From positions 1 through 43,923 of IMG/VR virus record IMGVR_UViG_3300022917_000017: 43,923 nucleotides of DNA; one strand, written 5' to 3'. Shown piece after piece: positions 1 to 43,923 of the stretch (positions within the stretch are counted from its first letter, which is position 1; the number at the start of each line of letters is the position of its first letter). Below the pieces are notes generated by a model. That model had not been told where the DNA came from. It worked only from the letters and a program-made list of their open reading frames with translations, and ran no database searches. The translations under genes and the position numbers were made by a program. The stretch comes from a virus (taxonomy: Duplodnaviria > Caudoviricetes).

Positions 1-163
1 TCTATTTCGTCATCGCTCTTTGAATTTGTTACAACATCTATCTGGTTGAACAATGGATCGTTGATCAAGTCCCCTTTAATCTTAAGACCTGCCGACTGGA
101 ATAGGTCTTCGAATATCGTATGCAGGAATAACCCCGGGGCAAAGTCCTCAGGCCTGGCAGACT
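1..163. repeat. Terminal direct repeat, left copy (circular assembly overlap)
   Basis: Identical to 43761-43923 except T37 vs A43797. Confidence 0.97.
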
Positions 164-629
164 TCCACCGGCGCGTTTTAAGCGGCCCTGCGTCTATCCA
201 TGGATAAACTAGCCCTGATGTCTTAGACCATGAATCAATGACGTTTGCTGAGGTCTGTAGTGTGTCGTACTTGGCTATGTTCAGAGTCGATAGATTCCCG
301 GTAAGCTTCGAGAACCAGTTACTATTTCCACTGAAGAACGACCACCGGATCTTGTTGTTCGCAATTCCCTCTACCCGCACAGACCCAAAGTACATCTGAG
401 TCCCGGCGTCGTTCATCAATGTGGCATTATTTACCACGTACTGCGATCCAAGCAGGCTGTCGGCGAGTGGCATGCCAAGAGCCTTTCGGTTATGGCCATT
501 GTCTGGCATTTCAGCTGCGTAAGAAAAATCACCAACCGATGTGTCGATCTGCTCAAAAAGCTTTGCCTGCCGCTCCATGCTTACGGCCGCGTTGAAATCC
601 AGTACTGTATCGTTTACCTTTAATATCAC
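1..629 (-). CDS. N-terminal part of a ~718-aa tail (tip/hub-like) protein that continues across the circular junction into 43760..42233
   Basis: GTG at 629 overlaps the upstream TGA (GTGA). The frame MILKVNDTVLDFNAAVSMERQAK...GDFSYAAEMPDNGHNRKALG stays open to base 1 and is in frame with the 531-aa ORF. Confidence 0.85.
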   Translation of the reverse strand, partial: MILKVNDTVLDFNAAVSMERQAKLFEQIDTSVGDFSYAAEMPDNGHNRKALGMPLADSLLGSQYVVNNATLMNDAGTQMYFGSVRVEGIANNKIRWSFFSGNSNWFSKLTGNLSTLNIAKYDTLQTSANVIDSWSKTSGLVYPWIDAGPLKTRRWKSARPEDFAPGLFLHTIFEDLFQSAGLKIKGDLINDPLFNQIDVVTNSKSDDEI

Positions 630-2758
630 GCGGTTTGCGCAGGAATATCCCCTGTCTCCGTAATGGTAAATTCAATCTCCCGAAGCTTGTCTCCGTCCCC
701 TGTGATGCGCAGCGAGTTAGTGTCGACTGTCACTGTTCGCCTTCCAGCGGCATCGATGATCTGAACCAATGGTGACGATTTGATGTAAGCCAGAGCGAAC
801 GCTTCCTCTCGGGTTATGCCGTTCTGAGAACGCACTACGATCTGCCGGCGTGACGCACGAAGCGTTTCGTATCGCAGTGTATCGGCCGTGCTGCCGTATG
901 ACTGTGGCCATGATGGAAGTACGTTCTTTTCTGACTCCTGAGTCTCCTTTACCTCGGTCATGTAGTCCTTCTCTGCCTTGAATGTCCAGTAGTCGAACCC
1001 GCCCAGGTTGTTAACCCAGGTCAGTTTTATCTCCTGATTCGCACACCCGCAATCTATCTTCACCATCTTTGATTCAGACTTGCGCGGGTAAACTTCAGTA
1101 TCTAAAGTAAAGTCGGTAATGTAAATGTTGGTCGATGTGCCTAGCCCGGCTGGCATGGTAGCGTAAATACCTACGTACTTAGCGTCAGGCAGGTCGTAAT
1201 CCAACGTGTTTATGTGCGTTGCTGCCGCCGAGAATGCTATGATAAGCTGTTCGTTGATGATGTTTAGATCGTCATCCAAAGCCACCAGGAAGAACGATAC
1301 CGTGGTCGTTGCGTTGTTTTTGGTTAGTCGATAGCTAAAAGTGTAGGTACCGGATGCGATGTTGACCTCGTCGTACATGATCTTCGCAACATTTGATAGC
1401 CCAGAAATTGCGTTAGCAAAGTCCTCTGCGCCTGGATCATCAACCCAGTCCGTAGCTGTGAAGCTGTATGGATCTACCTGATTCTCTTCGGTAAGTTCAA
1501 ACGCCGCCTGTGGTGTGCCATCAATGATCGTCACCCGCATGGAGTCATAGTAGCACGTGTTAACTCCTGGCTCGCGTAGCGGTATTCTGTAAACACCCAG
1601 GCCCTTCTCGGGTATGTCGTCCTGCGTGGTGATGTCAACAACTCCGTCCTTATAGTACTCACGTTGAAGTGTACCTCCACCGGCAGGTGATATGAAAGAG
1701 ATGTCTTGGTAACACGGTGCATCTGCTTCCTCGCATGCGAACAGAGTTGGAATAGCGAACAGAGTTAGGAATTTGCCGGTTTGTATGTTCATGAGGTACT
1801 CAGATAGGTATCCAGAATAGATGTTGCCGAACACAAGTTTGGCATTAACCGCGTGCCCTACGTAGTCCGGGGTGTCAGTAGTTACGCTTCCCTCAAACCG
1901 CAACAGCGTATATCCAAACGAGTAATCGTATGTCTCCTGATAGGTTACGTAGAAGTCAGTGAAGAAGTCTACCTGCACCGGCATGGTGTCATCGCCTACA
2001 CCGTTACGTAGTTTTACGTATGCCTTTAGTATCTCACTGATCGAGAACTTTACTGTGTTGTTATTGTCGGGGAGAAACTTAAGTGTAGCTGCCAGCTCTA
2101 AAGGCTTCTTCGTGATGAAAGATCCTGATGTGATGCCCGCGTACACCCGCACGATAAGCGCATAGTTGCTATAGTACTTACGTACCTGCGCGCCTGACTG
2201 GTTGTATGTCCCCTTGTAAGTCAGGTCGATAGTTACTCGGTTAAGTGTTGTAACCGCCTGTACCTGAAATATACCGTTTAACTCAGGACTAGTTGCGTTT
2301 GTTATCCTTATGAACTCAAGTGGATATATGGTAAGTGAAGATGAAAGTCTCAGCCTGGCGTATCCATTATCATTGTCGATTGATACTATTGATAATGCAG
2401 TTGTGGTATTGTATGGGAATAGGTCAGTGGCAACCTCATACACGATCGGAAGATGCACAGCGCTCCACATGTGCTCGATGTCCTCGCCACGTACCGTTAC
2501 GGTCGCGTCGTTAACCCATAGCACGTAGTCAACACCTGCGGCCGGACGTATGAAGTACTCGTTGGCATCGTTCACGTCGGCGTACCATATCCCATTGTAA
2601 GCCGGCACCGGGCTGTTCTCGATAACCAGGAAGTCGCCGGTGGTCAGGCCGTGAGCCGTGGAGGTAAACCGCGCATAGTTGAAGTTGTTGTCAACCGTTG
2701 CTGTCTTCGCCGGTGCCCCGAACCTACGCCCGATCGGTCTGGTTATTGTTAAAGCCAT
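626..2758 (-). CDS. Virion tail protein (distal tail/baseplate-like), 710 aa
   Basis: C-terminal IKLTWVNNLGGFDYWTF motif typical of Bacteroidota phage tail proteins; two N-terminal beta-rich repeats (first: AHGLTTGD...YNG); lies in the tail block. Confidence 0.7.
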   Translation of the reverse strand: MALTITRPIGRRFGAPAKTATVDNNFNYARFTSTAHGLTTGDFLVIENSPVPAYNGIWYADVNDANEYFIRPAAGVDYVLWVNDATVTVRGEDIEHMWSAVHLPIVYEVATDLFPYNTTTALSIVSIDNDNGYARLRLSSSLTIYPLEFIRITNATSPELNGIFQVQAVTTLNRVTIDLTYKGTYNQSGAQVRKYYSNYALIVRVYAGITSGSFITKKPLELAATLKFLPDNNNTVKFSISEILKAYVKLRNGVGDDTMPVQVDFFTDFYVTYQETYDYSFGYTLLRFEGSVTTDTPDYVGHAVNAKLVFGNIYSGYLSEYLMNIQTGKFLTLFAIPTLFACEEADAPCYQDISFISPAGGGTLQREYYKDGVVDITTQDDIPEKGLGVYRIPLREPGVNTCYYDSMRVTIIDGTPQAAFELTEENQVDPYSFTATDWVDDPGAEDFANAISGLSNVAKIMYDEVNIASGTYTFSYRLTKNNATTTVSFFLVALDDDLNIINEQLIIAFSAAATHINTLDYDLPDAKYVGIYATMPAGLGTSTNIYITDFTLDTEVYPRKSESKMVKIDCGCANQEIKLTWVNNLGGFDYWTFKAEKDYMTEVKETQESEKNVLPSWPQSYGSTADTLRYETLRASRRQIVVRSQNGITREEAFALAYIKSSPLVQIIDAAGRRTVTVDTNSLRITGDGDKLREIEFTITETGDIPAQTA

Positions 2759-2967
2759 GGATATTCAATAAAAGCCCATTGAGAGACTCTGTACAGATCG
2801 TCTGTAAACCATCTGTCATCCTTAATTCCATCTTTGTCAAAAACTATAAATGCACCTGATTGATAATTTGCTACGCATAAATCTCCGTTATTTAATATGA
2901 CGAAGTAGAAACCGCATTTGCTTGGAGAACATTTCACCAAATCAAACCACTGTGTTGTTGAACCCAT
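2749..2967 (-). CDS. Small AT-rich hypothetical protein (DUF551-like)
   Basis: 72-aa ORF overlapping both neighbours; W...P...G.Y.V...V..W pattern. Confidence 0.55.
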   Translation of the reverse strand: MGSTTQWFDLVKCSPSKCGFYFVILNNGDLCVANYQSGAFIVFDKDGIKDDRWFTDDLYRVSQWAFIEYPWL

Positions 2968-3424
2968 TTTTAATACGTGTGATTGATGCCTGTATAAAGT
3001 CCTGTGTTATCTGCTCGGTTATCTCCTTTTCCAGCTTTTCGATGGTCGGGGTGAATACTACGCGGCCGCCTTTCTTGTAAGTTTGATCGCCTTCACGGTT
3101 GATCTGAAGCGTCATGTACCGGGCGATGTGCTCCCGCTCCTTTGGGGTCTTGTCCATCGCAATGCCCCTGGCGTTCATGTATTCCAACATCGACTTGTCG
3201 TAGCCTTGGTACTCGGATGACTTCCTTGGACCGCGACCGGTTTCGATTGCATTGAAGAACTTGCGACCGTAAAAGATAAGCGAGTAAATCGTGTCCTTGA
3301 TCTTGACCTCAAAGTGTACGCTCTTGACCGTTCCTCCTGTAGCCGAAAGTGGCCTCAACACGTTCTGTATCGCCTTCACGCCTATTATTCCGAACTGATT
3401 GAGGGTCGATTCCAGGTTGGTCAT
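2942..3424 (-). CDS. Putative neck/tail completion protein
   Basis: ATGG...SV.F, IETGRGP and I.REG motifs; position in the tail block. Confidence 0.6.
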   Translation of the reverse strand: MTNLESTLNQFGIIGVKAIQNVLRPLSATGGTVKSVHFEVKIKDTIYSLIFYGRKFFNAIETGRGPRKSSEYQGYDKSMLEYMNARGIAMDKTPKEREHIARYMTLQINREGDQTYKKGGRVVFTPTIEKLEKEITEQITQDFIQASITRIKNGFNNTVV

Positions 3425-3522
3425 TTGTTGCGTTTACCGTAAACAAAGTCTACCATACCCCAAATAACAAATGCCATAAATGCAAATATTACTAATCCGC
3501 AAATTAAACCGTATGTATTCAT
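3421..3522 (-). CDS. 33-aa single-TM micropeptide (not in ORF track)
   Basis: MNTYGLICGLVIFAFMAFVIWGMVDFVYGKRNK; ATGA-coupled to the downstream gene. Confidence 0.6.
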   Translation of the reverse strand: MNTYGLICGLVIFAFMAFVIWGMVDFVYGKRNK

Positions 3523-3523
3523 G

Positions 3524-3979
3524 TTAGCACTGTGGCTCCAAATCTACACAAAAAACAGAACCGGAGGGGGTATTAAGGTCGAAACTTAGGATCACCCCGG
3601 TTAGCACGTCGGCGTGCCGCTTGTGGAAAGGTTCCCGGGAACGGCTCGGCATGGTGATAAGTTTGGACTTCTTCAGGCCCCGGTCGTAGATGTCGGATAG
3701 CTTCGCGGCGATCGCGTCGGCCTTGTCCTTCAGCGACTCGTAGTGCTCTGGCTTTGAAGGAAGGCTGTCTTTGAACGCGATGTGCAGCACCACGTTCCAT
3801 GTCTGGTTCTTGTTAGCCTCTACCGTTTCGGTCATGGAGAGGGACTCCAACCACACGTACGGGTACGGCTTGTCCTTCTCCGAATTGAAGTCAGACACCT
3901 GCCCAGAGTTGAACTTTGCCACCTCGGAAAGCACGGCTGTGCCTTGCTCAAGGAATGCGCGTACTTCGGATCTGGTCAT
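3524..3979 (-). CDS. Putative tail terminator/completion protein
   Basis: 151 aa with YPYVWL and EPF...LTGV.L.F motifs; synteny. Confidence 0.6.
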   Translation of the reverse strand: MTRSEVRAFLEQGTAVLSEVAKFNSGQVSDFNSEKDKPYPYVWLESLSMTETVEANKNQTWNVVLHIAFKDSLPSKPEHYESLKDKADAIAAKLSDIYDRGLKKSKLITMPSRSREPFHKRHADVLTGVILSFDLNTPSGSVFCVDLEPQC

Positions 3980-4257
3980 TTCTTATTTGGTTTATCAAAC
4001 GCTTTAATGTATCTCTTCTGTGCCTCTGCATACAAAGACACGTATTCTAATCTCTTGTGGAACCGGTAAACATGCCAGTTATAAAGCTCTTCCGTTGAGC
4101 ACCCAGTCTCTTTCTCCATAGCCACAGTCGTACCGTAGAAACCGTAAAAATTAGCCAGGCGCGGATAACCAGCAGCAACTTCTTCGTCAGTGTAATTTCC
4201 TTTCGGGAGACGTCGTTGATGGGCCTGCTCAATCCGATCAATTTCAGTAACGTAAAA
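3976..4257 (-). CDS. -1 frame extension of tail assembly chaperone (gpGT-like C-terminus)
   Basis: Open -1 frame FYVTEIDRIEQAHQRR...EEVAAGYPRLANFYGFYGT...KPNKK whose stop is ATGA-coupled to the next gene. Confidence 0.75.
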   Translation of the reverse strand, partial: FYVTEIDRIEQAHQRRLPKGNYTDEEVAAGYPRLANFYGFYGTTVAMEKETGCSTEELYNWHVYRFHKRLEYVSLYAEAQKRYIKAFDKPNKK

Positions 4258-4760
4258 CTTCCTACGGCCAGCACCTCCATGGCTGGCGCGTTCATGAACT
4301 GCTCGGCCATTTCTTCGGCTTTCTCGAAATCGAACTCTCCGTCGTTAGTTTGCGGTTGCGCGTACACTGCGCAGTACAAAGCGTAGCGCCGGATCTGATC
4401 GTTAGCGTTGAGTGTTGCGGTGCTTGCCACGTCTTCGCGTATGTATTGGTACTGACCTATGGTTTCGAATCCGAGGTCCTTCGGCAGATCGTAACCCAGA
4501 ATGCTTGTCGGAACACCTTTCGGTATCTCAGTGGTAGTGAGGAACGAAAGGCAGATCAGAAGCTCGTCCAGCGTTCCGGTCTCCGCACGTGCGTTACCGA
4601 TGGCCTCCGAAGGCTCTTCCAGGAACACCCCGAATATCTTCAGCCAATCGTCGTTGCACTCGTTTATCGCCAGCAACTGACGAAAGGTTACCTCCTCCCA
4701 CCGAGTGGGGATTTGAACCGTCTTGATCTTCTTGCCTAGTCGTACGTTGAATGTCTGCAT
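4047..4760 (-). CDS. Tail assembly chaperone (gpG-like)
   Basis: IPTRWEEVTFRQL and DLGFETIGQY motifs; overlapping -1 frame. Confidence 0.7.
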   Translation of the reverse strand: MQTFNVRLGKKIKTVQIPTRWEEVTFRQLLAINECNDDWLKIFGVFLEEPSEAIGNARAETGTLDELLICLSFLTTTEIPKGVPTSILGYDLPKDLGFETIGQYQYIREDVASTATLNANDQIRRYALYCAVYAQPQTNDGEFDFEKAEEMAEQFMNAPAMEVLAVGSFTLLKLIGLSRPINDVSRKEITLTKKLLLVIRAWLIFTVSTVRLWLWRKRLGAQRKSFITGMFTGSTRD

Positions 4761-4769
4761 CGTGTGTGT

Positions 4770-6137
4770 TTAAAATACCTGCATAGCCGGTGCCCCCTGT
4801 GGGGTAGTACTCAAAAGCACGTCAAAGTAAGCGCGCATGATGTACGTATCCAAATCGTCGGGGGAATGACCGAGCATTTCTTTCATAATTTCTTTCTTGA
4901 TGATCCCCTGTTTCATGTCGGAATCTACCGCTTTGCGCTTTAGCTGTTCCAGTTCGAGGGTAATCTTGTCCCGGACCTCGCCTTCCTGCGGGTCGTAAAT
5001 CGCCGCTGCGTTCACAATCTCCGCAAGTTTAAAAGCGCATTGGCTCTTCAGCATGTCGAAGTTAGCCCGCACAGTCTGGCCCTGAAGATCCCGTTCGTAG
5101 GTCAGGAGAGGCAATGACGCCGCGATGAATCCGGAGCAGTTCAGGATGTCCTTAACACCTCCGCCTACGCCGTCCTCGTCAACGATCGTGCGCGACATGG
5201 GTATCTGGTAGGCATTGGCCAGTTCGCGGATACTGGCGGCTGTATCGGTCACTGTGGACTTCGTGAGCACCACCCGCTTAATGCAGCGCCAGCCGGACCA
5301 AACCCTTATGATCGTCTTGTCTTTGCCCATGCGGGCGATGTCGGCGGATATGTAACCGATACCTTCAGGCACGTGCTGGTTATGGAAAATGTCGAGTATG
5401 TTGTTGTACTCGCACATGGTCGCAGGATCGTCGTCAAACTCCCAGTTTCCTTTTAACAGGCGTTCCTTCTCGTTGGTTGACAAAACCCTCTGTAGGTTCT
5501 CCAAATACCCAGCAGCAAGCTTTTTGTTATCCTCCGGTAGGGCCTGAACGAAACGCTTCCAAGCGTCTAATTCCCCGTTCTTGTTTGGCTTGTAGTACGA
5601 TCGATAGAGGTAGTTCTTAGATGGATTGCATGTTTGAAGTAGCTTACCAGACAACCCAAAGTCATCATTTTTCCAACGTCCTATTGTTGCGGCTAGGTTG
5701 TTCTTTGCAGCCTCTTGTAACTCGCCTGCTTCCTCAATCCATCCGCGAGTCATCTGCATGGACCCAAACCTCTGGAACTGTTCATCCCCAGGCTGATACG
5801 CCGCCTCAATCAAAAAAACCTTAGATTTGTTGTGGAGGGTGTAGAAGTTGTCTTGACCATCGTATTTGTAGTACGAAGGTCCTAAGCCCCAATGCCTGAA
5901 CACCTCATCGATAGACGGCTTAGTGTATTTGCGTAGGTCGTTAAGCTTCTTTCTTGCGATGAAATACTGTGTCTCCGGGTAGATCAAAGCGTCTCCGAAT
6001 ATCAACGAGACGCCCAGATATGACTTGCCCGATCCCTTACTGCCACCGTAAACAATATCCGACACCGAGTCGTCAACCCAATGCCGGCAAACCTCCTTCT
6101 GCTTCTCGTTCCCGTTGGTGTCGAATGTGATCTTCAA
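4770..6137 (-). CDS. terL: Terminase large subunit (PBSX-like)
   Basis: Walker A YGGSKGSGKS, Walker B WIEEAGE, TCNP coupling motif, nuclease ADIARMGKD and SPDDLD. Confidence 0.95.
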   Translation of the reverse strand: MKITFDTNGNEKQKEVCRHWVDDSVSDIVYGGSKGSGKSYLGVSLIFGDALIYPETQYFIARKKLNDLRKYTKPSIDEVFRHWGLGPSYYKYDGQDNFYTLHNKSKVFLIEAAYQPGDEQFQRFGSMQMTRGWIEEAGELQEAAKNNLAATIGRWKNDDFGLSGKLLQTCNPSKNYLYRSYYKPNKNGELDAWKRFVQALPEDNKKLAAGYLENLQRVLSTNEKERLLKGNWEFDDDPATMCEYNNILDIFHNQHVPEGIGYISADIARMGKDKTIIRVWSGWRCIKRVVLTKSTVTDTAASIRELANAYQIPMSRTIVDEDGVGGGVKDILNCSGFIAASLPLLTYERDLQGQTVRANFDMLKSQCAFKLAEIVNAAAIYDPQEGEVRDKITLELEQLKRKAVDSDMKQGIIKKEIMKEMLGHSPDDLDTYIMRAYFDVLLSTTPQGAPAMQVF

Positions 6138-6328
6138 GAAATATGCCCCCTTCTCCTCATGTCCTTTACAATTGCCAGAATTCGTGCTCCCCGAGATTTA
6201 GATAATCTCAGTTTATGCCCTGGGTATTAAACGTAGTCGAATCTTGTGAACTATGCCATATTTTATTCTGTCGCTGTTGTCTAACCCCCGTATTTTTAGA
6301 TACCTTACCAAAGAATATTCTGCACTGT

Positions 6329-6451
6329 TCACCGAAGATTATTCGGTTTGCGGTTAAAGAATTCCATGTACGCCGCCAGGCCTATTCCGTACAGAAGAAG
6401 CGAGAAATAGGCTATGCAGGGAAGAAGTAAAAGCCATTGGTACCACTTCAC
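6329..6451 (-). CDS. 40-aa TM micropeptide
   Basis: MKWYQWLLLLPCIAYFSLLLYGIGLAAYMEFFNRKPNNLR; GTGA-coupled to the upstream ORF. Confidence 0.5.
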   Translation of the reverse strand: MKWYQWLLLLPCIAYFSLLLYGIGLAAYMEFFNRKPNNLR

Positions 6452-6537
6452 TTCTGTGATTGCTTAACCATCATTACTAAAATTCCCATTGCCACTCCAA
6501 CAAAGTAGCATATTGTGCAATAAACCGCGATTGTCAT
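6448..6537 (-). CDS. 29-aa TM micropeptide
   Basis: MTIAVYCTICYFVGVAMGILVMMVKQSQK; ATGA overlap with the terS stop. Confidence 0.5.
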   Translation of the reverse strand: MTIAVYCTICYFVGVAMGILVMMVKQSQK

Positions 6538-6950
6538 TTTATCTCCATTCCGGTTATAGGTGTTATGTTTACCTGAGCCTCTAGCTCTTTCTTGTCAGCT
6601 AGTCCCTCTAGTCGTGCTGCGAGGTTCGCATTGTACACCCCGGCCATCGCCCCTTCGATGATGTCAGCGCTACACTGCTTCTTTAGTGCGCGTATGATCG
6701 GCACATATTCCGTGTACGCATCCCCTCTATTCTGCTCGTAATGGCCCAAATGCTCTAAAATACCGTTTCTCGAAAGGTACCCTTCGAACCCGACCCATGA
6801 AAGAGGACGCTGCTTTCTTCTCTCTACTGAGTCTCCATCCTTTCCTACAAAGTCGTGGACCATGTATGGGTTATCTTGAATCCATTGCTTGTAGTCCTCG
6901 AAAAGGCTTTTAAGGGCTTCGGGTGATTCTATTGCTTTAGGCTTACTCAT
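6534..6950 (-). CDS. terS: Terminase small subunit (P22 gp3-like)
   Basis: ESPE.L...FEDY..W, RPLSWVGF and GAMAGVYNANLAARLEGLADK motifs; upstream of terL. Confidence 0.88.
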   Translation of the reverse strand: MSKPKAIESPEALKSLFEDYKQWIQDNPYMVHDFVGKDGDSVERRKQRPLSWVGFEGYLSRNGILEHLGHYEQNRGDAYTEYVPIIRALKKQCSADIIEGAMAGVYNANLAARLEGLADKKELEAQVNITPITGMEIK

Positions 6951-7143
6951 CTTTTACCTTTTTTATAAAAACAGTTTCTATGCCTGGCCTACTCTGCTTA
7001 GTTCGTACACCTAGCCTCCAAGACCCTATAGCCTCTTTTACCCCCATTCCATTCAAATAAGCGTATATGGCGTTGCATGTCTCGATGTCATCAAGGTGTA
7101 TCTCATCCACGGTTCCGTCTTCATTTCGATCTATTCTGGGCAT
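6943..7143 (-). CDS. Hypothetical protein
   Basis: 66-aa ORF tightly packed in the operon. Confidence 0.6.
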   Translation of the reverse strand: MPRIDRNEDGTVDEIHLDDIETCNAIYAYLNGMGVKEAIGSWRLGVRTKQSRPGIETVFIKKVKDE

Positions 7144-7144
7144 C

Positions 7145-7387
7145 TCAGTACGGGAAAGCCTCCCGTCTCCGTTTCCTTGTTTGTTCAGCTTCCGCCCTCT
7201 TCGCTTTTTCGCACGCTGGGCAGTATGGCGTTTCTCGGTGCATAGGTCCTGGCCTTTTAAACAAAGCTACAGGGAAAGATGTTTCGCAAAGCTTGCAGGT
7301 CTTCTCTGTTCCGTCTTTGTTCTTTCGACCGGAAGGATGTCCCTTCATTGGGTCGAGTGTGCGCATCATATCTTGTCGTCTATCCAC
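7145..7387 (-). CDS. Zinc-ribbon protein
   Basis: KTCKLC...F...PYCPAC (CxxC/CxxC) with a basic tail. Confidence 0.65.
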   Translation of the reverse strand: MDRRQDMMRTLDPMKGHPSGRKNKDGTEKTCKLCETSFPVALFKRPGPMHRETPYCPACEKAKRAEAEQTRKRRREAFPY

Positions 7388-7554
7388 TTAATACCGAGAG
7401 CCACCGCGCTGATAGATACGACTGAAACCAGGAAGTAAACCAGCTTGTTACCGAAATTCCAGCATACCAAGCCCAAAAGGCTCAGGCCCGCGTAAGTCAC
7501 GGCGGTCATTACTACCGCTAAGATAAGTGTTGCGAGGATTGATTTGAATGTCAT
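7366..7554 (-). CDS. Small two-TM membrane protein
   Basis: Likely start ATG 7554 (MTFKSILATLILAVV...) after an A-rich leader; two hydrophobic helices. Confidence 0.6.
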   Translation of the reverse strand: MTFKSILATLILAVVMTAVTYAGLSLLGLVCWNFGNKLVYFLVSVVSISAVALGIKWIDDKI

Positions 7555-7565
7555 ATTGTTTGTTT

Positions 7566-7949
7566 TTAAAGTGATCCTGTGCATTGTGCCTGAGGATGTT
7601 CGCTTGCGAAGCCATGACAGTTTTTACGAGACTGTTCTGCCATCCACTCGGGCTTGTACCGGAAGTTGCAGAATGTTGCTTTAAGTCCATCAGCCATTTG
7701 CGTTGCGTGAGGATATCCTGATTTAAGATATGAGCCAGACATCCCATATAATGCGTGTCTATCAACCACAGGCAACTTATTTATGAATTGGTCTATATCA
7801 CTCCATTTCATCTTCACCGGCACCCCCTTCGCGTGGCGCTCCTTCCAGGTACTGGATAGTTCGTGTTTCTTTATCTGGTCGGATGTCATCATGCGAGCCT
7901 CCCAGTTTTTTAAGTTACCCATTGCTACCTCCTTTCGGTCCGTGTCCAT
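7566..7949 (-). CDS. Hypothetical protein
   Basis: 127-aa ORF on the operon strand. Confidence 0.6.
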   Translation of the reverse strand: MDTDRKEVAMGNLKNWEARMMTSDQIKKHELSSTWKERHAKGVPVKMKWSDIDQFINKLPVVDRHALYGMSGSYLKSGYPHATQMADGLKATFCNFRYKPEWMAEQSRKNCHGFASEHPQAQCTGSL

Positions 7950-8328
7950 GCCTCCAGCGGAAATTTGTGAAACGGCCGTTAACTATCTGCCCGTATGGTT
8001 TCTGCGGTGTTATGGATTGAATACCTGGATGCCCTGTGAAAGCATGCACGTAGTTGAATTGCGTCGGAATCCGATGGCATAATCGCCCAAACTCCAAAGC
8101 TTCATCGGAAGACATTACGATCGGCTCCCCTTTCTTCCTCTGCTCGTCCTGGTAGGCGCGGAGGTCAATCCATAAGTCTGGATTTATAACTGGAAAATAC
8201 TTATCGACATTTTGATACGTATACACGTGCACATCGCCAGGTAGAAGACATGCACGCATACCTTCGTCATATCGTTGTTTTACATATTCGTTCCACTCAC
8301 CCACGTCTCCCTCCTTTACCCTCATCAA
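7915..8328 (-). CDS. Hypothetical protein
   Basis: 137-aa ORF; start may lie slightly downstream. Confidence 0.6.
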   Translation of the reverse strand: MMRVKEGDVGEWNEYVKQRYDEGMRACLLPGDVHVYTYQNVDKYFPVINPDLWIDLRAYQDEQRKKGEPIVMSSDEALEFGRLCHRIPTQFNYVHAFTGHPGIQSITPQKPYGQIVNGRFTNFRWRHGHGPKGGSNG

Positions 8329-8410
8329 TGTACAAATCGGAAGTCATAACTACGTAAATAATGTAAGCAAATGCTGCTGTGAAAACTGAAGGAATAATTA
8401 ACCAATACAT
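8297..8410 (-). CDS. 37-aa TM micropeptide
   Basis: MYWLIIPSVFTAAFAYIIYVVMTSDLYIDEGKGGRRG; A-rich leader. Confidence 0.5.
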   Translation of the reverse strand: MYWLIIPSVFTAAFAYIIYVVMTSDLYIDEGKGGRRG

Positions 8411-8433
8411 ATTTTCTGGGTTTAAAAGTTTAG

Positions 8434-8569
8434 CGTAGACGTCAGGCTTCGAACCTGAATGCTACCTTAGACCTTCTCAGGCTCTCGGTCGAGGATGGCC
8501 ATTTTGCCAGGCCACATGAACCGTTCAGGTTGCTACCTTATAGTGTATAACCAATTCCACCACATCTAC
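8434..8569 (-). ncRNA. tRNA-like RNA with an ~84-nt structured insert in place of the anticodon/variable arms
   Basis: Acceptor GTAGATG/CGTCTAC, D arm GTG-GAATTGGTTATA-CAC, T arm TCAGG-TTCGAAG-CCTGA; no canonical anticodon arm and no CCA. Confidence 0.75.
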
Positions 8570-8624
8570 AAAACTAACCCGGGGCTTATGGTGACCTCTT
8601 CCTTAACACCGGTCCCCGGGTGGT

Positions 8625-8939
8625 CTACAGATTAACGCTGTAGCCCGTTATTTGATCCTGATTGTGGTCATGTGGGTACACGAAAGCTGAATCGATGCTA
8701 TGAATCCGTGTGTGGCCAATGCACGTACGTTGTAACCCATCGTCGGTTTCTCCTGGTGCCATGATGCCAACCTGAAGATCATACATCACCTTCTCGCGTG
8801 AGAAGATCACTTTCGTGACATGGCAGTTCCGGATTATCGGGTTGCTCTCCCCGAACTGTAAGCAAACCTCGCAACCAATATTATAGGCGCTTGGCAGATC
8901 CCATGTAGGGTTTACGGGTGGTTTAGTTGATTCATACAT
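8625..8939 (-). CDS. Hypothetical protein
   Basis: 104-aa ORF on the operon strand. Confidence 0.65.
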   Translation of the reverse strand: MYESTKPPVNPTWDLPSAYNIGCEVCLQFGESNPIIRNCHVTKVIFSREKVMYDLQVGIMAPGETDDGLQRTCIGHTRIHSIDSAFVYPHDHNQDQITGYSVNL

Positions 8940-8942
8940 ACT

Positions 8943-9110
8943 TTATCTGTACCGCTTTGCCGGTCCCTGCATTTTTTTGTAAAGTTTACGTCGATATGTA
9001 GACATCCGATAGTAATCGTCCAGTGACCGGTTTTGAAACCAAAGAGGAATGCCTACTATGGCGGCCATGATCAAGGCCCATGCAATAATACATCCAAGTG
9101 CTTCTATCAT
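8943..9110 (-). CDS. 55-aa TM micropeptide
   Basis: MIEALGCIIAWALIMAAIVGIPLWFQNR...; ATGA overlap with the ninG stop. Confidence 0.5.
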   Translation of the reverse strand: MIEALGCIIAWALIMAAIVGIPLWFQNRSLDDYYRMSTYRRKLYKKMQGPAKRYR

Positions 9111-9496
9111 AGTCCCTTCAGTTTTTTTAGTTTCTGTGCCTCCTCCTGGTAATGCTTCGTAAGAGCGTCGATCTCGAACTGCTCGAACTTGCGAGTGCCG
9201 CGTGAGCGAGCCAGGATACGGTCGGCGGTTCCGGCGCCGTACTTCTTATCGATGTACTTACCGAATATCAACTGCATACCGTGATTAAAGATGTTACAAC
9301 TTACACATTGAATTCCGCAATTCTGTTCATCGAATCTGGTAGCCATTTGCTTTCGACTTATGAAGTGTCCGCATTGACCACTTTTCACCGTAAGAAGCTT
9401 TCCGCATGTGCAGCAGTTCCCATACCCGTTATCTTCAATGTCACGATAACGAATATACAAACTGAATTGCTTGTCTAATGCTTCTATGTTCGGCAT
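9107..9496 (-). CDS. ninG: NinG/Rap-like HNH recombination endonuclease
   Basis: LDK.FS.YIR.RD, CCTCG, QCGHFISR, TRFDEQNC..QC..CN. Confidence 0.88.
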   Translation of the reverse strand: MPNIEALDKQFSLYIRYRDIEDNGYGNCCTCGKLLTVKSGQCGHFISRKQMATRFDEQNCGIQCVSCNIFNHGMQLIFGKYIDKKYGAGTADRILARSRGTRKFEQFEIDALTKHYQEEAQKLKKLKGL

Positions 9497-9498
9497 GG

Positions 9499-9687
9499 CT
9501 AATACGTTTCAAGTTTCTTCGGCAGCCTCTTAAAGTACACCCCGTCGTCCTTCCGGATGATCTCAACCTCGTACTTCCCCCGCCTCTTTATGTTGTTCTT
9601 GTACTGAGTAGGGTACTCCGCAGCAAGCCCTTCGAGCTTCCTTAATTCCCCTGGCTTCATGTCGTCGAACGTTGGTTTTCGTCCCAT
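9499..9687 (-). CDS. Small basic putative DNA-binding protein
   Basis: MGRKPTFDDMKPG...DGVYFKR pattern of small phage DNA-binding proteins. Confidence 0.55.
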   Translation of the reverse strand: MGRKPTFDDMKPGELRKLEGLAAEYPTQYKNNIKRRGKYEVEIIRKDDGVYFKRLPKKLETY

Positions 9688-9699
9688 AGTATTGTTTTA

Positions 9700-10245
9700 A
9701 AAAAAATGCCTCGCAATGTGTAACCTAATTACTCCCATACCTACCCGATATGTGATGTGACTTATCGACCAGTCACCACCCGAGGCTGCACGAATCGAAC
9801 GTGTTTCGTCTTTAAAATAACCTGGTTTCTCTGGGTCGGCTATGCCAGGTCACATCACCCTTCTTCGCCATGCGCAAGGCCCGTGATGTATATTTTTAAA
9901 AAGTACCGGTTTTTGCGAGGTTGCCGGTGCCCCGTGGTTGTCCGTTTTCCCTGTGGGTTGGTCCGCAACCTGTGCCAAGAGACGGACCGAAGTCCGCCCG
10001 GGGTTTCACCGGCTAGCTCTTAACGTGTAGGTAAGTTGAATCGAACAACTGAACCGGCCCGGAACCGGTGAGATACCACTTCTCAATACCCACATTTTTG
10101 CCCTTTACTAGCCTTAGCCTCATGAACCACCGAAGTGGGATAGGGTGGCGGCAGGTTAGTCTTCTCACTCCCACCAGATAGTGTAACTGGCCGGCCTCCA
10201 TTACTGGACACCGCAGGCGGTGGAGTGTGTTATCTCCCTATCTAC
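9700..10245 (-). ncRNA. Cluster of structured non-coding RNA elements
   Basis: GC-rich stems separated by A/T linkers. Minus-strand cUUCGg loops at 9983-9996 and 10127-10138, a GUAA loop at 10197-10208, and a long-range stem GATAGGG/CCCTATC. Confidence 0.7.
10026..10093 (-). tRNA. Compact atypical tRNA-like element, possible anticodon CCG (Arg)
   Basis: GTGGGTA/TACCTAC acceptor, GAGA-AGTGGTA-TCTC D arm, ACCGG-TTCCGGG-CCGGT arm, AGTTG-TTCGATT-CAACT T arm; 68 nt, no CCA. Confidence 0.65.
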
Positions 10246-10410
10246 TTAATGCTTTAAAGAAAGTGCACCGCTGCAACGGTCACTATCCCGAATCTTCGAT
10301 GCCCATTTGTAACCGCGCGATCTGACTGCGGGGGTTAAGTTTTCAGCACCTCCGATTCTAAATTCGTTTACGTTTCGCAAATCACAGCCGTATGACCCCG
10401 TCTGAACCAT
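10246..10410 (-). CDS. Possible leaderless 54-aa ORF at the start of the leftward transcript
   Basis: ATG 4 nt after the -7 box; open to TAA 10246; could instead be RNA leader. Confidence 0.3.
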   Translation of the reverse strand: MVQTGSYGCDLRNVNEFRIGGAENLTPAVRSRGYKWASKIRDSDRCSGALSLKH

Positions 10411-10414
10411 GAAC

Positions 10415-10445
10415 CAAAGGTAAGAATTAAATTTATAAAGTCAAG
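10415..10445 (-). promoter_or_regulatory. Bacteroidota primary-sigma promoter (leftward)
   Basis: CTTG-N19-TACCTTTG. Confidence 0.8.
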
Positions 10446-10479
10446 AGAAATCAGAAAAATAAAATTTATTCACAAAGCG

Positions 10480-10510
10480 TGAACAAGTATGAATTTTATT
10501 CGTATATTTA
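10480..10510 (+). promoter_or_regulatory. Probable rightward early promoter
   Basis: TATATTTA (10503-10510), a variant of TAnnTTTG, at the strand switch; weak -33. Confidence 0.5.
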
Positions 10511-10534
10511 CATCAGTAACAAAAACACAAACCC

Positions 10535-10732
10535 ATGACAGTAAAATTTGCAGACTACGTAGGCCAGACGGTAAAGGCCAGATATGCAGTGGAACGTAAC
10601 CATGACGGTGCCGACGTGCCGGTAATACGTGAAGGAGAGATAACCATTGGCATCGATCCATACGGCGATATAATGATCGATGATGATGGAAACTTTCTGT
10701 ATCCCTTTGAAGCAACTTTCGAATTACTTTAA
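10535..10732 (+). CDS. Hypothetical early protein
   Basis: 65 aa; A-rich leader; first gene of the rightward arm. Confidence 0.7.
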   Translation: MTVKFADYVGQTVKARYAVERNHDGADVPVIREGEITIGIDPYGDIMIDDDGNFLYPFEATFELL

Positions 10733-10750
10733 TCTATAAACAAACCCAGC

Positions 10751-10993
10751 ATGAAAAACGAAACGAAACTCACCGGCATGACACTTGTAGTCGCCAAGCA
10801 CAACGAAGATGGCGAGGTTATCGCACAAGGAATCGTGCGCTACGAAGGCGCCCGCGAAGACTCGCAGCGCGACATCTCCCGCGTATGGATCACAGTCACC
10901 GACCTAGACGGATGCTACGAGGACACCGTACGCCAGGCGTTTAAAGACGAGTACTACGACTGTATGATTGAAGAGCTAAACCTTCCAAAGTAA
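10751..10993 (+). CDS. Hypothetical early protein
   Basis: 80-aa ORF with A-rich leader. Confidence 0.7.
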   Translation: MKNETKLTGMTLVVAKHNEDGEVIAQGIVRYEGAREDSQRDISRVWITVTDLDGCYEDTVRQAFKDEYYDCMIEELNLPK

Positions 10994-11151
10994 TGGAAAA
11001 ATGTCAACTCTGTGGAAAGTTTTTGTCCCCAAAACAAAAGGGCGTACTAATGTACCGGCGTTTTATTTGTGGATACGTCATGGACAAGTTCTCAATGTTA
11101 GAGAAACTTGAATACGTTCATAAGAAGTGCGAAAATAAGATCATGATTTAA
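10993..11151 (+). CDS. 52-aa zinc-finger protein (not in ORF track)
   Basis: MEKCQLCGK...YVHKKCENK (CxxC...HxxC); TAATG coupling. Confidence 0.6.
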   Translation: MEKCQLCGKFLSPKQKGVLMYRRFICGYVMDKFSMLEKLEYVHKKCENKIMI

Positions 11152-11162
11152 CCTATAAAATA

Positions 11163-11927
11163 ATGGATAACAAAGACTCAGGAGTACTACAGTTCACAAA
11201 CAAGGTACAGACTACGGAGCAATTTGCTGCCGCGCAGAAAGTTAATGCCACCACTTCCTACATGGACATGATTGCAACCGCTGTTTCATCGGGGGCCAGC
11301 ATAGAAGCGCTGGAACGATTGATGGCGCTGAAGGAACGGCACGAAAAAGAGATTGCGCGACAATCTTTCCTAAACGCCCTTTCTGATTTCCAGATGGACT
11401 CTCCTGACATCCGAAAGACAAAGGGTGTGGAGTTCGGAACCACGAAGTACATGTACGCCCCACTGGCCGACATAGATAGACAGCTACGCAAGGTCATGAA
11501 GGATCACGGCTTCTCAAAGCGGTGGGAGATCCAGGATAACGGAGACGAGATAAAGGTTACCTGCATCATAGCGCACATCGGCGGGCACACGGAGCAGACA
11601 TCGATGACAGCAAAACCTGACACCTCAGGCTCTAAGAACCCAATACAGGCCCGTGGCAGCGCGATCGAGTACATGAAGCGCTACACACTGGTTGGGGCGC
11701 TTGGAATCACTACGGCGGATTCTGACATCGATGGGAGGCTACCAGAGGTTGACGTTGACAAGCTGCACAAAAACTACATGGAATTGTTCGAAAAGATCGT
11801 GGAGAAAGACTCGACCTACCGGACAACCATGGACCCAGACAACTGGAAGTCAGAGCGAACCGCGAAACTGTACGTAGTAGCTATCGGAAAGGCAAGAGAG
11901 ATTTTAACTAAACTGACAAAGGCATGA
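11163..11927 (+). CDS. erf: ERF-family single-strand annealing recombinase
   Basis: KY.YA.L..I, GSKNPIQARGSAIEYMKRYTL...LGI...DIDG. Confidence 0.9.
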   Translation: MDNKDSGVLQFTNKVQTTEQFAAAQKVNATTSYMDMIATAVSSGASIEALERLMALKERHEKEIARQSFLNALSDFQMDSPDIRKTKGVEFGTTKYMYAPLADIDRQLRKVMKDHGFSKRWEIQDNGDEIKVTCIIAHIGGHTEQTSMTAKPDTSGSKNPIQARGSAIEYMKRYTLVGALGITTADSDIDGRLPEVDVDKLHKNYMELFEKIVEKDSTYRTTMDPDNWKSERTAKLYVVAIGKAREILTKLTKA

Positions 11928-12271
11928 GCAAGGTAATTGAGGTAAAAGACGAGTCAATCGTTTTCGACGATGGCTTGCAAATCTATTCTTATCACTCAAG
12001 TGAGTGTTGCGAAGAGCATTATTTGTCATTCAAAGATCTTACAATTCAAGACTTTGAAGGACTTGAATTTGATCTTACAGGCGACAATTTCTTTAATCGA
12101 GTTAAAGGGTACGGTATTGAATTGATCCCGTTACACGGCCATCCTGTCAGAGTGCCTGGATACGGAAGTAACAATGGATACTACAGCGAACAACTATCAT
12201 TATGCCTTGATGGTATTGAAGGTGTCGATAAATGCTGGGATATTACAGACTGCCAAGAAATAGATTACTGA
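11924..12271 (+). CDS. Conserved phage hypothetical protein (AT-rich)
   Basis: H..ECCE and GSNNGYYS motifs; coupled to both neighbours. Confidence 0.7.
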   Translation: MSKVIEVKDESIVFDDGLQIYSYHSSECCEEHYLSFKDLTIQDFEGLEFDLTGDNFFNRVKGYGIELIPLHGHPVRVPGYGSNNGYYSEQLSLCLDGIEGVDKCWDITDCQEIDY

Positions 12272-13032
12272 TGGACTTTTTCGAATCACTCAACAGCGGC
12301 GACGCATCGCAGTACCTAATAACCCAAGGCAGCGATGCCTGGGACGATATACGGCGCGGGCGTTTCACTTCGTCCGAGATACACAACCTCATGAGTCCGG
12401 GCTACCGGCTCATGACTCCAGATGAACTGAAGAACCGACCGAAGAAAGGCGAAGGCTCGGCGGTTAAGTGGATAGAGTCGCCCGACATCCTGAGCGATGC
12501 CGCGAAGACCTACATACAAATCAAGGTTGCTGAAGTGTTAACTGGAACATCGAAGGAAAACTCGTATGCGTTTCCGCTCGTGCGTGGTACGGAGATGGAA
12601 CCGGAAGCAGTGGAGTACTTCGAAAAGCAAACTGGAATGGTTTGCGAAGAAGTTGGATTCGTTCCTTTCGGTGATCATGCAGGCGGTAGCCCTGACCGGT
12701 ATATCGGTGAAGATGACCTGCTTGAGGTTAAGTGCCCGTGGACGCTTGAAAAGCAGATAGACTATCTGGAACTAACCGACCAGTGGGACTTGAAGCGATA
12801 TAGCGCGGAATACTACTGGCAGTGCATGAGCAACCTGTTCTTCACCGCCAGAGAGCGCTGCCACTTCATCACGTACGACCCGCGCTATCCGGAACCGTAT
12901 CGTATGACTCACATCATCATAAAACCAGAGGCGCAGGCGTTCGACCTGATCGCAAAGAAGATCACCGCAGCAGTCAAAGAGAAGCTTGAGAAACTTAAAT
13001 ACATCGAGGAATGCTTACAAGTAAAGAAGTAG
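12271..13032 (+). CDS. YqaJ/lambda-exonuclease family nuclease
   Basis: QGS.AW...RRG.FT.S, RG.E.EP.A, GSPD, EVKCP, YYWQ; likely start ATG 12271 (TGATG). Confidence 0.92.
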   Translation: MDFFESLNSGDASQYLITQGSDAWDDIRRGRFTSSEIHNLMSPGYRLMTPDELKNRPKKGEGSAVKWIESPDILSDAAKTYIQIKVAEVLTGTSKENSYAFPLVRGTEMEPEAVEYFEKQTGMVCEEVGFVPFGDHAGGSPDRYIGEDDLLEVKCPWTLEKQIDYLELTDQWDLKRYSAEYYWQCMSNLFFTARERCHFITYDPRYPEPYRMTHIIIKPEAQAFDLIAKKITAAVKEKLEKLKYIEECLQVKK

Positions 13033-13145
13033 CCCGCTACCACCGCAACAGAATGACCCGCGCCCTGTTGGCAGGACTGATAATATCGGTCATGCTTTTC
13101 ATTACAATCGGAACTGTATTCGCTTACCTAACTGAAAGTCTATGA
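13011..13145 (+). CDS. 44-aa TM micropeptide
   Basis: MLTSKEVARYHRNRMTRALLAGLIISVMLFITIGTVFAYLTESL; ATGA-coupled to the MTase. Confidence 0.5.
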   Translation: MLTSKEVARYHRNRMTRALLAGLIISVMLFITIGTVFAYLTESL

Positions 13146-13579
13146 AAAATAGGACATTGGTACATAGTGATAATTGGGCTACTCCTCCGGAACTTTATAA
13201 CAAACTGAATCAAGAATTCAATTTTGATTTTGATCCATGTCCGCTTAATGAAGGTTACATAACTCCAGATAAAGACGGTTTATTAATTGAATGGGGAGAT
13301 CGTAATTTTATAAACCCACCGTACTCAAGAAAGCTAAAGGAAGCCTTTGTAAAAAGAGCTGTTGAGATGTCTGGATACGGAAAGCTATGTGTTTTACTTC
13401 TACCTGTTAGTACATCAACTGCACTTTTTCACGACGTTGTTAAGCCTAATGCTTCTGAGATTCGATTCATTCGAGGGCGTGTTAAATTCATAGGAATTAA
13501 CACAAAAGGCGAAAAAGTCAATAACCATTCAGGAATGCACGATAGTATGATCGTAATACTAAAAACGAAAAAACTATGA
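13142..13579 (+). CDS. Phage DNA N6-adenine methyltransferase (PF05869-like)
   Basis: DNWATP, F.FD.DPC, DGL..EW, NPPYS, IRFIRGRVKF. Confidence 0.9.
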   Translation: MKNRTLVHSDNWATPPELYNKLNQEFNFDFDPCPLNEGYITPDKDGLLIEWGDRNFINPPYSRKLKEAFVKRAVEMSGYGKLCVLLLPVSTSTALFHDVVKPNASEIRFIRGRVKFIGINTKGEKVNNHSGMHDSMIVILKTKKL

Positions 13580-13698
13580 CACCGGAAGAAGAGTACCAAG
13601 ACCACGACAACCCGGACTTCGGTCCGAGGTTAGTCGGTGCGCTAGTATCAATGGTTTTACTTGTCGTATTCGTGATATGGAGAATCCTGGCACACTAG
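13576..13698 (+). CDS. 40-aa TM micropeptide
   Basis: MTPEEEYQDHDNPDFGPRLVGALVSMVLLVVFVIWRILAH; ATGA overlap. Confidence 0.5.
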   Translation: MTPEEEYQDHDNPDFGPRLVGALVSMVLLVVFVIWRILAH

Positions 13699-13937
13699 CC
13701 GACCAACAGAACCCAGGCCGCACGAAAGCCCAACTGAAGGACTCATGCGATGCCCTGAACATGCGGAAGCTACGCATTCAAAAGAAGATGCGAGCACTCG
13801 CAAGAGAACTGCGCTACGACGCGGGGAACGACAAGATCAACCCCGATAAACTAAACCAGTACCAGGAGCTTAACAACTCGCTCCGGGAGACCAAAATAAT
13901 CGAAGCAGAATTCAACTATACAATGCACATGCTATGA
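13677..13937 (+). CDS. Hypothetical coiled-coil protein
   Basis: 86 aa; ATGA-coupled to the next gene. Confidence 0.6.
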   Translation: MENPGTLADQQNPGRTKAQLKDSCDALNMRKLRIQKKMRALARELRYDAGNDKINPDKLNQYQELNNSLRETKIIEAEFNYTMHML

Positions 13938-14203
13938 ACGGACAACTATTCTCAATCGGACAGGCGGTAACGCCGGTATCAAATCCAATCGGGTGGGAAC
14001 TACGGGGAACGGATAACTTGCCTCAATTTGGTAAGGTATACCACGTATCAGGTTTCAAGTTTAAGTGGGAAACATGGTGGATCACTTTGAAGGAAAATTA
14101 CCCTCTCAATAACTTCGATCAGGCAGGTTTCGCCAAGGTAGTCTCCGACACCGTTCTCGCCGAAGAACTTTCCGAGATATTTTCTTTGGAAGTTCGGAAA
14201 TAA
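13934..14203 (+). CDS. Hypothetical protein
   Basis: 89-aa ORF. Confidence 0.65.
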   Translation: MNGQLFSIGQAVTPVSNPIGWELRGTDNLPQFGKVYHVSGFKFKWETWWITLKENYPLNNFDQAGFAKVVSDTVLAEELSEIFSLEVRK

Positions 14204-14215
14204 TATTTATGTTTG
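14185..14215 (+). promoter_or_regulatory. Bacteroidota promoter upstream of the replication genes
   Basis: TTTG-N19-TATGTTTG, exact consensus. Confidence 0.8.
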
Positions 14216-14219
14216 CATA

Positions 14220-14310
14220 TCCCTGCGCTGTTTTCGTGGAACAAGGCGGCGCTGGGTTTGGGTTTTCACAACCTGCCGGGTGTCTCGTTCCACAGACCCC
14301 GGCTTTTTTT
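14220..14310 (+). ncRNA. ~90-nt sRNA or attenuator leader ending in an intrinsic terminator
   Basis: Hairpins GCGCTGTTTT/AAGGCGGCGC and GCCGGG/CCCGGC followed by T7. Confidence 0.6.
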
Positions 14311-14317
14311 ATGCCCT

Positions 14318-14545
14318 ATGACAAGAACATGGCGAGACTCAGCAAAACATATCATCGCGCAAGTGTTGAAAGAGACACGCGGAAAGAGCGAGAAGGAGAT
14401 AAAGAAAGCTTTGTTTGATGCGTATCCTTACGGTGCTCGACAGTGGCACCCGTACAAGATATGGCTTGACGAGATAAAGGTACAGCGTGGTCTAAAGCGC
14501 AAGAAAAAAGACATTCCAGACGTCAACCAAACCGGGCTATTCTAG
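14318..14545 (+). CDS. Conserved phage hypothetical protein
   Basis: Likely start ATG 14318: TWRD.A..II...ALFDAYPYG.R..HPYKIWLDE. Confidence 0.75.
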   Translation: MTRTWRDSAKHIIAQVLKETRGKSEKEIKKALFDAYPYGARQWHPYKIWLDEIKVQRGLKRKKKDIPDVNQTGLF

Positions 14546-15228
14546 TGGGTAAGCAGCCATACATCCCTTTCTATATTGGAGACTACATCAAGGCAACGCG
14601 TATACTTCCGCTGGCTGTTCGAGGCGCTTGGGTAGATCTTATTTTGAATATGTGGGAAAATCCCGTGCGCGGTGAGCTTACCGGAACGTATGAAGATTTT
14701 TCCAGGATGATGTCGTGCACAGAGGAAGAAGCAAGGTTTGCAATAAATTTGCTTATGCAAAAAAAGACCGCAGACATTACTTTGCATGGCGACGGCACAG
14801 TCACAATTGTCAGCCGAAGGATGAAACGTGATTGCGACATTTCTTCAAAACGCGCTGATTCGGCTAAAAAGCGATGGGACAAAGAAGTTAGTAAAGATTT
14901 TGCATATCCAAAAACAATACAAAACACTGAATATGATAATGAATATGAAAGTGATAATGAAATTGTATTTGGTAATAAAAAGGAGTCAAGAATTTCGATT
15001 AAGAAAGTTTACGCTGGTGACAAGGTGAAGATCATCTATGACCTGCGTGCTTACTTCGCTGACAAGCTTGACGACTTCGCCCGCGCTGGATGGACGGCAT
15101 ACGATGCATTCATGACGGCTAACCCGGCCGCCGTGTTTGAGGACGACACGCACCTTTACAATTCATACCGAAAGTTCTGCACAACCGCAACTAAGAAAAG
15201 TACATACGTAGACATGACCGACATATGA
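14545..15228 (+). CDS. Replication initiator, DUF1376/YdaU-like
   Basis: PYIPFYIGDY...T..L....RGAWVDLI..MW, SRRM.RD, AKKRW; AT-rich repeated central segment. Confidence 0.8.
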   Translation: MGKQPYIPFYIGDYIKATRILPLAVRGAWVDLILNMWENPVRGELTGTYEDFSRMMSCTEEEARFAINLLMQKKTADITLHGDGTVTIVSRRMKRDCDISSKRADSAKKRWDKEVSKDFAYPKTIQNTEYDNEYESDNEIVFGNKKESRISIKKVYAGDKVKIIYDLRAYFADKLDDFARAGWTAYDAFMTANPAAVFEDDTHLYNSYRKFCTTATKKSTYVDMTDI

Positions 15229-15815
15229 GAGAATTTTTCAAACAACTCCTGAACGATTTAAAGCGACTCTGCGGGCTTAATCAGTTACAGACTCTGAATG
15301 ATATGCCCGATCCGAGAAAAGAGATTGCAGCCCTACTAGACGTGCTCTGCCGGGTCGCTGATCAGTTCCCCATGATCCCGGATGCGGACAAACAGAAGAT
15401 CATCGAAAACGGGGTAATCTTTGACACGGAGTTTACCGGCTTGAATGCCAGGGTTATTGCGCGCTGGCTTAACCAGCACAAAGACCGATACACCACAATG
15501 GCGGCAAAGGTCGAAAGTGAGATAAGCACTGGCAAGATTCTGACACCTGATGAGTACGCTCCGTACCTGGAACAGTGGCTAGAGCAGGTTAAGAAGATAG
15601 GTAACCAGGATGTCACCCAAGAGCAGCGCATCGAGAATCGGCGGAAGCAGTTCTTTGGAAAGGAAATCGAAGGCCCGTCATTCCACCCATCGACAACCAT
15701 CGAGCAGTACGAGGAACGCGAACTTGAACTTGAAGCCGCTAAGTCTGCCCGTCTCGCCGAACTCCGGGAGAAGCACCCGACTTTAACCATCGAAGAACTA
15801 AATAGACTTTTATAA
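15225..15815 (+). CDS. Hypothetical protein, possible helicase loader
   Basis: ATGA-coupled directly after the initiator; function inferred from position only. Confidence 0.55.
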   Translation: MREFFKQLLNDLKRLCGLNQLQTLNDMPDPRKEIAALLDVLCRVADQFPMIPDADKQKIIENGVIFDTEFTGLNARVIARWLNQHKDRYTTMAAKVESEISTGKILTPDEYAPYLEQWLEQVKKIGNQDVTQEQRIENRRKQFFGKEIEGPSFHPSTTIEQYEERELELEAAKSARLAELREKHPTLTIEELNRLL

Positions 15816-15832
15816 AATCACCCGACTTTAAC
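15774..15832 (+). repeat. 14-bp direct repeat CACCCGACTTTAAC x2
   Basis: Copies at 15774-15787 and 15819-15832. Confidence 0.85.
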
Positions 15833-15896
15833 GATAGAGCTGTGATTTGCTTTTAATGTAAACGAAACGTTTTTAAACTAAAACACTATTAAAATT

Positions 15897-16058
15897 ATGG
15901 AACAATCAAGCGAGTTAATCGAACAAGACTTCAGCTACGCTATAGGCTGCTGGTTAGTCCAAGGGTGGACAGTAAAGTGTATGGCTCCGGCCGGAATCAA
16001 CGGTGCTGTACTTGTTGTTTTTGAACGTCAACAACCCTGTGTAACACCAAAGCCATGA
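15897..16058 (+). CDS. 53-aa hypothetical protein (not in ORF track)
   Basis: A-rich leader; QGWTVK...LVVFER motif; ATGA coupling. Confidence 0.55.
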   Translation: MEQSSELIEQDFSYAIGCWLVQGWTVKCMAPAGINGAVLVVFERQQPCVTPKP

Positions 16059-16342
16059 CCTCAGAACAAAAAACCGCCATCGACGCCTGCAAGGATCAGG
16101 CAGCGACAGAGATACAATATGAATCCTGGGATGATATGGTAAAACGGACATCTAAGAAAATGATTGCGTCACGAGCCCATCGCGCCATGCAGCTATACGG
16201 CGAGCAGTGCCGGGAGCTGGTAGTGAAATTAACAGCAGAGGATATTGCATACATGATCGCATCATACCCATCAGAATCAGATTTCTTACTTGCTGAAAAA
16301 ATATACGAAAAACTAACCGCCCCGGGGGCGTTAACCGGATGA
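16055..16342 (+). CDS. Hypothetical protein (paralog-like of next gene)
   Basis: KDQAATEIQYESW...RAMQLYGEQ resembles KEQVAQEYGYENF...RAAELYAKQ in 16349-16543. Confidence 0.65.
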   Translation: MTSEQKTAIDACKDQAATEIQYESWDDMVKRTSKKMIASRAHRAMQLYGEQCRELVVKLTAEDIAYMIASYPSESDFLLAEKIYEKLTAPGALTG

Positions 16343-16348
16343 AACACT

Positions 16349-16543
16349 ATGACCCTACAAGAGTTTAAAGAGCAGGTAGCCCAGGAATACGGCTACGAAA
16401 ACTTCGATGATATGTACTCAGATATGATACATATAGGCGATGAAGACAATCTTATAAAAGAGATTGATCGAGCCGCAGAGCTATACGCGAAGCAGGAATT
16501 TGATGAAGGATACTCATGCGGCGCGAATAACGCTGCTCACTGA
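16349..16543 (+). CDS. Hypothetical protein
   Basis: MTLQEFKEQVAQEYGY...AAELYAKQ. Confidence 0.7.
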   Translation: MTLQEFKEQVAQEYGYENFDDMYSDMIHIGDEDNLIKEIDRAAELYAKQEFDEGYSCGANNAAH

Positions 16544-17196
16544 ATGATCAGCCCTATAAGCACGCCCGCAGCTACAGCGCCTACTTTATCTAACCAGGAT
16601 TTGAAAGCTGCGCGGCGTTCTTTCTTCTCGTACGTCTGGATGATAAGTTCTTTGGAATCAGTTATGGAGTGGAGGGTGTCGTACCGAGCCTGCCAGAGGG
16701 TGTCGTTCTTTCCGAAGGCAGCCTTTAGGTATCCGTTCTCGTGGTTTAGGTTTCCAATCAGCGAATCCTTTTGCAAGAGTAACGTGTCCTGCACCCGCTT
16801 GCTTACGGCATCCGCCATGATAACCCGGGCAGATTCGATCGGAAGGCAGTACAGGGAATCCGATTGTTGCGGCGCGATGATAACCCGAACGCTGTCCAAC
16901 TGGCGCGGGGTGGCGTTCGCAAGGGTGATTTTCCGGAGTTTACCCTCTAAAGCCGAGATTCGCGTTTTAAGCGCTTTACGCGCATCCGAGGCTCTAGCCG
17001 TGTCTTGCTTCATCTTCTCGCGGAAAGTCTCGTGTAGCGCAGCCAGGCTATCCAGAGCGAACTGTTTCGAGATAACCTCCCGCTTGATCCGGTCCACCTT
17101 CTCGTCGAACTCCCGCTTCTCGCAGGATTTGATCGTGAACAGGACCGACAGAACCAGCACCGCAGCGCCTATAACAAGGAATATTTTGCTTTTCAT
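16537..17196 (-). CDS. Putative unimolecular spanin-like lysis protein
   Basis: N-terminal signal ending IKSC (possible lipobox), coiled coil, C-terminal hydrophobic helix; near the lysin. Confidence 0.65.
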   Translation of the reverse strand: MKSKIFLVIGAAVLVLSVLFTIKSCEKREFDEKVDRIKREVISKQFALDSLAALHETFREKMKQDTARASDARKALKTRISALEGKLRKITLANATPRQLDSVRVIIAPQQSDSLYCLPIESARVIMADAVSKRVQDTLLLQKDSLIGNLNHENGYLKAAFGKNDTLWQARYDTLHSITDSKELIIQTYEKKERRAAFKSWLDKVGAVAAGVLIGLIIQ

Positions 17197-17232
17197 AGCA
17201 CGAAATTAGTCAAATTTTATTTAACTTTAATC

Positions 17233-17535
17233 ATGGAAATAAAGCACACACCAGGTCCGTGGACTGTAGACAATGAAGACGGGCGTACAATATACAGCGC
17301 CATTGGCTCTGAAATAGCGGTAACTTCTCTTCGCCCAAAGGAAGTTATGGACGATGGAAGCCTTCTCAATCGAAAGGTATACAATGCAAAGCTGATAGCC
17401 GCCGCGCCGGACATGCTTGATGCTTTGATTACCGCAAAAGATGCGATCGACGACCTTATGGACATTGCTGATGGGTACGATAAAGACCTTGAAAAGGTAC
17501 TTGCAGCCATCAAAAAAGCAACTAGCGAAATTTGA
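17233..17535 (+). CDS. Conserved phage protein (HTPGPW...NAKLIAAAP family) inserted antisense in the lysis region
   Basis: Diagnostic motifs; TAACTTTA box 3 nt before ATG. Confidence 0.8.
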   Translation: MEIKHTPGPWTVDNEDGRTIYSAIGSEIAVTSLRPKEVMDDGSLLNRKVYNAKLIAAAPDMLDALITAKDAIDDLMDIADGYDKDLEKVLAAIKKATSEI

Positions 17536-17561
17536 TTGCAGGCATAGTTTTTGTAGTTTTG
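17531..17561 (+). promoter_or_regulatory. Bacteroidota promoter
   Basis: TTTG-N19-TAGTTTTG. Confidence 0.7.
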
Positions 17562-17599
17562 CGACCGTGCCGGGGAAACCGTAGCCCGGTAAGAATCAC

Positions 17600-17651
17600 A
17601 AAGCCCTCCGGCTGTCGTTCGGTTCAGCGACAGGTTATCCGGAGGGCTTTT
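17600..17651. terminator. Bidirectional intrinsic terminator / 3' hairpin of an sRNA
   Basis: AAAGCCCTCCGG...CCGGAGGGCTTT enclosing a CTGTCG/CGACAG stem, just past the lysin stop. Confidence 0.8.
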
Positions 17652-17654
17652 GAA

Positions 17655-18056
17655 TTAGACCTTTTTGCGAATCACGATCGTGAACGAATCGGGCAGTTTA
17701 TCGATAAGCATTTGAAGTGCTTCACCCGATCTGATGATGTCAGGAACGCCGTCTTTGTTCAAGTCTGCAAACTCCATACCAACGCCAATACATCCTTTTA
17801 AACCGCTCACGTAGCTGATCTTATGGATCAAAATACCCGTGCGCCCGGGCACTTCAGGAAGCCTGAAATACGGGTATGGCCGGTCTGCTTTAGGAGGCTG
17901 TTTGATTACCTTGTATGATCCTTCCGGAATGCACGATACGCTGCGTGCGTTATCCTTCCACGGTAGTTCCATGGTCTTGCATGCGAACTCCCCGTTAATG
18001 TACATGCTGCCAAGCGTCTCTGTCGGCAAGTAAACTCGTTCAATTAATACATTCAT
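17655..18056 (-). CDS. DUF5675-family putative endolysin
   Basis: TLG.MYING...C.TMELPW.DN....SCIP.G.Y, VPGR.GILIH, GCI.VG. Confidence 0.85.
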   Translation of the reverse strand: MNVLIERVYLPTETLGSMYINGEFACKTMELPWKDNARSVSCIPEGSYKVIKQPPKADRPYPYFRLPEVPGRTGILIHKISYVSGLKGCIGVGMEFADLNKDGVPDIIRSGEALQMLIDKLPDSFTIVIRKKV

Positions 18057-18472
18057 AACCCTTGTTGTCTGTTGAAATCCCTCAACACATTTCTCTTAGC
18101 TTCCAGGAAGTCGCCCAGTTTTTGGTGCAACATCTGTAGCTCCACCATGGCGATGCCGCGCAGATTCGAAATAGCTTCCATTGTATTCCAGTCCTGCTTC
18201 GTGTAAAGCTGTTCCAAGATTATCAAAGAATTCTCGACTGCCCATAAAATAAGATACGTCAGCCCATGAGCGCTTGACCCTTCCTTTATCGGCCCCTCGT
18301 GGTTCATCCTGTGAATCATGTCGGCGAACTCCGCTTGGTGCGCCTGCTTCAGATATTCTATCTCCGCCATCTTCTTGCGGATGACTCTCCGGTACGCTAA
18401 TACGAACCCCGGCAACCATAGACAGGAAGCCAAAACAAATCCGATCAATAACCCGAGATACAAGTTGCTCAC
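18053..18472 (-). CDS. Membrane-anchored protein of the lysis cassette (holin/antiholin candidate)
   Basis: N-terminal TM helix followed by a basic stretch and coiled coil. Confidence 0.55.
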   Translation of the reverse strand: MSNLYLGLLIGFVLASCLWLPGFVLAYRRVIRKKMAEIEYLKQAHQAEFADMIHRMNHEGPIKEGSSAHGLTYLILWAVENSLIILEQLYTKQDWNTMEAISNLRGIAMVELQMLHQKLGDFLEAKRNVLRDFNRQQGL

Positions 18473-18858
18473 GTCGCTCCCCCATATAGCCGTTGATTGT
18501 TGCCTTTCATAGCTGATAAAATAAGCGTACCGTATACCACCAGCTTAATGGTGTCGATGTTAAAGCCTGATACGATTATATCCTGATTGTATCGGACAAC
18601 ATAGTCAATCAGCGTTACGATTTCCAGGGCAAAAAATACCCACATGATTCGCCTATGTTCCGGCAGAGCCAGTAGAAGCGCAAAGATTAAGATCGCCCGG
18701 CTTACGTGTTCCTGCGCGTAATACACGTAGGACTCCAAGCTGATTAGCTGATCCGCAAACAAAAAGTAATCCCTCTCCGGACCATCTGGGAATAGCCCAT
18801 AGACTACCATCACAATGGTGGAGAGGAATAGGCAAAATAAGATGTACTTATCCCGCAT
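18469..18858 (-). CDS. Four-TM membrane protein
   Basis: Four hydrophobic helices; likely start ATG 18858 (TGATG coupling). Confidence 0.7.
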   Translation of the reverse strand: MRDKYILFCLFLSTIVMVVYGLFPDGPERDYFLFADQLISLESYVYYAQEHVSRAILIFALLLALPEHRRIMWVFFALEIVTLIDYVVRYNQDIIVSGFNIDTIKLVVYGTLILSAMKGNNQRLYGGAT

Positions 18859-18941
18859 CACTTTGACTTTTTGCCTCCTGGTGGTTTCGGTGGAGGGTTG
18901 GTCGGCTTTTCCTCGGCTGATTTACTTTTTGTTTTCGACAT
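18858..18941 (-). CDS. 27-aa Pro/Lys-rich micropeptide (not in ORF track)
   Basis: MSKTKSKSAEEKPTNPPPKPPGGKKSK; stop coupled to the 4-TM gene start. Confidence 0.6.
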   Translation of the reverse strand: MSKTKSKSAEEKPTNPPPKPPGGKKSK

Positions 18942-19350
18942 GGTTCAAATCGTTTAAAGTTTTCTGTCCTGTAAATATAGATGTTGCGAGCAATGCCGCA
19001 ATGAATCCCGCTAAAACTCCCATTAAGCCACCCTGGTTTTCTTGGAAAATACACCACCATATCCCCACAATGACGAACCCGCGACCGGCCCAAAGCACTA
19101 ATAGGATTAGTACAATCGTAACCGCGTCCTTTAGGTTTGGCTTGTCGTCGCTGTCCTCAGCCAGTCTTCGGAACCAATGAGCTACCCCGGGGAATTTAAG
19201 GCACAAGATCAAAACAGCCGGCTCAAGACAGTGTAGATTAAACACCGTCCAGCACATGACAATGATCTTCCAAGGCTCCTTTTCAGCCCAGTAGCTTGAA
19301 GGTAACTTGTCGATTACCTGCTTTACGACGTCTAAAGAATCAGATTCCAA
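18922..19350 (-). CDS. Holin candidate (2-3 TM)
   Basis: Likely TTG start at 19350; hydrophobic helices and a charged C-terminus. Confidence 0.55.
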   Translation of the reverse strand: MESDSLDVVKQVIDKLPSSYWAEKEPWKIIVMCWTVFNLHCLEPAVLILCLKFPGVAHWFRRLAEDSDDKPNLKDAVTIVLILLVLWAGRGFVIVGIWWCIFQENQGGLMGVLAGFIAALLATSIFTGQKTLNDLNHVENKK

Positions 19351-19762
19351 AGATGCCTTTCGCGTTAAGCTGTAGAACAAAGTCGGCGTCTGTCCGTGAC
19401 TGTGGAGCCCCTGTGTCGACGATGGCAATTATCGGCGATGTTGCAGGCGTTCCGGTGTCTTTATATATCACAAACGTCTGCGCTGTCATCGTACCGGTGA
19501 TCGTCCATGACGGGTTCGCGAAGTCGAAGTACACCCGGTTGTCGGTGTTGTCACGAGTAATCACTTTGCTCGTGAGCGTCTGCCCACCGGCAGTGTACCC
19601 CGTCGCGGTGATTTGGTTCGAAGACACCGAGTTGATAAAGTCCTGTGTTGCAACATTCACAGTGAACTGATTGCATGCCATGATCTTAATGGTATCTGCA
19701 ATGGGATCTATGTCTCCATTGAGAGTAAGATCTTTGTATTTATTTGTTAAATAGCTAGGCAT
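19340..19762 (-). CDS. Conserved ~140-aa virion fibre/appendage structural subunit
   Basis: D...DTIK, TGYTAGG.TL, FD.A...W, VIYKDTG..ATSP.I..VD.G, F.LQ....GIF. Confidence 0.75.
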   Translation of the reverse strand: MPSYLTNKYKDLTLNGDIDPIADTIKIMACNQFTVNVATQDFINSVSSNQITATGYTAGGQTLTSKVITRDNTDNRVYFDFANPSWTITGTMTAQTFVIYKDTGTPATSPIIAIVDTGAPQSRTDADFVLQLNAKGIFGI

Positions 19763-19766
19763 AAAA

Positions 19767-22700
19767 TTATGGTTTTTCGATTAAAATAAGTCCTGTGATA
19801 CACGCGTCGCGGGTTTGTGATGCCCGTGCCGCGATGGTAATTTCTCCCGCTGTAGGCGTAACGGAGTCGAATATGATTCCTTGGAACACGCTGTATTGCG
19901 CGTACATGGTCTGAGTCGAGGCCCCGATAGTTACCGATGCTTCCGCCCGGCTGGCGAAGTCGTCGCCGTTGTCCATCCCTACGTACACCACAACCTTGTA
20001 GGATTTGGCGTTGTTCAGGCCTGTGAACTTCATCGATCCGTTAGTGATCGATGTCAGCATACGTGCGCCGTCGCGGTTGAAGTTAACACCCAACCCGAAG
20101 TAGTTCGCCGCCATCCGTACGCTGTGCTCGGTCTGCGGGAGGAACGTGCTAAACCGGTTTATGATTGTCAATCCTACTGTTGACGAGGCTCCGTCATATT
20201 CAACCAGGTTGTTAATCGACTGACCGTTGTTTATGTTGGTCAGATTGTTGATCGGTGATGAGCTGGGATAAGTGGAAGATCCGAGGTCGACAATGAACAT
20301 ACGCGCGTACAGCGATGCCTTCAGCGCGGCCAGTTGACCTAGCAATCCGGTCTTGAATGACGACGACGGCAGCGCGTTGACCACTGGCAGCGCCTGGATG
20401 TAGTCCTCAATTAGCTGAGTTCTTTCCGCGTATTGCACGAATCCGAATGCCTCTTTCTGAGTGTCTTTGCTGAATTTCAGCATCCACCAGTTGTAATTGT
20501 ATTTGGCCTTCGTTCCGGATACAGGGCTGTTTTTGCGTCGGTATGCGTTGTCATGCCACACTGCCGAACTGTGACCTACCCCCCAGATGATCATCATGAT
20601 CGGCGGGTACTTCGGGGCAGGGCTAAGTGAATTCATCGCAAACGCCATCTGCGGAGTATTGGCGCGGTCCTGTGTTGTATCGGTGGACCCGTGCAAAGAG
20701 AACACCGGCAGATTACGGATTGACGCGTAGCTGTAGCCGATAGGCTGACTACCAGCTACAGCGAATACTGCCGTCACCCTGGTAGGTGCCGCGGCTGCCA
20801 TCAGCCAAGAACCGGCAGAACCGAGGGAAAGACCGGTCACGTAAACTCGCGTAATGTCTACCCGATAGTTTGCGATCATGTAGTCCAGCGCGTGCAATGG
20901 CCGCATCTGGCCGTTGATCGTGATGCCCCATGAGGTTAAACCTGACGGAGCTCCGGGTGCTATCACCAGCATTTCATTGTCCAGGGTGTCGCCTGAATTG
21001 ATCATCAGCGGTGCTCCTTCTCCTAATACGGTATTGATAGTTCTACCCGCTCCGTGCAGGTAGATCATCAACGGATAAGTGTTAGAGTTGCTGTTATAAC
21101 CCGCAGGCTGGTAGATCATAGCCCGCTCCGTGGTGCCGGTTATGTACACCTGGTTTGTGGACAGAACTGCTGCACTACCCCCCGCCTCAGCGACTACCGG
21201 CTGGAAGAATACAGGATCAAAGGTTGTAAGCCCGAATATGATGTTGTTCTGCAGAACCTGAGGATCGAAGAATACCGCGTCGAATGTGGTCACTGGCAGG
21301 ATAACCGGAACGTTTGCGTCGGCATCCTTTACCTCCACCCGCATTGCGGTGAGGTAAGTGTACCCAACGGACGGACCCGATACGTAGGTAATCGTCATTG
21401 CGATATCACCTTCGCTGTCTGGCTCTACGTTCAGGAACTCAAGAATGCTTGTCTTGTTGTTCGAGACGTTTACCTCTTGCGTAATGCTTCCGATCGTGAT
21501 CGACTGTATATTATCCGTATCCCGTCGTGATGCCAAGATCCGGAAGTCCAGTCGCTTAGTTTCTTTGATGTTGGTCAGGATTACCTGCGGTGGAGGATTC
21601 CCGGACCGGTAGATACCGTATCTTATGACTGCTGTCGGGAACTCGGTAGTACCCGCGTAGTTCGTGTCGTTGTCGGTTCTGTTGTTGTCGATTCCAACGA
21701 ACCGGATGCCGATGCCAGTATTAACAAGCGCCGACGTGATCATGTTCCCGAAGGTCTGTGTCGTGCTGGCGTTTACGTCGTTCCAATCATCCAGGCCTGA
21801 ATCTACCGCGCCGGTGAGGTTGATCTGAATCACCCCGTTTGTCGTGCCTGATCTGTATGACACAGGCTCAAACAGAACCGGGCTGAACGTGGCCATGTCG
21901 ATAGGGATAGCATTGTTCAGGTTAAGCTTATAGATCTTAACCGTGTTCATGAACCCGATCACCGCTGCCGGCAGGGCTTTAATCTTGACCCGCAGCGTGC
22001 CATCGCCAGCCGGGCGCATAGAATACAGGTCCGCCGTCTTGCTATCGTTAGAAGACAACACAGGGTCATTTGCAGGAACGTAGGCACTTCTCTCACCGGA
22101 AACAAATCCGGTGTACCAATATGGTCCGATGTTCTGGAATGACGACAGGAACTTGAAAGTGTACAAGTAGGCCGGGTCGAGTCCAAAGAACTCGATTTCA
22201 GCCTTTGTCGTTGCGTCCAGTCTCCAGCTCGTTCGGATCACGTCAAGCGGGTAGTCCTCGCTTGCGCGTCCCCCGGATGATCGAACACCTGCGAAAGAGC
22301 CAATAATACGAACGCCTATACCGGTGTCTGCATCCAGCACGTCTTTCATGCCAGTGAATTCCTCCCCGGCGTCAGGCTGATCTCCTGAAGGAAGCAGAGT
22401 ATTCCACCCCACCACCGGCCCTGGCCTGGTGCTATTGCCGAAGTTGATAAATACTCGCTGCACCACATCACCGGCAAAAAGATCCTGATCGAGGCTTACC
22501 ACGTTCGAGTACGCGGTGTATGTAGTGTCGGAGCGCTGGGCACGCACACGATAGTAATATGTTGTATCATCTTCCCGGAAGAACGAAACGTCGTTTTGGG
22601 TGACGTTATCCTTCCAAAGGTCGAATCCTGTTGTAGCGTTTGTGCTCCTGAATATCTGGTATTTCAGGTAGCTTTTGTTGATGAATACGGCCTGCAGCGC

Positions 22701-25190
22701 GGCAATGATCGTATCCCGCAGGACAATGTGCCCGGCGTTGTTTACGTGGATTGTGTCCGCGTTGTATATGTCCTTTATGCGTGCCGGGAACTGAACCGTG
22801 TAAGGGTCTGCCAAAGGTGTAAACACGTCGATTGCATACTGCTTGAACTCGGCCTTTATCAACAGCATGGCGTCATAAAGCTTCTGCTGTAGATCCTGTC
22901 CGTACTCCGTGCGGGGCTGTGTCGTCGTTATGAAACAGTACACGTTCCGCTCCCGGGCCTCGTTGAATATGGTCTTGAGGTTGTTTAAGAATACATCGTT
23001 GGTGTTAAACGAAGGATCATTCGACGGCAGGGAAACTATCAGTATGTCCGGATCTAGCGCCATGGCTGCTTCGATGTTTCGGTTCCAATCGCTTTGAGCA
23101 GTGGTCCCGTCAGGCACGTACATGTTAGAATACGTTCCGCTTACCGCTTGGGCAAGGAATACGCCGTCAGCGCTGTATGAGTCAACCCACGCAGCAAGCA
23201 GGCTCGGAAGCCCGTTAGACGCGGGAGAAGCGCCAGCCCCTGTCATTGTCGAAGACCCTAACCCAACGATGCGCGGCGCGTTCGTTAGTAGGTTAGTAGG
23301 ATAATCGATGTTGAAACGCACAGTATTGTTCAGCCCGTCAGAAACCGCAATGTGGATTTCAACCGGGTCGAACACGGTGATGTCAAAGAACACCGGATCG
23401 AATACGGTAAGGTCAAGCTGTATGGACTGAGTACCGGCAGGTTCGTTGTCGAGCAACCCTATTCCCAGGAAGTTGTAAACGTCCTCAGCCTTTAATCGGT
23501 AGTCATCCGGCGGACGCGTCGTAGTGCTGCTGTTGAACAACTGCAGTTCCCAGAACGCGTCGCTTGTACCGGCGGGTGGTTCATGCCCGAAATTGTTGTC
23601 TATTTTAGAACGGTAGATTGCAGACTTGTGCTGAGTCCAATCCCCGAAGTTGTATACATTGTTTTGTCCTTTGTTCGTCCCTGATGCAGGGAACCCGGCT
23701 TCTTCTCCGATCTTTGAAGACCACTGAGAAAGGTTTAGGTATGCGTAAGTAGGCTCGAATCCATGGTTTACGAATGCCGGCCACACCGGGCTGCTCACCG
23801 CTGTGTTCGCGTCAATTCCGGTTCCTATGGTCACGTTAGGCGTCAACCCATCCACGAACGTCATACCAGTCGGGTACTTGTTACGCTTGAATGAGATAGG
23901 AACGTCTACGCAATCGTTGTCAACTACCCGTGTGACCGGGCCAACCTTCGCCGGATAAACTGAGCTGTACTTTATGTTGGCCGGTAAAAGGCTGTCCATG
24001 AAGTATCCGAACCAGTTGTCCAGGAAGTCGTATCCTGTAATTCCGTCGTTGATCGAGAATATGTAAACACCCTCATACCTGGTTCCGAAGAACAGGTTGT
24101 TTTGGACAATGATGTTGTTGCCTGGAATCGGATTGTCCGGCGGCGTGTTAATGCCGTTTGCATTTGACAGGACAAAGAAGTATTCGCTGCAACCGATAAC
24201 TAAATTATTCTGAAAATATACAGGTCCGTTTCTAGTGGCTTCCTGTATTGCTCGATCCTGGAAAGGCTGAAAAGGCGATTTCCAGCGCATGGCGCAGTTT
24301 ACGAACACGTTGTTGTGCACGTCACAACCTTCTGCGTAGTTCCCTATCTGAAGTCCTTCGTTTGCAACGCGTACATATCGGTTGTTATAAACCTTGCAAT
24401 CGACCATCCGGTGAGACCCGTTGTTCGTGTTCTGGCCGTAGTACCCGCCTTCTCCTCCCATGTCGTGGAAGTAGCAATCGTGTACCTTGTAGGTCATCGC
24501 CTCGTTTTCCAACGCTGGCGGGCTGTCCCATTTAAGAGATACCCCGAACCCACCGTCGCACACCTCGATGTAATCTAGCTCGAAGTGGTTAGCCATACCT
24601 ACTGCAGTAGTACCTCCTATCGCCAAATTGAACTGCTCCTGAGTAGTCCAGTTCATCGAGCAGCGAATACCGTACTTGCCAGCGCTGTTGCCGTATCCTG
24701 TATCGTGGCCACGGAAATTAGGGTCACCTGTCTTTAACACAGGGTCGTACTTTCCTGTTAGCCGGAAGTATTCCGACCCGGCCATGCCCCAGGTATTCTC
24801 GAAACCGATGGCAGTTTTGAAGCCGCCGCAGTTTATCTGGCCGTCGTAGTTGGTTATAATGACGCGCTCAGTGTCAGAATTACCGTTCCAATATTGCGTC
24901 TCAAGCTTTACGTACCCGTAGTTACCGCCCTTAATGATGACCTTGTTGGGCCAGCTCACCGGAACGTTATGGTTCCCAAAAACGGGGTTCATGTCAATGG
25001 CAACGAACAATCCACCCGGTCTCTGGATTATTACGTTAGGACCGTCTATGATGTAGTCACCTATGTTAGCATTCCATATCTCCGCCGCGTCAATGGCATC
25101 CGCATACCTCCATCCACTGTTAGTTCTAACAGGATCAGGTACTACGTATGATGCTCTCGAAGAGAGACCCGGCAGGAGTGATGTTACCAT
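19767..25190 (-). CDS. 1807-aa multidomain virion appendage: beta-helix, CBM5/12-like, SGNH esterase, Fn3, three beta-sandwich repeats, alpha/beta hydrolase
   Basis: Parallel beta-helix repeats; YNFGD...YRSK.DNN.G..P...W; GSSTMTG...ND...DTIH; YYYRVRA...YSN; YLHGAG, TGLSLG, HGSTD, GVGH. Confidence 0.8.
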   Translation of the reverse strand: MVTSLLPGLSSRASYVVPDPVRTNSGWRYADAIDAAEIWNANIGDYIIDGPNVIIQRPGGLFVAIDMNPVFGNHNVPVSWPNKVIIKGGNYGYVKLETQYWNGNSDTERVIITNYDGQINCGGFKTAIGFENTWGMAGSEYFRLTGKYDPVLKTGDPNFRGHDTGYGNSAGKYGIRCSMNWTTQEQFNLAIGGTTAVGMANHFELDYIEVCDGGFGVSLKWDSPPALENEAMTYKVHDCYFHDMGGEGGYYGQNTNNGSHRMVDCKVYNNRYVRVANEGLQIGNYAEGCDVHNNVFVNCAMRWKSPFQPFQDRAIQEATRNGPVYFQNNLVIGCSEYFFVLSNANGINTPPDNPIPGNNIIVQNNLFFGTRYEGVYIFSINDGITGYDFLDNWFGYFMDSLLPANIKYSSVYPAKVGPVTRVVDNDCVDVPISFKRNKYPTGMTFVDGLTPNVTIGTGIDANTAVSSPVWPAFVNHGFEPTYAYLNLSQWSSKIGEEAGFPASGTNKGQNNVYNFGDWTQHKSAIYRSKIDNNFGHEPPAGTSDAFWELQLFNSSTTTRPPDDYRLKAEDVYNFLGIGLLDNEPAGTQSIQLDLTVFDPVFFDITVFDPVEIHIAVSDGLNNTVRFNIDYPTNLLTNAPRIVGLGSSTMTGAGASPASNGLPSLLAAWVDSYSADGVFLAQAVSGTYSNMYVPDGTTAQSDWNRNIEAAMALDPDILIVSLPSNDPSFNTNDVFLNNLKTIFNEARERNVYCFITTTQPRTEYGQDLQQKLYDAMLLIKAEFKQYAIDVFTPLADPYTVQFPARIKDIYNADTIHVNNAGHIVLRDTIIAALQAVFINKSYLKYQIFRSTNATTGFDLWKDNVTQNDVSFFREDDTTYYYRVRAQRSDTTYTAYSNVVSLDQDLFAGDVVQRVFINFGNSTRPGPVVGWNTLLPSGDQPDAGEEFTGMKDVLDADTGIGVRIIGSFAGVRSSGGRASEDYPLDVIRTSWRLDATTKAEIEFFGLDPAYLYTFKFLSSFQNIGPYWYTGFVSGERSAYVPANDPVLSSNDSKTADLYSMRPAGDGTLRVKIKALPAAVIGFMNTVKIYKLNLNNAIPIDMATFSPVLFEPVSYRSGTTNGVIQINLTGAVDSGLDDWNDVNASTTQTFGNMITSALVNTGIGIRFVGIDNNRTDNDTNYAGTTEFPTAVIRYGIYRSGNPPPQVILTNIKETKRLDFRILASRRDTDNIQSITIGSITQEVNVSNNKTSILEFLNVEPDSEGDIAMTITYVSGPSVGYTYLTAMRVEVKDADANVPVILPVTTFDAVFFDPQVLQNNIIFGLTTFDPVFFQPVVAEAGGSAAVLSTNQVYITGTTERAMIYQPAGYNSNSNTYPLMIYLHGAGRTINTVLGEGAPLMINSGDTLDNEMLVIAPGAPSGLTSWGITINGQMRPLHALDYMIANYRVDITRVYVTGLSLGSAGSWLMAAAAPTRVTAVFAVAGSQPIGYSYASIRNLPVFSLHGSTDTTQDRANTPQMAFAMNSLSPAPKYPPIMMIIWGVGHSSAVWHDNAYRRKNSPVSGTKAKYNYNWWMLKFSKDTQKEAFGFVQYAERTQLIEDYIQALPVVNALPSSSFKTGLLGQLAALKASLYARMFIVDLGSSTYPSSSPINNLTNINNGQSINNLVEYDGASSTVGLTIINRFSTFLPQTEHSVRMAANYFGLGVNFNRDGARMLTSITNGSMKFTGLNNAKSYKVVVYVGMDNGDDFASRAEASVTIGASTQTMYAQYSVFQGIIFDSVTPTAGEITIAARASQTRDACITGLILIEKP

Positions 25191-25191
25191 T

Positions 25192-25803
25192 CTATTCTTC
25201 CTCTAAAACTAGAGCGTTCATGTATGCAAGTGAATTGTCGTCTTTGTCAAGACGTATATCGATCACGCCTGATGTTGGCGCGACTCCTGTTCTATTGACT
25301 GTGTTTGAAGTGTTACCGATGCACTGAAGCGCCGTTAAAGCGACTCCTGCGACTGTGAATATTGACCGGCGAGAACCACCTACGGCTGAATCACGAGAAC
25401 CTAACAGCGTTACTTTATAAGTCTTCGCGTCGTTTAGGCCGTAAATCTGTAATCGGCCCTGGCCGGCGTTTACATACCAGAAAGATGTTAAAACAAGATC
25501 TGGATATATGCCCGAGTTGTTGCCTGTTGACTGCCCCGTATTTAATGCGGCACGCGCCCAGCTTGTAGTATCGTTACCAGTGTTTATTGACCGTACGCTT
25601 ATTCCTGTACCGGCAATGTTGCACCACTGACTCCACAGGTTGTTGCCAGTGTTTGTTCTGCTGCAATCAATAGTTCCTGCCGCGTTGTCAGGGTTGCTTT
25701 CACCCCATATGTTATTCCACCCATCCACAGACGGAGCTGCCCCATTCATCCCAAAATTGAGACGAAGCAACAGCTTACCGAACATGTACGAGTTTATGAT
25801 CAT
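25192..25803 (-). CDS. Putative receptor-binding tip protein
   Basis: MIINSYMFG N-terminus followed by one NFG...GWNN beta-sandwich like those in the 1807-aa protein. Confidence 0.6.
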   Translation of the reverse strand: MIINSYMFGKLLLRLNFGMNGAAPSVDGWNNIWGESNPDNAAGTIDCSRTNTGNNLWSQWCNIAGTGISVRSINTGNDTTSWARAALNTGQSTGNNSGIYPDLVLTSFWYVNAGQGRLQIYGLNDAKTYKVTLLGSRDSAVGGSRRSIFTVAGVALTALQCIGNTSNTVNRTGVAPTSGVIDIRLDKDDNSLAYMNALVLEEE

Positions 25804-27182
25804 CCGAAAATCAAGGTTACTTTAAGTCCCTTTGCGGTTCCGTTACCGATCTGATCAACATCTATGGTTATCTCCGCATCGTCAGCCAATGCAGAGTCAG
25901 ATATTACCGCAGGCGTTGCCGCCGTGGTGCTAGTCTTCTCTGTGTTGTCGATGGTAAGTTTCGTTGAAAGAACCGACGTGCCACCTTCGTTTATGTCAAC
26001 CGTGAAGATGTTACCGGATACCTGAGCTGTTGCAAGGCTGGCCCGAACACCTACCAGAGTCGCGGCGTACGGCATTCTGAATGTTACCTTTGCTGTGCCT
26101 GCTGTGATGGCTGTGGTTTCGTCAGAGCACGCTACTTGAATGCGTTGTAAGTCGTCCGCGTAGGCCTTTGCATTGTTCTCGGCGGCTGTTGCTGCCACTG
26201 CGATAGCCGCAGTAATAGCGGACTGGCTTACCAATGGACCAAGCGATCCTGAAACGAGGAACACTTCTGCTCCCTGGTGAATGATTGCCGCCCCGCCGAC
26301 ATAAACCCGCATGTTGAATGCGTTGATATCCTGGTATGGACCTTCTGTTATCTGGATATAATCGTTAGTGCCGTCCTGTTTATAAAAGAATGATGTCCAT
26401 CCTTTACTAAGACCTAGCGTCGGAGTTACCGAAGCTATGCCGTTGTATGTCATAACAATGACAGCGTTACGGTGTTTCTCTTCAAGTAGGAAGTTCTGCT
26501 CGGCTATTACGAATATCTCAGGCCGGGTAATGCCGGTCCAGACGTTGTTCCAATAAAGCATTAGGTCATCCTTCTCGACAGATCCTACGACCATACCCTC
26601 GGCCGGTGCGGCAACACCAGAAAGGCTTGAAACGATGTTGAAAAGGAATGCTTTGGTGTTGCTTATAAGTTGTAAGATAGATGACCCGTTAATCGTTGTG
26701 CCACCTATCACAAGACCAGACAGGTTATTGAACCATGCAGGAGAACTACTCCCTTCGCCTTCAAATCCGAAGCCGGCGGCAGACTTGAAGTACAGAGTTG
26801 TGTTGCTCCACAGCACAGACCAGTTATTACCTATCCACCGGAAGAAGCCTATGTTTGAATCGTCCGTACCCCACTGCGCACCGAAGTCATTGCCCGGGAT
26901 AAGCACGTCACGAATAAGCACACTGCCTAATGTGATGTTATCATCTACCAGCTCAACGCCACCGGAAACGGTAGCGTCAAGACCTCCACCTCCGCCACCA
27001 CCCGAAGATGTTGCTGATACGGTTATCTTGTTACCTACGCGTTCCACGTGGAACGATACGCTGTCGCTGTCAACAAAGTCTATCCGGTTGGTTTTACCCT
27101 TCGAGACGCCGTTTGATGACACCGAAACACCTTCGATCCATCCTATGTGAATTTCTTTGCCTAGTACTTCTACCGTTATCAT
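25800..27182 (-). CDS. Tail fibre-like protein with C-terminal adaptor domain
   Basis: Gly linker; short coiled coil; C-terminal ACSDETT...KVTFRMPYA...VDQIG...KGLKVTL domain. Confidence 0.7.
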   Translation of the reverse strand: MITVEVLGKEIHIGWIEGVSVSSNGVSKGKTNRIDFVDSDSVSFHVERVGNKITVSATSSGGGGGGGLDATVSGGVELVDDNITLGSVLIRDVLIPGNDFGAQWGTDDSNIGFFRWIGNNWSVLWSNTTLYFKSAAGFGFEGEGSSSPAWFNNLSGLVIGGTTINGSSILQLISNTKAFLFNIVSSLSGVAAPAEGMVVGSVEKDDLMLYWNNVWTGITRPEIFVIAEQNFLLEEKHRNAVIVMTYNGIASVTPTLGLSKGWTSFFYKQDGTNDYIQITEGPYQDINAFNMRVYVGGAAIIHQGAEVFLVSGSLGPLVSQSAITAAIAVAATAAENNAKAYADDLQRIQVACSDETTAITAGTAKVTFRMPYAATLVGVRASLATAQVSGNIFTVDINEGGTSVLSTKLTIDNTEKTSTTAATPAVISDSALADDAEITIDVDQIGNGTAKGLKVTLIFG

Positions 27183-27544
27183 GACTTCGCGTCTTTAGGG
27201 CCATAGGTAAAGTCCGCGTACCCATTAAGCCAGGTTTCTTTCGTATCTGTCCTATACAGTTCCCAGTAGTATTGTCCTTCTGGTATGTTGGTTTGGTCCG
27301 AGGTGAAGAAGGCTTCCAGTTTATTGATTTCATAAACCGGAATACTCAGCCCGTCGCCCAACGTCAACGTGATGATTTTCTTTCTATCCCCCGGGTATCG
27401 TGATATGAATAGCTCGAATCCCCACGCAGTAATGTCTACTTCTTCACAGTTCTCCGTAAATACAAAAGGTAGCGTGCCGTCCCGGTTAATTCGGAACTGC
27501 AAAAGCACGCGGCGTGCGGGGTCTATCGATGATCGCTTATTCAT
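27179..27544 (-). CDS. Fibre-attachment/BppU-like small structural protein
   Basis: VDIT.W.FEL, L..GDGL and G.YYWEL...TWL.G pattern. Confidence 0.55.
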   Translation of the reverse strand: MNKRSSIDPARRVLLQFRINRDGTLPFVFTENCEEVDITAWGFELFISRYPGDRKKIITLTLGDGLSIPVYEINKLEAFFTSDQTNIPEGQYYWELYRTDTKETWLNGYADFTYGPKDAKS

Positions 27545-28082
27545 TGTTCTGAATCGATCTTGCGACGTTTAAATTTATCTGCCCGTAGCTGCATCCGTGG
27601 ATGGCCGTGATTGAAAAGTTGTTCACAGTTCCGCCACCGCACGAGTCGAACAGCGGGTATGCGGATGCGTTTGTTACTCGAATCGACTTTATGTAGTTCG
27701 TGATCTCGTTCTGGTACTTGACAAACTGCGCCTTTACGTGCTTCTCTAGCGAGTACATTTGAATGTCTTCCGCTAGAGAACTGTTGTCGTCGTTGAAAGT
27801 TCGCATGCCGGTAGGCGTAGCTGTTACGTTCGCGAATTTCAGGTAGTGGAAGTACGTCCGCCACGCCAGGTACTTCTTTATTGCCTCTTCATACAGGTTG
27901 CTGTTATCCTCGGTTAACTCATTCGCGTTGTACTGAGTAGTCAACTCAGTAAAATACGCACGTCCTAAAATTCCTTTCAGGTCGTCCTCAGACATGTCCA
28001 GGCACATTGCGTATTTCTTGTCGTCCTCGTTCAACGACAGAAAGCATGCCTCGTTAAGGTAGTGTAGTGGTATCAGCGGCAT
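27537..28082 (-). CDS. Head-tail adaptor/connector (DUF6712-like)
   Basis: Follows the portal; L..ILG..Y..L, IK.YLAW, T..G.R, YPLF. Confidence 0.65.
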   Translation of the reverse strand: MPLIPLHYLNEACFLSLNEDDKKYAMCLDMSEDDLKGILGRAYFTELTTQYNANELTEDNSNLYEEAIKKYLAWRTYFHYLKFANVTATPTGMRTFNDDNSSLAEDIQMYSLEKHVKAQFVKYQNEITNYIKSIRVTNASAYPLFDSCGGGTVNNFSITAIHGCSYGQINLNVARSIQNNE

Positions 28083-29844
28083 CTTCTTCAGGGGTTACTA
28101 GGAACACGTCTGTATCTACATCCGAAAGGCCCGTGCGGCCCTGTATCATAATCTTTGCCTGTTCGTAGGTGTACTCTCCTTTGTTGTACCTCCTTTGAAT
28201 ACCGGCGATGAATTGAAGGTCTTTAGCTGTTAGCTTGCGTATTGCTTCGCTAACCGGCTTCTCCTGTGTTGTTGGGTCAATAACATCGGGAACTACTCCG
28301 GGTTCTACCGGAGCTGAACCAGGCATGCCAGGTGCTGGCGTGGTCCCTTTCTGTAGCATGCGCGCCGCATCTTCGGGCTTGATGCCGAAAAGTATCTGTA
28401 GGATATTGGAAGCTTGCGGTTCTGTAACCGTGCCTGCTGCGTACTGCGCAAGTATCTCCATCAGAGCTTGCGATCCGCCTACGCCGATAACCTCGATAAG
28501 TGTTTTCTGTGACGGAGCCGATGCCTCTGGGATGTCCTGAAGAGGGGCCGAAGGGAAGTTCTTCTTTACAAACTCCCGCTTTTCTGCGGCAGTCAATACG
28601 TCCCAAAACTTATCATCAAGTTCAACCGGTGTCGTTACCGGCGTGAAGTGTTGAATGTCAACAGTAAGACGAACACCCATGCCAGGGAGCAAAACTTTGT
28701 TGTAAAAGTTCATCAGCACTTTTTGGAACGGCGTGCACCGAGACTGCATAAGCTCTACCGCTTTCTGCATTTCAGACCCACCGGAGCCGAGCGATACGCC
28801 TTCCGAGATGTTCGCCAGAATCGGCGGAACCCGGCGTGCGATCGTGATGTTTTTTGTGGTGATGTCCTGTAATGCCAGGAAAAGATCAGCGTTAGCGCTG
28901 GTAGGGAATGGCTCAACCTCGGGTAGTGATGCATTGTTTAATCCCCAAAGTGCCATTACTCCGCCCATACGTTTCGAGCCTGAGAAATTTGCAGCCATGT
29001 CCTCCGCAAACTCCTGACCATTAGTCTTTGTAGACTTACCTGTTTTAGAATCGACGTATTTCGGATTAGTTGACCACGCGTTTGGATCTCCGATCATTTT
29101 CAACAGGACCGACTGAAACCAGCCGTTGTCCATGTTGGCCGCGTGCGCGGTCTGGATCTTACCGTCTATGTAGATCCACTTCTGTGCCGACCAGAAAGTA
29201 GGCACAGGGTAGAATCTATGGATGGGACTCGTTTTGCCGTAGTAGAAAACCTGTCCGGGGTATCCTTTGTATTCCGGGTCTTCGTTGTATTGCGAAGCTT
29301 TTAACTCGTCGTCGATGGTTTTAGGATTCCACACCGGATAGCATTCGGTGTAGTGCCTACGCCATTGTTCGGTACCAAAATATGGGTTGTGCTTGATTGA
29401 CGTGATTATCGGCGACCCTTCAGCGGGCATTGTCATCCGGCATCCCTCGAACCCGAGCATGTACGCTTGGGTTATTTTCCCTTTCGGGTTGTATTTTAGG
29501 TTAACCGCAAATCCTTCGAACAGCGCCAAGCATTCCGATAACGACTCGTGCAACTCCCAAAGAGAGGTGCCGGTATCGTCGATTACAAGGTCCATTAATG
29601 CGGGGTCAGAGAATCCTGCCCCTTTTATAAACTGCGCTACCGTTGCCGTGCACGATGAAGCCGCAGGGCTTTCCTCTACCGCCTGGGCAATACGTAAAGG
29701 CAAAGCGTCGTCGTCACCGTATCGTATGGTGTCTTCTGACCAGTTCTTTTGCTCTGGTACTGCTTTCTCACGCTTTAGATTTTGCGGCCCGCTTGCCGGT
29801 AGAAATGAAACTGACGGGCTATATTTCCTTTTAGAACGGCGCAT
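28054..29844 (-). CDS. Portal protein with C-terminal extension
   Basis: YG.DD..P..I...V..SP.A..C, G.GF, FEGFA, YPVP, N..NG; likely start ATG 29844. Confidence 0.85.
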   Translation of the reverse strand: MRRSKRKYSPSVSFLPASGPQNLKREKAVPEQKNWSEDTIRYGDDDALPLRIAQAVEESPAASSCTATVAQFIKGAGFSDPALMDLVIDDTGTSLWELHESLSECLALFEGFAVNLKYNPKGKITQAYMLGFEGCRMTMPAEGSPIITSIKHNPYFGTEQWRRHYTECYPVWNPKTIDDELKASQYNEDPEYKGYPGQVFYYGKTSPIHRFYPVPTFWSAQKWIYIDGKIQTAHAANMDNGWFQSVLLKMIGDPNAWSTNPKYVDSKTGKSTKTNGQEFAEDMAANFSGSKRMGGVMALWGLNNASLPEVEPFPTSANADLFLALQDITTKNITIARRVPPILANISEGVSLGSGGSEMQKAVELMQSRCTPFQKVLMNFYNKVLLPGMGVRLTVDIQHFTPVTTPVELDDKFWDVLTAAEKREFVKKNFPSAPLQDIPEASAPSQKTLIEVIGVGGSQALMEILAQYAAGTVTEPQASNILQILFGIKPEDAARMLQKGTTPAPGMPGSAPVEPGVVPDVIDPTTQEKPVSEAIRKLTAKDLQFIAGIQRRYNKGEYTYEQAKIMIQGRTGLSDVDTDVFLVTPEEDAADTTTLP

Positions 29845-29850
29845 TGTGCC

Positions 29851-29904
29851 CAAAAGTACGCGTATCTGGGCATGTAAAAGGAATCGGTATCAATTCATGT
29901 TACC
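29851..29904 (-). promoter_or_regulatory. Putative late promoter of the portal operon
   Basis: GGTAACA-N5-TGATACC, 27 nt, TACTTTTG, 6 nt, ATG. Confidence 0.7.
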
Positions 29905-30115
29905 ACTTACTGCCGTCGGGGTGTTCGCATGTTTCGTCTGTCAGTCGGGTCTTTGCGATAAGAGGGCAACCGCACATGCCGCATGCGATCCATCGGCGGC
30001 GATCGCACGGCTTGCAGTGCTTCATCCTTTCACGGCTCAACGGTGTGTTTCCACCAGTTATAACAAACCACCAAGCAGTAGCAAATCTTGCGATCCACTG
30101 AACTTTTCTTCCCAT
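29900..30115 (-). CDS. Cys-rich small protein (DUF6171-like)
   Basis: R...C..C......C..CGC.L.AK......C......KW; likely ATG 30115. Confidence 0.7.
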   Translation of the reverse strand: MGRKVQWIARFATAWWFVITGGNTPLSRERMKHCKPCDRRRWIACGMCGCPLIAKTRLTDETCEHPDGSKW

Positions 30116-30804
30116 TCTTTTACCCGTTGTTCGTCTGAATATTCGTAGTGGCAACCTAGTCCGAAACGCTTGTTCTTTTCACTCATACGGGGCCTGTATA
30201 GCGCGTGTCGATCGACAAGACGCTGCGGTCCACCGATGTTACGATAGTGCATTAGAAGCAGGCTGCTATCAGCATACACAACATTACCAGTCGGTTTAGC
30301 AACGTGGCATCCGTACTTGTAATTGATCTCCTTTATCTCCTTCGGATTAAACACCGCAAGCTTTGAATAGTTCTCGTTGCGGTATCCGTTCTGTACCTCA
30401 AAGAAGTTTAGCCTTGGCATCTCATGAGACACAACATCGAATCCAATAGTTTTGATTATCGTCGCACCGGAATCACTAGCCTTGTAAAGGTGATCTCCCG
30501 TCGTTGGCCCAGAGTACAGGTTATGGCCATCCCAAAGAATCTCGTCGGCATCTACAATGATCACCCAGTCCGCTTTAGACTTCTTCCAGCAGTTGTTTTT
30601 AACTGTCAGGTAGTCGTCGTCGGATAGAACACCCGGCGTTCCGAAATGCTTAACCTCTGCACCCATTGATCTGGCGATGTCCGGCGTTCCGTCGTTCGAG
30701 TAGTTGTCGAACAGAGTCACCTTCTCGCAGAATCCGAAGTAGTGCTTCAGCGTGAGGTGTATAGTCTCACTTTCGTTCCAACCTACGATAAACGCTTCAA
30801 CCAT
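30058..30804 (-). CDS. Glycosyltransferase, GT2/GT92-like (GT-A fold)
   Basis: WNE...L.HY, FDNYS.DGT, DWVIIVDADE. Confidence 0.85.
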   Translation of the reverse strand: MVEAFIVGWNESETIHLTLKHYFGFCEKVTLFDNYSNDGTPDIARSMGAEVKHFGTPGVLSDDDYLTVKNNCWKKSKADWVIIVDADEILWDGHNLYSGPTTGDHLYKASDSGATIIKTIGFDVVSHEMPRLNFFEVQNGYRNENYSKLAVFNPKEIKEINYKYGCHVAKPTGNVVYADSSLLLMHYRNIGGPQRLVDRHALYRPRMSEKNKRFGLGCHYEYSDEQRVKEWEEKFSGSQDLLLLGGLL

Positions 30805-31670
30805 TCGAGTATCTGTTTTTTAAGTCCGTCGTATGTGTACCACTGAAAGTAAATGTCGCTGCATCGATCGATCAAATCTGCGAAAGAACCAAATACCGTA
30901 GACTTAAATGTATTATCCAAAGTTTCAACTAGGAACATATCCATCCATTCGGCGTCGCCACTAAAAAGTGGAATGTCTGTTGCCTTCCCTTGTAATGTCC
31001 AACCACCAGGAATTATGTGATCGTCAGAAATGTAAATAGGAATTGTAAGGTATTGCAAAGCTTCGCATATCCTGAACGATGTCTTCCCGTATCCACGCGG
31101 GCACAATGCAAAAACAGAATCGTTCATAACCTCGCAGAACTGTTCTATAGTATGAGGCTTTGTGCTGATATAGTAACGGTGCCGCTGGCCTAATGGTATC
31201 GCATCGATCATGTGCTGGCGCATCGGGTGTGTTATCGATCCTATGAAGCACGCGAGGTACTTCCGTTCGAGATGGTTTATTTTCTTGAACGGGTACGGAT
31301 GCGGCATGCACACCAACGGTATCGGGCAGTCAATCCTTCCGCCGCCTGATCCGAATACTTTAATATCCAGGTCTTTGAAGTCAACGAGCGGCCCGTCGTC
31401 GTACTGCGTGATCGTGAAGTACTTCTTCGATCGATCGAGTCCGTCTATGTACGCCTGTAGGTCGTGCATCTTTCGGCCCTTGCCGTATTCGTTGTTGACC
31501 TGGAATGAGCACCAGAACACTGGCAAATAGTACCTTTCGCTATAGGTTGGGTTTGCTGAAAAAATAAATTTGCAAGAATCGTAAAACCACTCTTCGAATA
31601 TCTGCTTGTTGTCAGGTGGATACTCGACCCTGATCCGGGGCCGGAACATTTCTGGTACGTTCTCTATCAT
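30783..31670 (-). CDS. Exostosin-family (GT47) glycosyltransferase
   Basis: FIGS.THP.R, S.FALCPRGYG.TSFR..EA, IPIYISD. Confidence 0.88.
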   Translation of the reverse strand: MIENVPEMFRPRIRVEYPPDNKQIFEEWFYDSCKFIFSANPTYSERYYLPVFWCSFQVNNEYGKGRKMHDLQAYIDGLDRSKKYFTITQYDDGPLVDFKDLDIKVFGSGGGRIDCPIPLVCMPHPYPFKKINHLERKYLACFIGSITHPMRQHMIDAIPLGQRHRYYISTKPHTIEQFCEVMNDSVFALCPRGYGKTSFRICEALQYLTIPIYISDDHIIPGGWTLQGKATDIPLFSGDAEWMDMFLVETLDNTFKSTVFGSFADLIDRCSDIYFQWYTYDGLKKQILEWLKRLS

Positions 31671-32290
31671 GATTTTATATAGTAAGCATCACCCCAAGAA
31701 AACGAACCGCACCACTTTGTTTCTACGCACCTGAATCCGAACTTCGCTACGTACTCGTCGATCTCTTCAACCAAAGGGCACCCTACGTACATCGGCGCTT
31801 TGTTAACCTCGATATACAACCATTTGAATTCCTCTAGTCTTGAACCTAAGCTTTTTAAAGCCATCAGTTCAGCACCTTGAAGATCCAGGTTAAGCATATC
31901 ACATTCCAAGGGGAAGTCTGCAAATAGCGTATCAAGTCGAGTTGTTGTGACCTCTATCCTGGAATCGTACACAACGTCAGGGTGCTCTGTCTTATGTATT
32001 CCAAGCTCAAGCAGCGACGAACTTTGCCCTTCATTGTTGGCAATGTTGAACCAAGTCGTGTCACCGTCTACATCGCTGATGCACGCATTTATTGCCATAG
32101 CATCCATGTACTGGCGGGTGTTCTCTTTCAGTTTTTCGTACACTTCCGGGATAGCCTCAATGAATATCATTCTATTACAGCCAATGGCGGCATACTCCGG
32201 AGCCTCCTGCCCAAAGTGCGCGCCAACGTGAAGCACGCCTTTCGGCTTCATCCCGTAGCGCTGTGCTAGTTGTCTAAAGGGTATTAGCAT
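31667..32290 (-). CDS. FkbM-family SAM methyltransferase
   Basis: HVGAHFGQE, EA.P, SSSLL, RLD, LNLDLQGAEL, EV. Confidence 0.9.
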   Translation of the reverse strand: MLIPFRQLAQRYGMKPKGVLHVGAHFGQEAPEYAAIGCNRMIFIEAIPEVYEKLKENTRQYMDAMAINACISDVDGDTTWFNIANNEGQSSSLLELGIHKTEHPDVVYDSRIEVTTTRLDTLFADFPLECDMLNLDLQGAELMALKSLGSRLEEFKWLYIEVNKAPMYVGCPLVEEIDEYVAKFGFRCVETKWCGSFSWGDAYYIKS

Positions 32291-33335
32291 CGTATTGTGT
32301 TTTTATCCAAAAATAAGTTTTCTCCATTCCTTCAAACAAGCATACTTTAGGCTCCCAATCTAACTCTTTACGTATTTTATCGTTATCCGAGTTTCTACCG
32401 TTAACCCCTACTGGCCCGTCTATGTTCTTAATTATGAACGAAAATTCTGAGTCGTCATGGATTGTAATAGCCATATCCGCTAAACGGTTTATAGTAACAG
32501 ACTCTTCACTTCCTATGTTTATCGGTTCATTATAGTCAGACTGCATCAACAGCCTCACAGCATCAATACAGTCGTCAATGTAAAGGAATGATCTGGTTTG
32601 ATTACCTGTACCCCAAACCTCGATGAACTTTGCTGTTAACCATCGATCTGCATAATCATTGAAGTATTCCTGTTCTTTTGCCTCTATTACCTTCCTGCAC
32701 ATCGCAGCAGGAGCCTTCTCCTTCCCGCCTTTCCATGTTCCCATCGGCCCGTAGATGTTGTGGAAACGACCGATGCGTACGTTCAGACCGAAGTTACGAG
32801 CGTATGACATGTACAGCCTTTCCGAGAATAGCTTTTCCCAGCCATACTCGCTATCTGGGTTGGCCGGGTACGCGTCTGTTTCCTTCAACCCTGGGTGGTT
32901 CGGTTCCTCCTGAATGTGCCCAGGGTAGATACACGCCGACGAAGAGTAGAACAGTTTGCCGCATCCGTTGCGCACCGCGAGGTCAGCGACGTTCAAGTTT
33001 ATCAGCGCGGAGTTCTTCATGATGTTCGCATCGTGCTCACCGGTGAACACGTATCCCGCACCACCCATGTCCGCAGCAAATTGGTAAACTTCATCGAAGT
33101 ACCCAGGGTTACCGACTGAGCTTTGACCCGGCCCCCACATCACACGCGAAGCAAAGTCATGGTTTGTCATGTCGCCCTGCACAAACTCGTCTAAGTCCGT
33201 TGGATACTCAAGCCTTTTGATGTCAACGCCGCGAACCCAATAACCCTCTGACTTTAATCGGCGCGCCATGTGTCCACCCACAAATCCCGCCGCTCCGAGT
33301 ACTATAGCTGTTTTCTGTCCTAATGGTATTTTCAT
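32274..33335 (-). CDS. GDP-mannose 3,5-epimerase-like extended SDR
   Basis: GAAGFVG, AADMGGAG, SSSACIYP, YGWEK, RFHNIYGP.GTW.GG.EKAPAA.CRK; likely start ATG 33335. Confidence 0.9.
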   Translation of the reverse strand: MKIPLGQKTAIVLGAAGFVGGHMARRLKSEGYWVRGVDIKRLEYPTDLDEFVQGDMTNHDFASRVMWGPGQSSVGNPGYFDEVYQFAADMGGAGYVFTGEHDANIMKNSALINLNVADLAVRNGCGKLFYSSSACIYPGHIQEEPNHPGLKETDAYPANPDSEYGWEKLFSERLYMSYARNFGLNVRIGRFHNIYGPMGTWKGGKEKAPAAMCRKVIEAKEQEYFNDYADRWLTAKFIEVWGTGNQTRSFLYIDDCIDAVRLLMQSDYNEPINIGSEESVTINRLADMAITIHDDSEFSFIIKNIDGPVGVNGRNSDNDKIRKELDWEPKVCLFEGMEKTYFWIKTQYDANTL

Positions 33336-33499
33336 ATAAATATTGATGCAATAAATAATCCAAAGAGACCAGCAGTAAGATAAAATAGAACCCAATTTAA
33401 ATTGTCATTATATCTATATCTTAATCTATGCATGGCAATAATAGAGCATACATTACTAATCCCCGTAGCGATTAGAAGTATAATTGTTATTTTACTCAT
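33332..33499 (-). CDS. 55-aa two-TM protein inside the glycan operon (not in ORF track)
   Basis: MSKITIILLIATGISNVCSII...WVLFYLTAGLFGLFIASIFI; ATGA overlaps at both ends; AT-rich. Confidence 0.7.
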   Translation of the reverse strand: MSKITIILLIATGISNVCSIIAMHRLRYRYNDNLNWVLFYLTAGLFGLFIASIFI

Positions 33500-34230
33500 A
33501 GTGCCATTATTTTACCAGTGATTTCATTGAAAAGCCCTGGCACTTTCCGGTTGTGTTCCTTGTAGTGCGACCCGTCGTGTATCAGGTGGTCGTACTGCAT
33601 CCCGGGAACTACGTACATCGCGTTGCCTGCCTTCAGCCAGTTGTAAAGTTGGTAGACAGTATCGCAGGTCCACGGGTTAAAGTTAGGATCGAACACACGA
33701 AGGTACTCTTTAACAGGCACAACGTAGTTCGCGCAGTTGATCAGGCAGTCGAAACGCGTGTCTGCCATGGTTGGTATGTGCTGCTTGATCGAATCCTTTG
33801 TAAGGTACGATGCCGCGAACGGAGCATAATTGAAGTGCGGTCGTGCGAATTCAGGGGCCAGTATCGTCTTCCCGTCCCAGTATTGCTCCGGAACTTCGAA
33901 CAGCGCGTCAAGGTATGACGTGTCGATCACGTTGTCGCTGTCGAGTATGATCGCATACTGGTATTCAGGATCTACTTTTGACAAAGCCATTGCCTTGTTG
34001 TGATAGCATCCTAGATTCTTACCGTTCTTAAAAAGAATCATCTTACCAACGTTCATTGCTTGGAATTCCCCAGCTACCTCTCGATAGAACTTATCGTCAG
34101 AGCAGTCGTCAGAAATTATAATCTCACCAATCCGGGGATCAGTGATAATATTCTCGAATGACTTGAAAAGCAAGTCTACCCGATTGTAGTTCGTAATACA
34201 CAGCGCTACTTTCCGTTGTTCGCCCACCAT
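33496..34230 (-). CDS. GT2-family glycosyltransferase
   Basis: ITNYNR, EIIISDDCS, N.G...NK, ILDSDN; likely start ATG 34230. Confidence 0.88.
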   Translation of the reverse strand: MVGEQRKVALCITNYNRVDLLFKSFENIITDPRIGEIIISDDCSDDKFYREVAGEFQAMNVGKMILFKNGKNLGCYHNKAMALSKVDPEYQYAIILDSDNVIDTSYLDALFEVPEQYWDGKTILAPEFARPHFNYAPFAASYLTKDSIKQHIPTMADTRFDCLINCANYVVPVKEYLRVFDPNFNPWTCDTVYQLYNWLKAGNAMYVVPGMQYDHLIHDGSHYKEHNRKVPGLFNEITGKIMAL

Positions 34231-34859
34231 ACAAAACCGTCCTCCGTGTTTATAACTGGAAAAGATGCGTTCACTGCTCTTGTTACACCTGGGTAGCTCA
34301 CGTGCTTGTAGTCGTGCCCTGCGATTATGCCTCCTGGCCGTACGCACTGACGCCAAAGTTCAATGTCTGCCATTACATCACCGAAGGTATGACGACCGTC
34401 TATGAAAACGAAATCCAACTTCTCACCTGGGTCTAACTCGTCGAAAAGAACAGTGGCCCATGCTTCGTGAGAAGACTGTCTGATAAGTTCCTGACGGTAA
34501 TCGAATCTTTTAAGCCGGTGTAGCGCGTGTAGGTAAAGCTCTTCGTACTCGGCCTCTCCGAACTTCTTACCAGCTTGTAAAGCGTCAACTCCGCCGTTGT
34601 CAGTAAGTAGTGATTCAGGCATCGCGTACCCGTCCGTGCTGTTGTAGTCCGGCGTGTACGGATCAACGCAATACAGCTTCTTTAAACCAACGCAATTCGA
34701 TAGCATAGCGTCAGCATGCCCGCCGTACGCTACGCCTATCTCAGCGCCTGTAGTGAATCCTCGCTCGTTGATTATGCGCGGCATCACGTGGTAGTAAAGC
34801 TTTCCCCAGTTCTCGTCCGCGTCCCGGGCCATGCTCTTAATGATCTTGTGTAGTTCCAT
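34206..34859 (-). CDS. Class I SAM methyltransferase (Methyltransf_24-like)
   Basis: GAEIGVAYG, VDP, DFVFIDGRH, VRPGGIIAGHDY. Confidence 0.9.
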   Translation of the reverse strand: MELHKIIKSMARDADENWGKLYYHVMPRIINERGFTTGAEIGVAYGGHADAMLSNCVGLKKLYCVDPYTPDYNSTDGYAMPESLLTDNGGVDALQAGKKFGEAEYEELYLHALHRLKRFDYRQELIRQSSHEAWATVLFDELDPGEKLDFVFIDGRHTFGDVMADIELWRQCVRPGGIIAGHDYKHVSYPGVTRAVNASFPVINTEDGFVWWANNGK

Positions 34860-34862
34860 AAT

Positions 34863-35657
34863 TTATCTCGTGTGTATTTGAATCCATCCTTCGGGAATTA
34901 AATCTACTGGTGGCGACAGAATTCCCGACTGGCTGCCGAACCAGGTTTGATACGATGGTGTGATGATCGTTTTATTCGGATTAAGTCCAAGGTATGAAGA
35001 CCACCATGCGAATGTACTATTCGAGTTTATGTGATGGTCACAGGAAGCAAGTACCGAAAAGTCGTCCCATTCATCACCACAAAACGAAAATTTCAAATCG
35101 TAAAATGATGATTGTGGAATGTTCTTCTGGCACCACTCTATATCATCACTTGCGACAATAAACCCTTTTATTGGCTTATCAAGCATGCGAAACATTGCCT
35201 CGTGAATGTACTCAATAGGCACTGGCGGGAAGCTACCCGCATGCTGAACATAATCACCACGACGAACATGGACAGAGCAATATCCGGATCGATCAGACCA
35301 CCTTACATACTTACCGAAAGTATCTTTAACTTCATCCTTCGCATTCTCAAAGTACTTCTCTGACTGGAAGAACCCGACAAGCTCTACGCCTTCCGGGAAG
35401 AAAGGTATATCGTGGTAGTTGAACCACTCGTTATCCCAGCCGCGCTGATGCTCCGAGTAACGACGGTATGATCCACCGCAGTACGGCAGATCCGGCATGA
35501 ACCGGTCAACCTGGTTCGCCTGGAACCCCTGCTCTACGTAGCCCTTCTTGATCCCCCACTTGACTCCGTACTTCTTAGCGTAGCCTATGCAGGCGGCTAT
35601 CTGGAACATGTTGTTTGCAAGCCGACCGATGAACTTCGGATATACTAGTGCGCTCAT
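34863..35657 (-). CDS. GT11 alpha-1,2-fucosyltransferase-like
   Basis: GRLANNMF, GFFQSEKYF, VHVRRGDY, SDDIEWC, NSTFAWW. Confidence 0.92.
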   Translation of the reverse strand: MSALVYPKFIGRLANNMFQIAACIGYAKKYGVKWGIKKGYVEQGFQANQVDRFMPDLPYCGGSYRRYSEHQRGWDNEWFNYHDIPFFPEGVELVGFFQSEKYFENAKDEVKDTFGKYVRWSDRSGYCSVHVRRGDYVQHAGSFPPVPIEYIHEAMFRMLDKPIKGFIVASDDIEWCQKNIPQSSFYDLKFSFCGDEWDDFSVLASCDHHINSNSTFAWWSSYLGLNPNKTIITPSYQTWFGSQSGILSPPVDLIPEGWIQIHTR

Positions 35658-35902
35658 GCAGAACCGTATTTATATGATTTGAATCCTTCACCATCTTCAT
35701 CCTCGTCCCATTCGTCGCCTTCCTCTCGCTCAGTAGTTTCTTTGCAAAAGAATCCTAGTTCGTCAAGTCGATTCCTATCTTCTTCAGATACATCTTCTGA
35801 CTTTATTCCAACAACATGAATTGTTTCATGTGTACAATGAAATGGGTACGATGGATCACCGTACTTTAAAAGTATTGTAAGTGCTTCTATAAGATCTTTC
35901 AT
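35654..35902 (-). CDS. Conserved small acidic phage protein (AT-rich insert)
   Basis: MKDLIEAL.I..KY...P.HC.H...VS.ED...LDELGF...YGSA; ATGA overlaps at both ends. Confidence 0.75.
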   Translation of the reverse strand: MKDLIEALTILLKYGDPSYPFHCTHETIHVVGIKSEDVSEEDRNRLDELGFFCKETTEREEGDEWDEDEDGEGFKSYKYGSA

Positions 35903-36570
35903 AGCGGTATTACTTTAAGTAGGTTTCTGGGTTTTACAAACTGACATTCCAAATATATACTGAACAACCTTTCTAGTATGAACACCCCTATAGGCCAGTC
36001 TTCTAATCCTAACTTTGCTTTAACGATCTGCCTTTCCTCTTCCGTCTTATACTTGGCATAGCCTGACGGAGCGCGGTAAACTTCGGGGTGCTGATCCATG
36101 TAAGACATAACTGGGCGCAGCCAGTGGGTAACATAATGTTTATACATGTCTGCACGAGCAACAAAGTGGTTCTCATAGATCGTGTGGGTTACTTCTTTCG
36201 GGATCTGGAATTCCTTCCGAAGGTGCTCGATGGCCGGCGTCCAGTGCGGGTGGTGCCAAGTTTCAGCGTTGCTCATTGGCTTATGATTATTCGACCTCGG
36301 GGTAAGTATAGCAACGTCGTAGTCAAGCGTGCGCAGCTTCTCTTCAGTAAGTTCACCGCTAGTCCTGATGCTGTCCTGGCGCTTTGCCTTGAGTCGCCAT
36401 GAGCATACCCCGATCAAGTCAACAGTATGAATATTAGGTACAGTATTCGCGATAACGCTGTTCTCGAAGTAGTCACTCAACCGCCACGTACGAACTGGAG
36501 TTGCAAACTTATACAGCTCAAGGAAATGCTCGTCCTTGTAGTATATCTGAAGGAATTTAAGGCTACGCAT
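35899..36570 (-). CDS. Putative glycosyltransferase (DUF4422-like)
   Basis: QIYY, YFE, IGV.SWR, N.FVA...Y..Y...WL.P, FILERLFS; first enzyme of the glycan cluster. Confidence 0.6.
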   Translation of the reverse strand: MRSLKFLQIYYKDEHFLELYKFATPVRTWRLSDYFENSVIANTVPNIHTVDLIGVCSWRLKAKRQDSIRTSGELTEEKLRTLDYDVAILTPRSNNHKPMSNAETWHHPHWTPAIEHLRKEFQIPKEVTHTIYENHFVARADMYKHYVTHWLRPVMSYMDQHPEVYRAPSGYAKYKTEEERQIVKAKLGLEDWPIGVFILERLFSIYLECQFVKPRNLLKVIPL

Positions 36571-36763
36571 TCAACCAGTCTTTAACCTTCTGAAAGCACT
36601 TCCCGCAGCCCCACTTCGTATACAACTCACCTCCCGGGTGAGCCTCGTTGTATAACCCAAAGGCTATATTCCAAAGACGTGAATCATTCTGTGCATTGTT
36701 CCATTCAGAAGATGCACGTAACGTGTCTCGGATGCTCTCGCGTGTGTGCGCTTGCTTAGTCAT
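36563..36763 (-). CDS. Small CxxC protein
   Basis: LYN...GCGKCFQKV..WL. Confidence 0.65.
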   Translation of the reverse strand: MTKQAHTRESIRDTLRASSEWNNAQNDSRLWNIAFGLYNEAHPGGELYTKWGCGKCFQKVKDWLNA

Positions 36764-37035
36764 TATAAGCTATACTTTTTAACAGCTTCTTTTGCCGCCA
36801 TGAGTACAGCATCCATTGCGTTAATATTAGGCCGTAGTTCGTCGATTTTATCGAACAGACTTCTAAGTCCTTTTTCGTGAGGCTCCATGTATGCTTTACC
36901 AAGCTTCTCATAAAACACTTTCAGAAAAGGGTCAACCCCGTACCCTACTAGGGCATCAAGAGCGCTCAGTTCTGTTTCGTTTAATGTAAGTAGGATCTCA
37001 AAGTTTACCCCTACTTTTGCTGTTATCTTTGCCAT
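36763..37035 (-). CDS. Hypothetical protein
   Basis: L.L.E.E..ALDALVGYG.D.FL.VFY.KLGK.Y..PHE.GL.SLF. Confidence 0.75.
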   Translation of the reverse strand: MAKITAKVGVNFEILLTLNETELSALDALVGYGVDPFLKVFYEKLGKAYMEPHEKGLRSLFDKIDELRPNINAMDAVLMAAKEAVKKYSL

Positions 37036-37058
37036 ACAAAATGTGTGTTTATCCGGGT

Positions 37059-37090
37059 CAAACTTATAAATTTAATTTGAATTAACCAAA
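37059..37090 (-). promoter_or_regulatory. Bacteroidota promoter ahead of the glycan operon
   Basis: TTTG-N20-TAAGTTTG. Confidence 0.8.
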
Positions 37091-37118
37091 AAGAAAAACC
37101 GCCCCTTTCGAAGCGGTT
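37088..37118 (-). terminator. Intrinsic terminator after the capsid/major tail genes
   Basis: AACCGCTTC-GAAA-GGGGCGGTT followed by TTTCTTTTT. Confidence 0.85.
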
Positions 37119-37144
37119 CTTATGGATAAAACACTACACGAGTT

Positions 37145-37705
37145 CTACAGTTCGAATGCTTGCAGGTAGTTCAGGGTGGCCTGATAACCGCCTGGTAATC
37201 GGAAACGCAGTTTCTTAGTCTTCTCTGAACCGGTTAAGGTCACAGTGTCGGTGGTGTCTGAGTCCGATGTCTGGCCGCTGTTTTGCTCTGCCGCTGTCGC
37301 GCTCAATCCGTTCCCGGCACCCAAGATAAAGAAATTCTGGTTGTTGTCCTCGATGATTACTACAACGTCCTGAGCGATCTCAAGTTGTTGCAAGGTAACG
37401 TCGTCGCTTGTTGACTTTGACAATACCTTCGCAACTACTGTGTGCGTCCACGACTTGTTTCCGCCGCTTGTTACAGCGAGGGAGTCACCGAAAGAGTGTG
37501 AGTACTTCTGACCGTCGAAGCGCCACAGTCCGCCGTAAGGACCGAAGTCCAGCGCGGTTATGTCGCCAGTTTGGGACAGTGATATTTGAGTGTCCAAGGC
37601 AGATCTTTGAAGCACCCAGAAGTGAGGGGCAGCGCCCCCCACTCCAAGAATATCCTCGCAGTCGGCATTAAGGCCACCGGTTATCTTGCAATTTTTAAGT
37701 GCCAT
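37145..37705 (-). CDS. Major tail (tube) protein
   Basis: C.IT.G...C....GG, V.IIEDNN....ILG..NGL, SG...D.....TL.G.E; follows the MCP. Confidence 0.75.
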   Translation of the reverse strand: MALKNCKITGGLNADCEDILGVGGAAPHFWVLQRSALDTQISLSQTGDITALDFGPYGGLWRFDGQKYSHSFGDSLAVTSGGNKSWTHTVVAKVLSKSTSDDVTLQQLEIAQDVVVIIEDNNQNFFILGAGNGLSATAAEQNSGQTSDSDTTDTVTLTGSEKTKKLRFRLPGGYQATLNYLQAFEL

Positions 37706-37720
37706 AGTGCCTCCTTTGGT

Positions 37721-38749
37721 TTAGTATACGATGGTCGAAAGGTCGCAGTGCAGGTATTGGTACCCGAACTTCATGTTACCTTCGAAGTAGTACTTGCGGT
37801 CTTTGCGTTCGTACCAGCCTTCTACCTTGTTCAGGTCGGCTGTGTTCTCTACTCCGATGATGTGGTTTTCCTTCATGGTCAACAGCACCAGGTGGCGAGT
37901 AGTAGCGTACAGCGGGTTAGTGCTATCAGCAAGGAACTCATCCCACAGACGTACAGGAATCACAGGGATGCCGTTGTAAGTAACTGTGCGAACGCCGTCA
38001 ATCAAGGCAGTATAAGCCAGCTCAGTGAAGCCAGAAGACACGCTTTGCAGCGATGACACGTAACCGTCGTAAACCGAACCGGTCACGTAGAAACGAAGTT
38101 TGCTTTTGTTCGACTTCAGCAAGTTGCTGGAAGAATCCCAGGCTGCTTTCAGGGCCGCCAATGCGTTCGCATCAGAGATTGAACCTGTGCCCAGAGCGTT
38201 ACCAGCACGGCGCACGCAATAGTTAGACCCACCTGAGGTGTCGATCAGGCGAGGCCACACACCGTTGATTGTGTTCCAATCAGCGCTTGAGCTGTCCTGA
38301 TCACCGAAGAAGATACGGCGTGCGATGTCACGGCGTAGGCCGGTTTCGATAACCTGATCAATCACACGAGCCACCGGAGTACCGGAAGGGTCGAACGAGT
38401 TGATACCGGTTTTCAGCCACTCCTGCGCCAGGTTGTTATACCGGGAGGCAAGTTGCTGAGTGAAGTCGTCCTTGCACCATTCCAGGCCGATCTCGAACTC
38501 TTTCGTTTCGAGAGTGACGTTACCGATTGCCACAGTGCCGTTGTAGGTCCGTGCGCAACCGACGTATGGTTTCAAAATCTTGTCGAGGTTCGGAACGACG
38601 TTGTAAATCTTCCGGAAGCTGATGCCCGGGTCGATGATTGCAAAGTCTCCGAGCGCCGGGGAGTCGTCAATCACCGGCTTAAAAAACAACTCCGTGGTAA
38701 GAATGCCAGGGTAGGTGTAGTTAAAATTGGTAGTTAAGGCGGTAGCCAT
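37721..38749 (-). CDS. Major capsid protein
   Basis: 342 aa after the prohead protease; E.C.DD, F.GD, NG....L, YNGIPV, G.E...D. Confidence 0.8.
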   Translation of the reverse strand: MATALTTNFNYTYPGILTTELFFKPVIDDSPALGDFAIIDPGISFRKIYNVVPNLDKILKPYVGCARTYNGTVAIGNVTLETKEFEIGLEWCKDDFTQQLASRYNNLAQEWLKTGINSFDPSGTPVARVIDQVIETGLRRDIARRIFFGDQDSSSADWNTINGVWPRLIDTSGGSNYCVRRAGNALGTGSISDANALAALKAAWDSSSNLLKSNKSKLRFYVTGSVYDGYVSSLQSVSSGFTELAYTALIDGVRTVTYNGIPVIPVRLWDEFLADSTNPLYATTRHLVLLTMKENHIIGVENTADLNKVEGWYERKDRKYYFEGNMKFGYQYLHCDLSTIVY

Positions 38750-38771
38750 TTTGTTATTTTGTTTGCGGTGA

Positions 38772-39956
38772 TTAGTTCTTTTTCATTGCCATGATGTTCT
38801 TGATACCGAGCATGGCCGGTTCTTCAAGAAGTTCCTCAAGCATTTCACTGTCGGTTGATGCCTGTGCGCCTGGCGTGCGCGGTGTTGCTGCTGCGGAAGG
38901 AGGTGTAGTCTTGCCTACCGTGAACTTGTCGAACTCAGCCTTTAGGGTTGAGAACGCCTGTGCGGTGGCTTGTACTTTATCCTCTGCATCCTTTACCTTG
39001 GCTTCGGCTGTAGCGACTGCTGCTTGCGCGGCCTGTGCTGCTGCTTTCTCCTGATCTGCGGCGGCTTTCGCTGCTGCCAGTTCTTGCTCCAATGCCACTA
39101 CACGGGCTTCTGCTGCCGATGGCGCAGGAGGTGCCACAGGGGCAGGTGCGGGAGCCGGAGCTACGGGTGCTGGCGCTGCTGCGGCTGCTTCTTTAACTTC
39201 GGTGACAACGCCACCTGTTACTGTTACAGTTCTGCCGTCTTTCAGCGTGTAAACCTGATCAGGAGCCGGAGCGCCGTTTATTAATGCGGGCTTACCCATA
39301 AGGTCGCCATCGCCATCGATTTGCAAAATGCTGCCGTCCGTTAACGGTAGGTCAACATTCATAGGCCCCATTCCAAGGGCCATGGCGCAGTATGCAAGTG
39401 CTTTGCGTACAGCTGTAAGTTCTTTTGTTTGGTACATGTGTGTTGATTTACCGAGCGCGACGGCTCGAATAGGTTCTACAATTCTGTCGGCAAAACGCAT
39501 CTGTACCGCCTGCTGCGCTGACATGACGGTTTCGTTCTTCATCATCAACTGGATCTGATCGTAGGGTATTCCGGTCTTACGGACGTACGCCTCCGCCAAG
39601 TCTCGCTGTAGGTTTCGTAGTTCACTGGCTCCGGCTTCAAGGGAATCTGCGTCCCCCTGGATTTCGTTCCACGGGTTGTGGATCATGAAAATGCTCGGGT
39701 TGCGAATCTCAATTTCGTCTCCTGCGAGGGCGATGAAAGTAGCGATACTTTGCGCCTCTCCTTCGATGATGGTTTTGATGTGCTTGCCGGCGGCCTTCAG
39801 TACGTGGTAGGTGTTGAACCCTGCTGCTACTGACCCGCCTGGGGATTGGATGTGTACAACTAAGGATGTAGCGCCTTTGAGGGCATCCAACTGGCGCTTT
39901 ACTTCCAGGTGATAATCCCGTTCAATGACGTCGTTAATCCAAATGTGACCTTCCAT
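38772..39956 (-). CDS. ClpP-type prohead protease fused to scaffold
   Basis: IQSPGGSV, AQSIAT, FMIHNP, ET.M...A....FAD; Ala/Pro linker and coiled coil; likely start ATG 39956. Confidence 0.92.
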   Translation of the reverse strand: MEGHIWINDVIERDYHLEVKRQLDALKGATSLVVHIQSPGGSVAAGFNTYHVLKAAGKHIKTIIEGEAQSIATFIALAGDEIEIRNPSIFMIHNPWNEIQGDADSLEAGASELRNLQRDLAEAYVRKTGIPYDQIQLMMKNETVMSAQQAVQMRFADRIVEPIRAVALGKSTHMYQTKELTAVRKALAYCAMALGMGPMNVDLPLTDGSILQIDGDGDLMGKPALINGAPAPDQVYTLKDGRTVTVTGGVVTEVKEAAAAAPAPVAPAPAPAPVAPPAPSAAEARVVALEQELAAAKAAADQEKAAAQAAQAAVATAEAKVKDAEDKVQATAQAFSTLKAEFDKFTVGKTTPPSAAATPRTPGAQASTDSEMLEELLEEPAMLGIKNIMAMKKN

Positions 39957-39962
39957 TATGGG

Positions 39963-40017
39963 CAAAGATGGAAGGAAAAGAAACGCGTTTGCGGTGCGGT
40001 AACATGGGGTGTTACCG
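39963..40017 (-). promoter_or_regulatory. Putative late promoter of the head operon
   Basis: Palindrome GGTAACA-N5-TGTTACC, 27 nt, CATCTTTG, 6 nt, ATG. Confidence 0.7.
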
Positions 40018-40212
40018 GTATTTGTCCACTATTCTGATGATGGTCATTTTAGATATACCGAACTTAACAGCTATCTGGGCATAGCTTTTCCCTGCCTTTA
40101 CAGCGGATAGGACATCGTAATCCCGGAGTACTTCTGGGTGCGCACCTTTGTAGTCAAGTGCCGTAGCCCAGAACCCACGCGAGAACTTCAATAGCTTACC
40201 CCCCTGCTTCAT
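40012..40212 (-). CDS. Helix-turn-helix protein (candidate late activator)
   Basis: GKSYAQIAVKFGISKMTIIRIV. Confidence 0.8.
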   Translation of the reverse strand: MKQGGKLLKFSRGFWATALDYKGAHPEVLRDYDVLSAVKAGKSYAQIAVKFGISKMTIIRIVDKYR

Positions 40213-42233
40213 TGACGACGGTTGTTAAGTCTTGCGGCGCGCTCACGTTGCTCTATGGTCTTCAGCCCTTTGGCAGTTTCAGACAGATCCAGAACTACAG
40301 TCATGTCCTGTAATGATCTTGCAGAGGCTAGTGAAGCGTCCGCGCTGCTTACCGATGCATTAGCTACTAAGCCTCCGTCTGCATAGCCCCTGAGTCTCAT
40401 GCTCTCAAGTGCCTGGATGTGAGGCTGTGCCGATGCACTCATGACTACACGCTTCGGTGCTACGTACTCGTGCGCATGGACTACCCCGGCCGGCTTGTGG
40501 CCTGAACTATCCGGGCTACCAAATCCTGAGCCTGTGTACCCTCCGGCTGCAAACTTCACATTATTAATCTGGGCTACAGTTTTTATGCCGTTTGCATAAG
40601 CAAGTATCTTAGCTGCTGTTGCTAATGTTGGACCAACGATAGGAATACCTACCAACGACTCGAATGCCTTCTGAGATGAAAGAAGGGTTGATATTAAAGC
40701 CTGGGCAGAAGCGAAAACTTTATAGGCTACGGACCCATCTGAGAATAGCTGTGCAGCCTGCTCCGTGGTGTACTCCAACGCCGCAAGTCTTTGCTTGTTA
40801 AACGCATTTTGTATCTCCGCAAGCTTGTTTTGATCGGATGCTACCTTTGCATTAACCTCCCCTGATAACCTTCCGGTTTCAATCATTACATCCTGCTTAA
40901 TCCGCTCGCTGTCGACTACCTTCGTGTTGGAGTCGATAACGTCTTTTGTAGTACCATAGGCGTCAGTAGTACGATTTGTTCCATATTGCTTATCTGCTGG
41001 GTTAACCTCATCCTGAGGGCCATTTTTAAAGAACTGCTGATCCCTCGCTGTGCGTCTTCTGTTTTGCTCTAGTATGTTTTGAAGTTCCAATATGGCCTTC
41101 TCTGCCATTATGTTTTCAGTCTTCTTACCCTCAATCTCTTCGGCTATATCCAGGTTATCCCTGTTTAATTCGTTTATCTTGTTCTGTGCTACATAGTCAA
41201 AACGGATGTCGGCAGATGACAATTTTATCGCATCCTTTAAAACGTTGTTAACAGTCTTTCGAAGCTCCGCGCTTCTGGTAAGTTCGTTGTTTACTTTCTT
41301 CGCTGCCTCTAGTCTTTCAGCGTCAGACTTGCTTTCGTCGTCCCTTATTCGTCTTTGAACCTCCGCAAGTCTCTCTGCTTCCTTAGCTTCCCCTGCGGCT
41401 ACAGTTCTTGCTTGTTCTAAAAGAACTATCCTTTCTTGGTAGTATGCGATTGCCTGTGCTTGATAGGCCGCACCCGTTCCGAATAGCGCCTGATTTAATC
41501 CGAATGCCAGCCTTGAAAGCACTCCATTTGATCCTGTGTTACCACCTCCACCTGTCTGGTCTTGAACGAACTTACCATATTTGTTTTGTGCCTGCTCGAA
41601 GGCTGCTCCCAACTGATTTACAGCGTTACCATAATCACGCGCTCCTACTGACGATGTTGTGTATAATGTAGTTAGTGCTGTTATCCCTGCGATCGTTGCG
41701 GTTATTGGGTTGATGAATGATTTAAGAGTTCCTATAAGACTACCAACGTTTACGCCATGGATGTTTATCTGCTTGGATGCCTCAACGATTGATTGCGTGT
41801 ACTTCCCTATGTTATCCTTAAAGCTACCCGCACGCTTCGACCCTTCGTTAACCGTGTCGTTAAGTTTCTTAAGTTGCTTCTCAAGCTCTACAGCACGCTT
41901 CTGTCCTTCCTTTGTTGACGTGTTTAAGTTGTTATACTCCCTGGTAAGTTCTGCAATCTTTATCCGCATGGCGTTGCGGCTGTTGCTCTCCGTGTCGAGC
42001 AGTTTGATTGTTTGTCGCTTCAGGTCTTGATCCTGCTTCATTGACTTCTGAAGCTTAAGCGATTCCTTTACGAACTCTTCCTGCGATGTCTTACCTTCCT
42101 TGTATGACTTGTTAAGATCCGATACAGCTTTGCGATTAGAAAGGATTGAGTTCTCCAACCGCTCTAGTTCCTTCTCAGCGCCTCCCTGGTCTACATCCAG
42201 CTTTAGTATTACTTCTTCCTCCCTCTTCGCCAT
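40209..42233 (-). CDS. Tail tape measure protein
   Basis: Long helical coiled coil; NIG.Y motif; C-terminal FAAGGYTG...AGVVHA.EYV...GYADGG. Confidence 0.85.
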   Translation of the reverse strand: MAKREEEVILKLDVDQGGAEKELERLENSILSNRKAVSDLNKSYKEGKTSQEEFVKESLKLQKSMKQDQDLKRQTIKLLDTESNSRNAMRIKIAELTREYNNLNTSTKEGQKRAVELEKQLKKLNDTVNEGSKRAGSFKDNIGKYTQSIVEASKQINIHGVNVGSLIGTLKSFINPITATIAGITALTTLYTTSSVGARDYGNAVNQLGAAFEQAQNKYGKFVQDQTGGGGNTGSNGVLSRLAFGLNQALFGTGAAYQAQAIAYYQERIVLLEQARTVAAGEAKEAERLAEVQRRIRDDESKSDAERLEAAKKVNNELTRSAELRKTVNNVLKDAIKLSSADIRFDYVAQNKINELNRDNLDIAEEIEGKKTENIMAEKAILELQNILEQNRRRTARDQQFFKNGPQDEVNPADKQYGTNRTTDAYGTTKDVIDSNTKVVDSERIKQDVMIETGRLSGEVNAKVASDQNKLAEIQNAFNKQRLAALEYTTEQAAQLFSDGSVAYKVFASAQALISTLLSSQKAFESLVGIPIVGPTLATAAKILAYANGIKTVAQINNVKFAAGGYTGSGFGSPDSSGHKPAGVVHAHEYVAPKRVVMSASAQPHIQALESMRLRGYADGGLVANASVSSADASLASARSLQDMTVVLDLSETAKGLKTIEQRERAARLNNRRQ

Positions 42234-43923
42234 TATGGTAATTGGATAAGTTCAATGGTACATTTATACTGCTGCCCCTCGTAGCCTCGTTCCTTGTTGA
42301 CGTAGTACTCGTTTGTGCTTTCCTCTGTCTTTATGCTGATTGGGGTAATGAAGTCCATCTTTGCGTGCACAGTCTCCGGTATGTTGCACATCGGTATCAA
42401 CTTCACCGGGTTGTTTAATATCCGTGAGAACTGCTGCCAGTAAGTGTCTAGTATAGTTCTCTGGAAAGCCAACGGGTTGTTAACCTTTCCGAAGCAAAGG
42501 CCCTGAGTAAAGAACTCGTCAACCTCTTGACCTGTAGCCAGTAGGTTGAAAAATGAATGTCCCCACGTCGTTCGTGATGATGTGCCAAGGTAAAATATTG
42601 ACTCTGGGCTGAATGTGTTAACGTTGCGCAGTCCAGTGTGTACGACCAGAAACACATCGCTGTTGCTTGTGTTCTCGTACCGCATGCGTGTAATCTTGCC
42701 CGGGTTGTTTGTCAGGAATGCCCCGCCGTAAAGCGCCAGGAATGTACTGGTGGTTTGCGATATAATGTACTCACCGTTGTATTGCGTGTCCTCACATTCA
42801 ACTCTCACCAACTCGCCTACGTTAAAGAAGTCGTCGGCGTCTGTGATCATGAACTTGGCAAGACCAGCACCGTCGTCCTGGATGGTAGCGAAATCCTGTT
42901 CTATCTCTCCATCCTCCAATTCAATAAGCTCCATGCGATCGATCGAACATCCGAACTCAGGGTGTATGTAACTGATCGGTGCTGAGAAGTCGCTTTCAAT
43001 AACGTCGGCCGAATCCTGTATGTAGTCGTTGCGAGCTATCAGTTGACCGGCTCCGTACTTAATATCGGACGATGCGTTATACCTATCTGTTTCCTCTTCG
43101 CTTGTTTCTGAATAGCTAAACCGGTTTACTTTACCGTAATTGGATATGAAGTCAACAAAGTCAACCTCCACTGACCCGCTGATGTATTGGCTGATGTCGA
43201 TCGAAGGCTTTCCTTTGATCTTGTCGAACAGGTTTATAGTAACCGTTTTGGTGAACGGATCATATGCCGTGATGCAGCAAAACATCTGTAGAACGCTTGA
43301 AACGAATTGCTGTTTGGTCCACTTCGGGAGGGTCGCTTTAGCAAATGACTTGAAAATATATGTAGGGGTAATCTCCAGATTTCCGGATATGATGTTGACG
43401 GACGGGCCGCCGGACACTTGATTCCTGGAGTACCACTCAATGTAGTCACCCGCGACGAGGTGAATGTTCGTGTTGAGTGTGTTCGTGTCGGTGGTACTGA
43501 TTGAGACGTGAGAAGTCGTCGCCACACCGTTCTTGTAGAGCACAATGGATGTCCAGTGGTCTGCATCTAGTTGAAGGTTTAGTTTAACGTTAAGGTCCAT
43601 TTCCAAGTCAGCCGTGTACTTGTTTGTAGACAAGTCGAAGTTGTTAGACGAACCATCGAAGTACGGATACGTGCTGTCGTTGTCGAAAGTAACCTTCACG
43701 TACGAAAGGTTAGACGGCAAGTTCTGATCTGTGATCTTCTGAACGTTTGACGACCGGTTCTCTATTTCGTCATCGCTCTTTGAATTTGTTACAACAACTA
43801 TCTGGTTGAACAATGGATCGTTGATCAAGTCCCCTTTAATCTTAAGACCTGCCGACTGGAATAGGTCTTCGAATATCGTATGCAGGAATAACCCCGGGGC
43901 AAAGTCCTCAGGCCTGGCAGACT
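42233..43923 (-). CDS. C-terminal part of the ~718-aa tail protein starting at 629
   Basis: Open frame through the end of the window; LPKW.K..F...LQMF and N.F.Y...YG.G motifs. Confidence 0.85.
   Translation of the reverse strand, partial: SARPEDFAPGLFLHTIFEDLFQSAGLKIKGDLINDPLFNQIVVVTNSKSDDEIENRSSNVQKITDQNLPSNLSYVKVTFDNDSTYPYFDGSSNNFDLSTNKYTADLEMDLNVKLNLQLDADHWTSIVLYKNGVATTSHVSISTTDTNTLNTNIHLVAGDYIEWYSRNQVSGGPSVNIISGNLEITPTYIFKSFAKATLPKWTKQQFVSSVLQMFCCITAYDPFTKTVTINLFDKIKGKPSIDISQYISGSVEVDFVDFISNYGKVNRFSYSETSEEETDRYNASSDIKYGAGQLIARNDYIQDSADVIESDFSAPISYIHPEFGCSIDRMELIELEDGEIEQDFATIQDDGAGLAKFMITDADDFFNVGELVRVECEDTQYNGEYIISQTTSTFLALYGGAFLTNNPGKITRMRYENTSNSDVFLVVHTGLRNVNTFSPESIFYLGTSSRTTWGHSFFNLLATGQEVDEFFTQGLCFGKVNNPLAFQRTILDTYWQQFSRILNNPVKLIPMCNIPETVHAKMDFITPISIKTEESTNEYYVNKERGYEGQQYKCTIELIQLP
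43761..43923. repeat. Terminal direct repeat, right copy
   Basis: Matches 1-163 with one mismatch. Confidence 0.97.

Follow-up and report, generated by a model that had tools for sequence, protein, structure and literature searches.

The window, by which we mean the entire stretch of DNA analysed (a 43.9-kb phage record of 43,923 bases), codes for terminase, head protease, portal, NinG, Erf and exonuclease proteins. Its large terminase has relatives in 21 annotated phage records, all of Bacteroides, Polaribacter, Flavobacterium, Cellulophaga, Phocaeicola or unnamed phages, and the sequence TACCTTTG fits the -7 promoter consensus of Bacteroidota (as given in the available part of PMC6847099); these two observations indicate that the host is likely a member of the Bacteroidota. 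The TACCTTTG promoter is likely the start of a leftward operon that holds the terminase genes and a 136-nt tRNA-framed RNA gene, which runs on the minus strand from 8569 to 8434, two genes downstream of NinG in the gene run toward the terminases (Table 1). A second promoter-like sequence, TAGTTTTG at 8576, was rejected: it has a G where the revised consensus excludes G, and it is absent from L002, the homologous locus described below. A protein search with the 62-aa neighbour matched only its own sequence.

The site of the element is an accessory slot, with clean gain and loss among relatives. The X8 contig joins 8415 to 8570 and the X6 contig joins 8426 to 8571, so that the element is skipped and both flanks are intact; at 8571 the X2 contig passes into another Leu-type D arm, of which 30 letters are visible. 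The terminator-like hairpin immediately upstream was not called by a terminator scan of the window. It forms part of a stretch of two conserved hairpins and a T-rich tail (8571-8648, minus strand) that is kept in relatives without the element and is a candidate terminator or attenuator of the leftward operon. At the place of the small downstream ORF, L002 has an unrelated, cysteine-containing ORF of 49 codons.

Table 1. Coordinates of the tRNA-framed RNA gene, its parts and neighbouring features in the window
Feature	Position	Strand	Observation
Whole tRNA-framed RNA gene, to discriminator G (8434)	8434..8569	-	homologues L002:5596-5741(+), L250
Acceptor 5' strand GTAGATG (8569-8563), pairs with 8435-8441	8563..8569	-	7/7 pairs; 3 both-sided changes in L002
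Acceptor 3' strand CGTCTAC (8441-8435)	8435..8441	-	7/7 pairs with 5' strand
Leu-type D arm; stem of 3 bp, loop of 12 nt including A14, A15, G18, G19	8543..8560	-	19/20 positions (8-27) same in L002
T arm TCAGG-TTCGAAG-CCTGA (loop TTCGAAG)	8442..8458	-	5/5 pairs; 1 both-sided change in L002
U48	8459..8459	-	U in 139/141 class members
Predicted 9-nt single-stranded linker at site of would-be anticodon arm; most of repeat copy 1 inside	8534..8542	-	RNAalifold consensus; invariant in 3/3 sequences
Insert (putative cargo), predicted three-way junction P1/P2/P3	8461..8533	-	23/23 insert pairs kept in 3/3 sequences; 2 one-sided, 0 both-sided changes
Predicted closing helix P1, partly repeat copy 2 (8460-8469)	8533-8527 with 8467-8461	-	RNAalifold
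Insert arm P2	8523-8486	-	predicted
Insert arm P3	8485-8469	-	predicted
Context: likely Bacteroidota-type -7 promoter element TACCTTTG at 10422	10415..10422	-	same element in L002 at 4101
Flank: GC-rich hairpin (8620-8578) and T-rich tail just upstream of element, terminator-like	8571..8620	-	X8 and X6 cover 8570-8634, skip element
Flank: 37-codon hydrophobic ORF, start 23 nt after discriminator, below usual length cut-off	8297..8410	-	behind conserved AAACCCAGAA motif

An earlier note on this DNA had described a 7-bp acceptor stem, a D loop and a T arm here without assigning a strand; all three are present, on the minus strand, and the D loop is of the leucine type. U48 is presumably the partner of A15, as in the Levitt pair of leucine tRNAs, and CCA is not encoded after the discriminator. 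The D and T arms are 84 nt apart, as that note had it, though the hairpins it named in this interval are predicted only; it was also right that the anticodon arm is absent, but the insert stands in for the anticodon and variable arms together. Such an RNA cannot decode. The known Rfam family that had been considered as a possible identity was not found: Rfam scans of the window, by gathering threshold and by E-value, give no match at the element, ARAGORN makes no call there, and BLAST of the element against annotated phages returns short D-arm matches only. The minus strand folds with a z-score of -2.15 (7 of 200 shuffles are equally good) and the plus strand with one of -0.5.

Among 33 loci found via the terminase, an elbow script recognised the element in one, L002, whose terminase is 79% identical to that of the window and whose long flanking matches have 70-84% DNA identity. 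A metagenome pattern returned seven loci, namely two with no difference from the window in the 100 nt compared, the close variant L250 and four chance matches. Three patterns for further members of the insert family in viral contigs led to L002 only, and a D-arm pattern run over 10 records of terminase relatives matched twice, in the record of L002 and in the provirus L451, which has a different insert. The X4 contig carries the element with two internal substitutions and may share its source with L250, and X1 may come from the source of the window itself. In all, three sequences from two independent lineages were found for the window's insert family.

Covariation in homologues, proposed earlier as a check, is present: between the window and L002 there are four both-sided changes, three of them at acceptor pairs and one in the T stem. 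In all three sequences each of the model's 38 pairs is preserved (100% of 114 cells), a figure equalled by 6 of 500 shuffles, which with so few rows form a weak control. Of the 84 aligned insert positions 73 are the same in both phages, as against 8 of 14 in the acceptor strands, and the insert's changes fall in loops, fall in a 1x1 mismatch within P1 or preserve pairing. As only three sequences from two independent lineages were found, this conservation of the insert could reflect recent transfer.

In the best fold the insert is closed as a three-way junction beside the T arm; this junction is predicted to exit the frame next to U48 in the manner of a variable arm. The insert contains a 10-nt direct repeat (8531-8540 and 8460-8469), and RNAalifold builds the closing helix P1 by pairing the end of the first copy plus ACCT with the second copy. 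Both bases of the single mismatch in P1 are changed in L002 and one pair goes from C-G to U-G, which is compatible with this helix; a local hairpin that uses the first repeat copy fits the data nearly as well. Because no insert pair is changed on both sides, the fold of the insert is a prediction rather than a demonstrated structure, and on its own the insert folds modestly (z of -1.6 in the window and -1.2 in L002).

The repeat lies where the earlier note placed it, but its first copy begins 2 nt inside the insert, and it is thus not the exact boundary that had been suggested. A repeat of at least 10 nt arises in 4 of 2000 dinucleotide shuffles of the element, in what is a post-hoc test. The alternative pairing of AACCTGAA with TTCAGGTT of the T arm does occur in the minimum-energy fold of the window copy, with a pair probability of 0.68, and reaches 0.99 in L250; by the nearest-neighbour model the fold with the T arm opened (-45.6) is more stable than the constrained tRNA fold (-39.7). 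L002, by contrast, has no repeat longer than 6 nt, and its probability of the T-arm pairing is 0.0, so that neither the repeat as an insertion boundary nor the switch through the T arm envisaged before is a conserved design.

A search of the phage, on both strands, for an antisense target of the insert gave no match reaching 12 nt, and the ATG frame in the insert that might constitute a small ORF or a tmRNA tag is shifted in L002 and not conserved. An excision test contradicts an intron or an interrupted tRNA, since no single excision restores a canonical anticodon arm in the window or in L002; deleting what lies between the two repeat copies leaves 13 nt, which speaks against a repeat-bounded insertion.

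The element belongs to a large class of insert-type Leu frames. A viral pattern made of the Leu D arm followed by T occurs in about 1,400 stored viral stretches, as estimated from 6 of 64 parts, and returned 121 matches, of which 12 were unparsed and the rest gave 96 distinct frames with the T at position 26: 77 are insert-type (one of them, L200, probably mis-parsed), 18 are canonical tRNA-Leu and one (L173) has a group I intron. The control pattern, with A, C or G instead of T, occurs in about 8,800 stretches (estimate from 1 of 64 parts) and returned 127 matches; 17 were unparsed or at an edge, and the 108 distinct frames divide into 81 canonical and 27 others, which by eye comprise 4 short canonical frames, one intron (L446), 2 with an anticodon stem and 20 left. 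Prokaryote genomes supplied 74 loci and 67 parsed frames, 31 of them insert-type; 18 of the 31 carry genome names that we take to belong to the Bacteroidota, cultured carriers such as Dysgonomonas, Sphingobacterium and Parabacteroides among them, with the reservation that binned genomes may hold stray phage contigs. From two strict patterns the abundance of the class extrapolates to roughly 1,100 plus 1,600 stored viral stretches.

Many members sit in the nin regions of Bacteroidota prophages. When 59 of the 85 ORFs neighbouring 21 prokaryote loci were scanned, a PHROG match was obtained at 19 loci, and Nin, recombination, anti-repressor or terminase genes stand beside 9 of the 21. A member also occurs, unannotated, immediately ahead of NinG in the cultured Bacteroides phage BS-TP2. 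A description of the class was not found in the literature searched, which largely left out older and subscription papers, including the original T5 and T4 RNA work; the accessible part of PMC4810235 likewise holds nothing on it.

In the 77 viral insert-type frames the acceptor is fully paired (7/7) in 74, the T stem (5/5) in 75, and U48 is present in 75, while 44 different acceptor sequences occur; an anticodon stem is kept in 7 of the 77 against 6.8 in shuffles, which is not above chance. Pooling, which leaves out L173, L446 and L200 and includes loci selected by an AAGGT pattern, yields 141 insert-type frames out of 291, with U48 in 139, A73 in 113 and inserts of 14-236 nt that form 122 clusters, none of which resembles the window's insert (best local score 10). 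The inserts fold somewhat better than shuffles (mean z of -0.74, with 55 of 71 below 0; downstream control -0.10), and their last helix ends within 2 nt of U48 in 82 of 121 cases against 34-55 in shuffles. An Rfam scan of 20 class loci gave matches to the general tRNA model only.

Inserts and acceptors are mixed across the class. One insert family is common to five acceptor stems that differ at up to 6 of 7 positions, and shows both-sided changes at 5 insert pairs; conversely, a single acceptor sequence is found with 21 insert clusters, and L364 combines the window's acceptor 5' strand with an unrelated insert of 107 nt. Acceptors differ at 3 or more positions in 4 of the 13 multi-member insert families, the other 9 being without such mixing. 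The remaining 109 of the 122 clusters are singletons, for which reason a free spacer fits as well as many different cargos. The best-sampled putative cargo is a 111-119-nt insert family of gut phages (L128, L131, L175, L188 and L203), in which stems covary, A-rich loops are invariant and GGTG may pair with CACC at long range. Two armless frames of 69 nt, L001 (2467-2535, minus strand) and L063 (1463-1532, minus strand), have 19 nt between the D and T arms and start with the AAGGTAGCA of the window's insert; they were located by searching for this shared motif, which none of 329 unselected frames carries.

The both-sided changes in the acceptor and T stems, together with a class of 141 frames that has U48 in 139, support the view, drawn from comparison of sequences, that the element is a tRNA-like non-coding RNA under selection and probably not a decaying pseudo-tRNA. 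With class II tRNA-Leu (RF00005) it shares the 7-bp acceptor, the 3-bp D stem, the GG of the loop, A15/U48, the 5-bp T stem and the TTCRA motif, and some class members score as RF00005, the window copy falling below its threshold; it differs in having no anticodon arm and no U33, and the insert holds no partner for positions 27-31 of an anticodon stem. A73 is the discriminator that serves as an identity element for LeuRS. The discriminator here is variable, being G in the window and L250 and T in L002, and aminoacylation is not required in this family. RF00028, the group I intron model that L173 and L446 match, has no match in the window.

tmRNA likewise lacks an anticodon arm and carries a long insert below a tRNA-like top half, but it is about 350 nt long, has the alanine identity pair G3-U70 and a tag frame, and is without a D stem. 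The element is 136 nt long, has A3-U70 and a D stem, and shows neither a conserved reading frame nor an ARAGORN call, and the exclusion of tmRNA in the earlier note stands. The bacterial Y RNAs of the YrlA type are circularly permuted, with the T arm before the D arm; the order here is acceptor, D arm, insert, T arm, acceptor, and there is no Rfam match. The allo-tRNAs have a different acceptor geometry (according to the available part of PMC5389517).

The closest annotated precedent is T5 RNA1 (AY543070.1 30501-30644), annotated as a "tRNA-like stable RNA with unknown functions", in which a middle of 80 nt is likewise framed by a Leu-type D loop (GAATTGGTAGA), a T arm and paired ends; it too has no CCA encoded at the end of the stem and no Rfam match. 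Unlike the window RNA, it retains a 5-bp anticodon stem and a variable-arm hairpin, and it lies within a tRNA cluster directly before RNAI, whereas the window RNA stands alone in a nin-region operon with an unrelated insert. In the excision test three excisions give T5 RNA1 a canonical arm, against none for the window and L002. T5 RNA1 (L251 3502-3645, minus strand) can be described as a tRNA-Leu(UAA) whose anticodon arm is interrupted by 40 nt, and a single excision of these restores the canonical arm. The species 1 RNA of T4 (rnaC, AF158101.6 70908-71046) is similar in length, at about 139 nt, and has a T arm near its 3' end, but lacks a Leu-type D arm at the 5' end of the sequence as recorded and is part of a tRNA cluster. 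The accessible parts of PMC3014915 and PMC9697503 describe T4 RNAC and RNAD as stable late RNAs of unknown role, and the tRNA-like stable RNAs of T4 and T5 as without a known job for decades. The window RNA and its class are of a related but distinct design; calling the element a tRNA-like RNA, as was done earlier, is supported, but "novel" is too strong a word given that T5 RNA1 is annotated in GenBank and has the same Leu-type elbow.

A further parallel is the engineered tRNA scaffold of Ponchon, Dardel and co-workers, in which acceptor, D and T arms similarly surround another RNA; when foreign RNA sits in the anticodon stem, E. coli processes and protects the resulting molecule (PMC3753655, available part). 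This scaffold is artificial and its insert extends the anticodon stem, whereas the helix of the window's putative cargo is predicted to exit beside U48.

We regard it as an even proposition, resting on sequence comparison, that the element is a host-processed tRNA frame for a structured cargo RNA: the elbow positions are conserved, the parts used in decoding are gone, RNase P and RNase Z could recognise what is left, and the same minimal frame serves foreign RNAs in the laboratory. This reading is also favoured by the varied combinations of insert and acceptor stem within the class. Bacterial RNase P reads the acceptor-T stack. The human enzyme does so too, and where the gene does not encode CCA, RNase Z cleaves behind the discriminator (both in the accessible part of PMC10424219). 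The element would be transcribed within the leftward operon from the promoter near 10420, its 5' end would be cut by host RNase P and its 3' end made by trimming or by RNase Z, and the excised, stable RNA would display the folded insert. Inserts might be exchanged when phages recombine within the constant D and T arms, plausibly with help from the phage's own Erf and exonuclease, and the insert would have an accessory job, most likely the binding of a host or phage protein.

An alternative of rather low probability is that the elbow itself is the active part, a decoy that ties up a host defence protein which binds or cuts tRNAs, with the insert as mere filler that removes the cleavable anticodon loop. 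The nearly invariant D and T arms beside so many insert lengths and clusters agree with this, as do the existence of the armless 69-nt forms, the gain and loss at one site, which would fit an arms race, and the frequency of A73; yet the window's insert was retained while its acceptor turned over, another insert family has covarying stems, and a frame without an anticodon loop would presumably offer anticodon nucleases little. Conservation of an 84-nt insert, which no cut site needs, also tells against the idea, in our opinion unlikely, that the element punctuates the leftward polycistronic transcript as an RNase P/RNase Z site, which would set the nin-region messages apart from genes further downstream and create a new 5' end for the small gene that follows, with the excised RNA as a by-product. 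Its position alone between a terminator-like hairpin and an ORF that starts 23 nt downstream would suit such a mark, and class members do occur singly between genes of prophage operons; however, X6 and X8 delete the element cleanly and keep both flanks, and an ORF starts at most 40 nt after canonical Leu tRNAs (40 of 121) about as often as after insert-type frames (51 of 125).

A conformational switch, in which ACCU(GAA) would alternate between the first repeat copy (the local hairpin), the second copy (P1) and the T arm and so turn the tRNA shape and its processing on or off, strikes us as improbable. The window copy offers all three partners, the predicted minimum in it and in L250 is the T-arm form, and the local hairpin and P1 are both fully paired in the three sequences; but in L002 the first T-stem pair is changed on both sides while ACCTGAA has no matching change, no ligand or trigger is evident, and the energy model that favours the T-arm form omits tertiary elbow contacts and modifications. 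There is only a very slight chance that the element is a dead or interrupted tRNA-Leu, either a pseudogene with a mobile insert and a 10-nt target duplication or an intron-containing pre-tRNA: against the repeat near both ends of the insert and the true group I intron tRNA-Leu genes (L173, L446) met in the same searches stand the excision test, the compensated stems and the lack of a match to an intron family.

The host-processed frame can be extended to the class as a whole, though here our view is tentative and on balance doubtful. Phages, chiefly those of Bacteroidota, may run a cassette system of RNA effectors, in which a constant leucine-tRNA frame would serve as a processing and stability tag and as a recombination handle, while hundreds of folded cargos (decoys, aptamers or anti-defence RNAs) are swapped like accessory genes, the window's predicted three-way junction being one of them. 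The class has been missed or mislabelled by tRNA finders, and the members in cultured phage BS-TP2 and in prophages of cultured Bacteroidota make the choice between frame and cargo directly testable. Should the inserts prove functional, they would form a natural and as yet unexplored stock of phage RNA effectors, and the frame would be ready for use as an expression scaffold in Bacteroidota.

Several other structured elements were noticed in the window or in L002. A compact tRNA-like element at 10025-10093 (minus strand), which ARAGORN calls as tRNA-Arg(ccg) and which is below the Rfam threshold, has a palindromic, GC-rich anticodon arm and is skipped in X2 and X8. A third tRNA-like element of about 103 nt (9781-9883, minus strand), with the T-loop TTCGATT and paired ends, is skipped in X8 and includes an 18-nt stretch (9843-9860) that is 83% similar to 8505-8522 of the studied insert. 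Upstream of the 62-aa gene, 36 nt (9898-9933, minus strand; L002 4433-4468) are 94% identical between the two phages, and an H-type pseudoknot can be drawn there by eye (GGGG with CCUC/CCCC, ACCGG with CCGGU). A conserved structured non-coding stretch at 10245-10360 (minus strand; L002 4609-4729, 76% identical) lies within the long leader after the promoter; it is covered by the contigs of X2, X3, X8 and X12 and has no Rfam match. Finally, at about 4729-4799 (plus strand) L002 has a circularly permuted tRNA look-alike, again without an Rfam match, in which a T arm, a short stem and the D-loop-like GGTAGAGC are closed by GGGG/CCCC, in what we take to be the order of the YrlA Y RNAs.

Follow-up and report, generated by a model that had tools for sequence, protein, structure and literature searches.

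A hypervariable row of candidate structured RNAs and tRNA mimics at the head of the leftward operon of a soil-type phage

Background

What does a phage with a compact genome keep in the one long interval that holds no genes? The window considered here, by which we mean the whole stretch of DNA analysed (43,923 nt), is the entire 43.9-kb record of a soil-type phage that encodes, among others, terminase, portal, head protease, an Erf-like annealing protein and an exonuclease. The nearest annotated relatives of its terminase belong to Flavobacterium, Bacteroides, Polaribacter and Cellulophaga phages, and from this kinship the host is likely a member of the Bacteroidota. The virion operon also contains glycosyltransferase, methyltransferase and nucleotide-sugar epimerase genes in one block (30058-35657, minus strand), which suggests glycosylation of the virion or of the phage DNA.

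The interval in question (9688-10534) separates a short rightward block of recombination and replication genes from a long leftward same-strand run, which opens with a 62-aa ORF and NinG and includes the packaging and virion genes. With 847 nt it is the largest gap in the accepted gene set, the runner-up measuring 396 nt, and an initial annotation had singled out 9700-10245, within it, as the largest gene-free stretch. The same annotation read that part as an array of structured RNAs transcribed from the minus strand, which might serve antitermination, anti-defence decoys or regulation. Here, we ask whether such an array exists, what it is composed of, and which of these roles suits it best.

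Results

Layout of the gap

Arranged in the presumed direction of transcription, the leftward unit comprises the following features:

10415..10444, minus strand: Bacteroidota-type promoter-like site, TTG...TACCTTTG, heading the leftward unit; one of five two-box sites on the minus strand
10263..10358, minus strand: module B, a long, internally looped stem whose AGUCAGAUC loop is invariant, followed by a hairpin whose GUUGCAGC loop is likewise invariant and by a U-rich tail
10100..10242, minus strand: module A, an RNA of ~145 nt with a 7-bp closing stem P1, an inner three-way domain, a UUCG hairpin and a predicted 8-bp pseudoknot
10025..10093, minus strand: module C, a compact tRNA-Arg(CCG)-like cloverleaf called by ARAGORN; z -2.0; not found in relatives
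9936..10021, minus strand: modules D and E, a stem-closed unit with a UUCG hairpin and, after it, a weakly folding segment; both private to the window; z -0.4 and 0.1; weakly supported
9905..9934, minus strand: module F, a predicted H-type pseudoknot of 30 nt whose third loop is A-rich
9852..9889, minus strand: module G, closed by ACAUCAC/GUGAUGU; private to the window; z -1.7 on the minus and -3.3 on the plus strand
9820..9850, minus strand: module H, a loop closed by ACCUGG/CCAGGU; private to the window; z -2.5
9789..9803, minus strand: orphan T-arm hairpin, CACG-TTCGATT-CGTG; 15/15 nt identical in the related contig L012
9708..9786, minus strand: module I, a multibranch structure closed by GCCUCG/CGAGGC; private to the window; z -3.9 on the minus and -2.1 on the plus strand
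9688..9702, minus strand: AU-rich anchor, likely also where translation of the first gene is initiated; kept in L012, L013, L014 and L016
9499..9687, minus strand: gene of a 62-aa basic protein, the first gene behind the array in all five relatives

The -7 box of the promoter-like site, whose boxes follow the Bacteroidota consensus, is kept in L012, L014 and L090, i.e. in 3/3 relatives reaching that far. Three AT-rich 15-nt repeats (10422-10499, plus strand; spacing 33 and 30 nt), one of which overlaps an inverted repeat, lie between the divergent promoters and are likely operator sites. A private first module occupies 10365-10392 (minus strand) and consists of a start of ~12 nt and a short hairpin; this start resembles the beginning of Bacteroidota type II-C CRISPR repeats, and the module is a possible RNA anti-CRISPR.

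At the other end of the array, the 62-aa protein matched no Pfam or PHROG family. AlphaFold predicts an alpha/beta fold for it (pLDDT 79), Foldseek returned no match at E<=0.001, Atlas hits stayed under 0.8, and the best VIA match, the RNA-binding KhpB/EloR, has a Z of 4.6, which is within the noise range. A scan with the protein alone found no viral locus, and a scan with an alignment found only the complete relative G001, plus two weak (28%) genome hits.

Signals across the array

The stems that had been named initially (GATAGGG/CCCTATC, CACTCC/GGAGTG, ACCTGG/CCAGGT, ACATCAC/GTGATGT and GCCTCG/CGAGGC) are all present, as is the multibranch domain, although its end falls at 10242 (10139-10242) and not at 10241, and the T-arm placed near 9789-9803 was found there on the minus strand. 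The claim that UUCG and GNRA hairpins are confined to the minus strand withstood counting, with three on the minus and none on the plus strand (shuffle mean 0.22; at least three in 2/1000 dinucleotide shuffles), and TTTAAA-type linkers are indeed dense, with four in 9690-10260 against 0.29 expected and 22 in the window overall. The description of the modules as GC-rich does not extend to the region as a whole, which at ~50% GC equals the genome. New relative to that annotation are a second T-arm within the tRNA-like cloverleaf at 10025-10093, the predicted pseudoknot within the multibranch domain, the small pseudoknot at 9905-9934 that is common to relatives, and the extension of the array upstream to ~10410 with the constant module at 10263-10358.

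Perfect stems of at least 6 bp number 21 in the region against 10.5 ± 3.3, a count reached by 0/300 dinucleotide shuffles, and the two T-arms of the region, the sole two in the 43.9-kb window with both strands counted, compare with none in 1000 shuffles. Folding energy in the region is no better than in the rest of the genome: the whole-region MFE has a z of -0.97 on the minus and -0.74 on the plus strand, and 80-nt windows average -0.13 inside (n=12) and -0.26 outside (n=1076). The z-scores of individual modules span -3.9 (I) to +0.8 (F); module A scores -0.3, which can occur if a fold depends on pseudoknots; among array segments of the relatives, 2/8 reach z ~-2 on the sense strand, the coding-control mean being -1.06.

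The Rfam check that the initial annotation had proposed gave no match reaching the gathering score anywhere in the window, and the search of 9500-10600 returned only a chance-level P14 match (E 1.3). Likewise, blastn found no match of the region in 50,697 annotated phage records, nor of modules A and B in 72,556 plasmids. No RNA run appears among 12 sequencing runs listed as containing the sequence, which speaks neither for nor against transcription. The three short ORFs in the gap match no PHROG. In the comparison between phages, which covered ORF 10013-10201 and a leader ORF while ORF 9757-10023 overlies private sequence, the former has its ATG changed to AGG in 4/4 relatives and its frame broken in L016, and the latter runs for 54, 11, 41 and 66 codons in different phages with unrelated sequences. 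Hence the concern, raised at the outset, that short ORFs here might prove to be conserved proteins does not apply to the compared ORFs, which are not conserved.

Exchange of modules between relatives

A 22-nt motif scan of metagenome contigs yielded six loci, of which two (L011 and L015) are the same as the window over the region and were excluded from all counts, and four (L012, L013, L014 and L016) come from different phages, referred to here as the close relatives. The terminase scan gave 33 viral loci, one of them with the same locus: L090, which is the complete record G001 and shares about 65-90% identity with the window where blocks align. Further array variants are found on contigs of runs X3, X6 and X12, those of X6 and X12 being two more fillings between conserved flanks; a long contig of run X2 shares the spacings of L012 (236 and 188/189 nt), represents the same phage and is not independent. 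The NinG scan led to five distant loci, all without array modules, and in pattern scans of viral contigs the architecture of module A recurred in 0/4 and 0/73 matches, that of module B in 1/49 and that of module F in 1/11, both of the latter being L090/G001. A 15-nt match in L002 was discarded as falling in coding sequence.

In 4/4 close relatives identity is 86-92% in module A and 93-96% in the 62-aa gene, and the 412 nt between the two give way to 20, 122, 214 or 476 nt, whose identity is that of shuffled controls. Since the middle is replaced while the flanks stay, the stretch behaves as a row of exchangeable units and not as one large RNA, and it is very probably an array of RNA cassettes. 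Module B is present in 3/3 relatives with a full array, module A in 4/5 related contigs and also in runs X3, X6 and X12 (absent from the complete G001), and module F in 2/5 and in run X6. The latter, near-identical in L012, L090 and run X6, occupies differing places in the arrays: it precedes B in L090 but follows A in the window. No homolog of modules C, D, E, G, H and I was found among the relatives compared, and their structures are therefore single-sequence predictions. Thus, the minus-strand array of structured RNA modules that had been proposed is supported by relatives that keep, lose, reorder and replace modules as units, and by changes in module A that fit the minus strand. Swapping goes beyond the RNA row, as the window and G001 likewise show turnover of small genes in the adjacent 6-10 kb region, which makes the row part of a wider accessory region.

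Structure and conservation of modules A, B and F

The alignment of module A comprises 42 pairs in seven helices, with 99% of 210 cells paired and five compensatory pairs; this pairing is reached by 0/500 shuffles, and slid controls are 33-51% paired, where the alignment consists of five closely related rows and the shuffle control ignores relatedness. Its GNRA loop is kept (GUAA to GAAA) and G-U pairs arise on the minus strand. P1 and the inner closing stem never vary across the five rows, so that P1 is without covariation support. The predicted 8-bp pseudoknot (10153-10160 with 10107-10114; a second one is possible) has 95% of its cells paired, with one U-A/U-G change, an A-C mismatch in 2/5 rows and no compensatory change; RNAalifold offers a nested alternative, and both the second pseudoknot and the arrangement of the junction have alternatives. 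A covariance model of module A gave no match in 38 viral records related by terminase or NinG, of which 7 are at least 90% complete, and in the window it found only the one known copy; no Rfam family matches the module. Its helix order is similar to that of a group I intron core; yet, judged by inspection against the core features, it is without P6 and without the G-C pair at the guanosine site, and this assignment was rejected.

Module B shows a terminator-like match at its hairpin and U tract, has a z of -1.9, and 4/30 of its predicted pairs are compensatory. Loops in A and B are self-complementary and might promote the formation of oligomers. In module F, 10/10 pairs are kept in three sequences, with one G-U/G-C change and no compensatory change. 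Modules A and B apparently constitute at least two undescribed RNA families, although they, or module F, could be listed among the 10,006 candidate viral RNAs of PMC10690425.

A further module is shared by L090 (6314-6365) and a matching 52 nt of L012; it has a predicted pseudoknot, a compensatory change and no Rfam match, and its outer stem looks like P1 of pistol ribozymes. In the array of the window itself, the core patterns of hammerhead, pistol and twister ribozymes do not occur.

tRNA mimicry

Each of 6/6 arrays contains one to three T-arms on the sense strand and 0 on the antisense strand. Module C has a 7-bp acceptor, a GG in the D-loop, a UUCGAUU T-loop, U33 and a purine at 37 in both the ARAGORN structure and the MFE fold; by inspection its core is 2-3 nt short, and no CCA is encoded. 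It has the cloverleaf of a canonical tRNA but falls short of a full-length core, which includes position 26, a 5-bp anticodon stem and a variable loop of 4-5 nt, and of a scoring match to the Rfam tRNA model (none to RF00005 at E<=10). The CGG codon is not rare in the window (130/678 Arg codons). ARAGORN with a relaxed score and introns produced many spurious calls, which were disregarded.

The relatives contain more unusual forms. The L012 copy of the orphan T-arm is embedded in a tRNA-Leu-like RNA where the anticodon would be, and this contig has tRNA bodies in which long inserts replace the anticodon arm, giving swollen anticodon arms. Elements that resemble circularly permuted tRNAs, in which the T-arm precedes the D-arm, occur in L013 and L016 (~25-95) and in L090 (6734-6794). 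In addition, L014 (2094-2236) and L090 (6466-6608) carry, directly before module B, a mini tmRNA-like RNA of ~145 nt with a G3-U70 acceptor, an A discriminator, a T-like arm and a predicted pseudoknot, which is conserved between these distant phages with paired changes; in both it has no Rfam match and no clear conserved tag frame. The acceptor and elbow of a tRNA are the parts read by processing enzymes and tRNA-binding toxins. The tRNA-like RNAs of the arrays keep these parts, mostly in forms unlikely to decode.

A second RNA cluster lies in the same operon (8433-8621, minus strand). Its conserved, stem-closed module at 8576-8621 is present in L013, L014, L016 and L090, and is followed by a tRNA-Leu-like body (8433-8569) with a ~70-nt insert in the anticodon arm and a -7-box-like sequence just before it. 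At this site L016 has a plain tRNA-Leu(TAA), L013 a tRNA-Leu with a long variable region, and L014 none.

Discussion

The modular build, the gain, loss and reordering of modules among close relatives, the covariation in A and B, and the tRNA arms in every array are established. The reading that in our opinion explains them best, and to which we assign a probability of roughly 40%, is a hypervariable polycistron that carries stable RNAs and tRNA mimics and probably serves counter-defence. A polycistronic precursor is likely, given the one conserved promoter-like site, and its processing into separate RNAs appears reasonably probable. Of the three functions offered at the outset, counter-defence decoys fit best with the hypervariable content and the tRNA mimics; as the main role of the array, we put counter-defence forward only tentatively.

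We hypothesize that transcription would proceed leftward from 10415-10444 and read through the weak terminator-like hairpin of module B. Single RNAs would then be freed by host RNase P/Z at the tRNA-like modules, and a single-strand endonuclease would cut the AU-rich TTTAAA linkers, leaving stable small RNAs. These could act as a changing decoy or supplement set against tRNA-cleaving or RNA-antitoxin-type defences. The cassettes themselves would be exchanged by recombination at the conserved anchors, plausibly aided by the neighbouring Erf-like annealing protein and exonuclease. The decoy step is based on the hypervariable content together with published precedent: tRNAs of phages are described as overcoming retron-Eco7 and PrrC (PMC11555353) and are predicted to avoid anticodon nucleases (PMC10264068), and an RNA of phage phiTE is described as mimicking the ToxI antitoxin (PMC10286901). 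The tRNAs of such published cases are decoding-competent, whereas the window and its relatives carry mostly mimics.

The alternative that survives best, though we regard it as unlikely, is a decaying tRNA/stable-RNA cluster composed of mobile RNA genes and their remnants, in which only A, B and F would be selected, for housekeeping such as translation supply, and the private modules would be neutral passengers. The plain tRNA-Leu genes of relatives at the second cluster, the many private segments that fold no better than shuffles, and the degenerate state of module C would all be expected of such a cluster. However, stems, tetraloops and T-arms occur well above chance, unusual tRNA-like forms are kept between the distant L014 and L090 with paired changes, and a gap of 847 nt is maintained in a compact genome.

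A cis-acting leader is rather less plausible. Modules B and A would here modify or pause RNA polymerase, as in put-like antitermination, or control translation of the leftward operon, and the rest would be inserted cargo. The position of the stretch, behind a promoter-like site and ahead of the gene that opens a long same-strand run, suits such a role, as do the presence of module B in 4/4 full arrays, its conserved terminal hairpin and U tract, and the location of module A just 20 nt from the start codon in L013. Distances are nevertheless anything but constant: those from the promoter to B range from about 70 to over 500 nt, and those from A to the start codon from 20 to 476 nt; moreover, module A is absent from the complete relative G001, and the tRNA mimics would be left unexplained.

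Compatible with the counter-defence polycistron, and improbable in its own right, is the idea that module A is a self-cleaving ribozyme working like the HDV-like and theta ribozymes, which would cut 5' of its first paired G (10242) and trim upstream precursor RNA. Its strand order is that of the HDV-like class: P1 (7 bp in 5/5 rows, starting with G, where the class has 6-7 bp beginning with G at the cleavage site), an insertion, P2, a short linker, P1, a hairpin, CUAA and P2. The part of P2, a pseudoknot crossing P1, would be played by the predicted 8-bp helix. The CUAA, whose C lies at 10117 on the minus strand, is invariant in 5/5 rows before the 3' strand of P2, and thus matches at sequence level the J4/2 of HDV-like ribozymes, which begins with the catalytic C according to PMC10879173. 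Its Bacteroidota-phage, tRNA-like neighbourhood also resembles that of theta ribozymes, described in the same source as cutting beside tRNAs in Bacteroidota phages, and in L014 a tRNA-like RNA ends 8 nt upstream of module A. The remaining features speak against membership. In HDV-like ribozymes, P3 has 3 bp and L3 has 7 nt. These lengths agree with our parse of an example in PMC10879173, and P3-L3-P3 accordingly needs 13 nt where module A leaves at most 8 between P2 and P1. The residue right after the 3' strand of P1, a G that pairs with L3 in the canonical P1.1, is C in 5/5 rows, and the insertion of ~75 nt is foreign to the class. A canonical HDV-like descriptor, used without a positive control, had 0 sense-strand matches in 11 sequences, and module A has no Rfam ribozyme match. 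Nor is its spacing to the upstream RNA end fixed: tRNA-associated ribozymes cleave within 5 nt of the tRNA 3' end, and the 8 nt of L014 exceed this, with none that close in the other four. Module A is therefore not filed as HDV-like.

A bolder version, which we likewise judge improbable, would make the locus an RNA-only counter-defence hotspot, comparable to an anti-defence gene island, whose precursor is processed by module A as a new HDV-related self-cleaving fold lacking P3/L3. The decoys in such a hotspot would be tRNA bodies with anticodon-arm cargo, permuted tRNAs, the mini tmRNA-like RNA and antitoxin-like pseudoknots.

It is very unlikely that the region forms one large ornate RNA of ~550 nt in the manner of ROOL or GOLLD. 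Several long-range complementarities that could hold it together are found (e.g. 10143-10156 with 9768-9781), and the size of ROOL, given as 550-598 nt in PMC12990946, corresponds; but the 3' partners are missing in 4/4 close relatives in which module A is still 86-92% identical, no GOLLD or ROOL match was obtained, and module swapping largely refutes this reading. Finally, overlooked small proteins or a DNA element such as an origin or operator array are hardly credible, for although ORFs of 54-88 codons overlap the gap, the slope of the cumulative GC skew changes nearby and the gap lies between divergent promoters, the starts and frames of the compared ORFs are unconserved, compensatory changes that tolerate G-U pairs, along with tetraloops and T-arms confined to one strand, indicate RNA, and no iteron-like repeats occur inside the stretch.

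What would follow from a row of exchangeable RNAs? Phage counter-defence has been looked for almost wholly among small proteins. Here, close relatives exchange whole non-coding RNA units, which leaves a short, clonable list (30-150 nt) with natural presence/absence variation, and such variation makes the role of non-tRNA stable RNAs in phage tRNA clusters directly testable. Module A, an uncatalogued and strongly conserved RNA with a ribozyme-like topology, can be tested in vitro.

Comparison with known systems

A search of the literature did not find an exchangeable row of RNA mimics described, and several known systems resemble the array in part. GOLLD (RF02032) and ROOL (RF03087) are likewise large structured non-coding regions near tRNAs in phages; in contrast to these single conserved folds, the present locus is a row of exchangeable units without a model match. 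Neither model has a match in the window or in G001 (among the controls, ROOL has none and GOLLD one of 14, below cut-off), and a continuous fold does not agree with the replacement or deletion of 412 of the ~550 nt in 4/4 close relatives.

The permuted tRNA mimics of L090, L013 and L016 resemble Y RNAs (YrlA, RF02553; PMC4201824). The L090 element reaches 39.8 bits (E 1.8e-6) against the YrlA model, below its 69-bit cut-off, and this model also matches below cut-off in 13/14 control genomes. In the window the model has no match and no such element exists; furthermore, no Ro60/TROVE gene was found in G001 (one record searched), nor any such PHROG among the window's 56 proteins. With neither a score above the cut-off nor a Ro60/TROVE gene within 4 kb, a Y RNA identity was not assigned.

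Closer in presumed function are RNAs directed against defence systems. Type III antitoxin RNAs form H-type pseudoknots of ~35 nt with A-rich flanks, and the Racr RNAs are reportedly small structured RNAs with which phages counter defence. Like the pseudo-ToxI of phiTE (PMC10286901), the modules are small structured RNAs in a variable phage region, and module F in particular is a ToxI-sized predicted pseudoknot with A-rich flanks. It is present as a single copy per array and not as tandem repeats, and was not assigned as a type III antitoxin mimic; the array modules have no Rfam match to ToxI or CRISPR-repeat families. Similarly, the phage tRNAs active against retron-Eco7 and PrrC (PMC11555353) are tRNA-type RNAs encoded in a variable phage region.

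The kind that comes closest to the array is the phage tRNA cluster with extra small stable RNAs, as in T4 and T5, where such RNAs include rnaC/rnaD, 'species 1 and 2' and the T5 tRNA-region RNAs. The T4/T5 tRNA genes are treated in PMC4810235, according to which RNase III is involved in T4 tRNA maturation. The array differs from these clusters in that it contains almost no canonical tRNA, stands first in the long leftward operon of a phage of 44 kb, swaps its units between phages with flanks over 90% identical, and has no sequence match among the annotated phage records searched. In common with them, it lines up tRNA-shaped RNAs and other structured RNAs behind one promoter without intervening genes, includes an RNA of ~140 nt, and varies in content between strains. 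What defines such clusters, namely structured RNAs other than tRNAs that are lined up with tRNA-shaped genes and have a promoter in common with them, is found here as well, known in this case from sequence. Thus, the array is a real feature, close in kind to phage tRNA/stable-RNA clusters.
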